Part shown: positions 1 to 59,885 of the stretch, piece by piece
How the letters are laid out: every line of letters begins with the position of its first letter
How positions within the stretch are numbered: the stretch's first letter is position 1
Virus record (IMG/VR): IMGVR_UViG_3300017970_000002
Span: 1 to 59,885 of that record
Reading direction: 5' to 3' (one strand)
DNA: 59,885 bases
From: a virus
Taxonomy: Duplodnaviria; Caudoviricetes
Notes under the pieces: generated by a model
The model's database searches: none
What the model was told of the DNA's origin: nothing
The model's input: only the letters and a program-made list of their open reading frames with translations
Translations under genes and position numbers: made by a program

Positions 1-123
1 ACGAGAATCAGAACTTGCGTAACGACCAGGAGCCACAGCATCTACCCTCGCTTCGACCGGCCACGCTTCCCTTGGCGCTTAAACGGGATCTTCGCACCGG
101 CTTTACGTGCCTGAGAGAGTGCG
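1..123. repeat. Terminal direct repeat, left copy (circular assembly overlap)
   Basis: Bases 1-123 are identical to 59763-59885; ORFs read through the junction. Confidence 0.97.
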
Positions 124-251
124 ATCGCCACAGCCTGCTTCTGAGATGATACTTTCGGCCCGCGCTTCGAGCCGGAGTGAAGCGTGCCATGCTTCCACTC
201 GTGCATCGTCTTAGCGATCTTGCCCTGACCCTTGGACTTGCGCTTCTTCAT
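42..251 (-). CDS. Small basic protein, DUF6496-like
   Basis: KIAKTMHEWKHGTLHSGS..KVSSQKQAVAIALSQARK motif; ATG at 251 preceded by GAGGA. Confidence 0.8.
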   Translation of the reverse strand: MKKRKSKGQGKIAKTMHEWKHGTLHSGSKRGPKVSSQKQAVAIALSQARKAGAKIPFKRQGKRGRSKRG

Positions 252-258
252 GTCATCC

Positions 259-441
259 TCACTTGGGTGGTGGTGTGGCATTGTTACCGGCTCTTTGCAA
301 GATGACCTGGTACCCGGCGAGCACAGACGAGAATATCAACGCCGCAGCCGCGTTCTTCGTGATGACCGCAAATTGCGCGTTGATAAGCTGCAACGTCACG
401 CCGAGCCCTTGAAGCACCAGCAGCCATGTGGTCTTGCTCAT
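259..441 (-). CDS. Small membrane protein, possible holin
   Basis: 60 aa with two hydrophobic segments; GGGGGA SD. Confidence 0.55.
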   Translation of the reverse strand: MSKTTWLLVLQGLGVTLQLINAQFAVITKNAAAALIFSSVLAGYQVILQRAGNNATPPPK

Positions 442-491
442 AGATTCCCCCTTTCGCCAGCCCGAGATAGCTGCAGCCAGCAGGTAACTGC

Positions 492-1052
492 TCATTTGTG
501 CTTCTGCGCCGCGACTCGCGCGATCGTCGCCTTCGCCGTGGCTACTGCCTTTGAGATCGCGCGCTTGTCGCTCATCGATGGCTTCCAGCCTTTGGCCTTT
601 GGCACGAATCCATTCGCCATGAGCGCACGATGCTCGGCGGAAGCGGTGACCGGCTGGCCGAGTGTCGATTCGAGCTGCGTGATGAAGGTCTTGACAGCGG
701 ACGCGAGGCCAGTCACCAGTGCACCGGCAGTCGGCGGCACACCAGGGATATCAGGCACCACAACCGAGGCGAAGTCGGCAATAATCGTCGATACCTTGAT
801 CGCGTCGGTGTCGGAACTGTTCAGCTCGGTCTCGACCTTCACGACAGAGCTAGACACCTGCGAGGCGTAGTTTGTGATGAGATCTACGGTCGGTACCGGG
901 ATCACACCAGCAGCGCCAAGGATCGGCGCGGTAATCGAGGCGAGCGAGGCTGTATCAGCGACAACATTGAGAGCAGTAGTAAGTTCCGAGGTCGTACAAG
1001 CTGTGAAGCTGATAAGCGACATGAGCACAGTCACGATTAGAAACTTTCGCAT
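492..1052 (-). CDS. Lipoprotein
   Basis: Signal peptide ending in FTA-C lipobox; AGGAGG SD; basic C-terminus. Confidence 0.7.
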   Translation of the reverse strand: MRKFLIVTVLMSLISFTACTTSELTTALNVVADTASLASITAPILGAAGVIPVPTVDLITNYASQVSSSVVKVETELNSSDTDAIKVSTIIADFASVVVPDIPGVPPTAGALVTGLASAVKTFITQLESTLGQPVTASAEHRALMANGFVPKAKGWKPSMSDKRAISKAVATAKATIARVAAQKHK

Positions 1053-1064
1053 ACCGTTTTCCTC

Positions 1065-2093
1065 CTAACCAATATCCATGAACATCAAGTCAACGTCATG
1101 CGATTGGATAAATGCCGCGTCCACCGGGAACCCGAGATACTGACCCTTCGGGAGTATCCACGTGTTCTTGAAAATCTCCATGTCCTGTCGCCGCTGTTTC
1201 ACCAGCTCGACCGTGTACTGTGCCAGAGCGTCCTTTCGCACTTGGAACCAGTTTACCCCTTTGAGGTCTGGATAGCGATTGACGTTTTTCATCGCCCAGA
1301 GCGAGGTCTGGTACTCGGCGCGGGACATCAGCAGCGATGGGGAGAGAGTCGGCGGGATGTCCACGACGGGCGTCACCCCGGCTGGCGTCATCGGCTGTCC
1401 ACGCCGCTGGTAAATGCGCATGTAGGTCGAGCCATCGGTCGGGCCAGGCCAGAGTTCGTGTACGGGGTTGAACGTCGTCGGGTCCACTTTGTACGAGCCG
1501 AGAATGTAGGCGTCGCCGAATGAGCCCCGCTGCGGGTCCATCCGGTCGAGCTGCTCGCGGTTGAAACTAAGGAACTTACCTACGATCGAGTATGCGTAGT
1601 TGACGTTTGTGATCGAGAAGTAGCGCAGGAAATCGGTCACCCCATTGAATTGAGGCACCGCGTAGTAAACCTTGTAGATCTGGTAGGTTTGGCCAGCACC
1701 GACATTCGCGGCTTCGGTATAGTTCCGGTCGAGCGTGATCGTATTCGTGCCGTTGTAGGCGATGATGTTGTAGATCGGCTGCCCGGCGCCGACGCGGAAT
1801 TGGCGGCCTACTCCGAGTGTTGGGAAAGCCAACGGAGGATTGGCAAGCGCGAGCGGCGTCCACGCGGCTGTGGCGTTTACGTCGCCGACTACGAGCGGGC
1901 TGCCAAGAGTTGTGGTTACAGTACCTGCGGTAACTGCGGCTGGCGCGACAACTGCGTCCTCAGCCGTCAGCCATGACCACAGACCTTCGTCGCGGATGTC
2001 CTGCCACGCCCGGTTAACAAGAATCCGGGCGGGCAGGAGCGAGAGGCCAGGATAGAGGCCGATCAGTTCTTGAGCGAATTGGTCGAGCGGCAT
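1065..2093 (-). CDS. Head-tail adaptor / tail tubular protein A-like
   Basis: N-terminal 'LVNRAWQDI..WSWL' and 'ELWPGP' pattern of podovirus adaptors; lies after the capsid genes. Confidence 0.6.
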   Translation of the reverse strand: MPLDQFAQELIGLYPGLSLLPARILVNRAWQDIRDEGLWSWLTAEDAVVAPAAVTAGTVTTTLGSPLVVGDVNATAAWTPLALANPPLAFPTLGVGRQFRVGAGQPIYNIIAYNGTNTITLDRNYTEAANVGAGQTYQIYKVYYAVPQFNGVTDFLRYFSITNVNYAYSIVGKFLSFNREQLDRMDPQRGSFGDAYILGSYKVDPTTFNPVHELWPGPTDGSTYMRIYQRRGQPMTPAGVTPVVDIPPTLSPSLLMSRAEYQTSLWAMKNVNRYPDLKGVNWFQVRKDALAQYTVELVKQRRQDMEIFKNTWILPKGQYLGFPVDAAFIQSHDVDLMFMDIG

Positions 2094-2108
2094 GGTGCCT
2101 TCACCAGA

Positions 2109-2465
2109 TTACCGCCCGAATGCCACACAATGCACCGTGTAGGTGGAGAGATTGGTCGTCGCCGCGACTTGTGCCCCGGTAGTCGCAACCCTCCACATGA
2201 AAAGCGCCGAATTGGGGAACTCGGAACCGGAGGCGGGCGCTAGTTTAGTCGCGACCACCTCGTAGGTACCGGTTTCGTCCATGCCCGCCAGGACAACCTC
2301 GACATCCTTCAGGCCGAACGCCTGCGCGGAGATGATGAGACCGCCTGTCGGGGGAGTCCCCGGAGTGACTTGCGTGTAGCTCGTGGGGCCTGTGATATTG
2401 AACAGCACCATGATGCGGTCGCCCACACCCATGACGCTTACACGCCCGCTTACGTTCGATGCCAT
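2109..2465 (-). CDS. Virion structural protein (possible head decoration)
   Basis: Beta-rich 118 aa; strong SD; in capsid operon. Confidence 0.55.
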   Translation of the reverse strand: MASNVSGRVSVMGVGDRIMVLFNITGPTSYTQVTPGTPPTGGLIISAQAFGLKDVEVVLAGMDETGTYEVVATKLAPASGSEFPNSALFMWRVATTGAQVAATTNLSTYTVHCVAFGR

Positions 2466-2480
2466 CTGGTTCCGTCCTCC

Positions 2481-3101
2481 TTAGAGATTCTGGAACATGG
2501 CCTTCGGCCACAGTTGGACCAATGAGGTCGCGCCGCCGACAGGAGCCGACTGCGCCACGCCAAGTACTGATTTGAGCGTCGTGTAAGTCGGATTGCCGGT
2601 TTGAGTCGGGTCATCCGCCTTGTCGGACGGAGCCTGATCCACAATGACGAGATCGCCGATGGCTGGGGTCGTAGCGGTGAGCGATGCCTTAAACGCAACG
2701 TTCGCTACGCCTGCGATCTGAATCCAGCCGTAGTAGCCCTTGGAGACGGCACCGAGAGTAACACCAGCCCATTGGCCGATGGTCGTCGCGGTAACGTCCG
2801 GGTCCACAATGTAGGCCGCCCGATTCGCCGCTGTAGCCCAGAACACGATCTGGCCTGCGGCGTTCGTGGCGGTTGAGGTCGAGAGAAACTGCACGTAATT
2901 GTAGAGACCAGCGTGCAGAGTAATCGCCGATCCACGTAGCCCGGCCTCGGCTTCGGACAAGGCGATGACGCCGCCGAGCTGGCCAGGGTATGGGTTAGCG
3001 CCAGTTCCGGTCGAGCTGCCCGAGCCAATGAACTGGTCATTGATAAGGTCGAGGTAGAACCGCGACCAATGGGTGATGTCGGTCAGTAGGTTAGTCGGCA
3101 T
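2481..3101 (-). CDS. Capsid cement/decoration protein
   Basis: Directly after MCP; 'YYGWIQIAG' motif common in phage cement proteins. Confidence 0.6.
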   Translation of the reverse strand: MPTNLLTDITHWSRFYLDLINDQFIGSGSSTGTGANPYPGQLGGVIALSEAEAGLRGSAITLHAGLYNYVQFLSTSTATNAAGQIVFWATAANRAAYIVDPDVTATTIGQWAGVTLGAVSKGYYGWIQIAGVANVAFKASLTATTPAIGDLVIVDQAPSDKADDPTQTGNPTYTTLKSVLGVAQSAPVGGATSLVQLWPKAMFQNL

Positions 3102-3107
3102 GGTCGA

Positions 3108-4229
3108 TTAGCCTCCAATCCCGTAGATCTGCGTGTTCAATCGAGGAGCAATGCACTCCAGGTTGATCGCAGCCTTGATTTGCCCGGCGACGCGGGTGTT
3201 ATCTTGCGCCGGGACGAAGCCGGAGAAGCCGAGACCAAATTCAGGATCGTCGGCCAAGCGAAGGAGAAACTTGCGCGTGTTGAACCACACGAATACTTCA
3301 CCGACCGTGAGAGTCTGCGAGGTCGTCGGGAAGCCATTGACTACCGTGGTAGGCGGCGTGTAGGGGACCGTCGAGGTAGCAAACGAACCGAGGCCGCTCG
3401 TTGCGTAGTAGGAGCCGTACTTGGCGGACGGGAAGTAGTCATCCTTGAGGATCAGCGCATTGTTCATGCGCATGCCCATGGCACCCCAGTACGGATCGCG
3501 CTCCTGGGCGAAGCGTTGCTGCGGCTGGATACGCTCCTTGATAAAAGCATAGGCAGCCTTGTTGGTCACGCCGAGGTCTGGCTCATCACGACCGATAGCG
3601 GCGAGTTGGTAGGTTTCCTCCATCAATTGGTAGGTCACCGGGCCAGTGTTGCCGCCCGAGTCACCAGCCCAATAGACATTGCCGTTCAGGGTCGTGGAAA
3701 CTGCGCCATTGCGAAGCTGCGTCCCGTAGGTGCCGTAGATATTACCGTCCCACGAGGGGTTATTGCCGTCATTGATCGCCTCGGACCACCCATTGATGTT
3801 GGGCAAGCGAGGCGCGATCTGGCCATTCTGCTGGAGATCGAGCGCGATGATCGCGGAGATGGTTTGGATACCATTCTGCATATCGATGTCGATCAGCCGG
3901 AAAATGGAGAGATCCCCTCGGTTGAGCACTTGGATGTCTTCCTTGTACTCAACCACCGACACCTCGTAGTACTTCGGATCAAACTCGGTGCCAGCCAGGG
4001 TCTGCGGCTTGTTGATGTTGAAGTTCTGGCCGCGCGTATATGCACCACCGATAAGTGGAGCATAGATGAACACGGTCTGCATGAAGGCGCCGCCAGTGAA
4101 CGGCACCATCGCCTTCTTACGCATGTGCGCGAGGAAAGGCGAGTCCAGGAAGAAGTTGTCCTCTACCGCATCCGGGTAGATCTCCTTCAAGGTCGTTAGG
4201 TTAATTTCATCGAGAATCGGGTCCGGCAA
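3108..4229 (-). CDS. Major capsid protein
   Basis: 373 aa after scaffold; 'DNFFLDSPFL', 'FTGG', 'FDPKYY', 'C..PRLN' pattern; TTG start with GGAGGG SD. Confidence 0.85.
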   Translation of the reverse strand: MPDPILDEINLTTLKEIYPDAVEDNFFLDSPFLAHMRKKAMVPFTGGAFMQTVFIYAPLIGGAYTRGQNFNINKPQTLAGTEFDPKYYEVSVVEYKEDIQVLNRGDLSIFRLIDIDMQNGIQTISAIIALDLQQNGQIAPRLPNINGWSEAINDGNNPSWDGNIYGTYGTQLRNGAVSTTLNGNVYWAGDSGGNTGPVTYQLMEETYQLAAIGRDEPDLGVTNKAAYAFIKERIQPQQRFAQERDPYWGAMGMRMNNALILKDDYFPSAKYGSYYATSGLGSFATSTVPYTPPTTVVNGFPTTSQTLTVGEVFVWFNTRKFLLRLADDPEFGLGFSGFVPAQDNTRVAGQIKAAINLECIAPRLNTQIYGIGG

Positions 4230-4302
4230 GGGTAGACCCTCCGGGCCATGTCACGATCTCGCGTAGGCGGTCCCTGGGGGATTGTCGCAGCGCGCGTTCG
4301 AG

Positions 4303-5439
4303 CTAGGCTGTCTTTGCCGTAGGCGTATCCGGCTGGCCCATGGGAATTCCCTTGGCGCGCCGGTCCAGATAACTGTGAGCGGCCTTTTCAAAGCGACGCT
4401 CACGGCCCATGGCAGAATCGGTTGAGGGCGGCAATTTGCCGTTGTCCGCGTATCGATCCTGACCATTAGCAGCGGCTGCGATTGCGTCTTTCTCAGCAGG
4501 AGTTTTCATATCCCGCTTGAAAATAAGCGACCCTTCGCGCGACTGCTGCCCACCTGGTTGATTACCTCCGTTCAGAGCGGCTTCGGTGGCTTTCTGCCGG
4601 TATTCGCCTTCCAACTCCCCACGGATCTTGCTGGTGAGCTGCTCCGTGCGGATCTCTTCGCGGCGCTTGGGAACCTCGAACGTGCGCTCCCAAATCGTAC
4701 GGAGATCCTGAGTCGGTCGCCCTTGGCGGCCTAACTGGGCATTGGTTTCTAGCGCCTTCGCGAGGAGAGCGTTCCGTCCACGTAGGACGTTGCCCTCAGC
4801 ATCAGTAAACTCGAAGCTGCGAAGGGACTTACCGAAGAGTTCCTGATGTTCCTCGGCAATATCCGGGAACTCGGCCAGGAGACGAAGCATCTGGCGATCG
4901 CGTTGCGTCGCGAGCTTCATAATGTCCTCTTCGGTCATGTACTTAGGCTGATTGCCGTTACCGTTACCATTCGCCGGTTGCGATGACGGTGATCCGTTCC
5001 CGTTGCCAGATCCAGCGGCGGGTGTCGCAATCCCTTCGAAAAGGGACGCTTCGTCCGCGCCGTAGGTGGCCGCGAGAGTTTTCATCCGAGCGCGATACTG
5101 GCCTTCGGTAATGCGCGCGGCTTCAAGATCGGCGACGATTTTGTTGTACTTCTCGTCGAGACCCTGCTTCCACGTGGCCAGGTTCTGGCGCTCGGTGAGC
5201 ACCGACTGCACATCGTTATCGAGCGAACGCCTCTGGTCCGCGAGTTCCATCGTCTTCCGCGAATAGTCGCCTCGCATCAGAACGCCGTCACGTACGCGGG
5301 CAGAGACTTTCTCTTTACCGAGGATCGTTTGCAGGTTATTGATCTCGTCCTGCGAGAGTGCGCCGTCAGCGGCGATGCTGGCGACCCACTGGCGAAGGTC
5401 GAAATCGTCTTGGGCTTGCTGGTTATTGCCTGTTGGCAT
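4303..5439 (-). CDS. Scaffolding protein
   Basis: Coiled-coil with 'DYSRKTMELA' motif typical of scaffolds; upstream of MCP. Confidence 0.75.
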   Translation of the reverse strand: MPTGNNQQAQDDFDLRQWVASIAADGALSQDEINNLQTILGKEKVSARVRDGVLMRGDYSRKTMELADQRRSLDNDVQSVLTERQNLATWKQGLDEKYNKIVADLEAARITEGQYRARMKTLAATYGADEASLFEGIATPAAGSGNGNGSPSSQPANGNGNGNQPKYMTEEDIMKLATQRDRQMLRLLAEFPDIAEEHQELFGKSLRSFEFTDAEGNVLRGRNALLAKALETNAQLGRQGRPTQDLRTIWERTFEVPKRREEIRTEQLTSKIRGELEGEYRQKATEAALNGGNQPGGQQSREGSLIFKRDMKTPAEKDAIAAAANGQDRYADNGKLPPSTDSAMGRERRFEKAAHSYLDRRAKGIPMGQPDTPTAKTA

Positions 5440-5535
5440 GGTTAGCTCCGTCCGATTGCTCGGATTGTGGATTGGTCTCGCAACGGGAGTTATCACTCAC
5501 GCGAATGGCTCCTTGCTGCGGCTGGAAACTTATGG

Positions 5536-5883
5536 TCACGCCATCCCCCGCGGCGCAGGCGGCTCCTGCGCCATATTCGGCTGGGACACAGACCTCGACA
5601 TCGCTGACCGGATGGCATTCACGGCCTGACGGAGATCTTTAGCGGCTTCTGGGAACTCTTGCGCCATGGCATTGATCTGGTTCTCTATCTGGCGATATTT
5701 CATCATGATAGAGCGGAGGCGCTCTTGCGGATCGGGCGCCGTTTGCTGCGGCATCGGGCCGGTCAGGGCATCGAGGGGAGGTGGTTGCTGCGGCGGAACC
5801 GGTCGTTGATTAGGGGATTCGGGAGAGCCAGGCGCGCCAGGCGGGATAAAGCCAGGAGTGAACGGACTAGCGATCGACGCCAC
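5536..5883 (-). CDS. Hypothetical Pro/Gln-rich protein
   Basis: ORF in the head operon. Confidence 0.6.
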   Translation of the reverse strand: MASIASPFTPGFIPPGAPGSPESPNQRPVPPQQPPPLDALTGPMPQQTAPDPQERLRSIMMKYRQIENQINAMAQEFPEAAKDLRQAVNAIRSAMSRSVSQPNMAQEPPAPRGMA

Positions 5884-5886
5884 CTG

Positions 5887-5985
5887 TCATCTCTTTGCGG
5901 ACATTCGGCGCATGAATGGGGTCGCCACCTTACCGGGGGATTTGGTCTTGCTCGTACCCTTCTTCATGCCACGCATTCGTTTCAT
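5887..5985 (-). CDS. Basic micropeptide, 32 aa (MKRMRGMKKGTSKTKSPGKVATPFMRRMSAKR)
   Basis: Hand-translated; GAGG SD; below the ORF-track cutoff. Confidence 0.65.
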   Translation of the reverse strand: MKRMRGMKKGTSKTKSPGKVATPFMRRMSAKR

Positions 5986-6028
5986 TCGGCCTCACGATCG
6001 CCCGGACGCCCGGATTCGGGAGAACCAC

Positions 6029-6073
6029 TCAGCGCTTCCGCTTGTGCGGGCGCCTTTTTCCACGACGCGCCAT
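6029..6073 (-). CDS. Basic micropeptide, 14 aa (MARRGKRRPHKRKR)
   Basis: Hand-translated; weak SD. Confidence 0.4.
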   Translation of the reverse strand: MARRGKRRPHKRKR

Positions 6074-6090
6074 GTAACGACGCGACGGAA

Positions 6091-6153
6091 CTACCGCTTT
6101 TTGCGCCGACGATGCCGGTCAGCAACTTCGTACTTCGAGAGCTGAGTAACCAT
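6091..6153 (-). CDS. Basic micropeptide, 20 aa (MVTQLSKYEVADRHRRRKKR)
   Basis: Hand-translated; strong AAGGAGG SD. Confidence 0.6.
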   Translation of the reverse strand: MVTQLSKYEVADRHRRRKKR

Positions 6154-6259
6154 CGCTTCCTCCTTCCCCGACCGCGCGTTTTATAACGCTATCGGTACAC
6201 AGAGTTTGAAATCAGGTACTACAGATGAACCCTCGGCGTCCGGGCATCATCTGAGGGAG

Positions 6260-6289
6260 ATGGTAGTACCGGGACGTATAGGCTGTCAA
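6260..6289 (-). promoter_or_regulatory. Sigma70-type promoter for head operon
   Basis: TTGACA-N18-TACCAT followed by hairpin CAGATGA..TCATCTG (6222-6253). Confidence 0.6.
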
Positions 6290-6292
6290 GTA

Positions 6293-7036
6293 CTATTGTG
6301 AGGGCTGATTGCGTTTGGCCAGGGATGCGACGTACTGGGTACCGGATTTGGTGCCGAATGGCGTCGAGGAGCCGGATGTGTAAGAAGCAAGCCGGGCCGC
6401 TTTCTTCGGGTCCTGCTTGGCAAGGAGCTTCAGATAGGTTTCACGGACCAGCTTCGCCTCAGCTGGGTCTGTAAGACCGATAGTTGCACCTTGCGACTTC
6501 ATGAAGTCCGCGCCTTGAGTTACGGCACCGGATGACAGAACACGTGCAGCAAGCTCTCCGGGGATATTGCCTGCGCTGTAACCGGCCTTATCGCTGAGGT
6601 TCTTGAGGCCAGTGCGCAGCCGGTCGGCAGTCTCTTTAGGGAGCGCTTTGAGCAATACTTCCGGAGATACAGCCTCCTCACCCAAATATTGGTGCATGGA
6701 CTCGTGGGTCGGCACGCCTTCTTTGCCTTCGGACAGCAAAGCCGGATTGAGGACAGTCACTGGTCCAGATGGCAACTGCTCGCGTACCAATTCGGCCAAC
6801 GGGCCACCGCCCATCCCCACATCACCGGGATGCAGGAACGTAGAGCCATAATTTCCCGGGCCGATGCGCTCGGCCTGCTGTTCGCTACCTGCCATATACA
6901 TCGGGCGGCGTGTCAGCCGAGAATAGGCTTCGTGCGCACCGGCAGTACCAGGCTGGCCCCCGAATAGCTCCTGCACACGGTTCTTGAGGAGCGCAAGGAA
7001 TGACGGGGACGGCTCCGGCATGGATTGGTCAGGCAT
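6293..7036 (-). CDS. Putative zincin-like metallopeptidase
   Basis: HESMH (HExxH) with downstream 'GELAAR'. Confidence 0.5.
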   Translation of the reverse strand: MPDQSMPEPSPSFLALLKNRVQELFGGQPGTAGAHEAYSRLTRRPMYMAGSEQQAERIGPGNYGSTFLHPGDVGMGGGPLAELVREQLPSGPVTVLNPALLSEGKEGVPTHESMHQYLGEEAVSPEVLLKALPKETADRLRTGLKNLSDKAGYSAGNIPGELAARVLSSGAVTQGADFMKSQGATIGLTDPAEAKLVRETYLKLLAKQDPKKAARLASYTSGSSTPFGTKSGTQYVASLAKRNQPSQ

Positions 7037-7232
7037 CCCAGACCTCGTGCATGAATCGCTCAGACCAACGATTCCACTCGAAGTTCGGCTGATGGATCAT
7101 GCCACAGGAGCCACACATCCACGCAGTGACCTGGCCCGCAGCGATCGCAACCGGATTCATTACTGCGTGGCACTTCAGGCACGATGCAGCGGTCAATTCT
7201 CTGGTGACTGCGGCGGTGGGAGCCGTCGCCAT
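7029..7232 (-). CDS. Zinc-ribbon protein
   Basis: CxxC...CxxC. Confidence 0.55.
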   Translation of the reverse strand: MATAPTAAVTRELTAASCLKCHAVMNPVAIAAGQVTAWMCGSCGMIHQPNFEWNRWSERFMHEVWDA

Positions 7233-7390
7233 AGATCCTGTACCTTCCCCTTCCAGTTACAGGATACATGAAAGGCGGCCCCATCCGGGTAGAAGATTAT
7301 GCCGGATAGCGTCAGGCAGTGCGGGCAGCCTACCAGGAAGTAGGAATGATCTCGATCGGGGAGTGTGTTCATTACATCTTCGGTGGTCAT
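7193..7390 (-). CDS. Small Cys-containing protein
   Basis: Start overlaps portal stop; CPHC. Confidence 0.5.
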   Translation of the reverse strand: MTTEDVMNTLPDRDHSYFLVGCPHCLTLSGIIFYPDGAAFHVSCNWKGKVQDLWRRLPPPQSPEN

Positions 7391-9435
7391 CGAGATTCAG
7401 CCACGGTCTGGCGGCCTCCTTTTTGTACGAGATGCGGCGCCGTGCCACCAGATGGTTTGCGCCCGGCCTGACCCGGCTGCGGCTGCGGCATCATCTGCTG
7501 TAGTATTTTACGCCACTCGATCCAGCGCTGCATGATATTCTTCGTCGCGGGCGGCTCCTCGCCGATCGTGATATCTAGTTCTTTTGCCAGTGTCCACGGA
7601 TCCATCGGGAAGGCTGGCGCGCCGGACATTCGGTAGAGCTGGAGATAGAGCATCTTCCGCGACATTTGCGTGATTTGGTGCAGGGATTGTGGCGTCACGT
7701 GGAAGACGAAATTGTCCATGTGCCAGCGCGCACGCTGCCAGAGAGCTGTGGGAGAAGCAGAGTCGGTCGGCTCACCAAGAACGTGCGAAGGGATCATCGA
7801 GGCTGGCTCATAGTCGAAGTCCTCTTCGACAATGCCATCCTGGAATCCGAGGAGCTGGACGCGACGCGGCGCGTTGTAGAACTGGAAGAACAGGCACTTG
7901 ACCATTTCTCCCAAATCGCGTAGCCCAGCTTCCATGCCTCGTGATATGTCCTGGACGAGCGGCCCCATCATCTCGAAGAGCTTGTCGAGGGATTCGGATG
8001 CGGGGATCTGACGGGCTTTGGCGAGCGCGGTCATGTTAGTCACGCCCGAGACGTGATCCATCTGCTCGTAGAGGAACTTGATGAATTCGGGGATGGAGGA
8101 ATCGACTTGGTACCAGCGTGGATCGAGGATGGCTTTGATCGGCTCGCCTGTTACGCCGATGGGCGCGGGCACGGACTGGCCACCTTGGCGGAAGTCGAGA
8201 TCGTCCATCACGGATTTCGCGAGCACGTTGTTGTCGTACCAGACGTTGGGGCGCAGACGGGCGTTTGACGCGTCGTCGATTGCACGCATCAGGGAGTTCG
8301 CGGAGGATTGCATTGGTGCCATGTCGCGCATCGCCGAGTATCCGCAGACCTCCCAGGGCCAGTCATCGGGGGTGAAGCCAACGACGGGGACCTTGCGATG
8401 CCACCACGGAGACGGGCCGTCCTCGATTTCGAGGTTGCATTCCGGGCACGCGATCAGGCGGCGGCGCGCGGGATAGAGCATCGATTCCTCGCGGCCCACT
8501 TTGCGCATCAGCTTTTTGCCAGTGTCCCGGTCGTATTGCGTGGTCTCCATCAGGGCTTCGTAGACGGGCACGGTGTACGAGAAGTTCGTGTCGGCATCGC
8601 CCATCACGATTGGATCGGGGCCGAGGTTGATCGACGGGTCCATGATGTAGGTGTGGAATATGTCGAGCATCGGGAACGGGGTGTCGTCTTCCTCGCGGCG
8701 TTGCTGGCCACCACCTAGACGACGGAGGATGGGAGTAACAAATCCGGTGACTCGGCCCATTCCACGGCGTAAGGCACCACTGGCGACGTAGGTTGGGGCG
8801 AACTTATCGGCGAGGGTCGGCCACACGGCGCAGGCGACGTGAATGGGAGTGCGGACCCGGATGATGACGGCGTAGCAGCCTTGGATATTGTGATCCGATG
8901 GCATTTGAACGAAAAGAACGTCGCGCGGGCCATAAACGTTGAGGTAGATATCCCCACGTCCAGCGTTCCAAAAGTCTCGCTTCCAGATCGGCGAAACGTA
9001 ACCTGTGCCCATAACCATCGCATACTGAAGCGCTTGACGAACACGCCGGTCTGCGAACGTGTTTTGCCACCATCCGGTAACAAGTTTGTTGAGGACGACG
9101 GCGTGCTTGTCGAAGTCGTGGTTGTCATTCTTGTAACCCCACATCGGGCGAAGATTCGAGAGGGACGAGACGATCTCGCGCACGTTGCGTTTCGCGCGGT
9201 TGATACGGAGACCGGAGAGCGAGCGGGCCTGGCGCTGGTCGGAGGGAGATACGCCACCGATCACGTCGAGTGCGCGGTCCATGTCCATGAAGGCGCGCTG
9301 GGTTTTCAGGAATTGCTCAGCCTCGCCAATGGCTTCGCGGAGCCAGCCAAGCTTCTGATCGGAGGGGACGCGATCACCAGCGGCGGTGTAGGCTGGGGGA
9401 CAGCGCCAGTCGGAGTCGCGATAGCTGGCCATCAA
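7387..9435 (-). CDS. Portal protein (P22-like)
   Basis: 682 aa after terminase; 'INRAK', 'GTGY', 'MAPMQ..N..MR', 'HVSGV' pattern. Confidence 0.85.
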   Translation of the reverse strand: MMASYRDSDWRCPPAYTAAGDRVPSDQKLGWLREAIGEAEQFLKTQRAFMDMDRALDVIGGVSPSDQRQARSLSGLRINRAKRNVREIVSSLSNLRPMWGYKNDNHDFDKHAVVLNKLVTGWWQNTFADRRVRQALQYAMVMGTGYVSPIWKRDFWNAGRGDIYLNVYGPRDVLFVQMPSDHNIQGCYAVIIRVRTPIHVACAVWPTLADKFAPTYVASGALRRGMGRVTGFVTPILRRLGGGQQRREEDDTPFPMLDIFHTYIMDPSINLGPDPIVMGDADTNFSYTVPVYEALMETTQYDRDTGKKLMRKVGREESMLYPARRRLIACPECNLEIEDGPSPWWHRKVPVVGFTPDDWPWEVCGYSAMRDMAPMQSSANSLMRAIDDASNARLRPNVWYDNNVLAKSVMDDLDFRQGGQSVPAPIGVTGEPIKAILDPRWYQVDSSIPEFIKFLYEQMDHVSGVTNMTALAKARQIPASESLDKLFEMMGPLVQDISRGMEAGLRDLGEMVKCLFFQFYNAPRRVQLLGFQDGIVEEDFDYEPASMIPSHVLGEPTDSASPTALWQRARWHMDNFVFHVTPQSLHQITQMSRKMLYLQLYRMSGAPAFPMDPWTLAKELDITIGEEPPATKNIMQRWIEWRKILQQMMPQPQPGQAGRKPSGGTAPHLVQKGGRQTVAESR

Positions 9436-9983
9436 CCCTTCCGTGACTTCCAGTTAGTACGCGCGTCGGCATGCGCTTCGCGGTTCGAAGAGTCATTCGC
9501 AAACACATCGATATGGAAATTCGCCGAGCCTGGACGAGTACGTGGCTTCGAGTCAACATACTCACGCATGCGCGCGGCGAATTCGCGGCCCTCCGCCGAC
9601 ATGCCATGACGCACTTGGCCCTCGCGGTTCTTCCACATGCCACCAGCCATCAATCGATCGAGATCCGCGCGGTTCCGCCGACGATTTTGATCGCGATTGG
9701 ATTGCTCGTGAGCGTGTTGCTCGCGTATTTGGGAATCTTCGCGGGCGTTGACTTCGCGAGTAATCCGATCGGCTTCCCTGAGAGTTCGGATCTCAACTTT
9801 CTCACACCCTGCGCGTACAGGCGCGTCATGTGACGCCGGAAAACTGTACGATCCATCCGGGTTACGATGGACCACGATGGGGTCGAACTTCTGTGCGTTC
9901 TGTTCATAAATCGATCCGTGGGGGCAAAATGGGTAGTCGCCGATTTCAAGCGCCGCGCCGCATTCCATGCAGACGGTCTTCAC
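9432..9983 (-). CDS. Hypothetical protein with N-terminal zinc ribbon
   Basis: CMECG..CPH; translationally coupled. Confidence 0.65.
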   Translation of the reverse strand: MKTVCMECGAALEIGDYPFCPHGSIYEQNAQKFDPIVVHRNPDGSYSFPASHDAPVRAGCEKVEIRTLREADRITREVNAREDSQIREQHAHEQSNRDQNRRRNRADLDRLMAGGMWKNREGQVRHGMSAEGREFAARMREYVDSKPRTRPGSANFHIDVFANDSSNREAHADARTNWKSRKG

Positions 9984-10420
9984 GAGACGATCTCCACGAC
10001 TTCCGCGTCCAACGCAGCCTGATCCTCAGCATCAAGCTCAATAGGCGGGCGATAGTGAAAGGCGCATGGCTTGCCCACCACGCAGTCACAGTTCAAGAAC
10101 GAGTCCAATGTCATCTTGGCGTTCTCCCTGTCCAGCAGCATCATACGACGTACCTGTTCCCTTGGCCCCCTTAGGTCCTCAAGGCGCTGGAACACGTATA
10201 TGTAAAAGTACTGCCCATCAGAACGCTGCGCGCATATATGCATGCTACGCACGAAACCATCATGGTGGTTTACCCAATCCGATCCGTTGATCCACAACCA
10301 TCTGCGCTTCCCCGGAAGAGTATCCGGTACGGCTGGAATAACAGCTTTGATCGGGCACGCGATCAACGCAGCCAAGCCAGTGAGGAAACTACGGCGCGAC
10401 GTTCTCATCGGCTCTATCAT
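9980..10420 (-). CDS. Hypothetical protein with twin-arginine-like N-terminus
   Basis: SRRSFL followed by hydrophobic stretch; CxCxxxxxCxxH. Confidence 0.6.
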   Translation of the reverse strand: MIEPMRTSRRSFLTGLAALIACPIKAVIPAVPDTLPGKRRWLWINGSDWVNHHDGFVRSMHICAQRSDGQYFYIYVFQRLEDLRGPREQVRRMMLLDRENAKMTLDSFLNCDCVVGKPCAFHYRPPIELDAEDQAALDAEVVEIVS

Positions 10421-12693
10421 AGGTCAAACTCGCCTGAATACTCAAACCTTTCCTCGGGATCGTCCGCTCGCCCGTACTTGAACATACGCGAGATGACGGA
10501 CTCCTGGTCCTCTGGCTTGTACATGTAGGACTGCATCGGCGAGTCAGCAGGAATATCCATGGCCTGGAAGCCAGGGGAGTAGATTGGGTGTTCTAGACGC
10601 CCGCCGATCCGTTCACGCACGTCAGAGAGACCGCGCATCCCTTGATGGATCTCGGTGTCGTAGAGTGAGAGCAGGATGAAGCCGAGGGACATTATCCGGT
10701 CGTCATGGCCGCCGTAGGCTGCTTTCATGTCCTGCGAATCCCAGTCGCGCTCCCAGTCTTCCATCTCCTCGACGAACCACGGCGAGTTGATGTCTATCCA
10801 GCCATCGCGGAGGGCTTTGGTTACCCAATCTACGAGCATGCAGCGGAACCAGTAGACGGTGACGATCCCGAGCTTATGGGCTTTGTGCTTCTGGATGCGT
10901 GCGGAATCGTAGCGCACCCAGGGGTGGAAGTTCACCCAGCCGCGTTTGCGTAGTTCGTTCTGGACGACTTCGCCGTTGCCTTTGCATTCGATCGCCGCGC
11001 GGACTTGACGGCGCATGCCTTCTCGGTAGACCGAGTAATAAGTTCCGACCGCCATGGCGAACGGCCAGAGGTCGAAGGCGTTAGTGTAATCGTAAGCATA
11101 CTCGGCGACTTGCGCGTCATTGCGATAAGTATCTCCTTTCCGCATAAACTCCAGGACTGAACGATCTTGTCCAAGACCGTCAGAGGTATCGCATCCGTAG
11201 CCATAAAGCGCAGTTTCTTCAGGGTGCTCCCAGATGTAGAGTTTGCCGAGTCCATCGTCACTTGAGTAACCCTCCCATTTCACAGGTTGAAAGCAGTAGT
11301 CTAGCGGGAGCCCCGTGCCCCACGTGCAGCGGACGTTGATTGGCGCGATATTACGGTCCCAGCGAGGTTCCGGTACACGAAGGCGGTCTGGGATATCGGG
11401 ACCAAGGATTGTATAAACGCCGAGAGGGTTTCGTGCGGAAGTAGCAGAATGGTAGGCTGCAATCGTCTCGGCGTCGAATACGCTGATATTTGAAGATTGG
11501 AACGCTTCGAGATCATCGGCGGGCATCTCCTGGAAGAACTTGTTCAGCTCCTGCTTGGCTTTGTGCTCCTCGTACTCGACCTCGTAGAACCACATCTGCT
11601 CGCGCGGCATCTGCCAGCCTTCGCCCAGGAATCGGCGCAGGAGCGCATTCACCTTCACGTAGGATCGGGCGCGCTCGGCATGAGCGGTCACCATTGCGTT
11701 CGGCGACCAGTCATGAGGCATCGGACGGGCGCGCAGCCAGGTCTCGGACGGGTAGAGGTCGGTCCCGACGAACCACGGAAGGAAGATGGGGCGCAGGCGC
11801 GAGCGCCCGGAGTCCCAGTTCTCCTTCGCGTACTGCCAGGAGCGGTGCCACCAGTTTCGGCGCCCCATGGCGGTGGATTCGAGGACCAGGAACATCCACG
11901 GGGAATCGTGCATTGCACGCATGAGAGAGGCGTCTACGAGATCCTCGGCGTTTTTGTAGTCCGAGAGTTCGGAGAGATGCGCAACGGTCGGGGTGGTGCC
12001 ACGCGCGATCCCGGTGAACTGCGCACCGTGCTGGATCGAGATCGCAGAGTCCTGGCCGGGGAATTCCATCAGTTCGCCCACAACCTGGCGGATCTCGGGC
12101 TGGAGGTAGAACGGCTGCTCGTCGAAGGCCAGCTCCATCATTCCGGCCATCTTCGTGGACTTATCGGGGTCCGAGGACGAGACTACCGCGTTCACGTGGG
12201 AATAGAATTGCGCGCGGTGGAGCACGCGGAGTTCGGTGTCGGTCGAGACGCCGAGCTGGCGGGCCTTGAGTTCGATGAAGGCGATGGCGATCTGCTGGAG
12301 TTCGTTCTCGGAATCGAGGGTGTGAAGGATACGTTGCGCGACGTTCGGGGAGTAGTGGATCAGGGTGCCATCGCGGGAGCGGATACGTGCGTAGCGGGTC
12401 GCCCAATAATTGAAGTCACAACGACAGACCTGGCGTTCATTGCGTTTCCACTGTTCCTCGTCAGCATGAAGATCCCTCTTCAACTTTCCGGTCTCGGGGT
12501 CAATGAGATCACGGAAGTACCGCGCGGCGCTATCGACTTCGGAAACCGAGTGATACTTTAGCTCGAAGTCGAAGCGCGGTTTGCCCTGAGCGTCACGCGC
12601 TGCTTGCACCTTGGCGAGATTGCGGTCGATTACGGCGCGGTGGTAGATGGCAGAAACTCCTCGATGGCCTGTAGGATAGCGGGCACATCCCAC
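10417..12693 (-). CDS. terL: Terminase large subunit
   Basis: Walker A 'LKARQLGVST', 'HLSE', 'ESTAMG', nuclease 'GCDTSDG' and 'HDDRIM'; true start uncertain. Confidence 0.92.
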   Translation of the reverse strand: MGCARYPTGHRGVSAIYHRAVIDRNLAKVQAARDAQGKPRFDFELKYHSVSEVDSAARYFRDLIDPETGKLKRDLHADEEQWKRNERQVCRCDFNYWATRYARIRSRDGTLIHYSPNVAQRILHTLDSENELQQIAIAFIELKARQLGVSTDTELRVLHRAQFYSHVNAVVSSSDPDKSTKMAGMMELAFDEQPFYLQPEIRQVVGELMEFPGQDSAISIQHGAQFTGIARGTTPTVAHLSELSDYKNAEDLVDASLMRAMHDSPWMFLVLESTAMGRRNWWHRSWQYAKENWDSGRSRLRPIFLPWFVGTDLYPSETWLRARPMPHDWSPNAMVTAHAERARSYVKVNALLRRFLGEGWQMPREQMWFYEVEYEEHKAKQELNKFFQEMPADDLEAFQSSNISVFDAETIAAYHSATSARNPLGVYTILGPDIPDRLRVPEPRWDRNIAPINVRCTWGTGLPLDYCFQPVKWEGYSSDDGLGKLYIWEHPEETALYGYGCDTSDGLGQDRSVLEFMRKGDTYRNDAQVAEYAYDYTNAFDLWPFAMAVGTYYSVYREGMRRQVRAAIECKGNGEVVQNELRKRGWVNFHPWVRYDSARIQKHKAHKLGIVTVYWFRCMLVDWVTKALRDGWIDINSPWFVEEMEDWERDWDSQDMKAAYGGHDDRIMSLGFILLSLYDTEIHQGMRGLSDVRERIGGRLEHPIYSPGFQAMDIPADSPMQSYMYKPEDQESVISRMFKYGRADDPEERFEYSGEFDL

Positions 12694-13862
12694 TTGAACG
12701 GATCGCGGTTACGGAAATAGCGCACATGCGGCCCGTACCATTCGTCAACTAGGGTATCGCGGAACCATTGCCAGCCGGAGTGGCAGGGGAGCAGGATCAG
12801 GGTTGGGACGCCACAGAGCGCGGAGAGATGAGCTACGGCGGTGTCGGCGGTGACTACGTAATCACAGCATTGCACCAAAGCCGTTGTGTCCGTCCAAGTT
12901 GCATCAGGTGCGAGCGTGTAGCAGTACACCTTGTAACCTTTCGCGCCCGGAGACGCGCCAGGAACTAGAGACTCTAATCGACCGCGCGATTGCAAATTAC
13001 AAGCTATGTCACGTGCTGACAGATCGTCTAGCATCTTCGTCTTGCGCATATCGCCGAGTTGCGCAGCGGTCCAACAGAATCCGATGCGTGGTGTCTTATT
13101 ACGTGGCGGCAGGGGTCTATAACACATCTGCGTCCACGCATTCGGCCAAGGCACATCCCCCATCGACCTCATCCCACTCAACGCAGGCAAACTCATCCAG
13201 CTCGTCGAGTAATCGTACTCAAGCTGCAAATCCGCGTCTTTTGAGATAACGCGATCCACGCCGAGTTTCGTCCAATCCGTCCAGTCCTTGAGGCAGTCCC
13301 AGATCATCAACGTGACCTTTGTCGCCCCGGATGCTTTGACAAAGGGTAGCCAGCGCGAGAACAGGAATGCGTCGCCGTATCCGCCTTCGCAGACAACGAG
13401 CACGCGACCGGGCTTGAAGGACGGGTGCCAGGGCGGGGCGACCGGGAACACGTGCCAGGAGTAGTTGATCCGGCCCATTTCCCAGAGCGGCCACGCACGG
13501 GAGAATTCGCGCTCGCGGAGGAGGCATTGCGCGTAGCCAAGTGCGATACGGGTGTTGGAAGGGTCGAGCGAGAAGGCTTTGTCGTAGAGGGATAGAGATT
13601 GCGAGAAATTGCCGAGATCGGATTCCAGGTTCGCGAGGTTGAAATAGGCAACCGGGGAGCGTGGCGAGAAAGTCACGGCTTTGAGGAGGTGATCGCGCGC
13701 GGAGAAGAGGTGGCCTGCGGCGCGTTCGGCGACTGCGAGATTGCAGTAGGTCTTGTAGGATGGGTCGCGCCAGGCGAGTTCGCGCAGGGTTGCGAGCGCG
13801 GATTGCACGTTGCCTTCGGCGAGGGCGGACAGACCAGGCGCATTGGCGAGATGCTCAGACAT
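12630..13862 (-). CDS. TPR-repeat + GT9-like glycosyltransferase
   Basis: N-terminal TPRs; 'EGGYGDAFLFSR', 'MSLP', 'IGFCW', 'DYVVTADTAVAHLSALCGVPT', 'WQW'. Confidence 0.88.
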   Translation of the reverse strand: MSEHLANAPGLSALAEGNVQSALATLRELAWRDPSYKTYCNLAVAERAAGHLFSARDHLLKAVTFSPRSPVAYFNLANLESDLGNFSQSLSLYDKAFSLDPSNTRIALGYAQCLLREREFSRAWPLWEMGRINYSWHVFPVAPPWHPSFKPGRVLVVCEGGYGDAFLFSRWLPFVKASGATKVTLMIWDCLKDWTDWTKLGVDRVISKDADLQLEYDYSTSWMSLPALSGMRSMGDVPWPNAWTQMCYRPLPPRNKTPRIGFCWTAAQLGDMRKTKMLDDLSARDIACNLQSRGRLESLVPGASPGAKGYKVYCYTLAPDATWTDTTALVQCCDYVVTADTAVAHLSALCGVPTLILLPCHSGWQWFRDTLVDEWYGPHVRYFRNRDPFKWDVPAILQAIEEFLPSTTAP

Positions 13863-14105
13863 CTAGGTATCCATGTCCACGGGCATGTTCATCTCAAAGC
13901 GTAGAAACTCGCCACCGTATATGTTGATGCGAAGGTTGCAGTGCAGCGCGGCATCAACGGGAGCAAATTCGGCGCGCATCTCATTCACCATGTGGGCCAC
14001 AATGAAGCCGGGATCTACAGCTTGCTCCAGGGTTGTCATAGTCAGTAACCGCACTAGGCACCAACCACGAGCCGCCCATTGCATAGACTCAGACATCTAG
14101 GTATC
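13854..14105. repeat. 18-bp direct repeat CTCAGACATCTAGGTATC (13854-13871, 14088-14105)
   Basis: Exact match seen at both gene junctions. Confidence 0.9.
13863..14096 (-). CDS. Hypothetical protein
   Basis: Abuts neighbours exactly. Confidence 0.55.
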   Translation of the reverse strand: MSESMQWAARGWCLVRLLTMTTLEQAVDPGFIVAHMVNEMRAEFAPVDAALHCNLRINIYGGEFLRFEMNMPVDMDT

Positions 14106-14330
14106 GGCCTCGTGTGCCATTTTCTCAACTTCGTCAGGTGTGAAATTAGCGTAGCCACCCTGCTCCTCGATCGGAGTTTCCCACTTCCAGCAATGAAACC
14201 ACCAACGTTGCCAAGAATATGGTCGCCACAGTGCCAACTGCAATATCGGGTCACCTGAGGCGCGTGGCTTGTAGAAAAATGTCAGCCAGAACCACGGCGT
14301 GTTCCAGTCAAAGATGCGTAGTCGTCTCAT
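14097..14330 (-). CDS. Trp-rich hypothetical protein
   Basis: Coupled ORF. Confidence 0.55.
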   Translation of the reverse strand: MRRLRIFDWNTPWFWLTFFYKPRASGDPILQLALWRPYSWQRWWFHCWKWETPIEEQGGYANFTPDEVEKMAHEADT

Positions 14331-15136
14331 ACATCGGCCCCCTCGCCAGATCTCACATGACCACTTCGGATCACCTCGGTAAATTCAAGCGTGTCATCCT
14401 CCATCGACTCTAGGCCATCGTCCAGCCTACCCGCCTTAGCCATAGACCGGGCGCTCGCCATCGCCGCAGCCTTCACATTGATGGATGTCCCGGCAGGCGT
14501 CGGCAGGAATCCGCTCGATTTCAGCAGCGCCTCCCTATCCTTGAACCCGTCCTTCTTCTTCGCGAACTTGACCATGTGCTGGATCACCTCGGTCTGGTTG
14601 ATCGAGCGCACGAAGGACGCGGATACACTATCGACCTCGACAGCAGTCTGGCAGGCGAGGCCGAACATTTTGCCGGGCGTGACGCCGACCGCATCGCAGA
14701 AGTCATGGAGGCCGATGGCTTTGCGGCGCTGCCCGCTCATATCGTTCCAGGCAAGGATCATGATCATGCGCGGGTCCTCGGGACCGAGATCGAGGCAGGC
14801 GAACAGGCGGAATACGTTCTTCCAACCACCGGGGACGATCTTCTGGAATAGGACCGATACAGACTCCTCGTAGCCTCGCGGGGCTTCGATGCGGGGTAGG
14901 GATTCATCGGGATCAGGAACCAACGTAATTGCCGGGATCTCCGGTGCCGTCCTCGTCGAGCCAGGCGGGAACGTCGAGGGGGTCGTCGCGGTCGTAGACG
15001 CCGGTCCGAGTGATTTGAGAGCGGTCCTCCAGTTTTCCACTTTCTTGCGCGTCCGCTTGACGCTCTCCCATGACTGGTGCGGCGGTTGTGGTTTCGCGCC
15101 CGATGGTTGATCCTTCGTGTCCTGATCCATAGCCAT
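14327..15136 (-). CDS. Hypothetical protein, candidate terminase small subunit
   Basis: Upstream of terL; helical with HTH-like 'DFCDAVGVTPG'. Confidence 0.45.
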   Translation of the reverse strand: MAMDQDTKDQPSGAKPQPPHQSWESVKRTRKKVENWRTALKSLGPASTTATTPSTFPPGSTRTAPEIPAITLVPDPDESLPRIEAPRGYEESVSVLFQKIVPGGWKNVFRLFACLDLGPEDPRMIMILAWNDMSGQRRKAIGLHDFCDAVGVTPGKMFGLACQTAVEVDSVSASFVRSINQTEVIQHMVKFAKKKDGFKDREALLKSSGFLPTPAGTSINVKAAAMASARSMAKAGRLDDGLESMEDDTLEFTEVIRSGHVRSGEGADV

Positions 15137-15356
15137 AGCGTCTCCAGACGTTGTGGTCTATCCCGATTTTGTCACGTTCGCGCTCACGGCGGTCGAGGTC
15201 GGAGGGGCGGGATATGGATTCCACACCAATCTTAGGACCTGTGTATGGTTGCTGTGGGTTTCCAACAGGAGGGGCAAGCCGGTCGAGTGCATCGGCAATT
15301 CGTCGCAGAATCGGGATGATTTCTGAGAATGAGGCATGGAACTCGAAGAAACCCAC
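14913..15356 (-). CDS. Hypothetical protein
   Basis: 'LRRIADALDRLAPP' motif; overlaps the next gene by 224 bp. Confidence 0.55.
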   Translation of the reverse strand: MGFFEFHASFSEIIPILRRIADALDRLAPPVGNPQQPYTGPKIGVESISRPSDLDRRERERDKIGIDHNVWRRYGYGSGHEGSTIGRETTTAAPVMGERQADAQESGKLEDRSQITRTGVYDRDDPLDVPAWLDEDGTGDPGNYVGS

Positions 15357-15359
15357 ACG

Positions 15360-15863
15360 CTACCTGACACGGTTTCCGAAGGGCACAGGCAAGGGGTTCT
15401 TGGCACCAGCGCCGACCTCTCCACGTCTCGCGAAGGTGATCTGCGGCGGCGCCGTTTTGGTCGAGATTCCCATTTCTTCGCGGAGTGCATCCGGGGGCAG
15501 ATGCTCGCCGACCTCGGGGGACGGATCGCTGGTCAGGGTTTCTGATAGCGGCTTCTCGGCGGTCTCGACTGGCTGAGCGGCGGCGACGTTATCCGGCTGC
15601 TCGGGCACCGGGATGACCTGCTCGACGAACCCTTCGACCTCGACTTTCTTGTCCTCGGGCGTGCGTGGGTAGATTTTGAGGTCGATCGTGACGCGCCAGG
15701 AGACTTTCGGGAAGGTCAGGTGGCGCTGGAGCTCCTGATCCTGGCTGAGGACGCGTTGCACATCGCGCAGCAGGACCTGGCGCAGCTCGTCGCCATTCAA
15801 TGCGTTGAACACTCTCATCTTCGGTTTGCCTCCAATCCAGTTACCTGCGAAGTCTCGGGCCAT
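15360..15863 (-). CDS. Hypothetical protein
   Basis: Good codon usage; operon position. Confidence 0.65.
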   Translation of the reverse strand: MARDFAGNWIGGKPKMRVFNALNGDELRQVLLRDVQRVLSQDQELQRHLTFPKVSWRVTIDLKIYPRTPEDKKVEVEGFVEQVIPVPEQPDNVAAAQPVETAEKPLSETLTSDPSPEVGEHLPPDALREEMGISTKTAPPQITFARRGEVGAGAKNPLPVPFGNRVR

Positions 15864-15875
15864 CGTTCAGCCATG

Positions 15876-16283
15876 TCAGTGCGGACGCCGTGGTTCACGC
15901 GCGTTATATCCAGGGACGTACTCCTCGATCTTATGCCACTCGACGCCATTGACCTTGGCGAGGTAGGCCATTTTGAGTGCGTGCTGGCGAAGCGGCACGT
16001 ACCGACCGATCTCCCACGAGCGGATGGTGTTCTCTTTCAGACCAAGCTGCTCGGCGAACTTGGTCTGGGTCATGTGGAGGGCGCCTTTACGAAGCGCGCG
16101 GATGTCATCGCCGGACGGCGGGTAGTAGACCGGCTTGCGCCGCAGCATCTTGTCGCGAAGGGTTTTGACGCGTTTGCGGCGGGCGGCGACGCGTTTGACT
16201 CGCTTTCGCTCAGTGGCCTTATAGATGTCCCATTTGTAGGCCTCAGATAGCTCAGCATCCACGTCATCCACGAGCCACAGCAT
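15876..16283 (-). CDS. XRE-family HTH transcriptional regulator
   Basis: 'IRALR..MTQTKFAEQLGLKENTIRSWEIGRYVP'. Confidence 0.9.
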   Translation of the reverse strand: MLWLVDDVDAELSEAYKWDIYKATERKRVKRVAARRKRVKTLRDKMLRRKPVYYPPSGDDIRALRKGALHMTQTKFAEQLGLKENTIRSWEIGRYVPLRQHALKMAYLAKVNGVEWHKIEEYVPGYNAREPRRPH

Positions 16284-16308
16284 AGCTCACCGTACCGCAG
16301 TGAGTCAA
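16279..16308 (-). promoter_or_regulatory. Leftward promoter
   Basis: TTGACT-N18-TATGCT. Confidence 0.5.
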
Positions 16309-16321
16309 GACCAAAATTTTG

Positions 16322-16350
16322 TTGCAATCAGGTTGCGGCGGGTGTATATT
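16322..16350 (+). promoter_or_regulatory. Rightward promoter for helicase gene
   Basis: TTGCAA-N17-TATATT. Confidence 0.65.
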
Positions 16351-16356
16351 CGCTCG

Positions 16357-16462
16357 GTCGGCTATCCCCCGGCGTTCTGACTCTGCGGCCCGGACCTACC
16401 TTTTTGCCGGGCCATTTTCTTGGTCAGCGTTTAGAAGGGAATAGCCAGACTGGGGATACGAC
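16357..16462 (+). promoter_or_regulatory. Structured, switchable 5' leader
   Basis: Nested stems GGCTAT/ATAGCC, CTGAC/GTCAG, GGCCCGG/CCGGGCC; alternative anti-SD TATCCCC pairs GGGGATA. Confidence 0.65.
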
Positions 16463-17377
16463 ATGGGAACGACCGCCGACCGTGACATCATTGAGGGAAT
16501 ACTTCCACGTGACCGGCTGCATTTAATTGCGGGGCCATCGGGAGTCGGCAAGAGCACGCTGATCTTCCAGATGGTCGAGGCGATCAGGGCAGGCACGCCA
16601 TTCTTTGGGTTCCCGGCCACGCCAGTACCGATTCTCTACATCACCGCCGACCGCACGCGTAAGGAGCACGAGGAGACCTGCGTGAGAGTTGGGGTCGATT
16701 TCGCAGGCATCAAGGTCGTGACGATGGGCGACTACCTGAGCCTGCCATTGCTGGTAGAGATCCTCGACAAGCATGCACACAAAGACTATCTAGTTATCGT
16801 AGAGCCACTTCCGTTCTTTATTGTAGACGCATTGAACCGGCCCGGGAACATAAACGACAACACTCAGGTGTCCAGGTTTCTGTCGATGCTGAAGGTGCGT
16901 TGTGAGAAAGAAAAGTACACAATGCTCGGCAGTTGCCACGCTCCTAAATCCAAAGAGGGCAACAACTACCAGATGATGCGCGAACGGATCGCCGGTACCA
17001 ATGCATGGGGCGCATACACAGCGACGAACATCTGCCTAGAGTTACAAGATCCCAGTGATGTAGCGAGCCCATTCCGGGCGATCCATTTCATCCTCAGAAA
17101 CACCAAGAGCTTCTCTAAGCAGTTCCAGTTCACCGATACGGGAAGGCTGGAGATTTGCCAACCCGGTAAGTCGAATGCATGGGCTGCTCTTGACAAAGAA
17201 CTCAACAACTGGCCCCCGGATCAAACGATTACTACCGATGACCTGGAGATGTGGAGTGGGTTGGTAAACTGCTCCCGCAAGACGCTTTACCGCTGGGTAG
17301 ACGCCAAGATCATGGAGGTCGAGATGATGAGGATCGACCGAGGCTTGTACAAGAAGCTGAACCGGGCGGCAAACTGA
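16463..17377 (+). CDS. RepA-like AAA_25 (SF4-like) helicase with C-terminal HTH
   Basis: 'GPSGVGKS', 'H..K', 'RIAGTNAW'; C-terminal 'CSRKTLYRW..GLY'. Confidence 0.85.
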   Translation: MGTTADRDIIEGILPRDRLHLIAGPSGVGKSTLIFQMVEAIRAGTPFFGFPATPVPILYITADRTRKEHEETCVRVGVDFAGIKVVTMGDYLSLPLLVEILDKHAHKDYLVIVEPLPFFIVDALNRPGNINDNTQVSRFLSMLKVRCEKEKYTMLGSCHAPKSKEGNNYQMMRERIAGTNAWGAYTATNICLELQDPSDVASPFRAIHFILRNTKSFSKQFQFTDTGRLEICQPGKSNAWAALDKELNNWPPDQTITTDDLEMWSGLVNCSRKTLYRWVDAKIMEVEMMRIDRGLYKKLNRAAN

Positions 17378-17683
17378 CACAAGCCAGCATTCCTTTAATT
17401 TCAACGACTTAGCCTACCCCCTTATTGTCTCTGTGTATTCGTGACACAAGCAGGTTAACTCCTTGCTAATCATGCATATGCATTTGTGTCACCCTTTTTG
17501 GATGACACTGACACAAGTGACATATTACCCGACTCGTGTCACTTGTGTCATCCTCTTTCTCTCTCTCATGACACTATATATATATATATATATAAAGGAG
17601 TTAAGTAGGTTTGTGTCACGTTTTCCCCGGTGTACATAGGCAAAAGCTAAGTCATTGAAAACACGTGGCTGTGATTTGTGTCA
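17375..17683. other. Putative replication origin (iterons + AT-rich unwinding element)
   Basis: About 10 TGACAC(AA) copies in both orientations; 14-bp perfect IR 17509-17522/17537-17550; (TA)10 at 17575-17594. Confidence 0.8.
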
Positions 17684-18178
17684 ACTGAAAATAAATAATA
17701 GGCCGAGAGACCAAGCCGCACTCACCGCCCCCTCCTCCCCCCTCCCCTTGGACAATCGACGGCGGAATATGTGGCATTCGGGCGGGTTGGGCGGGTGCGA
17801 GATTACCGAGCGCTGGGGACCTGGGCACTGGTGGCCACACTACCTTATATGCGCATGGGCGGATGGGACCTAGGTCCGGCGCCCACCAGGGGTCGAATTC
17901 GGCGCGCGGACAATGGGACGCGATGGGCCAATGGGACAAGCTGGGCGGCCGACTACGTGTGTACGTACCTGCGCGCCTCGCACTCAACGTACCTGCGCCT
18001 GTGTGTAGCCCACTTGTGCCACGTGGCGCGCGTGCTGGCCAGATGGCTAGCCCCTTTTGTGTGTCCTGCTCACCCTTACGGGTGTGACCAGTGCGCGACG
18101 AAGTGTACGGTAACGTTACCGGACAGGGTATGAGGGATTTTTACGGTTACGCTCACTGCGAAACAGTGAGAATAGATG

Positions 18179-18207
18179 TTGACAGCGGATTGGGAGTGGG
18201 GCATACT
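18179..18207 (+). promoter_or_regulatory. Early promoter
   Basis: TTGACA-N17-CATACT upstream of GAGGAG SD. Confidence 0.7.
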
Positions 18208-18231
18208 GAGAGAGTCAGTTGAGGAGCTGAC

Positions 18232-18723
18232 ATGGACATGGCAAAGAGGCAACAGTTATCCGCAATGCACCGCGTGACTTGGTGCAAGAACTTCGTTTCG
18301 GGTCCGCTCACGGGCCTGCAGGTTCGCTGCTCGATCACAGTCGATTCACAGCGCTGCGCTGAAGTCCAAGCGGGCTTGAGTGACCACACGCCCGATAATC
18401 CTGGTGAGGATTGCCTGACTGGCACGCAATATTGGTGCTCTGGCGTCGGTTGCGAAGAGATCGCCACTGAAATGCCGTCCACAACCTTGCCCAAGCTCGC
18501 CGATGGTCGCTTGGAATCCTACGCATGGCCGGGAGGATATCCGATTTACTATCTGGACGGTGAAAGCTCGGTCCTTTGCCCAGGATGTGCGCAACACTCG
18601 CTGGAGGATTCGATTCCACACTTCCAGCCTCAAGCCTTTGGTGTCCTGTATGAAGCCGAATCGCTGCTCTGCGATCAGTGCAGCAAGGAAATCAATGACC
18701 GGTTCGACGCGGGCAAGGGTTAA
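18232..18723 (+). CDS. Early hypothetical protein
   Basis: 'YAWPGGYPIYY..LCPGC..LLCDQC' phage motif. Confidence 0.75.
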   Translation: MDMAKRQQLSAMHRVTWCKNFVSGPLTGLQVRCSITVDSQRCAEVQAGLSDHTPDNPGEDCLTGTQYWCSGVGCEEIATEMPSTTLPKLADGRLESYAWPGGYPIYYLDGESSVLCPGCAQHSLEDSIPHFQPQAFGVLYEAESLLCDQCSKEINDRFDAGKG

Positions 18724-18804
18724 GAGCAGTGATCCCCACGCGTGCGGCTCGCTCACTCGATCGAGCCAATCGCGGGCGGATTGACGCTCAGAGGAGATTT
18801 TGAC

Positions 18805-19005
18805 ATGGCATACAACAAACGCACGCGGTACCAAATACGTGCAATCCTGTACTTTGCAATCGCTTGTGTGTTCCTTTTCATCGCAGCACGCCGCGAATTC
18901 GAGATCTACGCATGCCAAGCAGGAGCCGACCGTGGTCCGTACGCTGGCCGATTGAGCGATGTAGACCGCGCGGTGCTAATCCACGATTGCATCGAGGGAA
19001 AATAA
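18805..19005 (+). CDS. Small membrane protein
   Basis: GAGGAG SD; one TM. Confidence 0.6.
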   Translation: MAYNKRTRYQIRAILYFAIACVFLFIAARREFEIYACQAGADRGPYAGRLSDVDRAVLIHDCIEGK

Positions 19006-19006
19006 A

Positions 19007-19288
19007 ATGGAACGCACAATCGACCAACGTCTAGACGCCCTCACTGCGTCCGTGGAGCTCCTAGCCTCGATCTACAGCGACCGTGAACGCGTGTTCTACG
19101 ATTCGATGCGCGAACAACACGAGTTTAACAAGCTGATCGTTGCTGAGCTGAAGGCTACGGGCGCCGCGCTCACGTTAATGGCATCGAGCCAGGCGAAGTT
19201 AACGGATATTGCTGAGTATCACGAAGGCTTGTTCCGGAAACAGAACAAGATCGATGGGGATACGCCGATTTCGGAGCTGAGACCATGA
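19007..19288 (+). CDS. Coiled-coil hypothetical protein
   Basis: 'TIDQRLDALT.SVELLAS', a pattern I associate with Acidobacteria. Confidence 0.65.
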   Translation: MERTIDQRLDALTASVELLASIYSDRERVFYDSMREQHEFNKLIVAELKATGAALTLMASSQAKLTDIAEYHEGLFRKQNKIDGDTPISELRP

Positions 19289-19497
19289 AGCGGACAGCAA
19301 CGCTAGTTAAAATACCCATTACATGTGAAATCGCCCGCGCCATTGCTATGGATTATGCTGACAGAGCCATGCGCCACGCAAATCGAAAAAGCTGGAATCT
19401 GAGCGATTACAACCTGGCTGCACGCAAGTTTAAAGAGTTGTGGCCGCAATCGCTTAACGACTTCCCTACGGCTGATCTCGCCATGTCACAACCGTAG
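19285..19497 (+). CDS. Hypothetical protein
   Basis: Coupled ORF. Confidence 0.65.
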   Translation: MKRTATLVKIPITCEIARAIAMDYADRAMRHANRKSWNLSDYNLAARKFKELWPQSLNDFPTADLAMSQP

Positions 19498-19499
19498 GT

Positions 19500-19650
19500 G
19501 AAAAGAGAGGCAGCCTGATACATCCGCTCTCCTCGACGGGTTATCTGATGTCGGCTGCCTCTCGTTTGAGCGAGATTTCTTGCACCAGATCCGGCTGGAT
19601 CGTATGCCAGTCGTAGGCTGGAAACCGCTGGACAGGGAATCTCGCTGAAA
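19500..19650 (+). ncRNA. Candidate structured RNA (two domains)
   Basis: 11-bp stem 19505-19515/19553-19563; stem 19569-19578/19637-19646 enclosing smaller hairpins. Confidence 0.45.
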
Positions 19651-19666
19651 GTGAGGATAACGAACA

Positions 19667-20011
19667 ATGGAAGCTATCGACACTGATCCCATTAGCCCGA
19701 CGATCACATTGCACTACGGCGGGTTTGAGCATTGGTGTGATCAAAAACTTGAGGTGTGTGTGTCACATCGCGAGAGCTATGTATATCTGGAAATCGGATG
19801 TGTGCGCCTGTTCATTTCGGCTGAGCAGTACGAAAAGTTTCGCTCGGATGTCGCTTCGCTACCTGAGTATCGCATCGCGGGAGGTGGTCCATTCAGACCG
19901 GTACATACCAGCACCGAAGCTGATATCGAGCCGCCAATCGCAATCCCCGATCACGACCAAGAGCGCGACGCACGCTTGCAACTCCCTTCTCAGGAGGTGC
20001 GCAATGGCTAG
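19667..20011 (+). CDS. Hypothetical protein
   Basis: GAGGA SD. Confidence 0.6.
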   Translation: MEAIDTDPISPTITLHYGGFEHWCDQKLEVCVSHRESYVYLEIGCVRLFISAEQYEKFRSDVASLPEYRIAGGGPFRPVHTSTEADIEPPIAIPDHDQERDARLQLPSQEVRNG

Positions 20012-20234
20012 TGCGTGGGCAGAGCAACAAGTCGCGGCGTTCTGGAAGCGCTATCGCATGTACATTCCCGATGACGCAATTGCTGACGCGCTTGACCGAG
20101 CGCGCGAATTGGGCCATTGGGAGGGTGAAATAGAAATGGCCGAAGATCTGGGTACAGCAGATAGCAGTTGCGTAGAGCGCTTGAAAGCACAGCGTAACAT
20201 GCGGCTACAACCCCCTTCTCCGGAGGCCAGGTAG
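20004..20234 (+). CDS. Hypothetical protein
   Basis: AGGAGG SD before MASAW. Confidence 0.6.
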   Translation: MASAWAEQQVAAFWKRYRMYIPDDAIADALDRARELGHWEGEIEMAEDLGTADSSCVERLKAQRNMRLQPPSPEAR

Positions 20235-20236
20235 CC

Positions 20237-20416
20237 ATGTCTCTCGTATGGATGCCGCCTGGCTCGAATCGGGATACGAAGGCCCTATATGTAACCTCGC
20301 GTGAGGAGTCGATTGAAAAAGTTACGGTCATCAGCAGAAAATTGCGAGGCTCGGATGTTGGGTGGGCATGGAGAGTGATCGGATGGTTGTGGATGAGGAT
20401 CGAGGGGGTGAGGTGA
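20237..20416 (+). CDS. Hypothetical 59-aa protein
   Basis: Hand-translated; fills gap; GGAGG upstream. Confidence 0.45.
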   Translation: MSLVWMPPGSNRDTKALYVTSREESIEKVTVISRKLRGSDVGWAWRVIGWLWMRIEGVR

Positions 20417-20419
20417 GCG

Positions 20420-20695
20420 ATGGCGAGTAACTGGCGCGTCGGACGAAAGATACCACTGAACGTCTACGAAGGTGCCAGGCCAGTGTGTCAGTGCCATGAC
20501 ACGGAGGATGCAGCGAAGATCGTCGCGGCCGTGAACGTGCATAGCAATGCTCTCGACCGCGCGAAGCTCGACGGGAAGATTGAGGTGCTGACGAACATGG
20601 TGCGTATTGCGAAAGAAGGTAAATGTAGAGATGCTATACAGTCAGCACGCGCTAAATTGACCAGCCTGCGCGCGGAGAGTGAGAAACTGGGATGA
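20420..20695 (+). CDS. Hypothetical protein
   Basis: 'WRVGRKIPLNVYEG' phage motif. Confidence 0.7.
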   Translation: MASNWRVGRKIPLNVYEGARPVCQCHDTEDAAKIVAAVNVHSNALDRAKLDGKIEVLTNMVRIAKEGKCRDAIQSARAKLTSLRAESEKLG

Positions 20696-20898
20696 CCGAG
20701 ATCCAAATCCGGCGTGCTTGCAAAAAGCCAAAGCCTCGTTCAAGTAATCAGCTAGGCCACTTCAAGGCCATAGAGTGCCCCGACTGTGGCGCACCTGCTT
20801 ATGAAGGCAATAAGATACAACACGTACGCGTGTATGAATGGGTACCGCTCACATCTCTGGCTAAGCTGACGGCGGGGAAAGGTGAGGTGGAGGGATGA
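20692..20898 (+). CDS. Small CxxC protein
   Basis: Coupled ORF. Confidence 0.55.
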   Translation: MTEIQIRRACKKPKPRSSNQLGHFKAIECPDCGAPAYEGNKIQHVRVYEWVPLTSLAKLTAGKGEVEG

Positions 20899-21650
20899 GC
20901 GAACTCACGATCGCGATCACATGTTATAAGCGCCCGGAGCTGCTCAAAGGGTTGCTGGAGTCGATTGCGCAAGCTGATCTGACACATGTCGTGCGGTTCG
21001 TCGTAAGTGTAGACTGGCACTCGGATGAGATGTTCATGCGCATGTGCGACGTGTTTAGGCAGTCAGTCGGGGACCTCGGCGCGCGTGGTTGCCGTTTGTG
21101 CAAACAGGCGTATCGGCTCGGTATACATAACCACAATCGCTGGTTGATAAATGAAGCCTTCAACGCGCATAAGGCCGAGGCCGTGGTCATGTTGGAGGAG
21201 GACTGCGTAGTCGCGCCTGATGCGTTAAACTTTGCGTGGTGGGCGTTGCAGCAGAATGGCGCGATCGTAAACCTAGGTGGCAAATGGTCCGATGGCGTCA
21301 GACATGCCGTACGTGGTACGCACCTTATCGAATCCGCAGGCTGGGCGGTCACTCGCGAGAACTGGCAACAGATCGAGCCTTACTGGAATGGCAAGATGCG
21401 CATGCCTGTCGGCTGGGACTGGTCACTCTCGTACCTCTGCTACGTGCGCGGATGGGACACAATCGATCCACTAGTCGCGCGAGTGAAGAACGTCGGTCGA
21501 ACGAATGGTACGTATCAGACAGCAGCGGATTATGACCTGGATCGCGCGAATGTCGTACTGGCGACCGGGATACCGAAGGAGTACACGCTGCTGGAGGGCG
21601 AACCGGATCGGACTTGGCCTGAGTGGGTGAAAGAGGAGGCACGGCTGTGA
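20895..21650 (+). CDS. GT-A fold glycosyltransferase (GT2/GT13-like)
   Basis: 'ITCYKRPE', 'VSVD', 'MLEEDC', 'GWA', 'GWDW', 'RVKNVG'. Confidence 0.85.
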   Translation: MSELTIAITCYKRPELLKGLLESIAQADLTHVVRFVVSVDWHSDEMFMRMCDVFRQSVGDLGARGCRLCKQAYRLGIHNHNRWLINEAFNAHKAEAVVMLEEDCVVAPDALNFAWWALQQNGAIVNLGGKWSDGVRHAVRGTHLIESAGWAVTRENWQQIEPYWNGKMRMPVGWDWSLSYLCYVRGWDTIDPLVARVKNVGRTNGTYQTAADYDLDRANVVLATGIPKEYTLLEGEPDRTWPEWVKEEARL

Positions 21651-22384
21651 AACTTGTTGTGCTGTCCTCGTGCTATCAACGTCCAGATCTCCTCGCGACA
21701 CTCGCCGAGTCCTGCCAGCTATTCAGGCATGATCTGATCCTGGTCGAAAAGCCCGGAGCCGCATGGACCAACTGCCGCGAAGGGAAACTCATCGCCGCGC
21801 GCGACAAGCTGAAGGAGCTGGCGACGGCTGGTGTCTATACGCACGCGCTGTGGACCGATGGCTTTGACTCGTTCATGTGCCAGCCACTACATGCGATTGC
21901 ACGTGAGCACGCTGCGATGGGTAGCCCAGAGATCATCCTGTCAGCCGAGAAGAACTGCTTTCCTGACGCCACACTAGCCAAGCTCTACCCACTGCAAGAC
22001 TCGCCTTGGGAGTTCGTATGCGCTGGCGGCTGGCTGGTCGAGATATCAGCGCGCGTCTGTGGTGTCTTCGATCAACTCTGCGCTGAGGAGTCGCCGGAAG
22101 ATCAGCTTACCTGGGCGCGCGCGTATGTCAATGGATTCGTCGGCGGAATGGCAACGCTCGATGTAGGATGCAGGATATTCCAGACGATGTGGGGGACCTC
22201 GGAGTTCGACGAGGTGACCGTTACGCCAAAAATCAACGGTGATGTGGTGAATCACGTCACGGGAAGTCATCCTTGCGTCATTCACTTCAATGGCTCAGGC
22301 CCAGATCATCCGACTCAGCGTTATTTGAGCATGTGGCAGCGTTTGTGGTTCGCAAAGCAGCTTCCAGGATCACTGCAAGCATGA
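21647..22384 (+). CDS. Glycosyltransferase resembling the PLOD/LH3 GT domain
   Basis: 'WTDGFD', 'SAEKNCFP', 'AGGW', 'DQL', 'LD..CRIFQT', 'P.VIHFNG'. Confidence 0.85.
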   Translation: MKLVVLSSCYQRPDLLATLAESCQLFRHDLILVEKPGAAWTNCREGKLIAARDKLKELATAGVYTHALWTDGFDSFMCQPLHAIAREHAAMGSPEIILSAEKNCFPDATLAKLYPLQDSPWEFVCAGGWLVEISARVCGVFDQLCAEESPEDQLTWARAYVNGFVGGMATLDVGCRIFQTMWGTSEFDEVTVTPKINGDVVNHVTGSHPCVIHFNGSGPDHPTQRYLSMWQRLWFAKQLPGSLQA

Positions 22385-24114
22385 CCGTTTGTTCTGAATT
22401 TAGAACATTTTCAAGGGATTTCACCAGAGAAGAGCCTTTTATGTTATACAGCGCTACATTGACTCTGCTTTTCCATATCCTGATCCGGGCTGCCATGCCG
22501 CCGCTCCCGTGGAGGTCTACAGCAGCCCGATTTTTTCACTGCATAGGCTTGTTGATTCTATTGACTGGGCTCTCAATTCCCTCACCTGCACAACAGCAGG
22601 TATCCATAAACTCAGCTTCGCCGCTCTCGGGCAGTGGTCCTACACTCACCTTTAGCGCGGCATTCGAAGGCGGGTTGACTCAAGTTACTAACATGTGGGC
22701 TGTCTTGTACATATCGCCTCAGTCAAGTGGTGCAATACCAGTCAGCGGAACGGCAAATGTCTGTCAGATAGCCCTTCTGACTATCAACTCTGATCCGTCT
22801 GTGGATTCCGCATCGACAACCGGACAGTGGAGCCTTGCCAATGATGCAGGAACAGCTTCTATAACGTCCACGAACGGCGCGAACGTAGGGAACAGCCAGT
22901 GTATGCTCGATGTCTCAGCCAGTTCTTGGCGCATTGAGGACGAAATCAGCTACAGCATGCTCTATGTGACTTACACCGTTCAGTTTACAAGCGCATGGGT
23001 CGGTCTGTTGTCGAACACGTGGCTGTACGGAGACGAGCGCACAGGTGTTGAATGCTCAGGATACGGCCCCTCTACCAACAATTGTACTGGGTGGCAGCAT
23101 TTGGGCACCTGGACCCCCGAAGCGCCATCGCTCACGATCGGTACGCCACCTGGCCCCGGCGCATTCCCCCCGATTGATTGGGTTCCTACTGTTCCCTCTA
23201 ACATCAATGACTTCAACGTCGTAGATCAGCTAGAGATTAATCCGGGCTACTCCGGCAATATGATTGTCATTGCGACCGATGACGAGACCGGACTGCCAAT
23301 CGCGGGAGCGTCGATAATCTGTGGAAACCAGGCACCCACTACGGGCTCAGGCTGGCATCCCCACGACACCGGCTACGGACGCCCGAACATAGAGATTGCG
23401 CCTGGCCCCTACGTGACAAACGCGAACGGGGAGGCACAGTTTCCCGTAAACGTGCCACCGTTCGCCGGGATCTATTGGATATCGTGCGCGGGCTCTACGG
23501 CGAACGACGCGCAAACCGTGGCGCTCCTGGAGAATGTGATCGTAGCGGACCCCGGCGCGCCGTTCTACAGCTTCCCGGCTGCTGGCTGGCTCGGAACCTA
23601 CGGTACGAGTGTCGTTATAGACAGCCAACACGCCGGGCAGATATTCTTCAGCACACTGTTCTTCCAAGAGAAGATGCTGCTGATCGGCTCCAATTTCTAC
23701 CTGATCGGGTGGCCTTGGACAGTTAGTCCCGTCACTAACCCGTACATTCCAGTGAGCATTTACACCATACCTGACTCCCAGTACATCGTTACAGCCGCGC
23801 CAATTACAGGATTTGCGAGGATACTGCCGTTCCGCATGTCGCTCCCGTGGGGTGGCTGGCTGGATGACGATGGTAGCGGGAGCCAGTTCTGGAGCCTGTT
23901 CAACACCGATGGGCATACGGATGGGCTGGAGGCCGATGTGGCGGGGCTGTACCACATAACGCCAGGGACCCTGTTCATTGGCAACGCACTCGTGTACGCG
24001 ATCAAGGATGCAGGTTGTCAGGTGGCACCGGCGCCTTGGGAAAATGGGACGATCAATCAGTCCAGCCTGCAAGCGGCTCAGGTTTGGCATATTTACGGTT
24101 GCGGAATTACCTAG
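22381..24114 (+). CDS. Secreted protein: Solibacter-type repeat + Ig-like + MepA/M74-like peptidase domain
   Basis: Signal ending SPA/QQQ; 'LANDAGT..NSQC..GWQHLGTW'; C-terminal 'MSLPWGG..D..GH..G..AD'; start uncertain. Confidence 0.6.
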   Translation: MTVCSEFRTFSRDFTREEPFMLYSATLTLLFHILIRAAMPPLPWRSTAARFFHCIGLLILLTGLSIPSPAQQQVSINSASPLSGSGPTLTFSAAFEGGLTQVTNMWAVLYISPQSSGAIPVSGTANVCQIALLTINSDPSVDSASTTGQWSLANDAGTASITSTNGANVGNSQCMLDVSASSWRIEDEISYSMLYVTYTVQFTSAWVGLLSNTWLYGDERTGVECSGYGPSTNNCTGWQHLGTWTPEAPSLTIGTPPGPGAFPPIDWVPTVPSNINDFNVVDQLEINPGYSGNMIVIATDDETGLPIAGASIICGNQAPTTGSGWHPHDTGYGRPNIEIAPGPYVTNANGEAQFPVNVPPFAGIYWISCAGSTANDAQTVALLENVIVADPGAPFYSFPAAGWLGTYGTSVVIDSQHAGQIFFSTLFFQEKMLLIGSNFYLIGWPWTVSPVTNPYIPVSIYTIPDSQYIVTAAPITGFARILPFRMSLPWGGWLDDDGSGSQFWSLFNTDGHTDGLEADVAGLYHITPGTLFIGNALVYAIKDAGCQVAPAPWENGTINQSSLQAAQVWHIYGCGIT

Positions 24115-24124
24115 GAGGTCATAC

Positions 24125-24481
24125 ATGGACATTACGATGATGCTGGCAGCGGCGGCTCTGGCGAAGGCTACTACGCGCGCGCCTCGTCTGCATGCTCGCT
24201 TCGAGAAGGTAGAACAAGCCGAGCCGTTCATGGGGGCCTATCAGTTCCATGAACACACGGTCGAGATCTGGTCGGCTGATGGGACGATTCATATCGAGCT
24301 GCCACGCCTCGGGCCGGAGCACCCGATGGAGCCTGTGGAGGTAACGGCGACCCGAAAGTGGCCCACCGATAACCCCGCATACACGCCGCAGTTCCTGAGA
24401 TGGACGGCTAGGGTCCAGCGTGCGCATGAGTGGGGGCCGTTGCCGCCAGAACAAAAGACCCTACCGGGGGAAGGGAGGTGA
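24125..24481 (+). CDS. Hypothetical protein
   Basis: AGGAGG SD. Confidence 0.6.
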   Translation: MDITMMLAAAALAKATTRAPRLHARFEKVEQAEPFMGAYQFHEHTVEIWSADGTIHIELPRLGPEHPMEPVEVTATRKWPTDNPAYTPQFLRWTARVQRAHEWGPLPPEQKTLPGEGR

Positions 24482-24576
24482 TTCAGCTGTGCTTGTGATC
24501 TGCGTTGTAATCTGGGTAGCTTGGGGAGTCGCATTACTCGTGGCGTCTCATAGCAGCTAGGAAAGGATGTGTACCG

Positions 24577-24891
24577 TTGACCCACCATCGGCCCCTGCCA
24601 TCTGACCTCATTCGCCGCACTAATGCCCTCCCGCAAGCTCGGCGAGCGGTGACCGATCTGCTTGGTGCCAAATCCGACTGGGGAAGGCCGCCTTTGGTGC
24701 GCAAGCTGGAGACGTATCCGCTCGCCGACTACCTCTATGACCGGTCTCGGGCTAGTGATGATCTTAAGAAGGCCGAATTAGGTTGGTTATGGTACATTCA
24801 TCGGCAGCCCGAGGACGTACAGGAGGCGGTCAGGAAGGTATCACGCCTGTTCGGGAAAAAACCCGACATTTTTGCACCAATTTATGCTTGA
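24577..24891 (+). CDS. Hypothetical protein
   Basis: TTG start with AAGGA SD. Confidence 0.5.
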   Translation: MTHHRPLPSDLIRRTNALPQARRAVTDLLGAKSDWGRPPLVRKLETYPLADYLYDRSRASDDLKKAELGWLWYIHRQPEDVQEAVRKVSRLFGKKPDIFAPIYA

Positions 24892-24916
24892 CAGGTTGCG
24901 CGCCGAGGTGTATTCT
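24888..24916 (+). promoter_or_regulatory. Promoter for recombination/replication operon
   Basis: TTGACA-N17-TATTCT. Confidence 0.75.
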
Positions 24917-24971
24917 ACCGACTTAGATTGATTGCGAACTGATCGCGGATTTTAGATAGGAGATACGACCG

Positions 24972-25190
24972 ATGCAGGACCCAGACGTTAGGGCGTCTGT
25001 TGACGAAAGTAAGCCATCGCCGTTTCGATTCCAAGTCAACGTTTATAACGAGTGGTGCGGACAGAGGGTCAGAGTACACCGCGAGACGCTACCTGATCTG
25101 AGCTTCGTCCAAGGCAAGTTACTTCCGCTCATGTGTCACATGCTCTGCGAAGAGCACAACGCCCGCTTCGTGGAGGTTCTATGCCTGTGA
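24972..25190 (+). CDS. Hypothetical protein
   Basis: AGGAG SD. Confidence 0.6.
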   Translation: MQDPDVRASVDESKPSPFRFQVNVYNEWCGQRVRVHRETLPDLSFVQGKLLPLMCHMLCEEHNARFVEVLCL

Positions 25191-25384
25191 TCATCGCGAA
25201 CACTTGCCGCCTGTGCCTCCGCGAGACCAAGAAAGCGCACCGCTGTAGGCATGGTAACGTCTGCCGGGCGAATGAGTGGGGCTACCCTGAGTGCGTGTAT
25301 TGCCGCGTGGAGTATGGGGATCGGTGGAAGCGCTGGGCGGATGAGCGGAGGGAAAGAGGGATCGGGAATGCCATCGACGCCTGA
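25181..25384 (+). CDS. Cys-rich small protein
   Basis: GGAGG SD; multiple Cys pairs. Confidence 0.55.
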   Translation: MPVIIANTCRLCLRETKKAHRCRHGNVCRANEWGYPECVYCRVEYGDRWKRWADERRERGIGNAIDA

Positions 25385-25577
25385 GGAAGTCATCATGGCG
25401 CGTAAGATGACGTTGGAATTGACAATCGGCGAAATTACCGCCATCGAAGCGGGGATGGTGGTGTTGCGCGCCTCTGGAGAATCAGACCCTGCAATGGAGT
25501 CCGTTCTTCTTAAGGTGCGTGAAGCCATTAAGGCCGATGCAATGGATTACAAGGCGGAAAAGCGGAGGCCCTGCTGA
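25368..25577 (+). CDS. Hypothetical protein
   Basis: Coupled ORF. Confidence 0.55.
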   Translation: MPSTPEEVIMARKMTLELTIGEITAIEAGMVVLRASGESDPAMESVLLKVREAIKADAMDYKAEKRRPC

Positions 25578-26956
25578 TGCCATCGACGCTTGGTGACCTC
25601 CAAACTTTCGTGGCCCAGTCCGAGGCAGCGGGCAAGCGTGTGTTCTTCACCTCGCGTTCAGCGATCATCACGCGGCAGAAGTGCCCACGCCTGCGCTGGT
25701 TGCGCCATCACTTCGACGGGCGCGGCCTGACCAAGATCCGGCTGAACATTCCGATGACGACCGGGACGTATACGCACTTGGGTGCCAAGCTCCTGCTCAC
25801 AGGAACCGCGCCGCTCGCCGCCGCTGAGCAAGTCTTGGCAGCCTACGACGAGGAAGTCCTGAAGCGCGGCCTCGACATCGAGGCGTCCGAGAATCTGGAG
25901 TTCGTGGCGAATGAGCAGCGCGCACTCTGCGAGGCGTTCGTGTGGCTGATGCACCTGCGCGTGCTGCCGGAGCTGCTGCGGGACTACGAGGTCGTCGCGG
26001 TCGAGCAGGATGACTGGTTCCTGCTGTATGAGGACGCGCAGATGGTGGTTATTGTTGAGACCAGAGGGGACGCCATTTTGCGGGAGAGTGGCGTCATTCA
26101 GCCGGAGTCTATGCAATTGGGTCCAGACGGGATGAAGCACATTGGTTCAGACCTACCTGGAACTGGTGATCTCTACATCCTCTCCTGGAAAACCGCCAAG
26201 CAATGGGACAAGCGCAAGCTCCGCGACGCTCGCGTGGACATGCAAGGCCTCTCCGAAGCCTACTCGGCCGAGTTGCGTATGAACGCGCCAGTCCTCGGCG
26301 TCAAGATGATCCATCTCCTCAAGGGCAAGCGCTACGAGGACGACTACCGCCCTGGAACCTGGATCACCCGCTCGCCACTCATTCGCCCGTGGTACAACGA
26401 ATCCGGCCCAACACCCGAGTTCGCCTGGTCCTACGAATGGTCAAATCCCGAGGAGATCAACGATCGCACGGGCCGCGCTGTAAAACATCGCCTGGGCAAA
26501 GGCTGGCGCCCGGCATTCATCCCCGACATCATGCCGATGCGCGAGTGGATGGAGATGCTCCACGAGAAGGCGGTGCAGCCCGAGGCCGGGGATTGCCTGG
26601 CCAAGCAGTACGTGACCCCGATGCCCGAGACGCGCAGTGACGAGACGAAACGGCGCTGGTTAAGGCAGATCACCGGACAGGAGATCGAAGTCGCCCAGCA
26701 ATTGGTCGCGTTCGATGGCGTCACGAAACAAGGTGACGAATCTGCTACCGAGGAAGCCCTAGACCTGATGTTCCCGCAGTACACACATTCGTGCACATAC
26801 CCGTCCGAATGCGAGATGTTCCAGATCTGTCATGGGAATGAGGATGCACAGGAGGAAGCTGAGGTCGCTGGCGAGCCGGTCGTGAATCCGTTGAGTCTGT
26901 ATAAGCCGCGAGACCCGCATCACGTTGGTGAGATGGGGCAGTTTGAGGAGGAGTGA
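25577..26956 (+). CDS. PD-(D/E)XK exonuclease (Cas4/RecB-like)
   Basis: N-terminal CPR, 'G..TH', 'RGDA', 'SWKT', C-terminal Cys cluster. Confidence 0.8.
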   Translation: MPSTLGDLQTFVAQSEAAGKRVFFTSRSAIITRQKCPRLRWLRHHFDGRGLTKIRLNIPMTTGTYTHLGAKLLLTGTAPLAAAEQVLAAYDEEVLKRGLDIEASENLEFVANEQRALCEAFVWLMHLRVLPELLRDYEVVAVEQDDWFLLYEDAQMVVIVETRGDAILRESGVIQPESMQLGPDGMKHIGSDLPGTGDLYILSWKTAKQWDKRKLRDARVDMQGLSEAYSAELRMNAPVLGVKMIHLLKGKRYEDDYRPGTWITRSPLIRPWYNESGPTPEFAWSYEWSNPEEINDRTGRAVKHRLGKGWRPAFIPDIMPMREWMEMLHEKAVQPEAGDCLAKQYVTPMPETRSDETKRRWLRQITGQEIEVAQQLVAFDGVTKQGDESATEEALDLMFPQYTHSCTYPSECEMFQICHGNEDAQEEAEVAGEPVVNPLSLYKPRDPHHVGEMGQFEEE

Positions 26957-27111
26957 TGTCGGACGCGGATATCGTGAACGCTCTCGACAACATTCGGCGG
27001 GCCATCATCGACGGGGCTGCTAAGACGCTGGATGATGTGATGGCGCTGTTGGCCCCACTGTTCTACGAGTTGCAATGGCGCGCTGACAACAACGTGAGGA
27101 GTTGGCAATGA
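26956..27111 (+). CDS. Hypothetical 51-aa protein
   Basis: Hand-translated; coupled on both sides. Confidence 0.55.
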   Translation: MSDADIVNALDNIRRAIIDGAAKTLDDVMALLAPLFYELQWRADNNVRSWQ

Positions 27112-27305
27112 CCGAAACCTGGAAAGTAACACTCGATACGCCACAGCAGATCGTCAACGTGGATGTTCACGTAGTCGTCTACAAAGGCCAAGACGTGCGA
27201 ACGATCGTGCAAGGGATATTCGCGACGCCGGTCGAGTACAAAGGCGTCTGGTATCCGTCGCGCATGATCTCGTCGGTACGGAGGGCTGAAGTCGATGGCA
27301 ACTGA
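27108..27305 (+). CDS. Hypothetical protein
   Basis: GAGGAG SD. Confidence 0.6.
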   Translation: MTETWKVTLDTPQQIVNVDVHVVVYKGQDVRTIVQGIFATPVEYKGVWYPSRMISSVRRAEVDGN

Positions 27306-27504
27306 GGTTAGTGCTAAGGTTAGGACGCCCGAGCAGGTGGACATATCGGTGACTGCCACGTTTCAGCTCTGCGAGTGGGAGCAAATACTTGAGGCCACGA
27401 ATGGCGTTCCGTACTACTTCGCACTTGATGACCTGCGCCGCGCCGTTGCTGACGTAATAAGAAAGTGCAAGAGCACGCTGAAAGGGAGTTCCGATGCCAA
27501 GTAG
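27295..27504 (+). CDS. Hypothetical protein
   Basis: Coupled ORF. Confidence 0.6.
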   Translation: MATEVSAKVRTPEQVDISVTATFQLCEWEQILEATNGVPYYFALDDLRRAVADVIRKCKSTLKGSSDAK

Positions 27505-28672
27505 CCGCGCCTCCTGTGGCCTGATCTACGGCGCAATGAACACGCTCAAGACGACGAATCTCGGGCGCATTGCGCGCTACCTGTTCGAGACGCATGGCTT
27601 GCGCTCGCGGTTGATCTCGGCTGACAACGAGTGGGATTCGCTAACCCAGGAGATCGACGACGGTATCATCATCCCGCTGACTATTGTCGCCGCGCCTCGC
27701 CCGTTCCCACTACTCACGAAGCTCTCGAAGGGCATGTGGCCGGGTCCTGATCCGCGTCAAAAGGGCAAGCTGGTGATGCTCCCTACTCCCCCCGAGGAGC
27801 TGGCGAAGTATTGCTACCTGATCGAGGGTATTAAGACGATCTCCGAGCTGTTGATGCAGGACCATGTTAACAAGGCGCGCGTGATCGGCCAGGACGTGGT
27901 GGGCAAGTTCGAGGAGGCGCTAGTCCCCGGCGACGAAGCCTATACCTACGCGAACCCGGCGCAGTCCCACCATTACAACGTGCAGACAGTCGTCACAATG
28001 TCGCTGATTCCGGACTTCATGTCGCTGCCTGTGCGCTGGGTCTGGTGGACAGGCCACGAGTACAAGGGCGAGGACGAAGCTACTGGGCAGCGCATGCTCG
28101 GGCCGGGCGTCACAGGCAAGGCCGCGACCACGATCGTCCCACGCAAGGTCGGCAACTGCCTGCACTCGGATTCTACCGAGACTACCGAACTCGATCCGAA
28201 GACCAAGAAGAACACACGTACGATCGAGTATCGCGCCTACTACGAGCGCCACGCAGACCTGGAGTCTCCGTCACTCAAGTGGCCCGCCGCGCTCAAAATG
28301 CCCGCGAAGTGGGTCCCGGTCTGGCGCGAACGCCACCCAGGCGGCTACATCAAATTGACCTTCGACGAAGGAATCGAGGATTACCTGCGATTCCACGACG
28401 AGATGGCGGTCAAGGCTCCGACGGCGTTTGCTGGACAGGCGGGCGTTGGGGCTGAGTTCGCCGCGCAACTGGCGGCAGGCGCTGAATCCTCGGAGGAGGT
28501 ATCCACGGCGCCTGCTCTGGTTGTGCAAGCAAGCCCGACGACTGCGGTACCCGTGGACACAAGCTCGAAGCCCGAGCCTCTGTGGAAGCAGCGCATCCGC
28601 GAACGTGAGGAGCAGCAGAGACAGCAGGCAGTGAACGAGTCTAAATCAACAAAGGAAGAGGTGACAAAGTAA
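27494..28672 (+). CDS. Sak4-like / AAA_24 ATPase
   Basis: 'LIYGAMNTLKTT', 'TGHE', 'GP...GK'; between exonuclease and SSB. Confidence 0.75.
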   Translation: MPSSRASCGLIYGAMNTLKTTNLGRIARYLFETHGLRSRLISADNEWDSLTQEIDDGIIIPLTIVAAPRPFPLLTKLSKGMWPGPDPRQKGKLVMLPTPPEELAKYCYLIEGIKTISELLMQDHVNKARVIGQDVVGKFEEALVPGDEAYTYANPAQSHHYNVQTVVTMSLIPDFMSLPVRWVWWTGHEYKGEDEATGQRMLGPGVTGKAATTIVPRKVGNCLHSDSTETTELDPKTKKNTRTIEYRAYYERHADLESPSLKWPAALKMPAKWVPVWRERHPGGYIKLTFDEGIEDYLRFHDEMAVKAPTAFAGQAGVGAEFAAQLAAGAESSEEVSTAPALVVQASPTTAVPVDTSSKPEPLWKQRIREREEQQRQQAVNESKSTKEEVTK

Positions 28673-28673
28673 C

Positions 28674-29303
28674 ATGCCAGACGTAGATACGATCGACATA
28701 AACGACCCAGCATTACAGCAGGAGATGGTGGAGGCTGATCCGGAAGCAAATTTCTTCGAGGCGCCGCCGCCGCCGCCAGACGATCGGGAGTATGAAGTGC
28801 GCATCGTGTGTGAGGAAGCGCCGAAGATTGCAAGGCAGGCTAAGAAGGGCGAGCAGAAGGGCAAAGGAACCGGGCCGTTGTACGCCAACTTCTCACTGAC
28901 ACTGCGCATCGTGGCACCGAACGAGCCATGGGACAACCAGCCGGTGTTCGACAAAGCGACGAGCATGGTCATGGAAAATTCAGGCACGAGCAGGCTGCAC
29001 TCGATCCTGCGCGCGGTGCGGGCACCAGCCTTGGGTAGGATGACGCTGCGCGAGCTGATCGACCACGCGACGAATGTGTTCGCGACCGAGCCGACTGCGT
29101 TCATCGAGGGTGAGTGGGAATCGAGCATCGAGGCTCCGGGGAACAAGCGCGCGGATAAGGGTGGGTACGTGCGCGCCCGGCGTGGTATGCAGAACTTTGT
29201 GAAAGACGACACGAAGCCTAGCGGTTACAACCACGTGTGGGATGATCCCGAGCTTGGGCCTGCGCCTGCGAAGTTTCGTGTTACCAACTACATCATTCGG
29301 TAG
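28674..29303 (+). CDS. ssDNA-binding protein-like (DUF669-type)
   Basis: 'PPPP....Y.V.I' start; follows Sak4. Confidence 0.55.
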   Translation: MPDVDTIDINDPALQQEMVEADPEANFFEAPPPPPDDREYEVRIVCEEAPKIARQAKKGEQKGKGTGPLYANFSLTLRIVAPNEPWDNQPVFDKATSMVMENSGTSRLHSILRAVRAPALGRMTLRELIDHATNVFATEPTAFIEGEWESSIEAPGNKRADKGGYVRARRGMQNFVKDDTKPSGYNHVWDDPELGPAPAKFRVTNYIIR

Positions 29304-29540
29304 AGTTTGCCGCCCGAGTCCGGTAGGTCCGGGTCCCGTAGTCAGTCACTGGTTGACGGCGGGCGGTATGAATTGGCGGCCAAGTTGTGCAGGTAAGGTC
29401 GGGTGGGTCTAGCTCGAAAGAGGGCCATGTCATCCCGGCGCCGCCAAATAGATCCTGGGGACGGCGAGCTAGAAGTGGACCTGCGAGGGCTGCTGACTGG
29501 GCGATGACCCGTCCCTGGGTGATTTACGACTAGGTGGATT
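29304..29540 (+). ncRNA. Candidate multi-hairpin antisense/regulatory RNA
   Basis: Three closing stems (29308-16/29360-68; 29373-80/29440-47; 29454-64/29509-19); complementary to helicase and MCP leaders. Confidence 0.65.
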
Positions 29541-29542
29541 GA

Positions 29543-29773
29543 ATGCCACGACGATCAAGTGAAGGTGCCAAGATTCTGCGGTTCTTCGACACGGAGCCGC
29601 TCGACAAGGTTCGGTTCGTATTCGACATGGTGCGGGATGTGGTCGCAGCGCGGGTCAAGGCTGCGAATCCGCAGCCGATCAAGAAGGCAGCCACGCGGCG
29701 CAAGAAGCCGAACGCGAACCTGCCGCAGGCCACGGCTGAGCAGAAGGCCGCAACGAGTCCCGAGGCTGACTGA
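29543..29773 (+). CDS. Small basic protein
   Basis: ORF with SD. Confidence 0.65.
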   Translation: MPRRSSEGAKILRFFDTEPLDKVRFVFDMVRDVVAARVKAANPQPIKKAATRRKKPNANLPQATAEQKAATSPEAD

Positions 29774-30021
29774 TGGACAAAGACCTCGAACGCGAGCTCG
29801 ACTCAACCCCCGCGATCCCGCCGATCACGGTAGATCAGCGCAAGTATCTGACGGGCCTGCTCGACGAACTCGATATCACGCTAGAGGAAGCCATGCGCGA
29901 TTCCTGCGTGAATGGCGATTTCATGTGGGACCCGGAGGAGATCGAGGACGTGGGGGAGCTGAGCAAGCGGCAGGCGAGTGTGTTGATCGATTATCTGAAG
30001 CAACTTAGGCATGAACGATAG
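29773..30021 (+). CDS. Hypothetical protein
   Basis: 'T..Q.KYL..L...LSKRQASVLIDYL' phage motif. Confidence 0.7.
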   Translation: MDKDLERELDSTPAIPPITVDQRKYLTGLLDELDITLEEAMRDSCVNGDFMWDPEEIEDVGELSKRQASVLIDYLKQLRHER

Positions 30022-30024
30022 GGA

Positions 30025-31317
30025 GTGGATTATATGGAAGACCGCAACGTGGAAGTCGAATTTGTGTCGGGCGCGGCTGGCTCGGGCAAAACCTTCGAGA
30101 TGAAACGCCGCATCGCCGAGGACCCGCATTTCGGCATCCTGACCTCGACGACCGGCGTATCCGCGATCAACCTCGACACGGTGACCGTTCACAGCAAATT
30201 GGGCTTCTACGACACGGACAGCCTGCTCGATGCCTACACCTCTGGTAAGCTCCAGCGCCGACTCCGCGCGCTCCATTCCGAGGGCTACCGACGCCTCGTG
30301 ATCGATGAAGTCTCGATGCTTCACGCGCGGCAGCTAGACACACTCTACCTCGCGATCAACGAGGTCAATGTAGGGTCTACGTTCGCCGCGCTCGACCCAC
30401 CGCTCGGGTTGGTCCTGACCGGCGACTTCTGCCAGCTCCCCCCAGTCAAAGGCGAATGGGCATTCAAGGCGCAGTGCTGGCCGGATTTCGCCGCGCACAC
30501 AACGAGGTTGACGAAGATCTGGCGCCAGGCCGATGTCGGGTTTCTGGAGGCGTTGAATCTCGCGCGGTCAGGTGATGGTGTGGAGACCGCTGCGTGCCTC
30601 AAGCACCTGAACTGCAACTTCTCGCTCGGCCTCGACCTGAACTTCGATGGGACCACGATCGTCGCGAAGAACGCCGAAGTCGATCGCTACAACAATATCC
30701 GCATGGCCGCGATCAAGGAAGAGCCGATCAAGCTCGTGAACACGCGATGGGGGCTGCAACTGAGTGACTGGAAGAACATCCCCGAGACGCTGACGGTGAA
30801 GCCTACGGCGCTGGTGATGCTGCTGGCCAATAATAAGGACGAGGCTGGTGGATTTGTGTACGTGAACGGGGACCTCGCGCATGTGTCAGCCGTAGAGGAC
30901 TTCGGTGAGTTCAAGCTGATCGCTATGACCCTGTTGCGTGGCGACAAGAAGGTCGCGGTAGGGCAGATTACACGTCAGAACCTTTCAAAGCAGGAGCCAT
31001 CCGAATCCATGATCGCGCAGGCGCGCCTCAACGGAGACCGCGATCCTTACTTCGACGAGCAACGCAACCGCTGGGTCCTAGGCGAAGTCTGCTACTGGCC
31101 CATGCGGCTCGGGTACGCTTCCACCGTTCATAAATCGCAAGGGTTGTCGCTCGACCGCGTACAGATCGACTGCCGCGATGGGTTCTTCGGCGCGAACAAT
31201 TTGGCGTATGTGGCATTGAGCCGCGCACGGACGGTAGCAGGCATGCGCGTCGTTGGCTCGCCTGAGATATTGGCAAGACGGATCAATCTTGACTCGGAGG
31301 TGAAGGATTGGCTATGA
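30025..31317 (+). CDS. Pif1/RecD-like SF1B helicase
   Basis: GAAGSGKT, IDEVSML, GDFCQLPPV, RQ, YASTVHKSQG, YVALSR. Confidence 0.95.
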   Translation: MDYMEDRNVEVEFVSGAAGSGKTFEMKRRIAEDPHFGILTSTTGVSAINLDTVTVHSKLGFYDTDSLLDAYTSGKLQRRLRALHSEGYRRLVIDEVSMLHARQLDTLYLAINEVNVGSTFAALDPPLGLVLTGDFCQLPPVKGEWAFKAQCWPDFAAHTTRLTKIWRQADVGFLEALNLARSGDGVETAACLKHLNCNFSLGLDLNFDGTTIVAKNAEVDRYNNIRMAAIKEEPIKLVNTRWGLQLSDWKNIPETLTVKPTALVMLLANNKDEAGGFVYVNGDLAHVSAVEDFGEFKLIAMTLLRGDKKVAVGQITRQNLSKQEPSESMIAQARLNGDRDPYFDEQRNRWVLGEVCYWPMRLGYASTVHKSQGLSLDRVQIDCRDGFFGANNLAYVALSRARTVAGMRVVGSPEILARRINLDSEVKDWL

Positions 31318-31529
31318 ATGAGCACCTAGAGGTAAGACTCGTGGAGGCGCTGGAGAGCATCGCGTCATCGTTCGCGAAGATTGCCTATGTAATCAACAGC
31401 GAGAGCATACGCTTATTCGTGAGCTTTGGTGATGGCGCCAACGAGGATGCGCCATTCTGTGTAGAAGCGAACCTGTACACCGGCGAGCATACGCGGCCTG
31501 TTAAGGTGGCCAAGGACATCATCAAATGA
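31314..31529 (+). CDS. Hypothetical protein
   Basis: Coupled ORF. Confidence 0.6.
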   Translation: MNEHLEVRLVEALESIASSFAKIAYVINSESIRLFVSFGDGANEDAPFCVEANLYTGEHTRPVKVAKDIIK

Positions 31530-32974
31530 ACAGTCAGCCTAGGATCGCATTCTGCACGACCTGCAAAGGCCGCGCGCAACACGTCGAGGAGACGCTGCCG
31601 AAGAACCTGCTCGACAACTGCGGATATCAGAACGCCGTGTTCATTATCCTCGATTACAACTCGCAGGATCACCTGCTGGAGTTCGTGAAGACGCGGCATT
31701 CCAAGGCACTCAGCAGCTGGCGACTGGTTGTCTATAGCTACCGCGTGGACACTTCATTCCACTTGTCCCACGCGAAGAACATGGCGGCCCGGCTCGGTAT
31801 CCTCGAAGGCGCCGATATCCTCGTGACCATGGATGCCGACAACTTCACTGGCCCAGGATTCGCCCAATTCATTGCCGAGAAGTTCAAAGCCGCGCCACAG
31901 ACGCAGCCAGGGATGTTCCTGTCGCCCAACTTCCCGCTGATCCATTCCCTCCCCTACGGCCCGAGCCGCCCGCTGCGGGGCTTCGCCGGGCGCCTCGCAA
32001 TCCGCGCGCAGGACTTCGTGAAGATGGGCGGCTATGACGAGACCTTCGATACCTGGCGTGGCGAAGACATCGACATGATCTCGCGGCTTGAGAAGGTGGG
32101 ATACCGTGCGCAATTCATTGATAACAGCTATCTTATCGTCATCCCTCACAACGCCGCCGTCCGCTTCAAGGAGTACCCACACGCGCGGGAGTTGTTTGAG
32201 AATAAAGGTCAACTGAAGGTCATCGACAAGCGCACTGTAACGGTCGTCAATTACGGGCGCTGGGGCGTTGGCACTGTGTACAACAGCTTCACGAACAAGG
32301 AGGTTAAGCTGCTCCCATTACCTACGCGCATCTTCGGAATCGGACTACACAAGACCGGCACGACTTCGCTCGATGCTGCATTCAAGATCCTTGGGTACGA
32401 TAGTTTGCATTGGGGCACCGGCGAGGCTCCTAAGATCTGGAATGAGATGCACTCGACCGGTCACTCGAAGACGCTTGAAGCCTGGTACGCGTTCTCGGAT
32501 CTCCCTATCCCAGTGCTCTACCGCGAGCTGGATAAGGCATACCCTGGATCGAAGTTCATCCTCACGATTCGCAATGAGCAGGCTTGGGTCAAGAGTGTCG
32601 AGAAGCTCTGGGACCCGAGGTACAACCCAACCCGTTGGATGTGGGACGTTTACCCATTCAGCAACCGGGTGCACAAAGCACTCTACGGGCGCGAGGATTT
32701 CGATCGAGACACGTTTCTTGCGCGATACCGCAGGCACAATCAAGAGGTCCAGGGGTACTTCAAGAGTCGGCCAGATGACCTATACGTCATGGACATTGAC
32801 AAGGAAGACAAGTGGCCGGGATTATGCGCTTTCCTCGGTGTCCCTGAGCCATCTGTTCCGTATCCGGCCAGTAACGTAACAACCAAAGCGCCGGTTGAAG
32901 TTCCAGCGGCGCGCATGGCATGTCAGCAGCACATCGTGAAAAGCATGCAGGGCGTGTACGGAGATGGCATATGA
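31526..32974 (+). CDS. GT2/GT7C glycosyltransferase fused to sulfotransferase-family domain
   Basis: 'DYNSQD', 'DAD', 'GGYDE.F..W.GED.D'; then PAPS-binding 'GIGLHKTGTTSL' and 'KFILTIR...W..S'. Confidence 0.88.
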   Translation: MNSQPRIAFCTTCKGRAQHVEETLPKNLLDNCGYQNAVFIILDYNSQDHLLEFVKTRHSKALSSWRLVVYSYRVDTSFHLSHAKNMAARLGILEGADILVTMDADNFTGPGFAQFIAEKFKAAPQTQPGMFLSPNFPLIHSLPYGPSRPLRGFAGRLAIRAQDFVKMGGYDETFDTWRGEDIDMISRLEKVGYRAQFIDNSYLIVIPHNAAVRFKEYPHARELFENKGQLKVIDKRTVTVVNYGRWGVGTVYNSFTNKEVKLLPLPTRIFGIGLHKTGTTSLDAAFKILGYDSLHWGTGEAPKIWNEMHSTGHSKTLEAWYAFSDLPIPVLYRELDKAYPGSKFILTIRNEQAWVKSVEKLWDPRYNPTRWMWDVYPFSNRVHKALYGREDFDRDTFLARYRRHNQEVQGYFKSRPDDLYVMDIDKEDKWPGLCAFLGVPEPSVPYPASNVTTKAPVEVPAARMACQQHIVKSMQGVYGDGI

Positions 32975-33243
32975 GATTCCGCGCGCACATTTACGACCCT
33001 GATACGAAGCCCGCGCCCGACTCATTCGGCACACCGGTAGTGAAGGCTGATCCTGTGTGCTCGGGTAACTGCATTGACGAGGTAATCAAATGGGCCATGG
33101 AGATGCTCAAAAATGCTGGGCCGCGCGCCTATTGCAATATCTACGAGATGAAGGAAAAGAGGCTGGAGTCGATCATCAAGAAGGAGGACGGCAAGCTGGA
33201 TGTTGTATACGGGAGCCTGACGTTGCCAGAACAGAATCCATGA
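32971..33243 (+). CDS. Hypothetical protein
   Basis: Coupled ORF. Confidence 0.6.
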   Translation: MRFRAHIYDPDTKPAPDSFGTPVVKADPVCSGNCIDEVIKWAMEMLKNAGPRAYCNIYEMKEKRLESIIKKEDGKLDVVYGSLTLPEQNP

Positions 33244-33428
33244 CGCCGAAGCGTTACCTACTCGTATACAATCCTGGACTCATCAGCGCGGCTGATATTG
33301 GCAAAGCGCAGGAAGCTCTTGTTGAGGCAAGTGTCCAACTTATTCCACTCCCCCTCGATCCCAACTCTGGTAAGTCGGCCTATAAGCTGATCGATCTCGA
33401 CAACGTAGAGAAGAACTTCTCGGAATGA
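33240..33428 (+). CDS. Hypothetical protein
   Basis: Coupled ORF. Confidence 0.55.
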   Translation: MTPKRYLLVYNPGLISAADIGKAQEALVEASVQLIPLPLDPNSGKSAYKLIDLDNVEKNFSE

Positions 33429-36340
33429 AATCCATCCCAGGCTACCCACTCGATCAAGACGTTCGTATCATTGAGCCATCCGGTACTGGCTCCCTGCGCG
33501 TTCTGGCCATGGGCGAGGCTGGTGGTCGTCACGAAGCGCGTCTCGGTCACCCGTTCGTCAAGCACGCTGAAGCCGGGTCAGTGCTCGAACGCGCGCTGCG
33601 CTTTGCTGGGATTGATCGCGACCAGCTCACCATCACGAATGCAGTCTGGTGGCAACCCCCTAACGACTACCTCGATGGCGCCTGGTACGAGCACAAAGCC
33701 ATCAGCATGTGCCGCGAGTGGAATGATGCGCTGATCGAGGAGCGCCAGCCGAAGTGTCTCCTAGCCCTAGGCGGCATCCCAATGCGCGAACTGAGCGGCA
33801 TGTCGGGCTACCGGGAGGGGATTCTCATGCTACGTGGCTACCCGATCAAGTCGCCGCGTTATGGCATCCCCGTCCTCGGTACTTACCACCCGTCCTATCT
33901 GCGGCGCGGCGAGAAGCAGGAGTCCGAGGAAGGCGCAGACGTAGAGTCAGCAGCCGGACGTGGCATGGATCTCATGGGCGTGCTCATCCACGATATCCAG
34001 TACGCTGTGAAGCTCGCGCGGGATGGGATGCCAGTGCGCCCGGAGCCTCCGCGTCATGTCCTATTCGGCACGCACGAGACCTTGCTGCGGTTCTACGAGG
34101 ACGCCCTCGCGCACCCGGAGCTGCCGATCGCATGGGACATCGAAACCGACCAGTTACTGGCGGCTGAGGACGAGAGCGAAATGGAGCGCTTAGTCCTGAC
34201 CGACGCCGTGACTCAGATCCAGTTCAGCCTGCGCCCGTCCGATGCATGCGTGTTCCGCTGGACCGATGACTTAGCCGACCTCGTGGTCAAGCTCATGCGC
34301 CTGCCTAACCCGAAGCTCGACTTCAACGGCAGATTGAGTGACCGCCCGATCCTGCGCCAGTTCCTTCGCGACAAGGGCCACGAAATCCGTTACTGCGGCG
34401 ACAACCACGATCTGATGGACATGTGGCACCATGCGCAGCCGGATTACCCCAAGGGCTTGCAGCATGTGACGAGTTACTTCGCCAGTTTCCTCGGGCCGTG
34501 GAAGCACTTGAACATCGCGGATCGTGGGTTGTATGGCGCACTCGACGCCGAGAGCCTGCAATGGATCTACAGGAAGTTGCCGGGGGATCTCAGGAAGCTC
34601 GGGATCTGGGATGGGTACGAGCGGCACGTGCTGAAGCTGTCACGCACGCTGGATAAGGTGACGGCGATTGGTATCCCGATCAATGATGAGAAGCGCGTCG
34701 AGTTTGGCAAGGATCTGGATATCGAGAAAGCCGCACTCGAACGGGAATTGCAGAAGCTCGTGCCTGAGGATATCAGGCCGGTACATCCGAAGGAGGGTTG
34801 GAAGAAACTGCCGGGTGCCGTCAAAGCCGACCTGCTTACGTGGAACCTGTATCACAACCCGCAGTCGTGTTTGATGGCACTGGACGCGCTGCCGGATCGT
34901 ATCGAGACAGCCATAGGCACCGTGTACGTCCGTCGCGAATTTGGCGAGATCGACCAGACCGCAATCTGCGAGAACCGCGTGTGCCGCTGGTGCCGACTCG
35001 AACCATTCAACCCGAATTCGCCCGATCAGATCAAGCTGTACATCGAGTTCAAACGCAAGGAGGAAATCGATGCGCTCATCCGGAAAGGATGGGACCGCAA
35101 AAGGGCCGAAGCCAAAGCGAAGTACAAGGTCCCGCGCAACTTCAAAACGGATAAGGAGACCACGGGCAAACGAGAGCTGCTACGACTTGCGAAAGCCACT
35201 GGAGATCAGCTTTTTCCCAGTACCGTCCACATACGTGAATTTGGGAAGCTCAAAGGTACATACGTTGACGGTTGGGCGCCTACTGATGATAAGAGGGCGC
35301 ATTCAACTTTCGGATTTGCCCCAGCCACTTCTCAGTTGTCTAGCGAAAATCCAAACAGCCAAAACGTCCCGAGTGAGAAGTCAAGAGGGGCTGCGATTTC
35401 TCCAACTATTGTTAAGCTGGCTGAGAGGTTCAGAGGGATTATCGAAGCCCCAAGTGGCTTCACTCTCATTGAGTTCGATTGGAGAGCTTTCCACGCCCTA
35501 ATGCTCGGCTTCGTCGCGCAGGACCCGACCTACATGCGCCTCGCGCGCCTCGATATCCACTCCTACTTCGCCGCGTGTGGTATCCTCAAGATCGCGAATG
35601 GTGACAAGCTGCTTGTGATGCCAGACGCCGAGCTAGCCTCCTACCTCGCATGGGTCAAGAAGACGCACCCCGTGGTCCGCGACGGCCAAGCGAAACCCGC
35701 GATCCTCGGCTACGGTCTCGGGATGCGCGGCTATACGCTCTGGCAGCACAACCTAGAATCGTTCTCGGGCCGCGTCGAAGCCGACCGCGTGCTCGACCAG
35801 CTCGATGGCGAGTTCCCGGTGACCGCCAAATTCCGCCGCGCTGCGCTAGAGGAAGCGAATTATGGCAACGAGCATCACGGGCCGAACTGCCTCGTCCTCA
35901 AGCCCTGGTCGATCCGGCGCTTCTGGTCAGTCTACGAGAACAAGCCCGTGACCGATGCCTACCGGCCCAAGAAGGGCGAGAAGGTCTTCGTAGACTCACA
36001 GAAGCAGTACTGGAAGGTAGGCCACGGGTCCGACGCCGAAGCCGCGATCTCCTTCTACGTGCAGAATTCAGCGCACGGCCACATGAAGGAGAACATGCTG
36101 GCGATCGACGACGCGGGCTGGCTCGAACGCTATGGTATGTGCAACACGGTGCATGACGCGTTCTGGTTCTGCTGCCCGAAGGAACTGGCCGAGGAGTGCT
36201 ACGTGAACGTGAAACCGCAGATGGAGGCACCATCGACCGTGCTCAAGAATCCGGTGATGCCCGAGGGGTTCTGGTGCGCTGTGGATGCGACGATTGGGCC
36301 GACGATGAGATCAGCCGACCGGCGGAAGTTCCGTGTCTAG
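33425..36340 (+). CDS. polA: DNA polymerase A with N-terminal family-4 uracil-DNA glycosylase domain and 3'-5' exonuclease
   Basis: UDG 'GEAGG', 'TN', 'YHPSY'; exo 'DIET', 'Y...D'; pol 'SSENPNSQN', 'EFDW', 'R...AK', 'VHD'. Confidence 0.93.
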   Translation: MKSIPGYPLDQDVRIIEPSGTGSLRVLAMGEAGGRHEARLGHPFVKHAEAGSVLERALRFAGIDRDQLTITNAVWWQPPNDYLDGAWYEHKAISMCREWNDALIEERQPKCLLALGGIPMRELSGMSGYREGILMLRGYPIKSPRYGIPVLGTYHPSYLRRGEKQESEEGADVESAAGRGMDLMGVLIHDIQYAVKLARDGMPVRPEPPRHVLFGTHETLLRFYEDALAHPELPIAWDIETDQLLAAEDESEMERLVLTDAVTQIQFSLRPSDACVFRWTDDLADLVVKLMRLPNPKLDFNGRLSDRPILRQFLRDKGHEIRYCGDNHDLMDMWHHAQPDYPKGLQHVTSYFASFLGPWKHLNIADRGLYGALDAESLQWIYRKLPGDLRKLGIWDGYERHVLKLSRTLDKVTAIGIPINDEKRVEFGKDLDIEKAALERELQKLVPEDIRPVHPKEGWKKLPGAVKADLLTWNLYHNPQSCLMALDALPDRIETAIGTVYVRREFGEIDQTAICENRVCRWCRLEPFNPNSPDQIKLYIEFKRKEEIDALIRKGWDRKRAEAKAKYKVPRNFKTDKETTGKRELLRLAKATGDQLFPSTVHIREFGKLKGTYVDGWAPTDDKRAHSTFGFAPATSQLSSENPNSQNVPSEKSRGAAISPTIVKLAERFRGIIEAPSGFTLIEFDWRAFHALMLGFVAQDPTYMRLARLDIHSYFAACGILKIANGDKLLVMPDAELASYLAWVKKTHPVVRDGQAKPAILGYGLGMRGYTLWQHNLESFSGRVEADRVLDQLDGEFPVTAKFRRAALEEANYGNEHHGPNCLVLKPWSIRRFWSVYENKPVTDAYRPKKGEKVFVDSQKQYWKVGHGSDAEAAISFYVQNSAHGHMKENMLAIDDAGWLERYGMCNTVHDAFWFCCPKELAEECYVNVKPQMEAPSTVLKNPVMPEGFWCAVDATIGPTMRSADRRKFRV

Positions 36341-36831
36341 AAAGACAACAGAGACTTCAGCAGCGCCACGAGATCCGGGTAGTTCGTGATCGGCGGGATC
36401 GGATTCGCGATTACCTGCGCCTGAGGCTGCCACGACCACGTAAGGAACCAGTTACTAACTTGCGACTGGTAATCCGCTAGCTCGCGCTGCAACTGATTGG
36501 TCTGAAGCAGTGTCTTATTCGCTGCCGCGAGTTGGCCGCCCGCTGATATCGCATCCGCAGGATTACCATCCGTCGCGAGTTTGTCCAGCGCAGCCTCATT
36601 CGCCTCAGCCACGAGATCCTGGATCGTCAGCGCCATCGACAGGAACTGGATAATGTTCGACGCCGCCGCATATGACGGAGCCGCGTAATTCGGCGCGCCG
36701 CCCGTAGGTGCCCCGAACAGTTTCTGAAGGGCGGTCACGTTCGATAGTGTGGGAAACATTACTGGTCTCGCCTCCTGTGTGAGTTTAGCACGCTTCCTGC
36801 GCCTGAGTCGCCTATGATGACGAGTACTCAA
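36337..36831 (-). CDS. Hypothetical protein (alternative start at 36759)
   Basis: Arg-rich N-terminus; internal AGGAGG before MFPT. Confidence 0.6.
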   Translation of the reverse strand: MSTRHHRRLRRRKRAKLTQEARPVMFPTLSNVTALQKLFGAPTGGAPNYAAPSYAAASNIIQFLSMALTIQDLVAEANEAALDKLATDGNPADAISAGGQLAAANKTLLQTNQLQRELADYQSQVSNWFLTWSWQPQAQVIANPIPPITNYPDLVALLKSLLSF

Positions 36832-37241
36832 AACTTACCCGTTGCGAGCACGTTACCCGTCACGACGATCTGGTAGCTGATAGTCCCTTGCGTGCCTGGA
36901 GGTACCGCTGCAACTGGTAGAAACAGGCCGGTTATGCTCCCTCCGTAGGCATTGAAGCTCCACTCAACAGCCTGTAACCCAATAGCGCCAGGTAATGGGA
37001 TGCTCTCACTCCGCACGAGGCCCCTGCCAATGTAACATGCTGTTTCGAGTGACTTAACCTTGGTCGATGTGGTCTTGTTGAACGTCGGCGTGATGAAGCA
37101 TATGACACGCGCCTGCACCGGAGAGCTGGCGATCGCCGTAGCCGTAATGACCTCGGTGCCAGGTGCGACCGTGATTGTGCCATTCGGCAGCGTCTGTGCA
37201 GCAATCGCCGTGATCGTCAGAATGACCAGCAGCATGCGCAT
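36828..37241 (-). CDS. Secreted protein
   Basis: Signal peptide ending AIAA/Q. Confidence 0.65.
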   Translation of the reverse strand: MRMLLVILTITAIAAQTLPNGTITVAPGTEVITATAIASSPVQARVICFITPTFNKTTSTKVKSLETACYIGRGLVRSESIPLPGAIGLQAVEWSFNAYGGSITGLFLPVAAVPPGTQGTISYQIVVTGNVLATGKF

Positions 37242-37465
37242 CTGTCGTTGTTCTCCCCTCTAGCCGCGTCAAGGCGCTCCTTCCAGTACTTGATGATCAA
37301 CTCCTCACGCCCGCCGACGTTCAGTTCCTTGTAGCACTGGTGCGCGTACGCCTTGAATGTGTCCTGGCTGATGCCCAAGGCTGGCGCAAGTAGCTTGTAC
37401 GGGGACGGATCGGTAGCCAGCGTCTGTGCAATCTGCCTGAGACGCGGGGGCAGTCTGTCAATCAT
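37217..37465 (-). CDS. LuxR-type HTH protein
   Basis: 'LPPRLRQIA..YK.LA..LGISQDTFK.Y....YKELNV..REEL'. Confidence 0.75.
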   Translation of the reverse strand: MIDRLPPRLRQIAQTLATDPSPYKLLAPALGISQDTFKAYAHQCYKELNVGGREELIIKYWKERLDAARGENNDRCACCWSF

Positions 37466-38160
37466 CCGGGTCCCGTTCTGCACATGCCCGCGCCTGACGT
37501 AGTAAGCCCCGAATTGAGAGGCAACGCCGCCAGTATCTCGTACATGACATTCACTACGTTGCATGCCTGGTTCCCACAGATAGGCTCTGGCGTCGCTGCC
37601 AATGCGTACTCGATCATGGTCATCACATCCGACATCCCCACAGTGTCACTGCCGCTTAGAGAGCACGGCGACACAACAGGGAATGTCCCTACCACCGGGT
37701 TGAGCTGCGTCATCATGGCAGAGCCAGGCGGCGTTACGCCCAACTGGTTGAGTATCGCAATGGGCTCGCTGACGTACACAGGGTTCTGCCCAACTGTGAG
37801 GCTTAGTAACGCCACAGGTCCGTTCCCTATGAGGTTCCCATTGAGCCCGTAAACGATGCAGGTGATGGTGCCCGTCGTTGTGGAGGTAACCGCCGGTTGA
37901 AACGTGCTGCAAGCTATCTGCTTGACTGCTGCTGTTGCAGCACTACCTACCGCACCCGTTATGTTCGTGATGTCAGAAGTCGTCGTGAATGTGAACTGCA
38001 ACGCGGCGGGCCCCTGTGGAAAGGCAACTCCCGTGAGTACGATTTGCTCGATGCCGCTTGTGCCAGGAGGGACGGCTGCAACTGGCGGCCCTAATGAAAG
38101 CGTCACCTGTGCAGCACAGGCACAGACGAATATCAGCGCGGCAGCAGTAGCTCTCAGCAA
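37462..38160 (-). CDS. Secreted cohesin-like protein with dockerin-like C-terminus
   Basis: Signal peptide; 'PAALQFT','G.AATAA.K.I.C','GLN.N.I..G.VA'; 'V..SDV..I..AL'. Confidence 0.65.
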   Translation of the reverse strand: MLRATAAALIFVCACAAQVTLSLGPPVAAVPPGTSGIEQIVLTGVAFPQGPAALQFTFTTTSDITNITGAVGSAATAAVKQIACSTFQPAVTSTTTGTITCIVYGLNGNLIGNGPVALLSLTVGQNPVYVSEPIAILNQLGVTPPGSAMMTQLNPVVGTFPVVSPCSLSGSDTVGMSDVMTMIEYALAATPEPICGNQACNVVNVMYEILAALPLNSGLTTSGAGMCRTGPG

Positions 38161-38162
38161 GG

Positions 38163-38465
38163 CTATTTCCTCCGTGGGCGCTCCTCACGCAGCCACTCGT
38201 CGTCTCGCTTCTCGATCCGCTCCTTGAATTTCTCAAGCTGTGCGACCCTCCACCAGAGTAGTGCGAGGATCGCCGTGTTGACTGGCTGTAAAACGTCGGG
38301 GACGTTAAGCGCCTCAGCCCTGAGCAAAGGCATGAACACCGCCGCTGCCTGCATGACCGTGATTGCGACTAGGCCAATCGTGATCGGCCACCGGGCGAAC
38401 CATACGAAATGGTGTATCACAGTCTCTATCCTAGAGCACGTACGCTCCTGCTGCTGCGCCTGCAT
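38163..38465 (-). CDS. Membrane protein (holin-like)
   Basis: Two hydrophobic segments and a charged tail. Confidence 0.5.
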   Translation of the reverse strand: MQAQQQERTCSRIETVIHHFVWFARWPITIGLVAITVMQAAAVFMPLLRAEALNVPDVLQPVNTAILALLWWRVAQLEKFKERIEKRDDEWLREERPRRK

Positions 38466-38539
38466 TTCGGATCTCCTCTCAACCCTAAGGATCTACCTGG
38501 AAGCGGCGCCCGTGCCGACATTTCGGTTCATTTTAGCAC

Positions 38540-39586
38540 TTAATGGGCGCGCAATTTGTCTAGAACTTCACGGAAAGTCGCGTCGGACATCGAGTCGTAT
38601 CCTGCGGCTTTTGCTAACATGGCACGCTGCTCCGCATTGGCACTTTCGAGCAGGTTGGCATCCACCCCCGAGCTGTGGGCTAAGTCGGCTATTTTGGTGG
38701 CTTTAGCTGAGCGCGCGGCGGACTCTGGGGTAGGATATTTCGACGCGGCTGGTAGCTTTGACTCAGGCATCGAGGGAAGGGATTCCGAGGGGCGTGACTT
38801 TGGTGCAGGGCGCGGGCGTGCATATGATTTCCCTGTGCCCGGTTCCTCACCCGGCGTGAATCTCAACTGTCGTGAAATCCCCGGTTTAACCTGAAATGCG
38901 GGCTTGTATTCTGCCGCCGCTTCCTCGGCCTGAGGTACCATCCCGAATATCTTGCGTACTCGGTTGACCAAGCTCAGTGCGTGAGCCGCTTGAGGAAATG
39001 CAACGCCAGCGATGTCCTGGACTACGCCGCCAGTTGGTAGCTTTGACACCGCAGCACCGACGCCGCGCGCTGCTGCGCCAGCCCCGCGCATGAGTGGCTC
39101 CCGCGCGAACGGTGCCGCGAGTTCCATCGCGTGTGCAGTTGCCTGACCCGGTTTCCCTTCGCCGTACTCCTCGCCGATCTGCGCGGCTGCTGGACCGACG
39201 AACGGAATCATACCCGCAAGCCCATGTCCAGCAGCCTCTACGTACTCCTTACGCCCGAATGCCTCTTTGGCCTTCTGCTGCTCTGCGCGCCGGGCTGCTG
39301 TAGCGTCTGCCAGCGTATCCAACGGATGCAGCCCAGCGCGGATCACAGTAGCCGGTAGTCCAATTACGTCATTGACAAGCGTTCGTCCGAACCCTTGATC
39401 CTGCTGACTGGTGTCCTTAGCCTGTGGACGCTCCCCCACAACCTTCAACTGGTCGTATCCATGCAGACCTGCGAAGTTCGGGTCCACAGTACGCATGACT
39501 TTGACCCTTTCAGGAACAGGTAAGGACCAGAAGTTGTCGTCCTTGAGTACTTCGGCAGGCGTTGGCACGCTACTGCCCCATGCCAA
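38540..39586 (-). CDS. Internal virion / DNA ejection protein
   Basis: Ala/Gly-rich; third of three ejection-type genes. Confidence 0.6.
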   Translation of the reverse strand: MAWGSSVPTPAEVLKDDNFWSLPVPERVKVMRTVDPNFAGLHGYDQLKVVGERPQAKDTSQQDQGFGRTLVNDVIGLPATVIRAGLHPLDTLADATAARRAEQQKAKEAFGRKEYVEAAGHGLAGMIPFVGPAAAQIGEEYGEGKPGQATAHAMELAAPFAREPLMRGAGAAARGVGAAVSKLPTGGVVQDIAGVAFPQAAHALSLVNRVRKIFGMVPQAEEAAAEYKPAFQVKPGISRQLRFTPGEEPGTGKSYARPRPAPKSRPSESLPSMPESKLPAASKYPTPESAARSAKATKIADLAHSSGVDANLLESANAEQRAMLAKAAGYDSMSDATFREVLDKLRAH

Positions 39587-41585
39587 TGGATTTCAGGTAA
39601 TCAGCGGCGTTTGTGGGCTTAGGGCCGCCGCCTGTGGCAGGAGGTGGAGATGTACGCTGCGGAGCACCTGTTGCTTGACCAGCAGGTCCGGAGATCATCT
39701 GCTGTTGGAGATCCTGCACTGTCTTGTTCATAGCCTGCAATTCAGCCTTGGCACCGACACCAATCTGCTGGACTTCGGCAGCCATCTCGGGTAGCGTCGA
39801 GTCCAGTGACAGGATCTTGTCCATGCTCTCGGAGGTGTGAACAGGTAGCATCGCGCGGGATTGGGCACCACCTGCTGTCAAGTAGGCGTACTCGCGCTGG
39901 ATTTCGTTCAGCGCGACCTGTGCGCGTTTGAAATCCGGGTCACTTACCGCGAGCCGTGACCACTCGCGGACGGGACGATTCAGCAGCGGCGATCCGGTAT
40001 CCTTGAGCTTCTGTGCCACATCGAGCAGGATCTTGCCATGCGTGTCGATCGTGTTATTGAGTCGCTGGATCGCGCCGGAGCGCTGCACAGTCTCGCCGAT
40101 CTGTTTCGCCAGCGCCGGAGTCTCGGTCAACCGCGCAGTGAGCGTCATCGGATCGAGGCCCGTCTGCTTTGCAATGATCCGTAACCCTTCCTGCGCGCGT
40201 ACCTGCCCAGCCTTGCCACCTCCGCGCCCACCGGAGGTCCCAGTGAGCGTGCTGAGGTAATAGAGCACGTCGTCGGATTGCTGCTGCGTCAGCTTGCCGA
40301 ATGGCGTCTGCACAGTAGAGGCTTGTGCGGGCTGGCGTGGAATCGCTGAAGGTGCAGGCGTTGTAGGCCGCGTCGATCCACCACCAGTGCCTGGCAGCGT
40401 GGACGGCGGCATATTCGGGAGCGCGGACTTCGGCACGCCGCTCCCGGCGCCGATCCCGGATAGTGTGCGGTCGATCGCAATCTGCTGCTCCTGCCGACCG
40501 ATCTGCACGCCATAATGCTTGTAGACCATATCACCAGCAGCTTTGCGCGCCTGTTCGTCTGACAATCCTTGGCCGCGCGCCGCTTGGTAATACCGCCCGA
40601 ACTCTCCCCAGTACTTCGCACGCTCCTCAGCACCGGCTAACGACTTGTCCACGAGCGTGAATTGACCTTGTTCGAGTGCTGTTCCAGTCGCGGCGTCAAA
40701 GACCTTACCAGGATCGCGCGGGTCCGCCCAGCCGACGTTTAACTCCTCTGATCCAGGCTTCTTGTAGAGGACCTGCGTCATGTTGTGCGCGCCTTGCGCC
40801 GGGAGAGGCTGCCTGCCAAATACGGAGACGAATGCAGCCTCGCGTGCCGACTTCGGGTCCATTCCGCCACCCTCAGGTGACTGAAAGAACTTGGTGCGCT
40901 CTCCCAGTTGAGTCATCGTCTCCTTCTCTGACTCGGCAGACTCAGCGCGCTTACGCGTCTGACCTAGTTGATACGTGCGCTCCTCGGCAGCTTGATTGGC
41001 TCCCTGAATGTCCTTGCCCATCTGCGCAAGATACGCGAACCTCGGGTTCATCGCGGGCGGCGGCGCTGCCCCCGGTACACCACCAGCAGGCACAGGAGTT
41101 GCAGGCGCAGGAGCCGCAGGTGTAGCAGCTCTGGCCTTTTGTGCAGCAGGATCGAATTGCATCAGATTCGGCTGCGTTGGCTGCGCTTGTCCAGGAGCTG
41201 CGCCAGGAGCCGTAGCCGCATACGCCTTGTTGATCGCCTGCTGCTGAGCCTGCTGCTTCTGCTGTTGCTGACGCTGCTTCAGGAGCTGCGAAACCTTGCT
41301 ACCGATCTCGCCGATGTTGCCGAGCTGCCCTTCCTTGACCGCTTTCTTCGCGCCGGGAAACGAGCTCTCGGTCGTCTCCTGCATCTGACCGAAGATGTTG
41401 CTTACGTCATCCCAGAGCCGGGGATCGCCAGTCTTCTCAGCCGCGTCGATTGCGCCCTTCAACGCAAACTCGTGCATGCGCATGTCGTTCTTGTACTCGG
41501 CGAACTTCTTCATCATGTCGATCTGGCCAGCCTGCTGCGACTTGCCTACGAAGTGACCGACGAGTGGACCGAGGAGCGCTGCCAT
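39570..41585 (-). CDS. Internal virion / DNA ejection protein
   Basis: Gln/Ala/Pro-rich helical protein; podovirus position. Confidence 0.6.
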   Translation of the reverse strand: MAALLGPLVGHFVGKSQQAGQIDMMKKFAEYKNDMRMHEFALKGAIDAAEKTGDPRLWDDVSNIFGQMQETTESSFPGAKKAVKEGQLGNIGEIGSKVSQLLKQRQQQQKQQAQQQAINKAYAATAPGAAPGQAQPTQPNLMQFDPAAQKARAATPAAPAPATPVPAGGVPGAAPPPAMNPRFAYLAQMGKDIQGANQAAEERTYQLGQTRKRAESAESEKETMTQLGERTKFFQSPEGGGMDPKSAREAAFVSVFGRQPLPAQGAHNMTQVLYKKPGSEELNVGWADPRDPGKVFDAATGTALEQGQFTLVDKSLAGAEERAKYWGEFGRYYQAARGQGLSDEQARKAAGDMVYKHYGVQIGRQEQQIAIDRTLSGIGAGSGVPKSALPNMPPSTLPGTGGGSTRPTTPAPSAIPRQPAQASTVQTPFGKLTQQQSDDVLYYLSTLTGTSGGRGGGKAGQVRAQEGLRIIAKQTGLDPMTLTARLTETPALAKQIGETVQRSGAIQRLNNTIDTHGKILLDVAQKLKDTGSPLLNRPVREWSRLAVSDPDFKRAQVALNEIQREYAYLTAGGAQSRAMLPVHTSESMDKILSLDSTLPEMAAEVQQIGVGAKAELQAMNKTVQDLQQQMISGPAGQATGAPQRTSPPPATGGGPKPTNAADYLKSIGMGQ

Positions 41586-41588
41586 AGA

Positions 41589-42161
41589 TTACGCCATAGC
41601 GGCCAGCATAGCCGGGTCCATTCCGCCAGAAGCTGCTAGACCAAGCTCGGCACCGCCCATTTGGCCTTGGGTCGCCTGCGATTGTTTGCCTAGCAGACCT
41701 TGAAGCGCTTGGCTGAAAGCACCCGCCGAGAGGTTGCCGAGTCCTGTGACAGCGTTCAGCTCCTCGCCCGCTAGTCCGGCCATTCCCTGCGCCGCGCCCT
41801 GCTGCGCCTGCGAGATCAAATTCGTCTCTTGGCCGGACGTGGTGAATGGTATCTGACTGAGCGCTTGCGTTTGCCCGCCACCTTGTGGTGTGAACTCAGC
41901 CAAGTTCTTGGCCTGCTGCGCGCCCTGCTGTTGAATGGTAGAGATCTCAGGCGCCATTGCCTTGGTGATATCCGATAGGTTGCCGCTGAGGATGCCTGAG
42001 TAATAGTTCTGCGCCTGTCCTAATCCCTGCTGAGCCATTGGCGCAAACGTTCCGAATCCGTACTCCTGCGCCAAGTTGCCAGTGTTCAGGAGGTCATTGA
42101 CTTCAGACTGAATCGGCGCGCCTTCAATGGACCCCATTAGGCTGCTGAACAACCCCGGCAT
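41589..42161 (-). CDS. Pilot/ejection protein (P22 gp7-like)
   Basis: Gly/Gln/Ala-rich; follows GNAT-like gene. Confidence 0.6.
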   Translation of the reverse strand: MPGLFSSLMGSIEGAPIQSEVNDLLNTGNLAQEYGFGTFAPMAQQGLGQAQNYYSGILSGNLSDITKAMAPEISTIQQQGAQQAKNLAEFTPQGGGQTQALSQIPFTTSGQETNLISQAQQGAAQGMAGLAGEELNAVTGLGNLSAGAFSQALQGLLGKQSQATQGQMGGAELGLAASGGMDPAMLAAMA

Positions 42162-42597
42162 TCACGGCCTCCTTTCTCATGTCAGCGCCCGATGCGAATG
42201 ACTCCTTGATGCCCTTGCACATGATCGCTACGCCTGTGAGCTCGTCCAGCCCACAGACCTCGGCGATCCGCTTCGTATGTGATGTATCAACGAACGAGAA
42301 CATCGGCAGGCTGGCGAATACGGACGTGCGCTTGGCTTCCTCGACTTGCTTGAAGAGCGACTTGAGATACACCCGCCCGGCGTGTCTTCCGTCAATCACG
42401 AGTGGCTCAATGTGAATCGCTACCTGCATGAACCAGCACGCAATGATCTCCCCCTCGAACTCAGCCACCGCCGCGCGTGCGAATCTCCAGCTAGGGATAA
42501 TGTCTCGACGAATGCCAACGCGTCCGAAGAACTCGACGATCTTAGGCCACTCAGCTTCTCCCGAGATGATCCGGTAGGTTACCCGAGGTGCTTCCAT
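42124..42597 (-). CDS. GNAT-fold protein (podovirus gp13/gp14-like)
   Basis: 'AVAEFEGEIIA..HIEPLVID..H.G', 'CGL'; TATAAT 7 nt before ATG. Confidence 0.65.
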   Translation of the reverse strand: MEAPRVTYRIISGEAEWPKIVEFFGRVGIRRDIIPSWRFARAAVAEFEGEIIACWFMQVAIHIEPLVIDGRHAGRVYLKSLFKQVEEAKRTSVFASLPMFSFVDTSHTKRIAEVCGLDELTGVAIMCKGIKESFASGADMRKEAVNAGVVQQPNGVH

Positions 42598-42759
42598 TGC
42601 GCTGATTATACTCCCGTTCCGACGCGCGGGCCATAGCCTGCTTGAACTTACGGTCGTATCTAGCGAGCATGGCACCGAACCGGCCTCTGGTGCGTTCGCG
42701 TTGGGCAGCTACCATGCGGCTGCGCCCAGAGCACATTCCCGCCTCAGCAACGGATCGCG

Positions 42760-43338
42760 CTAGTTCCCGCACCAGATCCCCGCTATTGATGAATTCGCGC
42801 AGTCAGCGACGCTGGTCAACGTAGCGTCCGCCCCGGTCCCCTTCTGCACCTGCAACTGCGCGGTGCCATTGGCCGTAACGGTGAATTGCCAGACCCCAGC
42901 GACGGTGAACCTCGATGGCTGCGACTCGACCTTTACCTGCGGATTACCAGCCTGACCGGCATTTGGATTAACGATGGTCGTCGAGACTGTAGCGGCGGCC
43001 AATCCCGTGACCATGCACTGCACCAGGAACGGGTATCCAAGGTCCGCTGCGTCCTTGATATCGAACGTAACGGCGCCGAATACCGTCCAGAGGCCAGGCC
43101 GCGCGAACGTAATCATGCAATTGGTCAATGTGCCCCAACTCGGCGCCACCGGGACCATGACCGTACCGCTCCCAATAGCGAACACTCCAGCCGGGGATAA
43201 CTGCCCTTGAATCTGATAGATGTCGTCGAATGCGCGGCGGAACGCCTGCTGCATCCATTGCGGGGTGTTTGGTGGATAAGTAGGGTACCAGAGGCCTGAG
43301 CCTGGCGCGAGCGGCGCGAAGATCGGATTCGTCGCCAT
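42760..43338 (-). CDS. Tail/needle-like structural protein
   Basis: Short helix followed by C1q/TNF-like beta domain. Confidence 0.5.
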   Translation of the reverse strand: MATNPIFAPLAPGSGLWYPTYPPNTPQWMQQAFRRAFDDIYQIQGQLSPAGVFAIGSGTVMVPVAPSWGTLTNCMITFARPGLWTVFGAVTFDIKDAADLGYPFLVQCMVTGLAAATVSTTIVNPNAGQAGNPQVKVESQPSRFTVAGVWQFTVTANGTAQLQVQKGTGADATLTSVADCANSSIAGIWCGN

Positions 43339-43679
43339 CAGCAGAACGCGAAGACGTTGACCTTCATCGCAGCGGTCGAGAACACCCAGAACGCCATAAG
43401 CGGGACGTTCTGCTCGCCGGAGCCAGTGCCAAAGCCTTGGATCGGCGCCACTGACGATGTTGAGGTAAGCGCTAGGCCATACCGTGACGCGCCGATCTTC
43501 GCATCACCAATCAGCAGCGTACCGGTTACCGAGCTATCAGCTTGGATATACAGCTCCTTGACGGTTTGGGGAACGGTAGGCTCGATTGCCTGCAATAGCG
43601 CAATCAATTGCTGCGCCGTGCTTGTCGTGAGTGTCACCTGAATTCCAAACCAATTGTGTGCTGAACCCGCTGCTGGCAT
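43338..43679 (-). CDS. Small beta-rich virion protein
   Basis: Similar to the C-terminal domain of 59282..59803. Confidence 0.6.
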   Translation of the reverse strand: MPAAGSAHNWFGIQVTLTTSTAQQLIALLQAIEPTVPQTVKELYIQADSSVTGTLLIGDAKIGASRYGLALTSTSSVAPIQGFGTGSGEQNVPLMAFWVFSTAAMKVNVFAFC

Positions 43680-43688
43680 CGCGTCCTC

Positions 43689-45095
43689 CTAACTCCCTGT
43701 ATTCTCGCACGTTTCCACGTGGCTGATCGATGGAACAATCGTTGGACATGTAACCGGCGTAGGCACTGGCGGAATCGGTTGTGTCTCGACGATCAGCGTC
43801 AGTTTACCCTGCTTCTGAGCCGCTGTGGCATCGAACTGCACGGCGACCTCAACTTCCAACGAGCCTTCCTTTTGAGCTGCCGTCGCATCAAATGTCTTGC
43901 CTGAGCCAACGAGGGTTGCTGATAATACTCCAGCCTTCTGTGCTGCTACAGCGTGAATCGTATCAAACACTTCAATGGCCAGCGCACCGGCGCGTTGCAA
44001 CATCTGCGCCGCAAGCTGCTTGGTCTTGGTTATCGAAACGGTGAGCACTCCCTGCTTCTCGGCGGCGGTTGCATCGAATGCTGTAGCAACCGCCCGATTA
44101 AGTGCCCCTTGCTTCGTGCTCGCTGTAGCGTCAAGCTGCGTAAAGACTTTGCGACCGAGCGTTGCCGACTTCGTGTGCGCTGTCGCTGTCAAGTCCGCTG
44201 TAATTACGAATGACTTCGTGACAAGGAGTCGGCGCTTCGGTAGGACCAGCCCGTACGGGTAATTCGACAGCTCCGCGATCTCGTCGCCACCGAGCGCGCG
44301 CTTCCAGATCGCAAACATCTGCGCGGTGCCTTGGCAGTAGCGCGAATCCGAGTAGTTCGGCGTGTACATGAAACGCGCGACTGTCGCTGTGTTTGTGACG
44401 CTCCACGAGCTGGCCGACCCGTAGAGCATTCCGTTCATCCAGATCTGTTGAATCGAGCGCTTCGTTGACGCCACGCAGAAGATGATGACGTAGCTGCCGT
44501 GCAACTTGGCTTGGCCTTCATTGCCAGCCGTGATGCTGTCCAGTGCTGTATAAGATCCTGACGGCGAACCCTCGGGGAAGAACGATGGGTACCCGAAGTA
44601 CACACCCTCGCCAGTGCCCGCCACGTACATGCCGAATCCATTCGATGACCCATCGCCGATCGCCATGACCGTCGAGTACCCGCCTGAGACGCCTGGCTGC
44701 GAGGCCGAGAACCCGACGATCGCCATCATCGTGAACTCGCCCATCGAGAAGCTGAGATTTGAGAGCGTGCCCACGTACTGGGAATCGGCATTCAGGCAGA
44801 CGAGACCAGAACCATCCGGGTCCCACGCCGGGGAGCCAGAGGTTGAGAAAGTAGACGGGACACCGGCGCCAGCCTGTGCCGCGATCTGATGGATCGTCGA
44901 GCCGATGCCTTCGTTCAATGGGATGAGCGCAACTAGGCCGGTCGCGGATGGATGCGCGGAATTGAATAGCGCATTAGGCCCTGGACGCCAGCCACCTGCG
45001 GATGGAGACGGCGTATCGGCTGGAGAAAGCCCCGGTACGTACCACTGCGGCGATCGCGGCGGATTTACACGCTGGAATACGAGCGGCCCAGGCAT
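43689..45095 (-). CDS. LamG/concanavalin-like fibre protein with ~22-aa repeats
   Basis: 'LNEG.G', 'WMNG', 'FAIWKRAL...EI..L...PY'; repeats 'FDATAAQKxGxL'. Confidence 0.75.
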   Translation of the reverse strand: MPGPLVFQRVNPPRSPQWYVPGLSPADTPSPSAGGWRPGPNALFNSAHPSATGLVALIPLNEGIGSTIHQIAAQAGAGVPSTFSTSGSPAWDPDGSGLVCLNADSQYVGTLSNLSFSMGEFTMMAIVGFSASQPGVSGGYSTVMAIGDGSSNGFGMYVAGTGEGVYFGYPSFFPEGSPSGSYTALDSITAGNEGQAKLHGSYVIIFCVASTKRSIQQIWMNGMLYGSASSWSVTNTATVARFMYTPNYSDSRYCQGTAQMFAIWKRALGGDEIAELSNYPYGLVLPKRRLLVTKSFVITADLTATAHTKSATLGRKVFTQLDATASTKQGALNRAVATAFDATAAEKQGVLTVSITKTKQLAAQMLQRAGALAIEVFDTIHAVAAQKAGVLSATLVGSGKTFDATAAQKEGSLEVEVAVQFDATAAQKQGKLTLIVETQPIPPVPTPVTCPTIVPSISHVETCENTGS

Positions 45096-45098
45096 CGA

Positions 45099-45578
45099 TC
45101 ACACCTGAGCGTACACTCCCTGGTACTCTGCGCTACAACCGGAGGAAGCAAATGCCGCGCCGGAATTGTTGACGACTACGATGCCCCAGTAGGACGGGAG
45201 CACGCCACCGAATGCCGAGGCGACCGACAGGGGTTCGCTGACGTAAGTCGTGGAATCCACGTTGACGAATAGGGTGCCAATCCGGCGCAGGTTCGTCGGG
45301 TTGTTCAGCGTGATCGAGCCGTTCGTGCCCGTGATCCCCTCGGGATAGTTCGCACCGTCATCCACCGATCCGTAGGCGTAGATATCTGCGGTGCCATTGG
45401 CGCTGACGCCCGACGCAGCCGCTACAATAATAACAACAACCAACGCCTCAAGGAATAGATTGGTCGTGTTCTCAATGACAGTGGAGGCTTGCGCGTCTGA
45501 CTGGCCAAGTGAGTTGAGTGTAATGGTGATCGACTGCGCGTCGGAGCCGTACGCGATGTTGATCGGGGTTGAGGCCAT
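45099..45578 (-). CDS. Virion structural protein
   Basis: 'SVASAFGG.LP.YWGIVVVN.SG.A' phage motif. Confidence 0.7.
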   Translation of the reverse strand: MASTPINIAYGSDAQSITITLNSLGQSDAQASTVIENTTNLFLEALVVVIIVAAASGVSANGTADIYAYGSVDDGANYPEGITGTNGSITLNNPTNLRRIGTLFVNVDSTTYVSEPLSVASAFGGVLPSYWGIVVVNNSGAAFASSGCSAEYQGVYAQV

Positions 45579-45581
45579 CGG

Positions 45582-46181
45582 TTAAGAGCCGCCAGATGGG
45601 AATGTAACCTGGTATGTAAACTGGATCGAGTTCCCGCTTACTACGTTATATGCGCTGAACACCCGGTGATCCCAGAGCGTGCCTGACGTGCTCGCACTGA
45701 ACAAACCCCACTCGGTGATTGCAAACGACGACGTGTACGAGAGCGTCGCCACGGTCTGATAGACGTTGGTCGAGCCTGGCGTCGATTGCGTTCCTGCTAC
45801 ACGCGAGTTCCCGGTCGGCGTCTGAAGCGCGGTATCCGTTACGGCAGCGGCAGTGGTCCCCGTTCCCGAGTCATGATAGTTGAAGTCCGAGGTCGAGGCG
45901 CCACCGGCGAAGGTCGCGGCTTCGTACGCTACACCAACATTCGTCACGAGCCCGAAGACGATGACGAACGCCAACGCCGCCGTGTACCAACCAAGCCAGA
46001 AGCCCAGAGCGCACAGTGCAGCGAGGATCAGGAGTTTGGCCCAAAGCGGGACCTGGGGCTGCTCGATGATGTTGACAGGCCCCTCAGAGATCACCCCAAG
46101 GTCCTCGATTACCGCTCCATCAGGCCCCAGTACCTTAGCCGATAATTTCGCGTACCGAGACCGAGAAGCAGCTTCCATCAC
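45582..46181 (-). CDS. Tail-associated protein with internal hydrophobic hairpin
   Basis: 'LVTN.G','SGTGTT','ITEWGLF','IQFTY'. Confidence 0.75.
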   Translation of the reverse strand: MMEAASRSRYAKLSAKVLGPDGAVIEDLGVISEGPVNIIEQPQVPLWAKLLILAALCALGFWLGWYTAALAFVIVFGLVTNVGVAYEAATFAGGASTSDFNYHDSGTGTTAAAVTDTALQTPTGNSRVAGTQSTPGSTNVYQTVATLSYTSSFAITEWGLFSASTSGTLWDHRVFSAYNVVSGNSIQFTYQVTFPSGGS

Positions 46182-46187
46182 AGTGGA

Positions 46188-46610
46188 TTATAGGCCACCA
46201 GAGGGGAACACGCAACTATACGTGAACTCGATCGTGTTCCCACTGATCACGTTGATGGCATCGAAGATGCGGTGATCCCAGAGGGTGCCACCGGTAGGCG
46301 CGCTGAATAGACCCCACTCCGTGATCGGGCCAGCGGCACCATAGGATATCGTCGCAACCGTCTGGTAGACGTTCGTGCTCGGGCCAGGCGTGGACTGGGT
46401 GCCTAAGACACGCGCTGGCCCAGCCGGGTCCTCCAATGCCGTATCGGTAACGGCGGCAGGAGTCGTTCCGGTGCCAGAGTCATGATAGTTGATTGCCGAG
46501 ACCTGAGGACCGCCAGCGAAGGCATTCACTTCGTACTGGACACCAGCGTTGGTCACAAGACCGACAACGAAGCAGCCCAAGACGAGCAGTGCCACGCTAA
46601 GTAGAATCAT
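46188..46610 (-). CDS. Paralog of 45582..46181, C-terminal part
   Basis: Near-identical motifs; ATG at 46610 (MILLSV..) or reached by frameshift. Confidence 0.7.
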   Translation of the reverse strand: MILLSVALLVLGCFVVGLVTNAGVQYEVNAFAGGPQVSAINYHDSGTGTTPAAVTDTALEDPAGPARVLGTQSTPGPSTNVYQTVATISYGAAGPITEWGLFSAPTGGTLWDHRIFDAINVISGNTIEFTYSCVFPSGGL

Positions 46611-46767
46611 CTGCCTTACCGCCAGGCTCTTCCTGCTGCGCGTTATCCTCAGCCTTTTCAACAGGCTCAACCTCTGAAACCACGCCATAATCGCGGATCA
46701 AGTTGCCATCCTTGTCCAAAAGTTTAGCCGAGAGGGTCCCTCTGCGAGGGGGCACTTTAGCTTCCAT
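46597..46767 (-). CDS. 56-aa ORF, N-terminal part of the same paralog
   Basis: MEAKVPPRRGTLSAKLLDKDGNLIRDYGVVSE aligns with MEAASRSRYAKLSAKVLGPDGAVIEDLGVISE. Confidence 0.7.
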   Translation of the reverse strand: MEAKVPPRRGTLSAKLLDKDGNLIRDYGVVSEVEPVEKAEDNAQQEEPGGKADDST

Positions 46768-46877
46768 ATAAACGGATTATGCCACGGATGTGTCAGAAAT
46801 TGGAAGGGCTTGGACGACTTGTTAGGGCAAGTCTGCGGTGCAAGCCCCTCCGCTCACAAGGGATACGATCTGCACAC

Positions 46878-46907
46878 AGCATATGGTATGAGGACGCTAA
46901 TTGTCAA
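46878..46907 (-). promoter_or_regulatory. Internal promoter followed by structured leader
   Basis: TTGACA-N18-TATGCT. Confidence 0.5.
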
Positions 46908-46911
46908 CTAG

Positions 46912-47229
46912 TTACGAGCCTAGGGCCTCGCAGGACTCGTCGGTCGAGATCAAAGCAGGCGTCGTGACGCACTCGCTTGTCGGCGGAAGTGAGCATTCGG
47001 CTGGTGGTGTGTTGCCTTGTGTTGGCGTCGGCGGTGTAGAAGGCGTGGGTGGTGGCGTCGTGCTGGTGAACGGGAACTCGATCGCGATCTGGGTGACCCG
47101 CATCTCGGCTTGGGCGGAGAAACCAGGCTGATTGGCGATCTCGATAGCGGCTTGGGTCACGCGCATCTGCTGCGCGTTGCCGCCCTGACGGAGGGTCTCG
47201 GTGCGGATCTGGCATATGCGAATAGGCAT
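46912..47229 (-). CDS. Small structural protein with three R(V/I)xQ repeats and Pro/Thr linker
   Basis: IRICQIRTE, MRVTQAAIE, MRVTQIAIE. Confidence 0.65.
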   Translation of the reverse strand: MPIRICQIRTETLRQGGNAQQMRVTQAAIEIANQPGFSAQAEMRVTQIAIEFPFTSTTPPPTPSTPPTPTQGNTPPAECSLPPTSECVTTPALISTDESCEALGS

Positions 47230-47349
47230 TCTAGTGGCGCGATTTCAGCATCGACATCCGGTGGTTAATAGACAGACGCCCAATTCCCATACCCTCACCG
47301 GAGTTACCTGCGCGCCACCTCGCACAACAACCAAGCTCAGGATAGCATG

Positions 47350-48387
47350 TCAGTCAATAAGCTGATAGCCCCACTGAGTCGCATTGCAGACCGCAGGTGT
47401 CCATGCGTCGGTCGTCAGCGGGTTGACATCGAAGCAGTTCCGGTAATCGATGTAAGTCTCGTTCACATAGCGACCAGATGAGTCGGCAACGCTGTCTACG
47501 CCTCCATACCGCGTAACAAGGGATAGTGCGCGGTTCCCGGTATCTGACTTGCGCGCCAGAATGTTCGTCTGGATCGCAATGACGTTCCGATTCGGATTAA
47601 CCGTCTGGAAGTAGTACGTATCGATCGGATAGGGACCGGACGACGGCGCGACTGACCACACGTAGGACGCGTCGCCGAGTGGCGGGTTGTTATTGACCTC
47701 GCTCCAGTTCGATCCGCTCAACGGAGTCCATTGCGTATAGTCACCAGCCGACGCCGAGTAGATCACGCCGATTGCCACGTCGCCGAGGAAGCCATTGAGC
47801 ACTGGATTCCCATCGGTCACGTACACGTCGTCAACGAATACTAGCGCGCTGCCACCAGGTCCGTATATGGAGAACGCGTCTCCTACGTTATCGCCATTCG
47901 GGCTTGTGTCACCGGACACGCTCAAGACCACCTGCCCATTGATCCGCAGGATCACCGAGCCTCCGGTCTTGTTGACCACGAACATGCACTCTACGTAGTA
48001 GTAACGCCCGAGCGTAATCGCTACGGATGGGTCGGTAGTACCAAGCAACGCACCGGGGTTGAAGCCGCTCGGGCCGCCGAACACCGAGATCGTCCCGTCC
48101 GCGTTAATGAGCCACTGGACTTGGATCGTGCCGAGGTGCTGGATCGTCACGCCGCCGCCGTACGCCTGCCAGTTGAATGCGCCGCCCACCGTCCATGTCG
48201 ATGAGTTCTCAATCGTGACGAATGCGCCAAGTCCAGTGAATTGACCACATTGCGGACCGGTGCGTGCCTGCGTGTTGTTCAGGACCAGACCTTGTAGCGA
48301 GTTGCCAAAATTCGAGACCGATGTCCATTTCGACTGGAGATAGGCATTGTCGTAATGGTCGAACGAATCCGCAAAAATGAGCGCCAT
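47350..48387 (-). CDS. LamG-like tail/fibre protein (paralog 1)
   Basis: 'L.F.DSFD.Y','YYYVE','DDVYV.D','NP.T...WT'. Confidence 0.75.
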   Translation of the reverse strand: MALIFADSFDHYDNAYLQSKWTSVSNFGNSLQGLVLNNTQARTGPQCGQFTGLGAFVTIENSSTWTVGGAFNWQAYGGGVTIQHLGTIQVQWLINADGTISVFGGPSGFNPGALLGTTDPSVAITLGRYYYVECMFVVNKTGGSVILRINGQVVLSVSGDTSPNGDNVGDAFSIYGPGGSALVFVDDVYVTDGNPVLNGFLGDVAIGVIYSASAGDYTQWTPLSGSNWSEVNNNPPLGDASYVWSVAPSSGPYPIDTYYFQTVNPNRNVIAIQTNILARKSDTGNRALSLVTRYGGVDSVADSSGRYVNETYIDYRNCFDVNPLTTDAWTPAVCNATQWGYQLID

Positions 48388-48388
48388 A

Positions 48389-49510
48389 TCAGCTCAGTGT
48401 CCCGACGATCTCGCCATTGTGGGTATTGTGCACCCCGTATAGCCTGACAAAGAACGCAGTTGGGTGCGCTACCTGGCCGATACCCCAGTACGATGCGTCA
48501 AAGATCGGCCCAGTCCACGGATGGTTTGTCAGTGGATTCAGCTCGTAGATGAAGAACCACGGGCTATAGGCAGTATTCGGCTCGTACGTATCCGCGTTGT
48601 CGTCGTAAGGCGTGCCATCGATCGAGATGTAGGGCTGCGCCCATTCATCGCCCACTGTCGAGCGCGTCTGGTGCACAAGCAGAATAGCGAGGATGTCATC
48701 AGTCGTGGCTAAAGTCGGCGAGAGTGTGTAGTCGTCTACGTTCCCGATACCTGGCGACTGGTTGTACGCGGTATCGTCGGATGCTGGTATCTGATGCACG
48801 TTCTGCCAGTTCTCGTTTGTGGCCGGGAACGGAGACCATTCGTCCACGTCACCTTCGGCGCTTGTAATCGAGCAGATCACCGAGGAGTCTCCAGCGGCGG
48901 TAGTCAACCCATTTCCGTCGTCTGGATTCACGAGATAGAAGTCGTCAAACAGGTTAATCGAGCCACCAGGTGCACCCATGAGATAGACCCATTCGGCACC
49001 CGGCAACGGCTGACCCTGCGTCGCCAGATACCCGCTGTACACGAGCACCCCGTCGATCCAGATCTCATTGAGTGCGCCACCCTCGTTGAACCCTGTGCGC
49101 CACTCGATGTAATGATAGACCTCGGGCTGAATCAGCGGACCATTTGGGCTCGTCGTCGCTAGGATCGCCCCGTTGGTCGTTTGCTGAATACTCAGCGTGC
49201 CATCGAGTAACGCGTTCAACTGGCACTGATACTGGCTGCCAAGGACTTGAGCGAACGCGCAGATCGGCGTATCCGGTGGCCCAGTGTTGGTCCAGAACGC
49301 GAACCCTACGATCACGTCAACAAGGATCGCTCCCATGCTCCGCGCCACACCGCCAGGGCGAGGTGCCATGGCACCAGGCCCAGTACGCGCAGGCGCATTT
49401 GGCAGATTGGTAGCGATATTGGCGTTGCCGACGATCGACTGGTCCTGCCAGTACTCAGTAAGCTCGCTGGTCACGTAGCCATCGAATGAGTCGATCAGGA
49501 GGATGCTCAT
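48389..49510 (-). CDS. LamG-like tail/fibre protein (paralog 2)
   Basis: Same motifs as paralog 1. Confidence 0.75.
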   Translation of the reverse strand: MSILLIDSFDGYVTSELTEYWQDQSIVGNANIATNLPNAPARTGPGAMAPRPGGVARSMGAILVDVIVGFAFWTNTGPPDTPICAFAQVLGSQYQCQLNALLDGTLSIQQTTNGAILATTSPNGPLIQPEVYHYIEWRTGFNEGGALNEIWIDGVLVYSGYLATQGQPLPGAEWVYLMGAPGGSINLFDDFYLVNPDDGNGLTTAAGDSSVICSITSAEGDVDEWSPFPATNENWQNVHQIPASDDTAYNQSPGIGNVDDYTLSPTLATTDDILAILLVHQTRSTVGDEWAQPYISIDGTPYDDNADTYEPNTAYSPWFFIYELNPLTNHPWTGPIFDASYWGIGQVAHPTAFFVRLYGVHNTHNGEIVGTLS

Positions 49511-52443
49511 ATGATCGCCCCCATACGCCGGGATTGGTCGCCGAACGGCTGCACGATCTTATACGGATCACGCCGCCCCCATGGCCCTACGCGCAACGAG
49601 CAGTCCTTGTGGAACAGTCGGAACGGGATCGTGGAGGTTAGTGCGTAATTCACGATCTTGCCCTTCATCGGCTGAAGGACTTGATAGAGCTTCTGCTGGA
49701 ATACCGCGCCTTGTGTCGTCGCCGGGAAGGTGTAGTTAAACACCGCGCCGTCGTCGTAGCGCGTCACTCCAAGATTCACGGCTGCGGAGGCGATTAGCGC
49801 GAGATATGCGTCCCGATGATGGAAGAACTCGGTGAAGTCGTGCGTTGTCGGCTGCGTAATCCAGTTGAGTGCGAGGTCCGGCGCAGGCTCCCAGATCCAA
49901 CGGATCTTGAACAAGCGCCACATGTCAGGATCGGTGGGAAGGATGCGGATCAGGCGCGAGATGAACGGAGAGGTGAACGAGAACGGCTGCTCTTGCCGGT
50001 TGGTAGCAGTGAACGCAAAGGTCTGCGCGAGGATACCACCACCGTCGAATTGTACCTGAAGCGAACGTGTGATCCCGAGCGTGTCCCCCTCGATGTAAAA
50101 GCCTTGGAAGAACTTCGCGCCAGGGTAGCCATCGTCGGTCCAGTTCGATGCGCGCAGAATCGTCAGCTCGGGCATCGGCTCGTAGCTTGGTTCCCATGTG
50201 AAGAATGCAGGCCGTCCAATAGAAGTCGTCCACGAGATGTCGAGGCCAATCGACATCGCGTACTGGCCCTCGCCGTTATTGATGTCGATGATCGACTGAC
50301 GCCGCCCGTTGAGGTTCGTGCCCGCGAGCGTCTCAACCGAAAAGTAGAGATACTGATCGAAGCCACAATCGATCATGAGCGTCTCGCACTGTGAGTCGTA
50401 ATCCAGCCAGACATCACCCCAGAGCTTGCGTGGACGCGGGTCCTTGGCGCTCACGGCGATCGTGCGGATGTGCCCGAATATCCCGACGCCGTTGTCGGTC
50501 ACGTTCGCCGAGTACTGGTAGGACATGCCATTGGCTGCGCCCATGTAGCACTCGTGGATGCCTTCGCCTGTGACAATTGAGTCGCCGCCTTCGCCCGCGT
50601 AGTGCATCGTTATCGGTGGGGTGTAAGTATCGCGCGAGACCCAAGCACCAGTTTGTGTGTTGTGGACCAGAGTACGCCGCGTGCCGGACTGATCGATATA
50701 GTCGTAGTAGAGAAAGCCGTCCACATACTCCAGCCGCTGTGCCGTCTCCATCGTGTCATCTGGCGGTGAGAACGGCCCGCCGACACCGTAAGGAGTCGCC
50801 TGCTGACCATCTGCTACGAATACCTGGCCTTCGCCCAGCCCGGACTCGTGCGGGAATATTGAGTACATGCTCGCGTCGGTGATTGAGGTCGGCGCGCCGC
50901 CATTCGTCAGGTAGATCCCATCGCGCGCACGGAAATAGATCCCAAGTGGCCCAACAGCGATCGCCCATCGCATGTAGAGCCCCTTCGAGTTAGGGATCTC
51001 GATCGCGATGAAGTCCGTCGCTGAGCCGAAGGTCGGGTAGATCTGGAAGCAGCGCTCGGATGAGAACACGTAGGGATTACCACCCCACATGCAACCGTTC
51101 TGAAGCGGTTCGGACGGCTGCGTGATATCGAGGACGTTCGAGTCGGGCGCGCACTCAGGCCGGTTGCCCTTGGTCCAGTGGAGCGCGCCAAGGCGGTAGA
51201 TATCGCCCACCGCGAACACGAAGGTACCGGACTCGCCACCGCCATATGGCCCCCAGATGAACGGGAGCGGTACGTGCCATATCTCAGGGGATGGCATCAG
51301 GAAGGTGCCAGAGGTCGCGCCTGCCGGTGTCTCGACGAGTTCGACGGTCGTCGCAGAGGTCGGCGCGCGGTAGAACGTGTACGCTTGGCCCCCCACGAAG
51401 ATCGCATTACCGTAACCAAAGTAGGGCTGATCGAGGTCGGCTGGGTTGTACCATTTGAACTGCGCAGCGGAAGTGATTGTGAGGATCGCGCCGCCTTGGG
51501 CCTGTGGGGCAAGCGTACACGTGCCCGTGAGTCCTTGGTCAAAGGTTGGGAATGGCTGGAAATCGTCTGTATCCATCAACGGCTGGTTCGCGGCTACTGC
51601 ATCGTTGAAGGTGTCAGTCACGGTCGAGCCAGCATAGTTCGAGCATGAGCCGATGTAGACCCAGTTAGTGAGGGAGCCGCCGAATCGGAACACATCGAGG
51701 TAGACCACGGCAGGATCAGGATGCGCTGTGACGATGGTGACCACAACGTTCGCGCCCATGGGGGATACACCGGTCGGAGTGCCTGTCGCGGACAGATTGC
51801 GCATCGACGGGCCGGTGTTCCCATATTCGCCGGTTTGGATGTCGCCCGCCTTGCGCCCACGGTAGCGATAGACGTAGGGGACGCCAGTCGTGCCAACGTT
51901 CGGCCCGTTAGCGTTAGCGGCGCCGATCGCGGCGGTAGGTGGATCGTTAGGAGGCGACACCCCATACTGGAACGGCTGCACGTTTGAGGACGTAATCCGC
52001 ATCTTCGCCGAGTCGCCGATAATCATCCACGGACGCGGGCCGAACGACGGCTTGAAGATCAGGAGCGCGAGGGGATTGCCACTGTAGCCGTTGTCCACCA
52101 GATTGCTACACGAGGGAGGGTTGCCCGAGGTGTAGTTGCCAGAGCGGAGTTCGCTGCCATCACCCTTGAACAACACCTGCTCGGCGAATGCAGCCGGAAA
52201 CTGAGGAGGCGGCGGAATCGGATCGTTCAGCAGCTTCATCGAAGTGATCGGATTCGCCGCTGCGTAGGTATCCGCAGGCATGATCGACGGGCGGCCTAGA
52301 ATCTGCTCTTCGCCGTACGGGCGCACGTTTTCGAGCATCCTGTACATGCCCGCGCCCATGCGATCGACTGGAGCTGAGAGGTTGATGCCATGGCAGACGA
52401 ACGGCTGAAGATCCCGTTTCCATTTGGAGGTGTCAACCGGCAT
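49507..52443 (-). CDS. Tail hub/nozzle (tail tubular protein B / P22 gp10-like)
   Basis: 978 aa beta-propeller-like; 'GINL','ENV','GIYF..RDGIY.TNG'. Confidence 0.7.
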   Translation of the reverse strand: MPVDTSKWKRDLQPFVCHGINLSAPVDRMGAGMYRMLENVRPYGEEQILGRPSIMPADTYAAANPITSMKLLNDPIPPPPQFPAAFAEQVLFKGDGSELRSGNYTSGNPPSCSNLVDNGYSGNPLALLIFKPSFGPRPWMIIGDSAKMRITSSNVQPFQYGVSPPNDPPTAAIGAANANGPNVGTTGVPYVYRYRGRKAGDIQTGEYGNTGPSMRNLSATGTPTGVSPMGANVVVTIVTAHPDPAVVYLDVFRFGGSLTNWVYIGSCSNYAGSTVTDTFNDAVAANQPLMDTDDFQPFPTFDQGLTGTCTLAPQAQGGAILTITSAAQFKWYNPADLDQPYFGYGNAIFVGGQAYTFYRAPTSATTVELVETPAGATSGTFLMPSPEIWHVPLPFIWGPYGGGESGTFVFAVGDIYRLGALHWTKGNRPECAPDSNVLDITQPSEPLQNGCMWGGNPYVFSSERCFQIYPTFGSATDFIAIEIPNSKGLYMRWAIAVGPLGIYFRARDGIYLTNGGAPTSITDASMYSIFPHESGLGEGQVFVADGQQATPYGVGGPFSPPDDTMETAQRLEYVDGFLYYDYIDQSGTRRTLVHNTQTGAWVSRDTYTPPITMHYAGEGGDSIVTGEGIHECYMGAANGMSYQYSANVTDNGVGIFGHIRTIAVSAKDPRPRKLWGDVWLDYDSQCETLMIDCGFDQYLYFSVETLAGTNLNGRRQSIIDINNGEGQYAMSIGLDISWTTSIGRPAFFTWEPSYEPMPELTILRASNWTDDGYPGAKFFQGFYIEGDTLGITRSLQVQFDGGGILAQTFAFTATNRQEQPFSFTSPFISRLIRILPTDPDMWRLFKIRWIWEPAPDLALNWITQPTTHDFTEFFHHRDAYLALIASAAVNLGVTRYDDGAVFNYTFPATTQGAVFQQKLYQVLQPMKGKIVNYALTSTIPFRLFHKDCSLRVGPWGRRDPYKIVQPFGDQSRRMGAII

Positions 52444-52651
52444 CCGACATAGCCTCCAGCTTCAGGGTACGTTCAACTGCGCGTTTAGCTGAATCAATGT
52501 CACGGAACCGCCCACAGGTGAACGCGGAAGTACCCACGTAAGCCAGCCAGCAGCACCCCTTCTTTACGATGCGCCCGACGATCTGATTCGCGCCGTCATA
52601 ATAGACGAACTCAGTCATGTAATTGACCCAGCGCGGCTTGCCGTCTCGCAT
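52433..52651 (-). CDS. Hypothetical protein
   Basis: 'F....SAKRAVE' small phage protein. Confidence 0.55.
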   Translation of the reverse strand: MRDGKPRWVNYMTEFVYYDGANQIVGRIVKKGCCWLAYVGTSAFTCGRFRDIDSAKRAVERTLKLEAMSDAG

Positions 52652-52652
52652 G

Positions 52653-54017
52653 TTACCTTCGCCTCGGCCCATCGCTGACGGCCCCTTCCATCTCCGCTGA
52701 CAAATGCTCCTTCTCGGTCATGACCTCGCGCTTGACCTGCTTCATCTCGCGGCGGCCCCGGTCATGCTCGTCCTCGGGGAATCGCGAGAAGGCGCGCCAC
52801 CGCTCATTCTGCTTGCGGGCCAAGGCCACCATCCGCTCGTAGGCGGGGAGGGTTGCCAAGAACTCCGCTCCCCCCATCTTAAACGCAGCGAGGTGCTCAG
52901 CGTAGTCGGTGATTACGTCCAGTTCCTCGCGACCGACTTGGATGAGGTCAGTGGCGAGGACGGGCACCGGCATGTTGCGCAGGAGATCGAGCTGGATCGA
53001 GTGCGCGGCGGTGTTCGGAGGATCAGCTACCGCGAGCATGTTCATCCCAGCGAGGCCAAGGATCGAGGGCGGCGCCGGGGTGTTGTTCTGCCAGCCGGAG
53101 TAGGCCGTGTCCATGTCGAAGACCGAGTTGATTGGGACGTTATTCCCATCGATTGCGCCGGTGATCGCCGTTGTCGAGAGCTTCGCGAGGCGCACACCTT
53201 CGATCCAGCGCTGTTGGCAGTATTTTGCCCGCGTAGGGTCAGAAGCTTGGCCATCACGGGTCAGCAGATCGGCCAGCGCGCCCCATTTGACGACCCACGA
53301 GAAGTCATCCGGGACGCCAAGGACCACACCGACTGAGGGATTGAGCGCCGCACCAGCGTTGATTGACAGCAAATCTAGTGAACCAGGCAGGACCGGCGTC
53401 GGTATCATCTGGGTCACGACCGGCGCAGGCTCGACCACGGAATAGCCACTCGGCGAGCCGGGTGCCGTCCACCAGCCGTAATCGAACGAATTCGCCTCGG
53501 ATTCAGAGCTACGCCACATGAGTGTATACGTACCTGTCGAGTCTAGGTAGGCCATGCGCCGTACATCTATCACGTAATCAGGTAGTTGCAGGCGGTTGGT
53601 CTGCGCGCCAGGGACCATTTGCTGTGTAACGACCGAGCCGGTTTCGAGCAGGAACTGATCGCGGCGCTTCTGGAGCGCGTTCACCAGGTCCTGGTTCGTG
53701 AACATCTCGGAACCGGAGTAGGTCGCGGTCGGCGGTTCGAGCAGGTGATACTCGATCTCCTCGAACAGGTAGGTATCGGTTACGGTGTAGGGGACGAGCG
53801 TACCGGTTTGCGTGCTGAGGTTATACCAAACGACGTTATCAGTCGTGTTGAACGAGAACCGGTCACGGTACCATGCTGCCATGGCATTCCAGGTGCGAAG
53901 GGCATCCTGGATGTACACGGTAAGTTCGGCGCTAGCCCAGAAAACATTGTTAGGGTCCTGGAGACGGAGAGCGAGATCGGTAAGGAGCTGGGACAGGGGG
54001 TAATATGCATAAGGCAC
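52653..54017 (-). CDS. Adaptor / tail tubular protein A-like with duplicated domain
   Basis: 'RLQDP...FW..AEL..YI..A' N-terminus; internal repeat of the fold. Confidence 0.65.
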   Translation of the reverse strand: MPYAYYPLSQLLTDLALRLQDPNNVFWASAELTVYIQDALRTWNAMAAWYRDRFSFNTTDNVVWYNLSTQTGTLVPYTVTDTYLFEEIEYHLLEPPTATYSGSEMFTNQDLVNALQKRRDQFLLETGSVVTQQMVPGAQTNRLQLPDYVIDVRRMAYLDSTGTYTLMWRSSESEANSFDYGWWTAPGSPSGYSVVEPAPVVTQMIPTPVLPGSLDLLSINAGAALNPSVGVVLGVPDDFSWVVKWGALADLLTRDGQASDPTRAKYCQQRWIEGVRLAKLSTTAITGAIDGNNVPINSVFDMDTAYSGWQNNTPAPPSILGLAGMNMLAVADPPNTAAHSIQLDLLRNMPVPVLATDLIQVGREELDVITDYAEHLAAFKMGGAEFLATLPAYERMVALARKQNERWRAFSRFPEDEHDRGRREMKQVKREVMTEKEHLSAEMEGAVSDGPRRR

Positions 54018-54018
54018 A

Positions 54019-55437
54019 CTACCTAATCTCCTTGGTCGAAACCACGTAGATGTAGTTCATTGCCGTGGCCCCGGACGACGCGTAGGTGAACGTGAACGTG
54101 ATCGCCTGAGACGCAGCCGAGGCGATGGTCACGCAGCCATTGAGCACCGCGCCAGACGAGTTCCCGGTGTATGCCTGGAAGTTAGGAACGTTCGCCGCGA
54201 TCAGGCCTGTGGTTGAGCGCGCCGAGCCATCGTTCCACGAGAAGGTCGGTGTGAGCGAGGACGAGGAGGTCGCTGCCTGGGTGACCACGGCGTAGTAGCA
54301 CAGCTCGAAGATCCCGGCTGAGGCGGGCGTGAACATTGTCGTCGGCCCGACCGTCGCGGATTGGGATGAAGACAGCGCCGGGGAGTAGAGGATCGGCGGC
54401 ATCCCTTGGCCGGTTAGGGTCAAGGAGTTGTAGGCACTGAACGGGCCGGTCGTTCCGGGGCACACACCAGAGCCACCACCGATAAGTGGGTTGCCAGAGA
54501 CCAGCAGCGACGAACTTGCAACTGTAGTCGCGCCTGTGTAACAAGGTACGCCGCCTGAGGTACCAGACGACAGGCCAGTCCCGCCGTTCGCGACCGAAAT
54601 TGGCGTCGTCACCGAACAAATCGAGCAGGCAGTCCACGAGATGCCGACACCTGAAGAGGTGTTTCGCGTCAGGAAGTAACCATTCGTGCCACCAGCGAGG
54701 CGAACCGGCACAGTCCCATTGAACACGATCAAATCGCCTACGGTAGTCAGCGGTGATAGTGCGGCGAATGCGGCTGAGGCTGTAGTCTGCCCAGTGCCAC
54801 CGAGCAGGATGCCGACCGTGCCCAAACTGACCGTGCCACTGGAGTTAGCCAATGGAGAGCTGAAAGTCAATGCCGACTGCTTGCTGTTGAACGTCGTCCA
54901 ATCCGAGGAGGCGAGGAACCCATTAGTCGAGCCATTCGCCTGCGGCAGGTTGATCTGGACAGTGTTCGACGAGGGTGTGGTCACTGTGATCGGCTGCCCA
55001 GACGCGCCTTGGATCGTAATCGACGGCCCAGTCTGCGAGTTGATTGACGTGATCCCCGAGACCCCGCCATTATCAAACAGCAGGATATCCGGGAACGACA
55101 GGCTCACAGTCGGGCTGGAGTTCGTGCAGGTTACGTCGTACCGGCCATTTGCTGCATAGAAGAACCACGAGCCATCCGAGCCTGCCGTGAACGGATTCGC
55201 CTTCGACGTGCCAGTGTTGTTCGAGTAGATCGTCGAGAGGGTAAGGGTTGCATGGTTGTAGACCGATACAGTGACCGAGGGGAAGGTCTGCTGCCAGTAA
55301 TTCGAGGACGAGATCCCGGCCGTTGTGACCGTATTCCCGCCCTGCTGACACCAGCCAGTCGCCTGCTCATTCGCATCGACGCGGAGAGACACGAGGAGGG
55401 CGACTGGCAGTAACCACAGTTTAGCAGACCGGAACAC
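54019..55437 (-). CDS. Tail fibre/spike protein
   Basis: 'ANPFTA..DG.W.FYAANGRYDV' anchor; 'GFLASSDWTTFNSKQ', 'GGTG' fibre motifs; Ser/Thr-rich. Confidence 0.8.
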   Translation of the reverse strand: MFRSAKLWLLPVALLVSLRVDANEQATGWCQQGGNTVTTAGISSSNYWQQTFPSVTVSVYNHATLTLSTIYSNNTGTSKANPFTAGSDGSWFFYAANGRYDVTCTNSSPTVSLSFPDILLFDNGGVSGITSINSQTGPSITIQGASGQPITVTTPSSNTVQINLPQANGSTNGFLASSDWTTFNSKQSALTFSSPLANSSGTVSLGTVGILLGGTGQTTASAAFAALSPLTTVGDLIVFNGTVPVRLAGGTNGYFLTRNTSSGVGISWTACSICSVTTPISVANGGTGLSSGTSGGVPCYTGATTVASSSLLVSGNPLIGGGSGVCPGTTGPFSAYNSLTLTGQGMPPILYSPALSSSQSATVGPTTMFTPASAGIFELCYYAVVTQAATSSSSLTPTFSWNDGSARSTTGLIAANVPNFQAYTGNSSGAVLNGCVTIASAASQAITFTFTYASSGATAMNYIYVVSTKEIR

Positions 55438-55439
55438 GT

Positions 55440-55724
55440 TTAGTTGCCGCTCGGACGGTTCCTGCGATTAACAGCTCCCTTCGCCACAAGGGTGTTGCCA
55501 AATGGTGTCTCGAACTTCTCGGGATTCGGCGTCAGTGGCCCGACCTGCTTTCCCTCGCCCTCGAAGAACTTGCACGGGATGGTATCCTTGCCCATCGAGT
55601 GCGGCTTTTCAAACGGCGGACGATTCTTGTCGAACCCGCCAGTCACGCCCTTCGTACCGGGGGTCTTTGCAAAAACACCCTCGCACGAGCCAAAGGGCGT
55701 ATTGATTGGTGTACGCTGCGACAT
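55440..55724 (-). CDS. Basic hypothetical protein
   Basis: AAGGAGG SD. Confidence 0.65.
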   Translation of the reverse strand: MSQRTPINTPFGSCEGVFAKTPGTKGVTGGFDKNRPPFEKPHSMGKDTIPCKFFEGEGKQVGPLTPNPEKFETPFGNTLVAKGAVNRRNRPSGN

Positions 55725-55734
55725 GTTTGCCTCC

Positions 55735-55812
55735 TTAACGCTTCTTGCCACCTCGGCCCTTGCCGTAGGCGCGCTTCTCGCTCATCATTCCCTTCAACGA
55801 ACCTTTTGCCAT
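55735..55812 (-). CDS. Basic micropeptide, 25 aa (MAKGSLKGMMSEKRAYGKGRGGKKR)
   Basis: Hand-translated; AGGAGG SD. Confidence 0.65.
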   Translation of the reverse strand: MAKGSLKGMMSEKRAYGKGRGGKKR

Positions 55813-55821
55813 TGTAGCCTC

Positions 55822-55998
55822 CTAGGGCAGCACCGCTGGATGCAACCCACTGATCTGCACGTCAACGTCGTAGGCGATCATGCGCGCGTAGTTATCGGAT
55901 ACCGAGCGCGCGTAAGCCTTCCCCGTACCCTGTTCAATCAGGTAATCGTACAGCCCCTGTCGCGTTTCCTCGATGAGATGCTTCGCCTCTTTATGCAT
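55822..55998 (-). CDS. Hypothetical 58-aa protein
   Basis: Hand-translated; GAGGAGG SD. Confidence 0.55.
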   Translation of the reverse strand: MHKEAKHLIEETRQGLYDYLIEQGTGKAYARSVSDNYARMIAYDVDVQISGLHPAVLP

Positions 55999-56008
55999 GC
56001 ATCCTCCT

Positions 56009-56434
56009 CTACAGATGATAGAACCTTACGGCGTCGATCTGCACGGTCATTTTGTCCGCCGCGAACCACGAATCCTTCCCTCGAATCGCATCCAGTTCTG
56101 CCGGATCGAAGCTCTCATAATATACCGCGCCATCGGTCGGGTCATCCCCCGGCGACTCGGCTATGGCTAGGATCTCCTGCCACGCCTGCCAGTCAAGCGC
56201 GGTCGCGGGATTTGGAAACTTCGTAACATTCGGATCTGTGGCATTGAACGACGAGAACTGCCACGGTTGGAGCACGACGCCGATGAGGGTAGGACGGAAA
56301 ATAGGCCTACCGACACGGTTTTGCAGGACCCACCAGATCCCGCGCCGCGCGTCAATGGACTGGTTACGTGCCTCGCGCCAGACGCACAGCGCCGCGAGGA
56401 AGTATGGATAGTAGTCATCGAGGATTGTGGACAC
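56009..56434 (-). CDS. Cell wall hydrolase, SleB/Hydrolase_2 family (endolysin candidate)
   Basis: 'WREAR.Q','V..NRV','QFSSFN','DPTDGAVYY'. Confidence 0.9.
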   Translation of the reverse strand: MSTILDDYYPYFLAALCVWREARNQSIDARRGIWWVLQNRVGRPIFRPTLIGVVLQPWQFSSFNATDPNVTKFPNPATALDWQAWQEILAIAESPGDDPTDGAVYYESFDPAELDAIRGKDSWFAADKMTVQIDAVRFYHL

Positions 56435-56769
56435 TAGCTTCCAACTCCCAGTATAGGCAGGTACCGGGCGGCGCCACTAGTCGGAGGCGGCGGCACGGAA
56501 CCTGCGAAAAGCACACCGATGGGCCGTTGCACATAGATCTCAGCCGGTTCCTGTTCGTACATCCGCTTCAGCTTCAACCACGACACATCGACAGGCGCAT
56601 ACGTCCAAGGCAGTAGCACTCGCCGCTGCACAATGTCATCGAGTGCAGGCTCATCCAAGCCACGCCGCACCCGTTGCCACGGAAGCGCGTCAGCCTCGGA
56701 CCCCGGTATCCAAGCACTCTTGCACCTACCGACGTTCTCTTGAATGACGAACTTGTACTTCTGGATCAC
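56434..56769 (-). CDS. Hypothetical protein
   Basis: Coupled ORF. Confidence 0.55.
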   Translation of the reverse strand: MIQKYKFVIQENVGRCKSAWIPGSEADALPWQRVRRGLDEPALDDIVQRRVLLPWTYAPVDVSWLKLKRMYEQEPAEIYVQRPIGVLFAGSVPPPPTSGAARYLPILGVGS

Positions 56770-56772
56770 TGG

Positions 56773-57249
56773 CTACCCGCCGACCTCCTCGACCGTCACG
56801 CCACCTGATAGGTTTACGGTGCCGGAGACCGTGCTCAGCAGCTCGAACACGAATCCCTCGGACGGGCCAATGGTCGGGCGGGCGTCGGCGGGCCACGTAT
56901 AGTCGTAACCTGCATAGGCGTGGACGCCTGTTTCCTCGATAACCGTGAACGAGCCAGTAGTAGTCGATTTGGTCGTTAGATTGGCACCTGCGGTTACGGT
57001 CGCCGCAGCATCGCCGATGTCAAGCGGGCGAGGAGTGGGAGTCGAGCCGCCAGACCCGACCGAGAACGTCGCCGATGCCAAGCGACAGCGGATCTCCAGC
57101 ATCTGCGCCGTGGGGATTGAGGTATTCGTGCACCCAACACGCGCCCGTTTGATCCTAGCTACACGCGCACCAGTAGGGCCGAGCACGGCCACGAGGTCCT
57201 GCGCGGCAGATACTGAAACGCCTTCAAAGCTGATATCGTAAGTACGCAT
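56773..57249 (-). CDS. Virion structural protein
   Basis: Beta-rich; 'SVSAAQDL'; AGGAGG SD. Confidence 0.65.
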   Translation of the reverse strand: MRTYDISFEGVSVSAAQDLVAVLGPTGARVARIKRARVGCTNTSIPTAQMLEIRCRLASATFSVGSGGSTPTPRPLDIGDAAATVTAGANLTTKSTTTGSFTVIEETGVHAYAGYDYTWPADARPTIGPSEGFVFELLSTVSGTVNLSGGVTVEEVGG

Positions 57250-57266
57250 GCCCGTTTACCCTCCTG

Positions 57267-58508
57267 TTAATTAAGCCACAAAACGTCCTCATATACAACT
57301 GGCGGAATGAACACAGGCGCATTGTCAAGTGTCATCAGATGCGAGAAGCCGGTCCAGGTAATACTAGTCCCAGTGGCGCCCAAAACTATCTGATAGTCAG
57401 TCTCAGCAGATAAAGGCACAGCATCCGTATCAACCGTATCCTCAAAGAAGCCTGTGGAAGACGAACCTATGGAAATGGTCTGGTTCCCATTGGCACCATT
57501 AACCCTGAAGTAACCTGTCGATGCAGCCGTGACCGAATTCGCTGTCAGGTGCAGGAGCAAGTTACTGGCGTTGTACGTAACCTGAGACTTGCATTGCACG
57601 TTAGCCTCTGTCGCAGTACTTGCTGCCGCGGTCCCTGCTACAGACCAGTTCTGCGTGGTATTGGCAGCCGCTGTTATGCCACTTGAGCCACATACTGACT
57701 CAGCCAGACTGTTTGGTGATGTCAACTCACAAGAAACAGGGCCGACGACAAGATTACCAGACCCACTACCCGTAGTCACAGCATAGTCGATCAAAGACCC
57801 AGATGATACCGCGTCAGTGTCCAAAGTGTCCTCAAATATACCCGTGGTATCACTAAGTACAGATATGCCCTCATTCCCATTGGAACCACCTACTCGCATG
57901 GCGATCGTACAGGTGTCAGTCCTAGTGTTGGATATAACATTTATCTGCAAGTCACTAAGTGTACCTGACATGCGCATCTTGTGCTGCTGCTGCGACTCAT
58001 TTGAACCAGCGGTACCTGCACCTACAATGTTGAGATACGTGGTAGTTGAAGTAGATGTGTATCCAGTACCTGACGAGGAAATGGAGTTTATGAGCTTGGC
58101 ACAAGTACCATAAGTTGCAGAAAACAGCGCCGCTACAATACTAAAGCTCATGCTGGTACTTGAGCCACTGCCGACCGTCAGCAGGTAACCTATCTTATTG
58201 CCAGCCGAAATCACATCTGTGTGCGTTGTATCCTGAAACTCACCCGTTGTGCCCGCAGTTATAGACACGACCTCGTTGCCGGACGCACCATTTATGCGCA
58301 AGTGCAGACTGCCATTTCCGGTCGTGGTATTGGCAGTGACGCGGCAGTACAAACCACTGAACACACCGGCTGTGCGATACGTAACTTGAGTCTGACTTTC
58401 AGTGGTGTATATCCCCAGATTCACATGGCCAATGGACCCATACGCACTTACAGCATCATTCTCGCTCCGCGCCGATGGGTAACACGCAATCAAGGTGACA
58501 CCAGACAT
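57267..58508 (-). CDS. Ser/Thr-rich protein with three tandem beta-domain repeats
   Basis: Three copies of 'R.NG..GN..ISI...TTG.F.DT..TD'. Confidence 0.75.
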   Translation of the reverse strand: MSGVTLIACYPSARSENDAVSAYGSIGHVNLGIYTTESQTQVTYRTAGVFSGLYCRVTANTTTGNGSLHLRINGASGNEVVSITAGTTGEFQDTTHTDVISAGNKIGYLLTVGSGSSTSMSFSIVAALFSATYGTCAKLINSISSSGTGYTSTSTTTYLNIVGAGTAGSNESQQQHKMRMSGTLSDLQINVISNTRTDTCTIAMRVGGSNGNEGISVLSDTTGIFEDTLDTDAVSSGSLIDYAVTTGSGSGNLVVGPVSCELTSPNSLAESVCGSSGITAAANTTQNWSVAGTAAASTATEANVQCKSQVTYNASNLLLHLTANSVTAASTGYFRVNGANGNQTISIGSSSTGFFEDTVDTDAVPLSAETDYQIVLGATGTSITWTGFSHLMTLDNAPVFIPPVVYEDVLWLN

Positions 58509-58509
58509 A

Positions 58510-58920
58510 TCAGGGTATGGCTACTCCGGCTGTGACTACAACTGTACCTGATCCAAAGGTCGAGTTACAGTAATTCTGCAAGCTGGTTACATTAGCAGCC
58601 GTGGCCCCCGGAAAAGTCACGTTCAACACGCGACTGGCTCCTGTACCAGAGTAACTCCACGGAATTGTCAGAGGGTCCACGGTAGCAAGTACGGACACCA
58701 TCTGCGCACAGACTAGGTTCTTGCGCGTGTTCTCAGACACAAGAACCGCATACAACGCTGAGGGTGATGTCGCAATGCTCGTGTGAGCTGAGCACACCTG
58801 CTCGATGTTGGACGGAGTATGCACCCTAGAGGTAGCCGCAACCGTCGTGTTCCACTGATAGTCGATCACACAGTAGGGCGGCACACAGGTATCGGGAGTC
58901 CAACGCGTCGTCGTTATCAT
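58510..58920 (-). CDS. Hypothetical structural protein
   Basis: 'WTPDTC..C','C..H','EN.RKN'. Confidence 0.65.
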   Translation of the reverse strand: MITTTRWTPDTCVPPYCVIDYQWNTTVAATSRVHTPSNIEQVCSAHTSIATSPSALYAVLVSENTRKNLVCAQMVSVLATVDPLTIPWSYSGTGASRVLNVTFPGATAANVTSLQNYCNSTFGSGTVVVTAGVAIP

Positions 58921-59282
58921 TTATAGTCCAAGTCCACCACGACCTCGTTCGCGTTGATCGCTGTTGTGTCTGAGTCGGCAATTCCGCCTGTTATTGCAAA
59001 GGCTATTCCGTTCACGAACGCCTTGCCATAGGTGAAGGTGTAATTAGAGCCTGCGCCAGCCGTGTTGCCAGGGATGATATAAGTCTGAACAGGAACGCTC
59101 GTACCTACAGAAGGCGCGGTCGCACTATCATATAGCTTAAGGTATCGCGGACTGGCATTTATGTTGCCTGCGGCCAAACCATATAAGATACCAGCGGACG
59201 CCTTGACCGAGGTCGCATTAGTACCTGCCGCGCTGATTAAGTGATACGGGATTGCGCCGACGACGCCACGGAACGCACTCAT
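58917..59282 (-). CDS. Virion structural protein
   Basis: 'VKASAG.LYG','RYLKLYD.ATAP.VGT','F..GI..A.T'. Confidence 0.75.
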   Translation of the reverse strand: MSAFRGVVGAIPYHLISAAGTNATSVKASAGILYGLAAGNINASPRYLKLYDSATAPSVGTSVPVQTYIIPGNTAGAGSNYTFTYGKAFVNGIAFAITGGIADSDTTAINANEVVVDLDYK

Positions 59283-59803
59283 TACATCACCATGACCTCG
59301 ACCCCGAGTTGTTGACCGGCTGCGGTAGACATCGCACTTAGGTAGCCAAACGGAATGTTCTGATAGGTTGACTCGTATTCGTGCATGTCATCCGGGTTTA
59401 GGCTATAGGCGTAACTCGTTGCTGTCATCGCACTGGAGCCAACGAGGACCTGCGCGGTGTTCGCGTGAGTCGCGTACAAGTTGAAGGAGCGCGCGGCGCC
59501 TGGGCAGTTCGCGTCAAGCTGCGCGCGAACGAGTGCGAGGATGTTGTAGACTTGATTCGCGTTCGCGAGCGTGATTGTACCAGCTACGTAAGCTGACGAC
59601 ACGTGCTGCCTCCTGAACTCATCGGCCCTCTGCTCCTTTATCAGACTGACGAGGGTGCCCAACGCGCCGACCACATCGTCCCATTGGCGCACCAAGCCGG
59701 TGAAGGCCATCAGGTACCGATCCCGATTGCGCCACAGGTACACCGGCACGCCAACGATAACCACGAGAATCAGAACTTGCGTAACGACCAGGAGCCACAG
59801 CAT
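59282..59803 (-). CDS. TM-anchored beta-domain protein with nested GTG start at 59602
   Basis: N-terminal TM; internal AGGAGG 6 nt before in-frame GTG. Confidence 0.65.
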   Translation of the reverse strand: MLWLLVVTQVLILVVIVGVPVYLWRNRDRYLMAFTGLVRQWDDVVGALGTLVSLIKEQRADEFRRQHVSSAYVAGTITLANANQVYNILALVRAQLDANCPGAARSFNLYATHANTAQVLVGSSAMTATSYAYSLNPDDMHEYESTYQNIPFGYLSAMSTAAGQQLGVEVMVM

Positions 59804-59885
59804 CTACCCTCGCTTCGACCGGCCACGCTTCCCTTGGCGCTTAAACGGGATCTTCGCACCGGCTTTACGTGCCTGAGAGAGTGCG
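59763..59885. repeat. Terminal direct repeat, right copy
   Basis: Identical to 1-123. Confidence 0.97.

Follow-up and report, generated by a model that had tools for sequence, protein, structure and literature searches.

A conserved structured leader with attenuator-like features precedes a putative replication gene in an uncultivated peat phage

Results

The leader of the first rightward early gene is a candidate attenuator

With roughly even confidence, we interpret positions 16357-16462 of an uncultivated phage genome (the window, which is the whole analysed stretch of 59,885 bp) as the 5' leader of the first rightward early gene and as a conserved promoter-proximal attenuator or structured leader. 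The proposed core would have two parts, namely a GC-rich hairpin (16387-16413) that precedes a U-run and the tetranucleotide CUUG (16415-16422), and a helix between 16377-16382 and 16422-16427 that would clamp the base of this hairpin. Because the core (hairpin, U-run, CUUG and clamp helix) is conserved, it is probably functional, and because the hairpin with its U6 tract has the form of an intrinsic terminator in the relatives, the element was read as an attenuator or a structured leader. Such an element would determine the extent to which early rightward transcription and translation get through to the replication gene. In the window, an anti-Shine-Dalgarno (anti-SD) segment, UAUCCCC, would additionally have two alternative partners, a decoy, GGGAAUAGCC, in the outer stem of a long hairpin (conformer A), and the true SD (conformer B). 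This anti-SD/decoy/SD switch may have been added in this phage, where it may provide extra translational control or may partially replace the attenuator.

The leader lies in a divergent spacer of a peat phage genome

The IMG/VR record represents a complete virus whose genome measures 59,885 bp, carries direct terminal repeats and has a GC content of 58%. No nucleotide match for the phage genome was found by blastn against GenBank phages, few of the phage genes matched PHROG families, and no tRNA or tmRNA genes were found in the genome. The phage is a member of an uncultivated peat and soil clade in which annotated genes are almost absent, and the promoter-leader module in front of the ATPase gene is among the few regulatory elements of this clade to be recognizable with nothing but sequence. 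The DNA runs in which the phage was found are peat metagenomes; contigs from four such runs (X1-X4), belonging to four studies, cover 16000-16800 whole or in part with zero differences. Since the four runs do not differ, they offer no microdiversity for testing compensatory change in the leader. As a separate observation, the phage appears to recur unchanged between these samples, and one of the runs may be the source sample.

Genes run leftward in the region from ~1 kb to 16283 and rightward from 16463 to ~36.3 kb, and the leader lies in the 179-bp spacer between the two divergent gene sets. On the minus strand, the spacer is flanked by a 135-aa HTH_3 regulator gene (15876-16283; Pfam HTH_3, 1.6e-07; PHROG transcriptional regulator families), and on the plus strand by a gene for a 304-aa ATPase with a RecA fold (16463-17377; Pfam AAA_25, 2.9e-16). 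The AlphaFold model of the ATPase had a pLDDT of 81.5, and its best Foldseek matches were the RadA helicase and the RepA helicase of RSF1010 (TM-score of 0.63-0.64 on the target), with the scores of KaiC and RecA close behind; the similarity to the ATPase core of RSF1010 RepA was seen with 1nlf and 1g8y (E ~1e-10). When the ATPase was compared with phages by tblastn, only matches with 25-26% identity were obtained, to the ATPase domains of primases and helicases. The AAA_25 gene product is thus probably a RepA-like replicative helicase as judged from the structural model, and since KaiC, RadA and RecA score alike, its helicase activity is putative.

Four distinct leaders share a hairpin, a U-run and CUUG

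To compare leaders, we collected loci that carry ATPase homologues. Seven homologues with 55-73% identity were present in the protein database (P0002-P0008), two of them encoded on contigs of 38.8 and 59.6 kb. Searches with the single ATPase protein or with alignment A1 found no loci in the viral, metagenome and genome collections, and alignment A3 found none among genome contigs. A terminase search led to 20 related viral loci, and an ATPase homologue was detected in 2 of the 15 records searched behind them; a widened ATPase alignment yielded 10 metagenome loci. The nine loci with usable upstream DNA represented three distinct sequences (L025, L028 and L030), whose ATPases are 34-38% identical to that of the window, so that four distinct leaders, including that of the window, were available. 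L011 is a closer relative (terminase identity of 77%), and its sequence ends ~30 nt into the leader.

The promoter scan detected a rightward promoter-like site, TTGCAA-17-TATATT, at 16322-16350 (plus strand), with a predicted start at ~16357 (16356-16358). A site of the form TTG(T/C)AA-17-TAnnnT was found at the same relative place in all four distinct leaders, and the equivalent in the partial L011 sequence is TTGCGC-17-TAACAT. The leader is therefore predicted to be transcribed from a conserved sigma-70-type promoter, starting at ~16357 and not downstream of 16370, the outcome that the original prediction had named as speaking against it. On the minus strand, the scan detected TTGACT-18-TATGCT (16279-16308) in front of the HTH gene; a leftward TTGAC(A/T)-18-TAnnnT site was present in all four leaders (TTGACA-18-TAnnnT in L025, L028 and L030), and the divergent layout with the HTH gene was kept in these three relatives and in L011. 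Exactly between the -35 boxes of both divergent sites, a 10-bp perfect palindrome, CAAAATTTTG (16311-16320), was read from the sequence, which might serve the HTH protein as an operator or act as an UP element.

The four leaders are 101-115 nt long, and in each of them a GC-rich hairpin is directly followed by U4-6 and CUUG. In the window, the terminator-like hairpin (16387-16413, plus strand) consists of GGCCCGG, a 13-nt loop and CCGGGCC; it was predicted with a probability of 0.98-0.99 and was more stable than dinucleotide shuffles (z -2.56, P 0.016). Its stem has 7 bp, compared with ~7 to 11 bp in the relatives. The U-run plus CUUG of the window, UUUUCUUG (16415-16422), corresponds to UUUUUUCUUG in the relatives, and when both strands of the 59,885-bp window were searched, the pattern T{4,}CTTG was found at this single site. 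Across the four leaders, 59-87 nt separate the predicted start site from the U-run.

In the relatives, U6 directly follows the stem and the loops have ~12-16 nt; the terminator scan called only one of the three because its loop limit is 3-8. The U-run of the window is weaker than those of the relatives (A-UUUU-C-UU after the 13-nt loop), and the terminator scan gave no call. Furthermore, the distance from the end of the U-run to the start codon is 44 nt in the window versus 16-23 nt in the relatives, the window having ~25 extra bases between the U-run and the SD. Inspection of the folds revealed no convincing antiterminator alternative that takes up the 5' arm, no antiterminator gene was found among the Pfam or PHROG matches of the phage genes, and no leader peptide was found in the leader. 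Termination at this hairpin, as well as the switching considered below and its trigger, is what we infer from the sequence features, their conservation and covariation, and the predicted thermodynamics.

The occurrence of the leader beyond these loci was also surveyed. Alignment A2 matched 4 of 22 PIF1-related records, and the upstream region was viewed for one of these (G030, leaving out G024, G029 and G031); this more distant homologue has a short leader without the hairpin/U-run/CUUG motif. The motif was absent from 26 further related records as judged by a plain 9-mer and by a narrow-gap pattern that missed even G002 among 28 records. The plain 9-mer, TTTTTCTTG, matched 6 records compared with 12 control matches, and the five new sites had no promoter or hairpin context. 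Among viral contigs, a pattern of promoter followed by UUUUUUCUUG matched at least 120 stretches, and none of the 15 with the most stable fold before the U-run was leader-like. Rfam gave 0 matches at the gathering score for the whole window, and only chance-level matches at E up to 10 for the leaders of the window and L028. As a side observation on the PIF1-like helicase of the phage (30025-31317; loci L163-L241), at least 250 relatives were present in IMG/VR; of the 79 loci kept, 21 had 40-55% identity and belonged to phages of ~55-100 kb, and the clade with this helicase is much wider than the clade with the AAA_25 gene and the leader.

A covarying helix starts directly after the U-run

MAFFT alignments left the helices out of register, so covariation was counted by a script from the CUUG anchor over the four distinct leaders. 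In the relatives, the clamp helix is anchored at the C of CUUG, where its 3' strand begins. In the window, the 5' strand X, CUGACU (16377-16382), pairs with the 3' strand X', GGUCAG (16422-16427); in the anchored comparison the helix reads CUGACUCUG / CUUGGUCAG, paired at position 1 and positions 4-9. The corresponding helices are CUGCAAG / CUUGCAG in L025 (7 bp), UUCUUCCCAGG / CUUGGGAAGAA in L028 (11 bp) and CCGACAAG / CUUGUCGG in L030 (8 bp). At positions 5-7, all 12 cells from the four leaders were Watson-Crick pairs, and each column contained three different types of pair. In this anchored comparison, compensatory change is thus seen at positions 5-7 of the clamp helix. When the helix alone was compared with shuffles, a test that ignores the fixed CUUG anchor, the P value was 0.54 for the window and 0.062, 0.0002 and 0.15 for the relatives.

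The two kinds of leader differ in topology. In the relatives, the 5' strand of the clamp lies inside the hairpin loop, which would give either an H-type pseudoknot or an alternative hairpin; in the window, it lies 5' of the hairpin and the two helices nest. The alternative hairpin with the clamp helix was the minimum-energy fold of L028, and enforcing this alternative cost 7-8 kcal/mol in L025 and L030.

The leader of the window is predicted to adopt two folds

The original prediction described the leader as a two-state translational switch in which conformer A leaves the SD free and conformer B buries it. All pairings on which that model was built are present in the sequence. The outer stem of A joins GGCTATCCC (16360-16368) to GGGAATAGCC (16437-16446) with one bulged A, its arms being 90% complementary according to the repeat finder. 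It encloses a second stem predicted by RNAfold (16371-16374 / 16428-16431), the middle stem CTGAC(T) / (G)GTCAG, which is the clamp helix, and the inner stem GGCCCGG (16387-16393) / CCGGGCC (16407-16413). This nested four-stem hairpin was the minimum-energy fold in RNAfold. In B, GUCG (16357-16360) pairs with CGAC (16459-16462) and UAUCCCC (16363-16369) with GGGGAUA (16452-16458), leaving a GC bulge, so that 16357-16369 would cover the SD GGGGA (16452-16456) and the spacer up to 16462 with a duplex energy of -16.8 kcal/mol.

The B duplex exceeded dinucleotide shuffles with a P value of 0.0145 (2000 shuffles of the upstream leader against the SD region), and hairpin A (16360-16446) with a z of -1.8 and a P value of 0.042; the middle and inner part (16377-16427) gave a z of -3.09 and a P value of 0.012. 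A and B are thus each modestly better than shuffled controls. The fold of the whole leader (16357-16465) was not unusual (z -1.14, P 0.136), and the z was -0.77 for a 141-nt stretch around it.

The outer stem of A had a predicted probability of 0.52 and the B helix one of 0.36-0.37 in transcripts starting at 16357 or 16358, which would correspond to coexistence of both conformers, and the hand-built states had energies of -34.5 (A) and -32.0 kcal/mol (B). When 16377-16400 was constrained to be unpaired in RNAfold, the probability of B rose from 0.37 to 0.81 (start 16357), in the direction that the original prediction had anticipated, and the pairing of the SD rose from 0.55-0.68 to 0.88-0.92. 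However, with a start at 16356, B already had a probability of 0.80 without any RNA, and with a start at 16360 or later, other folds occupied the SD. Since a shift of the start by one base changes the balance between A and B, the in silico switch is fragile. Furthermore, A does not leave the SD free as had been claimed: in the ensemble starting at 16357, the SD bases were already paired with a probability of 0.55-0.68, and with a start at 16360, where the full B helix is impossible, five of the six SD bases were paired with the coding region with probabilities of 0.57-0.80.

The comparison with relatives divides the proposed structure in the same manner. Comparative support exists for the inner and middle stems, and there is none for the outer stem and B, which had no counterpart in the three distinct relatives; the first 40-45 nt of the relatives fold into a hairpin of their own, and no equivalent pairing of the SD was found at their 5' ends. 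A short hairpin is also predicted at the 5' end of the window (GUCGG-CUAUCCC-CCGGC, 16357-16373) in a terminated RNA of 62 nt, with the anti-SD UAUCCCC in its loop. L011 has GCCGG-AUGUCUCC-CCGGC at this place, so that the short 5' hairpin (GYCGG, a C-rich loop and CCGGC), present in the window and L011, is a third competitor to A and B. Of the two-state switch, bistability from a start at 16357 or 16358 therefore stood, and its independence from the exact start and its presence in relatives did not. We regard an anti-SD/decoy/SD switch in this phage as something that may exist, being thermodynamically plausible in these models and statistically modest.

These data bear most directly on the first alternative to an attenuator-type leader, a switch that acts purely in cis. 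Here the 5' anti-SD would toggle between the decoy (A) and the SD (B), the trigger being the order of folding, temperature, a protein or cleavage. The small energy difference between the two states, the shuffle tests of the B duplex and hairpin A, and the likeness of the decoy GGGAAUAGCC (16437-16446) to the SD region GGGGAUACGAC are consistent with it, and the C-rich loop in the partial leader of L011 points in the same direction. However, the 5' ends of the relatives fold locally, one base of start choice shifts the balance, the stability of the whole leader is ordinary and the pairings were chosen post hoc. As an explanation of the whole leader, a purely cis-acting switch thus seems rather unlikely to us.

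Trans-acting RNA, protein binding and processing are less probable readings

If the leader does terminate, the short transcript could itself act as a self-limiting small RNA. In this reading, the terminated leader (~62 nt in the window and 85-92 nt in the relatives) would use X to pair in trans with X' on read-through transcripts in a dose-dependent manner. X is complementary to X' and their pairing covaries; X occupies the loop of the hairpin in the relatives, and in the predicted terminated RNA of the window it is flanked by two hairpins; and X' abuts or overlaps the SD in L025, L028 and L030. However, X' lies 25 nt from the SD in the window, and folding in cis explains the complementarity of X and X' more simply, so we give this reading little probability.

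A protein that binds DNA was considered as well, since the leader shares a sequence with a distant non-coding spacer ahead of the PIF1-type helicase operon. The motif (A)GGTAGGTC(C)GGG occurs at 29322-29333 with a variant at 29392-29403, and it is found inverted in the leader loop at 16389-16400 (minus strand); moreover, G002, a related record whose syntenic spacer does not align with that of the window by MAFFT, has a copy in this spacer at 44726-44736. The match between 16389-16400 and 29322-29333 might therefore reflect sites bound by one protein and not an interaction between two RNAs. On the other hand, the copies are few, no candidate binding protein was identified, the leader of G002 has no copy of GGTAGGTC(C)GGG, and the motif was noticed post hoc, the 12-mer with up to two mismatches not being enriched (5 found, 4.82 expected). 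A protein-bound DNA motif accordingly has as small a probability as the self-limiting small RNA.

Double-strand-specific RNases activate expression by cleaving the lambda N leader and T7 early mRNAs. By analogy, hairpin A (~26 bp with internal loops) could be cut by such an RNase, which would remove the anti-SD and activate translation. In the window, an early phage mRNA is indeed predicted to begin with a long imperfect hairpin, and cleavage would part 16357-16369 from the SD; however, the relatives have no long outer stem, and we consider activation by processing very unlikely.

The complete model of the original prediction placed the trigger in a distant antisense RNA: an RNA from 29304-29540 would pair with 16377-16400, open the inner stems of A, drive the leader into B and stop translation of the ATPase. 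The complementarity itself is real. No other place in the genome complements the leader as well as the site at 29322-29345 (plus strand; score 16), which has 12 exact bases and 20 of 24 Watson-Crick pairs plus two G-U pairs and would in part bring loop against loop, with ACCUA of the leader loop facing UAGGU of a hairpin loop predicted in the spacer; blocking the target of this site also shifted the predicted ensemble towards B, as described above. It is, however, only marginally above chance. The runner-up scored 15, 22 of 400 shuffled leaders scored at least 16 against the genome (P 0.055), and in a duplex-energy scan the value of -42.7 kcal/mol at 29322-29345 was closely followed by -42.5 and -40.6 kcal/mol elsewhere. 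Both loci were compared in one related record, G002, leaving out G001, which has the same score and an identical leader. The best complement of the syntenic G002 spacer to its own leader was 11 nt long; 46 of 784 background windows did at least as well (280 of 784 when G-U pairs were allowed), and this complement was not among the top genome-wide duplexes.

The spacer (29304-29542), which had been taken for an RNA gene, has none of the signs of one that were looked for: no promoter-like site and no plus-strand terminator-like site were found in 28900-29800, the fold of 29304-29540 was no better than shuffles (z +0.65), and the spacer had no Rfam match. In addition, the claim that RNA binding shuts off helicase synthesis would meet the opposite effect, since the 5' arm of the terminator-like hairpin falls within the target 16377-16400 and binding during transcription would open this hairpin, so that more read-through, and not shut-off, is predicted. 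Judged from these comparisons, a distant antisense RNA is not supported as the trigger; the long-range link to the leader is corrected here to chance level, and the complete antisense model is most unlikely.

As for the spacer itself, it is probably followed by a real gene, a 76-aa ORF (29543-29770, plus strand) that starts with the ATG at 29543 (MPRRSSEGAKILRFF...) and is homologous to an ORF of G002 at 44787 (MPKRTSDSARILNFF...); the listed ORF at 29559-30008 is in another frame and looks spurious.

Discussion

An attenuator-type leader in front of a replication gene has parallels in plasmids. In pIP501, a 329-bp leader lies between copR and repR; attenuation occurs in this leader, and the repressor CopR acts together with it (PMC4981023). 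The phage leader resembles those of pIP501 repR and pT181 repC in placing a terminator-like hairpin just ahead of a replication gene, within its leader, and in having a small repressor gene as a neighbour (for pIP501, PMC4981023). In contrast to pIP501 and pT181, where a countertranscript from the opposite strand is used, the helix partner of the bases after the U-run lies in the same RNA. No minus-strand promoter-like site was detected inside any of the four leaders; the only minus-strand sites lie upstream of the rightward promoter and would serve the HTH gene.

In lambda, a terminator that follows a promoter and a short leader is read through for expression of downstream genes, as in P_R'-6S RNA-tR' with Q and in N/nut with tR1. 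The arrangement described here is similar to both systems, with a promoter, a short leader and then a terminator-like element before the phage genes. Unlike in lambda, neither a gene resembling Q or N nor a nut site or pause element was identified in the phage, and the gene that would be regulated is an early replication gene. To our knowledge, the covarying clamp helix has no counterpart in lambda.

The c4 RNAs of P1 and P7 and the CI RNA of P4 are co-transcribed antisense immunity RNAs in which an upstream segment is complementary to a downstream site near the ribosome-binding site (RBS). The phage leader likewise has an upstream structured segment complementary to a site near the RBS in the same transcript. 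It differs from these immunity RNAs in its replication-gene context and in having no sequence or Rfam relation to them, and processing and action in trans would be hypothetical here. Riboswitches and RNA thermometers provide a further parallel, since they use anti-SD and anti-anti-SD platforms, and the preQ1-I riboswitch is an H-type pseudoknot. Competing helices would hide or expose the SD in the leader in a similar manner, and in the relatives the loop pairs with SD-adjacent bases in an H-type topology. In contrast to preQ1-I-type riboswitches, the leader has no Rfam match and gives no hint of a ligand or sensor, the linker consists of U6, and the hairpin with U6 is terminator-like.

Taking the attenuator-type reading further, the leaders might represent an undescribed class of phage leader RNA, in which a covarying helix beginning right after the U-run (as a pseudoknot in the relatives, nested in the window) would keep a terminator hairpin locked and couple premature termination to ribosome access. 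In its full form, the terminated leader might double as a self-targeting small RNA that limits the ATPase according to genome copy number, and in the window this logic would have been rebuilt as the anti-SD/decoy/SD switch; we consider this complete scheme unlikely. If the hairpin, the U-run and the clamp do control read-through or translation, the leader would represent a new and compact way of dosing a replication gene, as well as a candidate for a new RNA family.

Elsewhere in the genome, a separate possible bidirectional terminator was observed at 24840-24880, where a rightward ORF meets a leftward ORF: GTTCGGG-AAAAAA-CCCGAC is followed by TTTTT on the plus strand, and T6 is present at 24861 on the minus strand. 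The T-run at this place is one of only 22 runs of at least T5 in the genome.

Follow-up and report, generated by a model that had tools for sequence, protein, structure and literature searches.

The closest phage precedents for the locus considered here are the antisense RNAs P1 c4 and P4 CI. RNAs of this type are discrete, stable processing products of about 70-80 nt. The c4 RNA comes from the P1 immI operon, which is also the operon under its control, and its targets are located a short distance downstream in the transcript from which it is cut. It is described as a trans-acting RNA that represses synthesis of the Ant proteins (PMC8546580). Our candidate shares with c4 the action of a phage RNA on a phage message by base pairing, but its two sites (denoted A and B) lie 12.9 kb apart in separately promoted units, and the message that would be targeted encodes a replication ATPase rather than an antirepressor. 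The CI RNA of P4 is described as being processed from an untranslated transcript and as bringing about premature termination by pairing with the sequences seqA and seqC (PMC4825925). Like CI, the candidate would be an antisense RNA exerting control over phage replication genes via transcription termination in a leader. However, CI promotes termination, is flanked by its two targets in the same leader, and belongs to a class described in Rfam, whereas the present locus features one target and no Rfam match, and the pairing would disrupt a terminator-like hairpin rather than favor one.

The replication control systems of plasmids provide a second comparison. Plasmid countertranscripts, such as CopA/CopT of R1, RNA I of ColE1, and those involved in pT181/pIP501 attenuation, are encoded in cis on the strand opposite the leader and are perfectly complementary to it, and systems of the pT181 type use an intrinsic terminator within the leader as the point of decision. 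The likeness here lies in the leader hairpin of a replication initiator gene with a loop that would serve as the first antisense contact. In contrast to the plasmid countertranscripts, the candidate is encoded 12.9 kb away on the same strand, its complementarity is imperfect, and the leader contains no antisense promoter-like site. A third comparison is with sRNAs derived from 3′ untranslated regions or operons (e.g., prophage DicF), which are cut from the end of a longer message, have no promoter of their own, and usually end at the intrinsic terminator of that message. Such an origin would fit the lack of promoter signals near site A, but the spacer in which site A is located has no terminator-like site.

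The window, by which we mean the whole stretch of DNA analyzed, corresponds to a complete virus record in IMG/VR; it is 59885 bp long, has a G+C content of 58%, and carries direct terminal repeats. Its sequence is present in four DNA runs from peat metagenomes, with no variants listed, and no RNA run containing it is listed. Screening of GenBank phages returned no match for either locus (blastn) or for the 459-aa and 209-aa proteins discussed below (tblastn), and no tRNA or tmRNA was found in the window. The phage belongs to a group of uncultured peat/soil phages, a lineage without a cultured relative. An initial annotation, made from the sequence of the window alone, had proposed that an RNA containing site A is produced from a recombination operon, pairs with site B in the leader of a replication gene, and thereby regulates translation in a manner conceptually similar to P1 c4 or P4 CI. 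The likeness to these two systems fails on those of their defining features that can be tested: the two sites are not part of a common operon, a single target takes the place of two, and no RNA family is matched. The features to which we refer are as follows.

15876-16283, minus strand: HTH_3 (cI/Cro-like) regulator gene, divergent from the ATPase gene (Pfam HTH_3, E = 1.6e-7; PHROG regulator families)
16322-16350, plus strand: sigma-70-like promoter, TTGCAA-17-TATATT (9/12), facing the ATPase gene, with a putative transcription start near 16357
16377-16400, plus strand: site B, comprising 10 nt upstream of the leader hairpin, the 5′ arm of the hairpin, and the first 7 bases of its loop
16387-16421, plus strand: leader hairpin GGCCCGG / 13-nt loop / CCGGGCC, followed by AUUUUCUU; predicted to be terminator-like
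16463-17377, plus strand: AAA_25 P-loop ATPase gene (RepA/DnaB-like; Pfam AAA_25, E = 2.9e-16; PHROG primase/helicase families)
17378-17770, no strand: origin-like non-coding region directly after the AAA_25 gene, containing multiple TTGTGTCA(C) units, oriented both ways, and a (TA)n tract at 17575-17598
18179-18207, plus strand: sigma-70-like promoter, TTGACA-17-CATACT (10/12), at the head of a long plus-strand gene block that contains site A
28674-29303, plus strand: 209-aa open reading frame, function unassigned, with site A in its 3′ flank
29304-29542, plus strand: non-coding spacer of 239 nt between the 209-aa and 76-aa open reading frames, with no credible open reading frame
29310-29367, plus strand: stem-loop CCGCCCG...CGGGCGG, -25.6 kcal/mol, enclosing site A and without a U-tract
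29322-29345, plus strand: site A, 24 nt, partly sequestered (opening cost 11.9 kcal/mol)
29543-29773, plus strand: conserved small open reading frame, 76 aa, following the spacer; homologous N-termini in G001, L013, and L024
30025-31317, plus strand: Dda/PIF1-like SF1 helicase gene (PHROG 325, E = 1.3e-52; Pfam PIF1 and AAA_30)

Genomic context of the two sites

Site B is located in the 179-bp divergent region that separates the HTH_3 gene (minus strand) from the AAA_25 gene (plus strand). The HTH_3 regulator has a homolog in a related phage genome, G001, that is 42% identical over 62 aa, and the AAA_25 ATPase, which the initial annotation had termed a helicase, has a weak RecA P-loop match in PDB. 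Site B would lie 20-43 nt downstream of the putative start of the ATPase transcript. At the same place, G001 has TTGTAA-17-TATGCT (8/12), which is below the threshold of the tool and was read by eye. On the minus strand, no antisense promoter-like site was detected within 16357-16462, the nearest such sites being 16308→16279, which lies leftward of the leader, and 16874→16847 (9/12), which falls within the ATPase gene.

The stem-loop of the leader hairpin (16387-16413) has 7 bp, all of them G-C, with a folding energy of -15.0 kcal/mol, and 5 of the next 8 nt are U. The motif ACCUACC sits in the 13-nt loop, as the initial annotation had recognized, and is predicted to be free (opening cost 0.3 kcal/mol). 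The size of this loop is outside the range of a standard terminator scan, and a looser scan for hairpins followed by U residues detected 4 such sites in the window as compared to 1-9 in 10 shuffles. Because hairpin-plus-U sites are therefore not enriched over shuffles, the hairpin can be regarded only provisionally as a terminator. Site B ends 52 nt before GGGGA (16452-16456), which is read as the ribosome-binding site.

The leader of the orthologous ATPase gene in G001 also features a hairpin, in this case with 8 bp, one bulge, and a 16-nt loop, followed by U6 (L005, about 1398-1446). Between the promoter-like site and the ATPase start, both phages therefore have a U-run preceded by a GC-rich hairpin whose loop is unusually large (13 and 16 nt), in sequences that are not alignable. 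Whether or not the antisense pairing is real, this hairpin may represent a leader attenuator that has been conserved. Beyond the ATPase gene of the window, copies of TTGTGTCA(C) were identified at 17442, 17484, 17509, 17543, 17611, and 17676, among others, and the origin-like region contains a perfect 14-nt inverted pair (17509-17522/17537-17550). The same position in G001 (L005, about 2400-2790) is AT-rich and has different repeats of its own.

Site A starts 19 nt past the stop codon of the 209-aa open reading frame, homologs of which (40-54% identity) were identified in G001, L013, L015, L017, L022, L024, and L026. The spacer as a whole folds no more stably than shuffled sequences (z = -0.10). 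No sigma-70-like promoter or terminator bracketing an RNA at 29322 was called on the plus strand. Searches of Rfam 15 yielded no match at the gathering score across the whole window; at E ≤ 10, there were no hits in 29250-29600, and the only hit in 16250-16500 was a chance snoRNA match (E = 9.2).

The designation of the genes preceding site A as a recombination operon is unverified, since the upstream proteins have no Pfam match (459, 392, and 209 aa) and no PDB sequence match (459 and 392 aa). Conservation of the 459-aa protein (25577-26956) extends to 21 metagenome loci. Its C-terminal region contains a cluster of cysteines in which C406, C412, and C418 are invariant between the window and G001; this cluster may resemble that of Cas4/RecB-type iron-sulfur nucleases. 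A 971-aa protein combines a uracil-DNA-glycosylase-superfamily domain and a family A DNA polymerase domain in one chain, and its gene block also includes two glycosyltransferase-like genes and a glycosyltransferase-sulfotransferase fusion (coordinates 33425-36340, 20895-22384, and 31526-32974). This set of glycosyltransferase and glycosylase-polymerase genes may be involved in DNA or surface modification.

Complementarity of sites A and B and its chance level

Site A has the sequence GGTAGGTCCGGGTCCCGTAGTCAG and site B has the sequence CTGACTCTGCGGCCCGGACCTACC, both exactly as originally read. Of the 24 positions of A, 20 match the reverse complement of B, or 22 when G-U pairs are counted, since two of the four DNA mismatches in the 24-mer would be G-U pairs in RNA. 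The duplex comprises 12 contiguous pairs, a 6-nt core (2 Watson-Crick pairs, 2 G-U pairs, and 2 mismatches), and 6 further Watson-Crick pairs, and both sites are non-coding. On all of these points, the initial annotation was accurate. The near-palindrome CCGGG/CCCGG forms the core of both stems, and part of the match comes free because both stems are built around it. The 12-mer shared by A and B has 2 exact copies in the window and 5 hits with at most 2 mismatches, as compared to 4.75 expected, indicating no near copies beyond chance.

RNAduplex predicts 22 pairs between A and B at -38.9 kcal/mol, against which opening costs of 10.2 and 11.9 kcal/mol must be set. The resulting net gain of about -17 kcal/mol makes the pairing physically feasible. 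When the leader and the spacer were cofolded, the gain was -13.3 kcal/mol as compared to a shuffle mean of -7.4 (sd 3.5; P = 0.06, 150 shuffles). This gain was matched by 4 of 248 plus-strand tiles, the best of which (-16.8) is the tile containing A. A seeded RNAduplex scan was uninformative, with values of -60 to -74 kcal/mol for many windows, and was replaced by measures of run length, ungapped score, and cofold gain. The initial annotation had presented the ATPase leader as the target of the RNA, but a structure-aware ranking of targets did not single it out: among the 5′ regions of 78 predicted genes, it ranked 25th, 32nd, or 8th for queries that included different lengths of the A region.

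To evaluate how often such a match arises by chance, long-range inverted pairs were counted that contained an exact seed of 12 nt and matched at 20 or more of 24 positions, with dinucleotide shuffles as the control. The window contains 4 such pairs as compared to an average of 1.29 in the shuffles, and one or more pairs occurred in 71 of 100 shuffles. A repeat search yielded 106 inverted pairs, and in the length-ordered list of the best 25 of these 106, A/B is entry I16 (24 nt, 83%). Pairs ahead of it include those of 27 nt at 85%, 26 nt at 85%, and 25 nt at 88%, and entry I20 (18 nt) is 100% complementary. The longer pair of 27 nt at 85% (2112-2138/17759-17785) has 16 contiguous pairs, and its second arm is located at the end of the origin-like region.

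The best complement of the 112-nt leader anywhere in the genome is site A (ungapped score 50; runners-up 44, 43, 43, and 43), and a score of at least 50 for the leader was reached in 26.5% of 200 shuffled genomes. From the side of A, B is the clear best complement in the window (50 vs. 39). A fair correction for the fact that both sites are non-coding is to consider only the intergenic regions, of which there are 31 with a total of 4181 nt. Among the 465 pairs of these regions, A/B ranks first; its score was reached in 19% of 120 shuffles and its 12-nt run in 33%. Tests on this one leader and this one spacer gave P = 0.0057 and P = 0.0013, and these tests are post hoc. The A/B match is not beyond chance within its own genome, and such a match is expected by chance in a 60-kb genome with 58% GC.

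Complementarity at the same two places in a related phage

IMG/VR was searched with the 209-aa protein and with a two-sequence alignment of the 459-aa protein, and the only relatives identified were G001 (59849 bp) and G002. These two genomes share 99.996% identity and therefore count as a single independent relative with both loci. The AAA_25 protein alone, when used as a query, retrieved nothing from IMG/VR. G001 is syntenic with the window, with protein identities of 38-57%, and its spacers are not alignable with those of the window. A metagenome scan yielded 21 loci, mostly short, among which the spacer was reached only in L013/L017 (one type) and L024; the leader locus was reached in none besides G001. 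The four spacers available (window, G001, L013, and L024) are 153-306 nt in length and align with a mean column identity of 43% and 14 invariant columns. No conserved RNA was detected in this alignment, and the sequence of A is neither conserved nor alignable in G001, L013, or L024. Among contigs of prokaryote genomes, the nuclease-like protein had no match, and relatives of the helicase had at most 31% full-length identity (one 51-residue fragment, 38%). The more distant genomes G003-G007 (helicase 39-44% identical) do not encode the 209-aa protein, and G003 and G004 also have no AAA_25 match; the AAA_25 leaders of G005-G007, the only distant genomes to have one, revealed nothing interpretable.

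In G001, the sequence GGGGCCGGGAG, which starts 21 nt past the stop codon of a 206-aa gene orthologous to the 209-aa gene, is an 11-nt perfect complement of CTCCCGGCCCC. The latter spans the 3′ arm of the leader hairpin together with the three loop bases that precede it. The pair in G001 is therefore found at the same two places as A and B but has a different sequence, and its 11-mer has just two exact copies, in inverted orientation, in the genome.

The significance of this second pair depends on the statistic that is used. The longest exact run between spacer and leader had P = 0.014 (1500 shuffles) and the cofold gain of -17.2 kcal/mol had P = 0.01 (100 shuffles), whereas the ungapped score had P = 0.31. 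With respect to cofold gain, the spacer tile ranked 6th among 193 plus-strand tiles. Runs of at least 11 nt were identified in 5 of 351 intergenic pairs and for 3 of 26 intergenic partners of the leader region, and an equal or better score was reached by 28 of the 351 pairs. As a target, the leader ranked 19th, 32nd, and 24th of 73. The leader of the window, when cofolded with the non-cognate spacer of G001, gained -15.0 kcal/mol, which is as much as the cognate pairs.

Further tests were restricted by position. When the 55 nt past the stop codon were compared to the 49-nt hairpin region in G001, an 11-mer was found in 41 of 40000 shuffles. We also compared the 55 nt after the stop codon of each gene to the leader hairpin region. 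In the window, only the 209-aa gene stands out among 77 genes (12 vs. 8 for the next best), and in G001 only its ortholog does so among 75 genes (11 vs. 8). When flanks from five genomes were pooled (383-384 flanks), one non-orthologous flank reached at least 11. The small P-values of the position-restricted tests overstate the case, because these tests were framed after the match had been seen.

The check for covariation in relatives, for which G001 was the only genome available, thus revealed a different 11-nt complement at the same places, with P-values ranging from 41/40000 to 0.31 by statistic. A single relative can yield a covariation signal that is suggestive, not decisive. G001 also contains a 16-nt exact inverted match between positions 468-483, probably in a coding region near the start of the record, and 44572-44587, in the G001 spacer; this is another long complement at chance level.

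Explanations for the paired sites

The reading that we prefer, to which we assign a probability of about one in two, is that the complementarity of A and B is a coincidence between two independent GC-rich stem-loops. Every genome has a best intergenic complement, and the prior for that complement being functional is low for this reason. Under the reading of coincidence, the hairpin at site B and its U-rich tail would act locally in the ATPase leader, which would begin at the promoter-like site (16322-16350) and extend as far as the start codon (16463), either as an attenuator or terminator or as a stabilizing structure at the 5′ end. The stem-loop at site A would likewise act locally, as a 3′ structure of the message of the 209-aa gene, and a functional link between A and B would be absent. 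The replicate in G001 raises the prior substantially, but it depends on one relative, and the statistics conflict. In its present form, the finding mainly illustrates how easily a complement of 24 nt, with 12 contiguous pairs, arises by chance between two intergenic hairpins.

A real link between RNAs is a tentative alternative, to which we give roughly half the credence of coincidence. It holds that the 3′ untranslated stretch of the 209-aa gene pairs with the terminator-like hairpin of the ATPase leader, with site A acting either while still part of the long message or after being processed into a fragment. In the window, the pairing would involve the 5′ arm and loop, and in G001 the 3′ arm, and either pairing would open the hairpin. 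Several observations argue for such a link, including a duplex of 22 pairs with a net gain of about -17 kcal/mol, a free ACCUACC loop, and two mismatches that are G-U pairs in RNA. The A/B pairing also forms part of the intermolecular helix in the cofolds of both phages. The complement is kept in G001 with a different sequence (P = 0.014, 0.01, and 41/40000; 5 of 351 intergenic pairs), in each genome the 3′ flank of the orthologous gene alone is an outlier, and both sites belong to plus-strand units with separate promoter-like sites at 16322 and 18179. However, all in-genome statistics are at chance level, and in G001 the ungapped score (P = 0.31), the tile rank (6/193), the number of leader partners (3/26), and the target rank (19th-32nd of 73) are not significant. 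A non-cognate pair is as good as a cognate one, no transcription signals define an RNA, and there is one independent relative. Co-transcriptional invasion of a hairpin arm in trans would, moreover, be kinetically demanding.

If the RNA link is real, its likeliest effect would be altered read-through or stability of the ATPase message, as opposed to occlusion of the ribosome-binding site, because the target shared by the two phages is a terminator-like hairpin and not a ribosome-binding site. Translational control is therefore the weakest part of the interpretation put forward in the initial annotation. The consequence of the RNA link would be that expression of the replication initiator is coupled to transcription of the downstream block of replication genes. 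In its most specific form, which we consider slightly more doubtful than the link itself, a co-evolving RNA element located after the 209-aa gene acts in trans to open the terminator-like hairpin of the ATPase leader, such that transcription of the replication/repair block sets the level of the initiator. The co-evolving duplexes would then be those of 12-24 nt on the 5′ arm and loop here and of 11 nt on the 3′ arm in G001, an assignment that is just as doubtful. If true, this would be a rare case of phage control of a replication initiator by an RNA encoded far off in another operon. The RNA would act on a leader terminator in the anti-terminating direction and would represent a trans-encoded counterpart of plasmid and P4-type antisense control.

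An inverted repeat in DNA equally describes a repeated protein site, and A and B might be inverted copies of one double-stranded site for a phage protein, such as the neighboring HTH regulator, although we consider this unlikely. The site would have diverged between the window and G001 along with the specificity of the protein. The location of B, which adjoins the HTH gene and lies 20-43 nt past the putative ATPase start, is consistent with a role of this kind, as is the presence in G001 of exactly two inverted copies of its own 11-mer. However, each genome has two copies only, neither promoter has a second copy nearby, the 24-mer lacks dyad symmetry, there is no promoter-like site near A to control, and the same chance-level statistics apply. 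A nut-like arrangement, in which B transcribed leftward and A transcribed rightward carry one RNA motif bound by one RNA-binding factor, is highly improbable: the hairpins at B (minus strand) and A (plus strand) do have UAGGU in the loop beside a CCGGG arm, but the leftward promoter-like sites lie left of B in the window (16308→16279) and left of the hairpin (near L005 1400-1440) in G001 (L005 1268→1239 and 1319→1292), and leftward transcripts would for this reason not contain B.

Two further candidates were set aside. Inversion sites for a recombinase were dropped on reasoning alone, as no recombinase was detected in the scans that were run and inversion would flip the replication genes. The shared motif GGTA(A)GGTC(C)GGG (window 29322, 29392, and 16400 on the minus strand; G001 44724) was considered as a binding site or promoter element and rejected; a -10-like TAAGGT/TAAGAT has a convincing -35 in L013 only, and matches across genomes are approximately at chance. 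No complement to this motif was identified in G001, and the helicase loci L035-L040 have neither the small open reading frame nor the motif. A form of it, (A)GGTA(A)GGTC(G)GG, recurs in the spacer ahead of the small open reading frame in the window (29392-29404), L002 (3864-3881), L013 (about 5349-5362), and L024 (about 5444-5455). This form is similar to site A and to site B as read on the minus strand, with cross-matches near chance level. The copy in G001 just precedes a terminator-like hairpin and T6 (L002 3891-3903).

Follow-up and report, generated by a model that had tools for sequence, protein, structure and literature searches.

A covarying hairpin with a putative k-turn between replication genes of an uncultured peat/soil phage

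The replication-module gap and its predicted hairpins

The window, by which we mean the whole stretch of DNA that was analyzed, corresponds to a full-length virus record: it measures 59,885 bp, has a G+C content of approximately 58% and carries an exact 123-bp direct terminal repeat (positions 1 to 123 and 59763 to 59885). In four peat-metagenome DNA runs, contigs were identical to the phage over positions 29150 to 29700 wherever they covered that region. A peptidoglycan hydrolase domain (PF07486), together with strong Shine-Dalgarno sequences, points to a bacterial host, and no tRNA or tmRNA genes were found. Neither a blastn search with positions 28000 to 31000 nor a tblastn search with the 209-amino-acid (209-aa) protein discussed below gave a match among GenBank phages; with that protein unmatched and the best match to the helicase at only 33% identity (Microcystis phages), the phage has no cultured relatives among them.

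Within a long plus-strand block of early/replication genes, the largest noncoding gap, of 239 nt, separates the genes for a 209-aa and a 76-aa protein. We assigned this gap to the replication module because of the Dda/PIF1-like helicase gene that lies shortly downstream, the order 3' of the gap being 76-aa gene, 82-aa gene, helicase, glycosyltransferase-sulfotransferase and a fusion of a uracil-DNA glycosylase (UDG) to a family A DNA polymerase. The main features are as follows.

28674 to 29303, plus strand: upstream gene, 209 aa; no match in Pfam or PHROG, DUF669-like by ESM Atlas (a lead only)
29308 to 29368, plus strand: hairpin 1 (HP1), predicted; Y-shaped, with a 9-bp closing stem and two subhairpins
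29373 to 29447, plus strand: hairpin 2 (HP2), predicted; 8-bp closing stem, GAAA at 29416 to 29419
29408 to 29416, plus strand: TCTAGCTCG, a perfect complement of 29465 to 29473, near chance and not conserved
29454 to 29519, plus strand: hairpin 3 (HP3), a conserved stem-loop with a putative k-turn and the sole part of the array with comparative support
29533 to 29538, plus strand: Shine-Dalgarno-like GGUGGA, 4 nt 5' of the ATG
29543 to 29773, plus strand: downstream gene, 76 aa; N-terminal half conserved, tail Lys/Arg-rich, assigned to no family
30025 to 31317, plus strand: Dda/PIF1-like helicase gene

The 209-aa protein is rare, with only 10 sequences, including itself, found at an E value of ≤0.001 in a library of 5.8 billion. 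In the ESM Atlas, it fell near DUF669 clusters (score, 0.94; structural TM, 0.45 to 0.50), which serves as a lead only; a Foldseek search against the PDB returned no match at an E value of ≤0.001 and weak OB-fold/SSB-like rows only, and the AlphaFold model (pLDDT, 70) had a fold that was not L7Ae-like. The word PPPPDDR was invariant in this protein. For the 76-aa protein, the ESM Atlas search was uninformative (top score, 0.80), and an alignment-based search recovered only the records of a single IMG/VR relative (L001/L002; see below).

Elsewhere in the genome, the UDG-polymerase fusion (33425 to 36340) encodes a 971-aa protein with an N-terminal uracil-DNA-glycosylase-superfamily domain (PF03167) followed by the family A DNA polymerase (PF00476, phrog_17). 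The early/replication block also holds, at 20895 to 22384 and 31526 to 32974, several glycosyltransferase-family genes (PF13641 and PF25342 GT_PLOD) and the fused glycosyltransferase-sulfotransferase gene (PF02709 and PF17784), and a TPR- and heptosyltransferase-like gene was found at 12630 to 13862. Such glycosyltransferase/heptosyltransferase cargo is unusual for a 60-kb phage and might have a role in DNA or surface modification.

A first-pass annotation had described the gap as an array of three tandem stem-loops with cross-hairpin complementarity. Its words and coordinates were all correct in the sequence: the minimum-free-energy fold gave HP1, HP2 and HP3, and the GAAA of hairpin 2 was found where listed above. 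As a unit, the array did not hold up, since the whole region folded at -99.2 kcal/mol, compared to a shuffle mean of -100.4 ± 4.9 kcal/mol (z, +0.24; minus strand, +0.60), and 116 of 200 dinucleotide shuffles folded at least as well. Folded singly, the hairpins reached z-scores of -2.15 (HP1), -1.33 (HP2) and -2.81 (HP3), values that are flattering because the boundaries were chosen after the fact. In the nested ensemble, stem pair probabilities were 0.60 to 0.78 for HP1, 0.59 to 0.86 for HP2 and 0.80 to 0.95 for HP3. No similar copy of hairpin 1 or 2 was present in the phage genome or in any fetched locus, and neither had a counterpart in any relative; we regard both as lineage-specific filler or local structure. 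The proposal that the gap contains a functional structured RNA thus survived for hairpin 3, in which compensatory changes were seen in four independent relatives, and not for the other two.

Relatives and covariation of hairpin 3

Protein-guided scans with the 209-aa protein yielded one IMG/VR relative that was recorded twice (L001 and L002, identical over 1,401 columns) and seven metagenome loci, one of which (L006) was the same contig as L001; prokaryote genomes contained no relative of this protein. Six distinct relatives included DNA 3' of the 209-aa gene, namely, L001, L004, L005, L008, L009 and L010. Hairpin 3 was found in the equivalent gap of the first four, bringing the number of independent carriers, with the phage itself, to five (L002 and L006 being counted under L001). 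The 209-aa proteins of the hairpin-carrying relatives were 51 to 63% identical to that of the phage, and the relatives' gaps, of 185 to 313 nt, were densely structured and unalignable as wholes. Among the carriers, hairpin length ranged from 57 to 83 nt, and the hairpin was single-copy both in the phage genome and in a relative of 59.8 kb. Homologues of the 76-aa protein were encoded 3' of the gap in L001, L004, L008 and L010, so that this gene follows the gap in four of the five carriers, the contig of L005 ending before that point.

Hairpin 3 was not detected in L009 and L010, whose 209-aa homologues were 50% and 44% identical, respectively. Two extra open reading frames (ORFs), at 894 to 1690, lie between the homologues of the 209-aa and 76-aa genes (the latter at 1691 to 1963) in L009, a locus in which no k-turn hairpin was detected; the gap is therefore an insertion hot spot in this clade.

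The sequence GGCGAUGA/GGCGATGA was the only 8-mer common to five of the seven gaps compared. It was invariant in all five carriers, as GGCGAUGA in the transcript, and lay directly 5' of the 3' arm in each, while GAG(C/U), likewise invariant, directly followed the 5' arm. The arms themselves differ between the phages and stay complementary, as is evident from the closing arms (5' arm/3' arm).

Phage: GGGACGG/CCGTCCC
L001: GGGGCC/GGCTCC
L004: CTGAGCG/CGCTCAG
L005: GGGAGACG/CGTCTCCC
L008: GGGAGC/GCTCCC

In a MAFFT alignment of four sequences (A6), 92.9% of cells were paired and six of nine closing-helix pairs had changed on both sides, with a covariation score that was reached by none of 500 column shuffles; sliding the partners by 1 to 3 columns reduced pairing to 31 to 53%. 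A covariance model built from the same four sequences (R1) recovered L008, which had not contributed to it, at the syntenic position, scoring 18.8 bits (E values of 0.093 in a search of 210 kb and 0.032 in one of 72.5 kb). In the resulting five-sequence alignment (A9), 91% of cells were paired and, again, none of 500 shuffles reached the score, although this alignment was fitted to the model, whereas the four-sequence MAFFT result is independent of model fitting. RNAalifold independently returned the same consensus of stem, 2-by-5 loop and stem. The covariation was concentrated in the helix that closes the hairpin (9 aligned pairs, 97 to 98% paired, 6 compensatory; score reached by 0 of 500 shuffles), with one-sided changes only in the inner helix (5 aligned pairs, 80 to 85% paired). 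Covariation among homologues, the lack of which the first-pass annotation had said would argue against function, is therefore present for hairpin 3.

Pairs of the G-U or U-G type occurred at 6 of the 14 aligned positions, indicating that it is the plus strand, as RNA, in which the structure works, rather than the minus strand. When six-frame peptides of the phage gap were compared by tblastn to the relatives' gaps, the best match had an E value of 0.044, spanned 12 residues and lay on the opposite strand; with no peptide conserved across the gaps, the gap is not a protein-coding small ORF. It is noncoding and is probably read on the plus strand within the replication-gene transcript. Outside hairpin 3, nothing in the gaps was conserved in sequence or order, and only hairpin 3 is under selection. 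We conclude with high confidence that hairpin 3 is a conserved RNA structure, on the support of five sequences from one narrow clade.

In the wider clade, hairpin 3 was not found at any of 22 loci with a helicase 40 to 55% identical to that of the phage. These loci are the members of that identity class among the 80 obtained in a helicase-alignment search, after removal of L039 and L057 because they represent the L001/L002 records. The covariance model gave three matches among them (E values, 1.6 to 1.8), all of which were mini-hairpins without a k-turn, and a descriptor scan with L1 to L3 set to GAU gave 12 matches, among which the sole look-alike (L047, 2432 to 2520) lay inside a 205-aa ORF. 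A single-sequence helicase search retrieved relatives at 26 to 33% identity only, with no convincing model match among them; the two matches in L013 (E values, 0.49 and 2.2) were discarded as unconvincing, the first falling within the helicase gene. As a negative control, we used the pattern GTTATGGG..GGCGATGA, which occurs in more than 118 stretches of viral contigs: among the 80 of these that were compared to the model, none fit it at the pattern site, and one unrelated match had an E value of 0.068.

Anatomy and possible role of the putative k-turn

The conserved letters of hairpin 3 surround an internal loop of 2 by 5 nt, present in every fold, in which GA lies opposite GAUGA. In the phage, its parts can be assigned as follows.

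29454 to 29464, plus strand: 5' strand of the NC helix, CCUGGGGACGG, pairing with 29509 to 29519 at a probability of 0.80 to 0.95
29465 to 29470, plus strand: nonbulged strand, in A9 columns 11 to 16, with C29465 (3n), G29466 (2n) and A29467 (1n), after which G29468-C29469-U29470 open the C helix
29500 to 29508, plus strand: bulged strand, with G29500-G29501-C29502 (C helix), G29503-A29504-U29505 (L1 to L3), G29506 (1b), A29507 (2b) and C29508 (3b)
29509 to 29519, plus strand: 3' strand of the NC helix, CCGUCCCUGGG

In a standard k-turn, a 3-nt bulge is followed by a G and an A, which engage an A and a G of the opposite strand in tandem sheared pairs (PMC8191799). At the level of sequence, all five carriers conform to this description, with GA-G(C/U) opposite GGC-GAU-GA. 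In the phage, the three-nucleotide GAU bulge (G29503, A29504 and U29505) is located on the 3' strand, and the predicted tandem sheared pairs are G29506·A29467 and A29507·G29466. Flanking helices are in place as well: 5' of the bulge, a C helix (G29468-C29502, C29469-G29501 and U29470-G29500) leads to a variable tip, and after the G·A pairs, an NC helix of 11 pairs in the phage (8 to 11 overall) closes the hairpin.

Two further positions are informative. A C:G pair at -1b:-1n, which is common and favorable for folding (PMC8191799), was found in five of five sequences (A9 columns 14 and 76). At 3b:3n, k-turns with 3b=C or 3n=G fold in metal ions, whereas those with a Watson-Crick pair do not (PMC8191799); the carriers have C:C (phage, C29508·C29465), U:G (L001, L004 and L005) and A:C (L008), each either unpaired or a wobble, so that, by these rules, four of the five should fold without protein, A:C falling outside them. 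A loose k-turn descriptor matched 67 sites on the two strands of the phage genome (0.56 per kb per strand), which means that the pattern alone proves nothing and that the assignment rests on the conserved letters and the covarying helices. On that basis, hairpin 3 quite probably contains a true k-turn.

The anatomy also clarifies two observations on which the first-pass annotation had built. Each hairpin had been said to carry a CRAGY motif, and the words exist (CGAGT at 29315 to 29319, CAAGT at 29381 to 29385 and CGAGC at 29465 to 29469) but are not a shared motif. Counted on both strands, the surrounding 3,239 nt contained 49 copies of CRAGY, compared to 36.5 ± 5.7 in shuffles, so that three copies in 239 nt are near the local density. 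Of the three, CGAGC in hairpin 3 alone is conserved; its invariant letters lie within the putative k-turn, which makes it real as the nonbulged strand and not as a word shared with hairpins 1 and 2. Similarly, the reported complements were found, including a perfect 9-nt match between TCTAGCTCG (29408 to 29416) and CGAGCTAGA (29465 to 29473) and the 6-mer pairs GCAGGT/ACCTGC, AGTCAG/CTGACT and GTCATC/GATGAC. However, of 500 dinucleotide shuffles, 40 contained a perfect inverted repeat of at least 9 nt, 18 contained at least four repeats of ≥7 nt and 5 equaled or exceeded the eleven repeats of ≥6 nt in the gap; complementarity of HP3 to the rest of the phage gap was matched by 14 of 300 shuffles. 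Together, these counts amount to a mild excess of self-complementary words. In the relatives, the corresponding HP3-flank score was reached by 18 (L001), 238 (L004), 158 (L008) and 119 (L005) of 300 shuffles. The cross-hairpin complementarity is incidental, being weakly above chance and not conserved.

This bears directly on the earlier idea of a three-hairpin array whose loops pair mutually, as pseudoknots or to sequester guide segments, and which is processed into separate small RNAs. Complementary words do exist, the 9-mer covers the nonbulged strand of the putative k-turn, and in L005 an 8-mer, CCAGCUCC (2990 to 2997), is likewise complementary to that strand. On the other hand, a match of the latter length was seen in 36 of 300 shuffles, nothing in L004 and L008 exceeded chance, and in the phage the 9-bp cross helix, both strands of which already lie within helices, had an equilibrium probability of approximately 0 and cost 8.1 kcal/mol to enforce. 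No targets or guide-like conservation were seen, either. Given, in addition, the background density of CRAGY and the absence of conservation in hairpins 1 and 2, we consider such an array very improbable; its proposal illustrates how a single-sequence reading of hairpins, shared words and complementarity can reach the right place for the wrong reasons. The closest survivor of that idea is an architectural one, in which the k-turn hairpin is a module of a larger RNA (a leader resembling a riboswitch or a small noncoding RNA filling the gap), and the kink directs the distal arm toward neighboring hairpins, with which it forms a tertiary contact or a pseudoknot. The 3b:3n letters predict ion-driven folding in four of five sequences, as in ribosomal and riboswitch k-turns, and the dense structure of each relative's gap, the enrichment of short inverted repeats and the marginal HP3-flank complementarity in the phage and L001 fit as well. 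L008 additionally has a candidate pseudoknot 3' of the hairpin, with segments in H-type order (CCTCGAC at 752 to 758, TCTCCGG at 764 to 770, GTCGAGG at 778 to 784 and CCGGAGA at 792 to 798), of which no equivalent was seen in the phage sequence. Against this stand the lack of conserved sequence or order outside the hairpin, its shifting place (at the end of the gap in two genomes and at the start in three), the variability of its distal part, the chance-level complementarity in L004, L008 and L005, the lack of any Rfam match and the finding that, of the two gaps folded over their full length, neither was more stable than its shuffles (z, +0.24 and +0.84). We therefore rate an architectural role as unlikely.

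Alternatively, hairpin 3 might be a signal for mRNA processing or stability, cut by a host RNase of the RNase III type with the GA/GAUGA loop as cleavage determinant, the cut leaving the upstream message with a protective hairpin at its 3' end. Its location between two codirectional genes of the plus-strand block would suit such a role, as would the start of the hairpin shortly after the upstream stop codon in L001, L005 and L008 (9 to 20 nt), the AU-rich, unpaired 5' flank in all five carriers and the absence from the gap of a U-tract terminator and of a sigma-70-like promoter, the consensus of which may not be that of the host. However, the invariant letters coincide exactly with k-turn letters, for which a nuclease site has no need, and we give this explanation no better odds than the architectural one. 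Finally, the element could act at the DNA level, whether as an origin of replication, a hairpin in single-stranded DNA or an operator for a protein, and its place in the replication module beside an SSB-like gene and a helicase is compatible with this. Such a role is disfavored by the many G-U and U-G pairs, which are A-C mismatches on the other strand; moreover, the arms lie 44 to 70 nt apart at a variable distance, which is unlike an operator. The unpaired letters are compatible with an RNA motif, and the cumulative GC skew has no turn at the position of the gap. A DNA-level element is thus hardly credible.

What we favor, at a probability of roughly 0.35 to 0.4, is that hairpin 3 is a protein-binding cis-regulator. 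The broader statement, that the k-turn stem-loop acts in cis on the replication-gene mRNA and is probably a protein-binding site, seems to us somewhat probable. The kinked hairpin would serve as an mRNA docking site for a phage or host protein that, once docked, might set the translation, processing or stability of the downstream 76-aa and helicase genes. Favoring this are the status of k-turns as classic protein sites, with the OLE RNA and YbxF/OapC as a bacterial precedent (PMC9723947), and the combination of eight consecutive invariant letters, although the flanking protein is only approximately 50% identical, with a free, variable distal arm. A third argument is positional: in the phage and L004, exactly 23 nt separate the hairpin from the start codon, which places the end of the hairpin at the 5' edge of the ribosome footprint, where a bound protein could block initiation. 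The same two genomes share the sequence GACTAG between the hairpin and the Shine-Dalgarno sequence (29528 to 29533 in the phage and 775 to 780 in L004). By contrast, the hairpin of L001, L005 and L008 is the first element of the gap, and its distance to the ATG is 125 nt in L008 and 203 nt in L001; this variable position speaks against simple occlusion of the ribosome site. The docking explanation is further weakened by the self-folding type of the 3b:3n letters and by the lack of an L7Ae-family gene, no such domain (PF01248 or related) having been found in 82 phage ORF translations. It is these points that make serious rivals of the architectural and the RNase-processing explanations.

A more specific version of protein docking, which we consider a long shot, is a phage k-turn/protein switch that works without an L7Ae-family protein, the binder being, for example, the adjacent 76-aa basic protein, and that times the helicase and replication genes. 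To our knowledge, no natural regulatory pair of a k-turn and its protein has been reported from bacteriophages so far; if true, this switch would be the first and would introduce a new class of k-turn binder. More generally, if the hairpin kinks and binds a factor, it would represent a compact and testable instance of posttranscriptional control, acting within the replication module of a peat/soil phage lineage not yet cultured, and might yield a new k-turn-binding protein useful to synthetic biology.

Comparison with known RNA elements

Searches with Rfam 15, the families of which include drum, RAGATH-18, hammerhead and riboswitches with k-turns, gave no matches in the whole phage genome at the gathering score, in positions 29100 to 29750 at an E value of ≤10 or in the six relatives' loci (15,487 nt) at an E value of ≤1. 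No known family, a match to which would have removed the novelty claimed for the array, was therefore detected. A hammerhead (CUGAUGA...GAAA) was rejected, the order of elements being wrong and the Rfam family unmatched, as was an intrinsic terminator, with no terminator-like plus-strand sites in 28900 to 29900 and a U6 run near the hairpin in L001 only.

Box C/D RNAs combine a C box, RUGAUGA, with a D box, CUGA. The bulged strand of the phage hairpin, GCGAUGA, shares GAU-GA with the C box. The partner strand is (C/G)GAG (occurring as CGAGC, GGAGC and CGAGU) instead of CUGA, however, the elements follow one another as in an internal D'/C' pair, and guide regions are absent, on the grounds of which we ruled out membership; the phage host is, in addition, bacterial, judging from PF07486. 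In early mRNA of phage T7, intergenic hairpins are processed by RNase III. Like these, the phage hairpin is irregular, measures approximately 60 nt, has an asymmetric internal loop and lies between cotranscribed genes; it differs in that its conserved letters are k-turn letters.

K-turns are well-studied modules of ribosomes, riboswitches, snoRNPs and the OLE RNP and are classic protein sites. A limited literature search, which does not prove absence, brought up no naturally occurring and conserved k-turn in the transcripts of bacteriophages. The module is known; the hairpin formed around it is, within the range of our searches, undescribed. The hairpin matches none of the Rfam k-turn families treated in PMC8191799, and compared to the k-turns described there, its NC helix is predicted to close the hairpin and its C helix to lead to a variable tip. 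It does share the C:C at 3b:3n with the Actinomyces-1 k-turn, for which ion folding and the N1 conformation are predicted (PMC8191799).

With regard to protein-bound k-turns on transcripts, archaeal L7Ae binds one in the 5' leader of its own mRNA (PMC6298567 and PMC5539422). The L7Ae leader sites are described as unable to fold alone, whereas the 3b:3n letters of the phage hairpin predict protein-free folding, which PMC5689011 and PMC6298567 present as typical of architectural k-turns and not of protein-operated switches. In Bacillus halodurans, a k-turn of the OLE RNA is bound by YbxF/OapC (PMC9723947). The L7Ae leader and OLE sites both represent k-turn stem-loops that serve, on a transcript, as specific protein sites; the phage hairpin, too, has the makings of a k-turn stem-loop on a transcript and, in the phage as well as in L004, is positioned just 5' of the ribosome-binding site.

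What the first reader, a model, noticed from the sequence alone, without database searches (positions are those of the whole stretch)
31526..32974. Glycosyltransferase-sulfotransferase fusion inside the replication module
Seen: GT2/GT7C motifs fused to a PAPS-binding P-loop domain, located between the helicase and the UDG-polymerase. Inference: it makes a sulfated glycan on DNA (hypermodification), virion proteins or the host surface. The P-loop could also have kinase-like activity. No base-hydroxymethylase gene is evident, so the acceptor is unknown.
Basis: partly seen in the sequence, partly recalled or inferred. Interest (0 to 1): 0.72.

Follow-up and report, generated by a model that had tools for sequence, protein, structure and literature searches.

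The report
Phage sugar-adding, sulfate-adding fusion enzyme
This complete phage genome encodes a real two-in-one enzyme, predicted to attach a sugar and then sulfate it, from a large, almost purely viral gene family that moves between unrelated phages and whose target is unknown but is probably not DNA.

Summary
ORF 31526-32974 (+, 482 aa) has an N-terminal GT-A glycosyltransferase with an invariant DxD motif. Its C-terminal half is a Sulfotransfer_4 domain (Pfam E 6e-37) with both PAPS-binding motifs. Five ATGA overlaps couple it into one operon between a Dda/PIF1-like helicase and a UDG-PolA fusion.

The window is a complete 59.9 kb phage genome with terminal repeats. The fusion belongs to a large family: 1277 hits, the top 120 at 56-66% identity over full length, in Atlas clusters that are 97-100% viral.

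The replication-module position is not conserved. In 27 viral loci the enzyme stays 45-63% identical, while the helicase and polymerase recur in 1 locus each.

Recurrent partners are APS kinase (fused at either end, or within 2 genes in 5 of 27 loci), a papain-like protease (13 of 31 loci, fused once), sugar O-methyltransferases and further glycosyltransferases. 13 of 120 homologs carry a membrane anchor. Genes for hydroxymethylpyrimidine synthesis are absent from the window and from 13 of 13 complete carriers.

I read it as a self-contained PAPS-dependent enzyme that makes a sulfated glycoside on a non-DNA acceptor. The acceptor is unresolved. This scan found the same family earlier on other DNA (e1-3581418, e1-5971384). 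My four paper searches found no description of it.

The parts
31526..32974 (+). GT-A glycosyltransferase :: Sulfotransfer_4 fusion gene (482 aa)
   Evidence: ORF; Pfam; 120 of the 120 listed homologs align over 88-100% of its length at 56-66% identity (100% for the window's own record)
31526..32311 (+). GT-A glycosyltransferase domain, about aa 1-262
   Evidence: AF2 model has block-mean pLDDT mostly 71-97 over aa 1-210. VIA-align: PmHS2 8viw Z 18.6, rmsd 3.4, 226 aligned, model range 3-259; K4CP 2z86 Z 17.4. Pfam GT7C and GT2_2
31832..31840 (+). DxD metal/NDP-sugar motif D103-A104-D105 (followed by N106)
   Evidence: T101, D103, A104, D105 and N106 are invariant in 30 of 30 aligned homologs
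32054..32074 (+). W177-R-G-E180-D181-I-D183, a Gal/GalNAc-transferase-type acidic motif inside the Glyco_transf_7C match
   Evidence: W177, E180, D181 and D183 are invariant in 30 of 30; Pfam GT7C covers aa 153-200. Likening it to the WGGE(D/N) motif of GT7/GT27 enzymes is from recall
32327..32884 (+). Sulfotransfer_4 (PAPS-dependent sulfotransferase) domain, aa 268-453
   Evidence: Pfam E 6.2e-37. PDB sequence hits: 9kf1 at 6.9e-12, Schistosoma SULT about 1e-8, SgdX2 4.4e-7. VIA-align: Cpz8 9kf2 Z 18.1, rmsd 2.6, 178 aligned; SgdX2 Z 18.0
32336..32368 (+). 5'-phosphosulfate-binding loop G271-I-G-L-H-K276-T-G-T279-T-S281
   Evidence: Aligns to the Cpz8 N-terminal G-x-G-x-x-R-T-G-T-x-S loop (alignment). 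G271, G273, T279 and S281 are invariant in 30 of 30
32570..32596 (+). 3'-phosphate-binding motif R349-x7-S357
   Evidence: R349 is conserved in at least 90% and S357 in 30 of 30. It aligns to the R...S motif of Cpz8 and Schistosoma SULT. Essentiality of the equivalent R/S pair was shown for Stam10 (PMC13291958, passages read)
32885..32974 (+). Low-confidence C-terminal tail (aa 454-482) ending G-D-G-I
   Evidence: Block-mean pLDDT 34-51. The same terminal G-x-G-I occurs in P0002, P0003, P0012, P0022 and P0029. Function unknown
30025..31317 (+). Upstream Dda/PIF1-like helicase, same operon
   Evidence: ATGA overlap with the next ORF
31314..31529 (+). 71-aa ORF coupled to both the helicase and GT-ST by ATGA overlaps; no family
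32971..33428 (+). Two small coupled ORFs (32971-33243 and 33240-33428); no family
33425..36340 (+). Downstream UDG::family-A DNA polymerase fusion, same operon

Best explanation
The gene encodes a soluble, self-contained bifunctional enzyme. The N-terminal GT-A domain uses a nucleotide-sugar and a divalent metal (DxD D103/D105) to put one sugar on an acceptor hydroxyl. The C-terminal Sulfotransfer_4 domain then uses PAPS from the host pool (this phage has no APS kinase) to sulfate a hydroxyl, most probably on that sugar. This gives a strongly anionic sulfated glycoside. The gene is a horizontally mobile phage accessory gene, not part of the replication machinery, and it is made during lytic infection. 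The acceptor is not DNA. My best guess is a conserved host glycoconjugate or precursor at the cytoplasmic face of the inner membrane (LPS core, or a lipid-linked envelope glycan). Modifying it would alter the cell surface during infection, for example by masking receptors against superinfection or against loss of progeny. Shown: domain identities, intact motifs, family distribution, mobility and partner genes. Inferred: order of the two reactions, the donors, the acceptor and the biological role.
For: Enzyme identity: Pfam; PDB sequence hits; AF2 model with pLDDT 78.4 and pTM 0.74; fold matches at Z 17-18.6 for each half; catalytic and cofactor motifs invariant in 30 of 30 homologs. PAPS use: APS kinase is fused at the N-terminus (P0030) or the C-terminus (P0022, P0034) of homologs. 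A stand-alone APS kinase (Pfam 2.3e-58) lies directly downstream in L004, L006 and L009. By coordinates it lies within 2 genes in 5 of 27 records. Mobility and strong constraint: the enzyme is 45-63% identical in 27 of 27 viral loci. Of its window neighbours, the helicase and PolA recur in 1 of 27 loci each and TerL in 6 of 27 at a median 23% identity. This argues for an acceptor that does not vary with the phage backbone. Viral family: Atlas clusters of 285, 87 and 54 members are 97-100% viruses. Only 4 of 29 hits in prokaryote genome contigs are full length, and the two with named neighbours show phage-type genes (phage lysozyme in L030, YbcO nuclease in L031). Glycan context: O-methyltransferases (Methyltransf_24/TylF) lie next to it in L004, L014-17 and L027; extra GTs occur in L008, L022 and L027; Methyltransf_24 is present in 8 of 27 records. 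Sulfotransfer_4 domains are fused to multi-GT proteins, an ABC exporter and TPR-GT41 proteins. Bacterial ST-only homologs have glycan genes within 5 genes in 6 of 11 loci examined. Membrane proximity: 13 of 120 homologs have a TM-like segment, 12 at the C-terminus and 1 at the N-terminus. Envelope and lysis neighbours: a papain-like protease sits next to it in 13 of 31 full-length loci and is fused to it in P0060. A phage lysozyme follows that protease in L004 (Pfam) and, through the shared cluster c50, in L006. Against DNA: PF00303 gave 0 matches in the window and in 0 of 13 complete carriers, 2 of 27 overall.
Against: The window's own protein has no TM segment. It sits in a tightly coupled replication operon. 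The structurally characterised Sulfotransfer_4 members act on small molecules rather than glycans: oxamniquine for Schistosoma SULT (entry titles), and the Cpz8 and SgdX2 substrates from recall. Most carriers look lytic, with a tyrosine integrase in 2 of 13 complete records and 0 in the window, so classical lysogenic seroconversion is not the role. A regex test for lipoprotein genes beside GT-ST was not significant (3 of 108 near vs 8 of 617 far, p 0.22). In 16 of 27 viral loci the protease is absent, and in most records no other glycan gene was found (PLOD-GT in 1 of 27). No acceptor has been identified by any test here.
Confidence: 0.4

Rival explanations
1. Protein glycosylation. The enzyme decorates proteins with a sulfated sugar, either the phage's own virion proteins (as in mycobacteriophage virion glycosylation) or a conserved host protein as a takeover step. 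In this phage the other three GT genes would act with it.
For: GT-A fold neighbours include polypeptide GalNAc-transferases (Z 15.5-15.9). The window encodes three further GTs whose nearest solved relatives act on proteins or glycoproteins: an LH3/PLOD GT (6wfv 5.2e-7) and mimivirus R699 (2e-5); GnT-I (0.0016); and a TPR-plus-GT layout like OGT. In at least 6 loci GT-ST lies on the same strand next to structural or packaging genes: TerL in L014-17 and L027, a Mu gpT-like head gene in L024 and L011, an SU10 adaptor in L025, and a Gp80 fibre in L005 and L020. GT plus O-methyltransferase clusters recall the mycobacteriophage system (recalled; also named in scan note e1-5982804). A mostly lytic lifestyle fits a virion role.
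Against: Virion proteins of these phages are too divergent to detect (MCP and portal were not shared), yet the enzyme is 45-63% identical. That fits a constant acceptor better. No Ser/Thr-rich run (maximum 15 of 30 residues) occurs in window proteins, and the only collagen-like run lies in an antisense frame inside the GT-ST gene itself. Membrane-anchored variants (13 of 120) are hard to square with cytoplasmic capsid assembly. PLOD-GT co-occurs in only 1 of 27 records.
Confidence: 0.22
2. Small-molecule product. The enzyme makes a soluble sulfated glycoside from a host metabolite, nucleotide or signalling molecule, for example to inactivate or mimic it (metabolic takeover or counter-defence).
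For: The closest solved sulfotransferases all act on small molecules: Schistosoma SULT on oxamniquine, Cpz8 in caprazamycin synthesis and the activating sulfotransferase SgdX2 (titles). The enzyme is self-sufficient in most phages, with no other glycan gene nearby. High conservation across unrelated phages fits a universal metabolite.
Against: No PADLOC family matched GT-ST or its partner. Membrane anchors, the protease fusion and glycan-type neighbours are not explained. No transporter or biosynthetic partner was seen.
Confidence: 0.13
3. DNA hypermodification. The enzyme glycosylates and sulfates a base in phage DNA to block restriction.
For: In this phage the gene is translationally coupled between the helicase and polymerase. 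DNA would be a backbone-independent acceptor, which fits the high conservation. Carriers are mostly lytic. DNA methylase genes lie within 5 genes in L007, L008, L018 and L029.
Against: No route to a hydroxylated base was found. PF00303 is absent from the window and from 13 of 13 complete carriers. Tet_JBP gave 0 of 27 and 0 in the window, but its control rang in no genome over cut-off, so that result is weak. The link to replication genes is not conserved (1 of 27 loci). 13 of 120 homologs are membrane-anchored. Partners are sugar O-methyltransferases, a protease and lysis genes rather than nucleotide-metabolism genes. No known DNA glycosyltransferase appeared among the listed fold matches, which is inconclusive.
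Confidence: 0.07
4. The C-terminal P-loop domain is a kinase rather than a sulfotransferase, giving a phosphorylated sugar.
For: The sulfotransferase fold derives from P-loop kinases (established knowledge, recalled), and the PSB loop resembles a Walker A loop.
Against: The Pfam Sulfotransfer_4 score is 127.9 bits and no kinase family matched. The 3'-phosphate-binding R349...S357 motif, specific to PAP(S) binding, is conserved. Cpz8 with bound PAP matches at Z 18.1. APS kinase, which makes the sulfate donor PAPS, is repeatedly fused or adjacent.
Confidence: 0.02

Closest known systems
Sulfotransfer_4 (PF17784) enzymes with solved structures: Cpz8 of caprazamycin biosynthesis (9kf1/9kf2), the activating sulfotransferase SgdX2 (8y9p), and the Schistosoma oxamniquine sulfotransferase (4mua, 5tiz)
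   Same: The C-terminal half has the same fold and the same cofactor motifs. Z is 17-18.1, rmsd 2.6-3.5, with 178-196 residues aligned at 24-28% identity. The PSB loop and the R...S 3'-PB motif align.
   Different: Those are stand-alone enzymes of about 200-260 aa acting on small molecules. Here the domain is fused behind a glycosyltransferase, is phage-borne, and sits in glycan-type contexts. Substrate-side loops (aa 293-298 and 321-328) are invariant in sequence but modelled at low confidence.
GT-A domains of glycosaminoglycan polymerases and GT2/GT7/GT27 enzymes: Pasteurella heparosan synthase PmHS2 (8viw, 8vh7), E. coli K4 chondroitin polymerase (2z86), ppGalNAc-transferases, and beta-1,4-galactosyltransferase
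   Same: The N-terminal half shares the fold: Z 18.6 for PmHS2 (226 aligned, rmsd 3.4), 17.4 for K4CP and 15.5-15.9 for ppGalNAc-Ts. It has a DxD motif and a W-x-G-E-D-x-D acidic motif inside the Glyco_transf_7C match.
   Different: Identity is only 12-17%. There is one GT-A domain, not the two of the polymerases, so single-sugar transfer is expected. Dozens of GT-A enzymes tie within about 3 Z units, so the fold does not name the donor or acceptor.
Saccharomicin tailoring pair Sam10 (fucose-2-O-sulfotransferase) plus Sam35 (dedicated APS kinase) (PMC13291958; abstract and passages read)
   Same: The logic is the same: a glycan-directed PAPS sulfotransferase acts after glycosyl transfer, with a dedicated APS kinase to boost PAPS. 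In Stam10 the equivalent R/S pair that binds the 3'-phosphate is essential.
   Different: That is a bacterial secondary-metabolite cluster with separate proteins. The Stam10 structure (9VKI) was not among my sequence or fold hits. Here the GT and ST are one polypeptide in phages.
Mycobacteriophage virion glycosylation (Che8 and relatives; Freeman et al. 2023, recalled and named in scan note e1-5982804; paper not read here)
   Same: Phage-encoded GT-A glycosyltransferases occur, sometimes with an O-methyltransferase, outside the structural operon.
   Different: No sulfation is known there, and the acceptors are C-terminal Ser/Thr-rich tails, none of which I found in this window. Homology was not tested.
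Phage DNA sugar hypermodification (T-even glucosyl-hmC and similar; recalled)
   Same: A phage GT is expressed together with replication genes in this one genome.
   Different: Those systems need a dCMP/dUMP hydroxymethylase or a TET enzyme, which is absent here. No sulfated DNA base is known.

Membership tests
Sulfotransfer_4 (PF17784), PAPS-dependent sulfotransferases | Profile match above the curated gathering score | tested here: met
   127.9 bits vs 22.8, E 6.2e-37, profile positions 1-213 of 215
Sulfotransfer_4 (PF17784), PAPS-dependent sulfotransferases | 5'-phosphosulfate-binding loop after the first strand | tested here: met
   G271-I-G-L-H-K-T-G-T-T-S281 aligns to the Cpz8 and Schistosoma loops. 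G271, G273, T279 and S281 are invariant in 30 of 30
Sulfotransfer_4 (PF17784), PAPS-dependent sulfotransferases | 3'-phosphate-binding R-x7-S motif | tested here: met
   R349 (at least 90%) and S357 (30 of 30); aligned to solved homologs
Sulfotransfer_4 (PF17784), PAPS-dependent sulfotransferases | Sulfotransferase alpha/beta fold | tested here: met
   Cpz8 Z 18.1 (rmsd 2.6, 178 aligned), SgdX2 Z 18.0, Schistosoma SULT Z 17.0
Sulfotransfer_4 (PF17784), PAPS-dependent sulfotransferases | PAPS-dependent sulfate transfer activity | not testable with these tools
   The only support is indirect: APS kinase fusions and neighbours
GT-A fold glycosyltransferases (GT2/GT7-like; Glyco_transf_7C, Glyco_tranf_2_2) | Profile matches above curated cut-offs | tested here: met
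   GT7C 36.1 vs 23 bits; GT2_2 28.8 vs 27.3 bits. Both cover only aa 153-200
GT-A fold glycosyltransferases (GT2/GT7-like; Glyco_transf_7C, Glyco_tranf_2_2) | DxD metal and nucleotide-sugar binding motif | tested here: met
   D103-A-D105 is invariant in 30 of 30
GT-A fold glycosyltransferases (GT2/GT7-like; Glyco_transf_7C, Glyco_tranf_2_2) | GT-A Rossmann-like fold over the whole domain | tested here: met
   PmHS2 Z 18.6 over model residues 3-259; K4CP 17.4; SpsA 15.6
GT-A fold glycosyltransferases (GT2/GT7-like; Glyco_transf_7C, Glyco_tranf_2_2) | Assignment to one CAZy family, donor sugar and stereochemistry | tested here: inconclusive
   GT2, GT7, GT27 and GT45-type structures tie within about 3 Z units. 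NCBIfam gave no equivalog; the best was EpsD at 25.3 bits vs a cut-off of 370
Phage DNA sugar-hypermodification systems | Enzyme that creates the hydroxylated base (dNMP hydroxymethylase of the thymidylate-synthase family, or TET/JBP dioxygenase) | tested here: not met
   PF00303: 0 in the window, 0 of 13 complete carriers, 2 of 27 overall. PF12851: 0 in the window and 0 of 27, but the control rang nowhere over cut-off, so that half is weak
Phage DNA sugar-hypermodification systems | Conserved linkage to DNA replication or nucleotide metabolism genes | tested here: not met
   Helicase and PolA are shared in 1 of 27 loci each. Neighbours elsewhere are packaging, structural, lysis, methyltransferase and protease genes
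Phage DNA sugar-hypermodification systems | Modified nucleoside in virion DNA | not testable with these tools
   No cultured carrier: 0 full-length hits in 50,697 phage records
Lysogenic O-antigen seroconversion modules (Gtr-type) | Temperate phage with an integrase | tested here: not met
   PF00589: 0 in the window and 2 of 13 complete carriers. Serine recombinases were not searched
Lysogenic O-antigen seroconversion modules (Gtr-type) | Membrane GtrA flippase and GtrB bactoprenol glucosyltransferase partners | tested here: not met
   No such Pfam family appeared among the 72 window ORFs scanned or the 150 viral-locus neighbours scanned
Mycobacteriophage-type virion glycosylation | Ser/Thr-rich acceptor tails on capsid or tail proteins | tested here: not met
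   The richest 30-residue window in any window protein has 15 S/T, and no runs were found
Mycobacteriophage-type virion glycosylation | Glycans on purified virions | not testable with these tools
   Needs virions
   No kinase family appeared in Pfam or NCBIfam. The loop is the sulfotransferase PSB loop, and the PAP-specific 3'-PB motif is present

The most novel reading that the evidence does not exclude
The sulfated sugar goes onto the phage's own DNA or virion. That would make this the first sulfated nucleic-acid or capsid modification, spread by a gene that hops between unrelated lytic phages because its acceptor is common to all of them. The tight coupling to helicase and polymerase in this genome would then be meaningful. 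This needs a so-far unrecognised way of creating an acceptor hydroxyl on DNA, or direct use of a structural feature common to virions.
Probability: 0.08. Interest if true: 0.9.

Novelty: new variant of a known kind. Interest (0 to 1): 0.6.

Why it matters
Both catalytic domains are textbook families. But my four full-text searches found no paper describing a phage-borne enzyme that both glycosylates and sulfates (the four phrases for phage, phage-encoded, viral or virus-encoded sulfotransferase matched 0 papers).

The family is large and almost exclusively viral. It is far better conserved than the genomes that carry it, and it repeatedly recruits its own PAPS supply. That pattern marks a function under strong selection in soil and freshwater phages.

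Finding the acceptor would define a new kind of phage-host or phage-particle chemistry based on sulfated glycans. It could also supply a compact one-polypeptide tool for making sulfated glycosides.

Tried and rejected
1. A single-protein scan of viral contigs found only 1 locus; the alignment-based scan was needed.
2. INPHARED phages gave no full-length hit, only a 29% match to the N-terminal half in an unannotated 8.4 kb record. There is therefore no cultured carrier.
3. I looked for window neighbours conserved with GT-ST and found none, so the replication-module reading was rejected as a family property.
4. PLOD-GT co-occurrence was 1 of 27, so I rejected it as a general partner.
5. The lipoprotein-neighbour idea: lipobox-like ORFs sit just upstream in L004, L006, L013, L025, L031 and L032 by eye. 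My regex test was not significant (p 0.22), and the regex missed some of the cases seen by eye. The idea is unresolved and is not used as evidence.
6. Homology among the ORFs directly upstream: only L003 and L010 matched each other. No shared candidate acceptor peptide was found, so a RiPP-like glycopeptide reading stays speculative.
7. The only collagen-like (G-x-y)n run lies in an antisense frame inside the gene.
8. The pI of the family (median 8.3, range 5.6-9.4) does not discriminate DNA binding.
9. PADLOC gave no match, and NCBIfam gave no equivalog.
10. BFVD viral structures gave only single-domain matches and no two-domain orthologue.
11. The Tet_JBP search is uninformative because its control rang nowhere over cut-off.
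12. I guessed that PDB 9kf1 was the saccharomicin enzyme. That was wrong: the paper's structure is 9VKI, and 9kf1 is Cpz8.
13. I did not run complex prediction, a second structure job, the 1.84-billion-protein search or the read-mapping tools.
Full report
**What is there.** The ORF 31526-32974 (+, 482 aa) exists as described. Pfam places a Sulfotransfer_4 domain at aa 268-453 (E 6.2e-37). It also places two glycosyltransferase profiles, Glyco_transf_7C and Glyco_tranf_2_2, around aa 153-200. All three are above their curated cut-offs.

By sequence, the C-terminal half matches solved sulfotransferases: 9kf1 at 6.9e-12, Schistosoma sulfotransferases at about 1e-8 and SgdX2 at 4.4e-7. The alignment covers the 5'-phosphosulfate loop and the R...S 3'-phosphate motif.

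An AlphaFold2 model built on a 30-sequence alignment (pLDDT 78.4, pTM 0.74) shows two domains joined by a small beta-hairpin. The model's least confident stretches are aa 293-298, 321-328 and the tail from aa 452.
- Residues 3-259 superpose on GT-A glycosyltransferases: Pasteurella heparosan synthase 2 at Z 18.6, K4 chondroitin polymerase at 17.4, and many GT2/GT27 enzymes at 15-17.
- Residues 268-459 superpose on Cpz8 (Z 18.1), SgdX2 (18.0) and Schistosoma SULT (17.0).

In 30 aligned homologs the following are invariant: the DxD motif (D103-A-D105), the acidic W177-x-G-E180-D181-x-D183 motif, T279 and S281 of the PSB loop, and S357. R349 is at least 90% conserved. Both halves therefore look catalytically competent.

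**Where it sits.** The window is a complete viral genome with direct terminal repeats. It carries a head-portal-terminase block on the minus strand and a long plus-strand early block.

The gene lies between a Dda/PIF1-like helicase and a UDG::PolA fusion. The sequence shows five successive ATGA overlaps: helicase, a 71-aa ORF, GT-ST, a 90-aa ORF, a 62-aa ORF, then the polymerase. There is no plus-strand terminator-like site.

The genome has no tRNA, no APS kinase, no thymidylate-synthase-type hydroxymethylase and no tyrosine integrase.

**The family.** The protein search returned 1277 proteins at E<=1e-3. The 120 listed are all full-length fusions at 56-66% identity, apart from the window's own record. 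None comes from a cultured phage.

ESM Atlas clusters holding the fusion (285, 87 and 54 members) are 97-100% viral. Among one genome per prokaryote species, only 4 of 29 hits were full length: MAG contigs labelled Solibacteraceae, two Alphaproteobacteria and a Deltaproteobacterium. Their neighbours are mostly small ORFs with no family. The few named ones include a phage lysozyme in L030 and a YbcO nuclease in L031. The other 25 hits were stand-alone sulfotransferase domains. Stand-alone GT halves are rare (38 short hits, few complete).

**The position is not conserved, but the gene is.** I fetched 27 viral loci. L008 repeats the contig of L002, L014-L017 are near-identical, and L012 and L023 are close. 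In these loci the enzyme is 45-63% identical to the window's.

BLAST of all window proteins against all locus proteins found the helicase and the polymerase in 1 locus each, both in L013. It found the terminase in 6 loci at a median 23% identity, and nothing else of note. Even in L013 the enzyme (57%) is better conserved than the helicase (46%) or the polymerase (31%).

GT-ST is therefore a mobile accessory gene under much stronger constraint than the phage backbones. This points to an acceptor that does not change from phage to phage.

**Recurrent partners.**
- *APS kinase.* It is fused to the N-terminus (P0030) or the C-terminus (P0022, P0034), which means at least two independent fusions. 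As a separate gene it lies directly downstream in L004, L006 and L009 (Pfam 2.3e-58). Over whole records it occurs in 6 of 27, and in 5 of 13 that are at least 90% complete. By coordinates, five of these copies lie within two genes of GT-ST. This is strong indirect evidence that the enzyme consumes PAPS.
- *A 264-332 aa protein (alignment A2).* It has no Pfam family. It matches the papain-like cysteine protease xylellain (3ois, E 5.9e-7), with invariant Cys and His. An HMM finds it beside GT-ST in 11 of 27 viral loci plus L030 and L032, but not in the window. In P0060 it is fused to the C-terminus of GT-ST (E 2.9e-44). A phage lysozyme follows it in L004 (Pfam); the L006 counterpart belongs to the same cluster, c50.
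- *Sugar O-methyltransferases (Methyltransf_24/TylF).* They lie directly downstream in L014-17 and L027, and two genes away in L004. They occur in 8 of 27 records.
- *Further glycosyltransferases.* These occur in L008 (FkbM-GT2), L022 (two upstream) and L027 (PLOD-type). PLOD-type GTs are present in only 1 of 27 records.
- *Membrane anchors.* 13 of 120 homologs carry one TM-like hydrophobic segment, 12 at the C-terminus and 1 at the N-terminus.

**What the wider Sulfotransfer_4 context says.** Longer proteins with this domain are fused to multi-GT enzymes, to an ABC exporter or to TPR-GT41 modules. For 11 bacterial stand-alone homologs, 6 have polysaccharide or LPS genes within five genes. So although the solved members act on small molecules, prokaryotic members often sit in glycan assembly.

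A published precedent for this logic is saccharomicin: Sam10 sulfates a fucose only within the assembled glycan, and Sam35 is a dedicated APS kinase (PMC13291958, abstract and passages read).

**Weighing the acceptors.**

*DNA.* Arguments against:
- No gene for making a hydroxymethyl base is present in the window or in any of the 13 complete carriers (2 of 27 overall).
- No TET was found, though that search had no working control.
- There is no conserved link to replication genes.
- Some homologs are membrane-anchored.
- The partners are sugar-tailoring, protease and lysis genes.

The points in favour are this genome's operon structure and the need for a backbone-independent acceptor. I put DNA at about 0.07.

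*Virion or host proteins.* These fit the lytic lifestyle (integrase in 2 of 13 complete carriers) and the frequent position beside structural genes. They also fit this phage's three extra GTs, whose nearest solved relatives are protein or glycoprotein enzymes. But divergent virion proteins fit poorly with such a conserved enzyme, and no Ser/Thr-rich or collagen-like acceptor is visible.

*A small-molecule product.* This fits the solved relatives but explains none of the partners.

*A conserved host envelope glycoconjugate or lipid-linked precursor at the inner face of the membrane.* This explains the most observations: conservation across backbones, membrane tethers, glycan-type partners and neighbourhood with lysis and envelope genes. 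But it is not demonstrated, and this window's protein has no anchor. I give it 0.4, including the enzyme part, which on its own I hold at about 0.85-0.9.

**Known or new.** Both domains are members of known families; the membership tests are listed separately. The fused, virus-specific family and any phage-encoded sulfation of a glycan were not found in print. Searches returned nothing relevant in the listings. PF17784 occurs in 4 papers, none on phages. Four phrases for phage, phage-encoded, viral or virus-encoded sulfotransferase matched 0 papers.

This scan had already met the family on other DNA (e1-3581418, e1-5971384). Those notes report the same kinase and protease partners and the same unknown target, all of which I found independently here. 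What this window adds:
- a complete genome in which the gene is welded into the replication operon;
- the count showing that this placement is an exception;
- negative evidence on the DNA route;
- the membrane-anchor and lifestyle tallies.

**Verdict.** It is a real, probably active bifunctional glycosyl-sulfotransferase of an undescribed phage family. The acceptor is open, and DNA is unlikely.

Noticed in passing
window 30025-36340 (+): Five consecutive ATGA start/stop overlaps chain the helicase, three small ORFs, GT-ST and the UDG::PolA fusion into one translationally coupled unit. The three small ORFs (31314-31529, 32971-33243, 33240-33428) have no family.
   Followed up: partly
window 20895-21650 (+) and 21623-22384 (+): Two overlapping extra glycosyltransferase genes lie in the early block. 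One is GT2_3/GnT-I-like (Pfam 4.7e-12). The other is a PLOD/LH3-type GT (Pfam 2.6e-19; PDB LH3 6wfv 5.2e-7 and mimivirus R699 2e-5), a type best known from collagen glycosylation. No collagen-like gene was found in the window.
   Followed up: partly
window 12630-13862 (-): A TPR-repeat protein with a weak GT9-like C-terminal match (E 8.4e-5, 22.4 vs 22 bits) overlaps the terminase gene start. The TPR-plus-GT layout recalls O-GlcNAc-transferase-type protein glycosyltransferases. The TPR similarity to OGT (2.8e-19) may be generic.
   Followed up: partly
window 33425-36340 (+); L013 12057-14882 (-): A uracil-DNA-glycosylase domain is fused to the N-terminus of a family-A DNA polymerase (971 aa). 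The same fusion (941 aa, 31% identity) occurs in the one related backbone among the loci.
   Followed up: no
L003-L006, L009-L011, L013, L021, L025, L026, L030, L032; protein P0060: A papain-like cysteine protease family with no Pfam model (3ois-like, invariant Cys and His) travels with GT-ST in 13 of 31 full-length loci and is fused to it once. It is absent from this window. Its role (processing, lysis, or acting on the same target) is unknown.
   Followed up: partly
C-termini of homologs P0002, P0003, P0008, P0017, P0020, P0025, P0044 and others; window aa 454-482: A subset of homologs shares a short C-terminal tail motif: an aromatic residue, x-x-W, 6-8 residues, then Y. Several, including the window's protein, end in G-x-G-I. 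This may be a docking or membrane-association signal.
   Followed up: no
L004 9335-9991, L006 9409-10008, L013 9225-9989, L025 8525-9004, L031 7423-7791, L032 6830-7300: ORFs directly upstream of GT-ST in several unrelated loci look like lipoproteins (a lipobox Cys after a hydrophobic stretch; the one in L006 also has a twin-arginine-like motif). A crude regex enrichment test was not significant (p 0.22).
   Followed up: partly
L026 8928-9989 (+): An adenylosuccinate-synthetase homologue (Pfam 1.1e-39, 353 aa) lies three called ORFs downstream of GT-ST. Its size and context recall PurZ of 2-aminoadenine (Z-genome) phages (recalled).
   Followed up: no
window 47350-48387 (-) and 48389-49510 (-): Two adjacent paralogous genes both match phrog_2448 of unknown function (1.8e-26 and 8.6e-11), next to a 978-aa ORF in the tail region.
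   Followed up: no
L003 about 11612-12052 (+), by record coordinates: The APS kinase copy between GT-ST and the protease in this 101 kb complete phage carries one in-frame TAA, so it may be broken or split.
   Followed up: no
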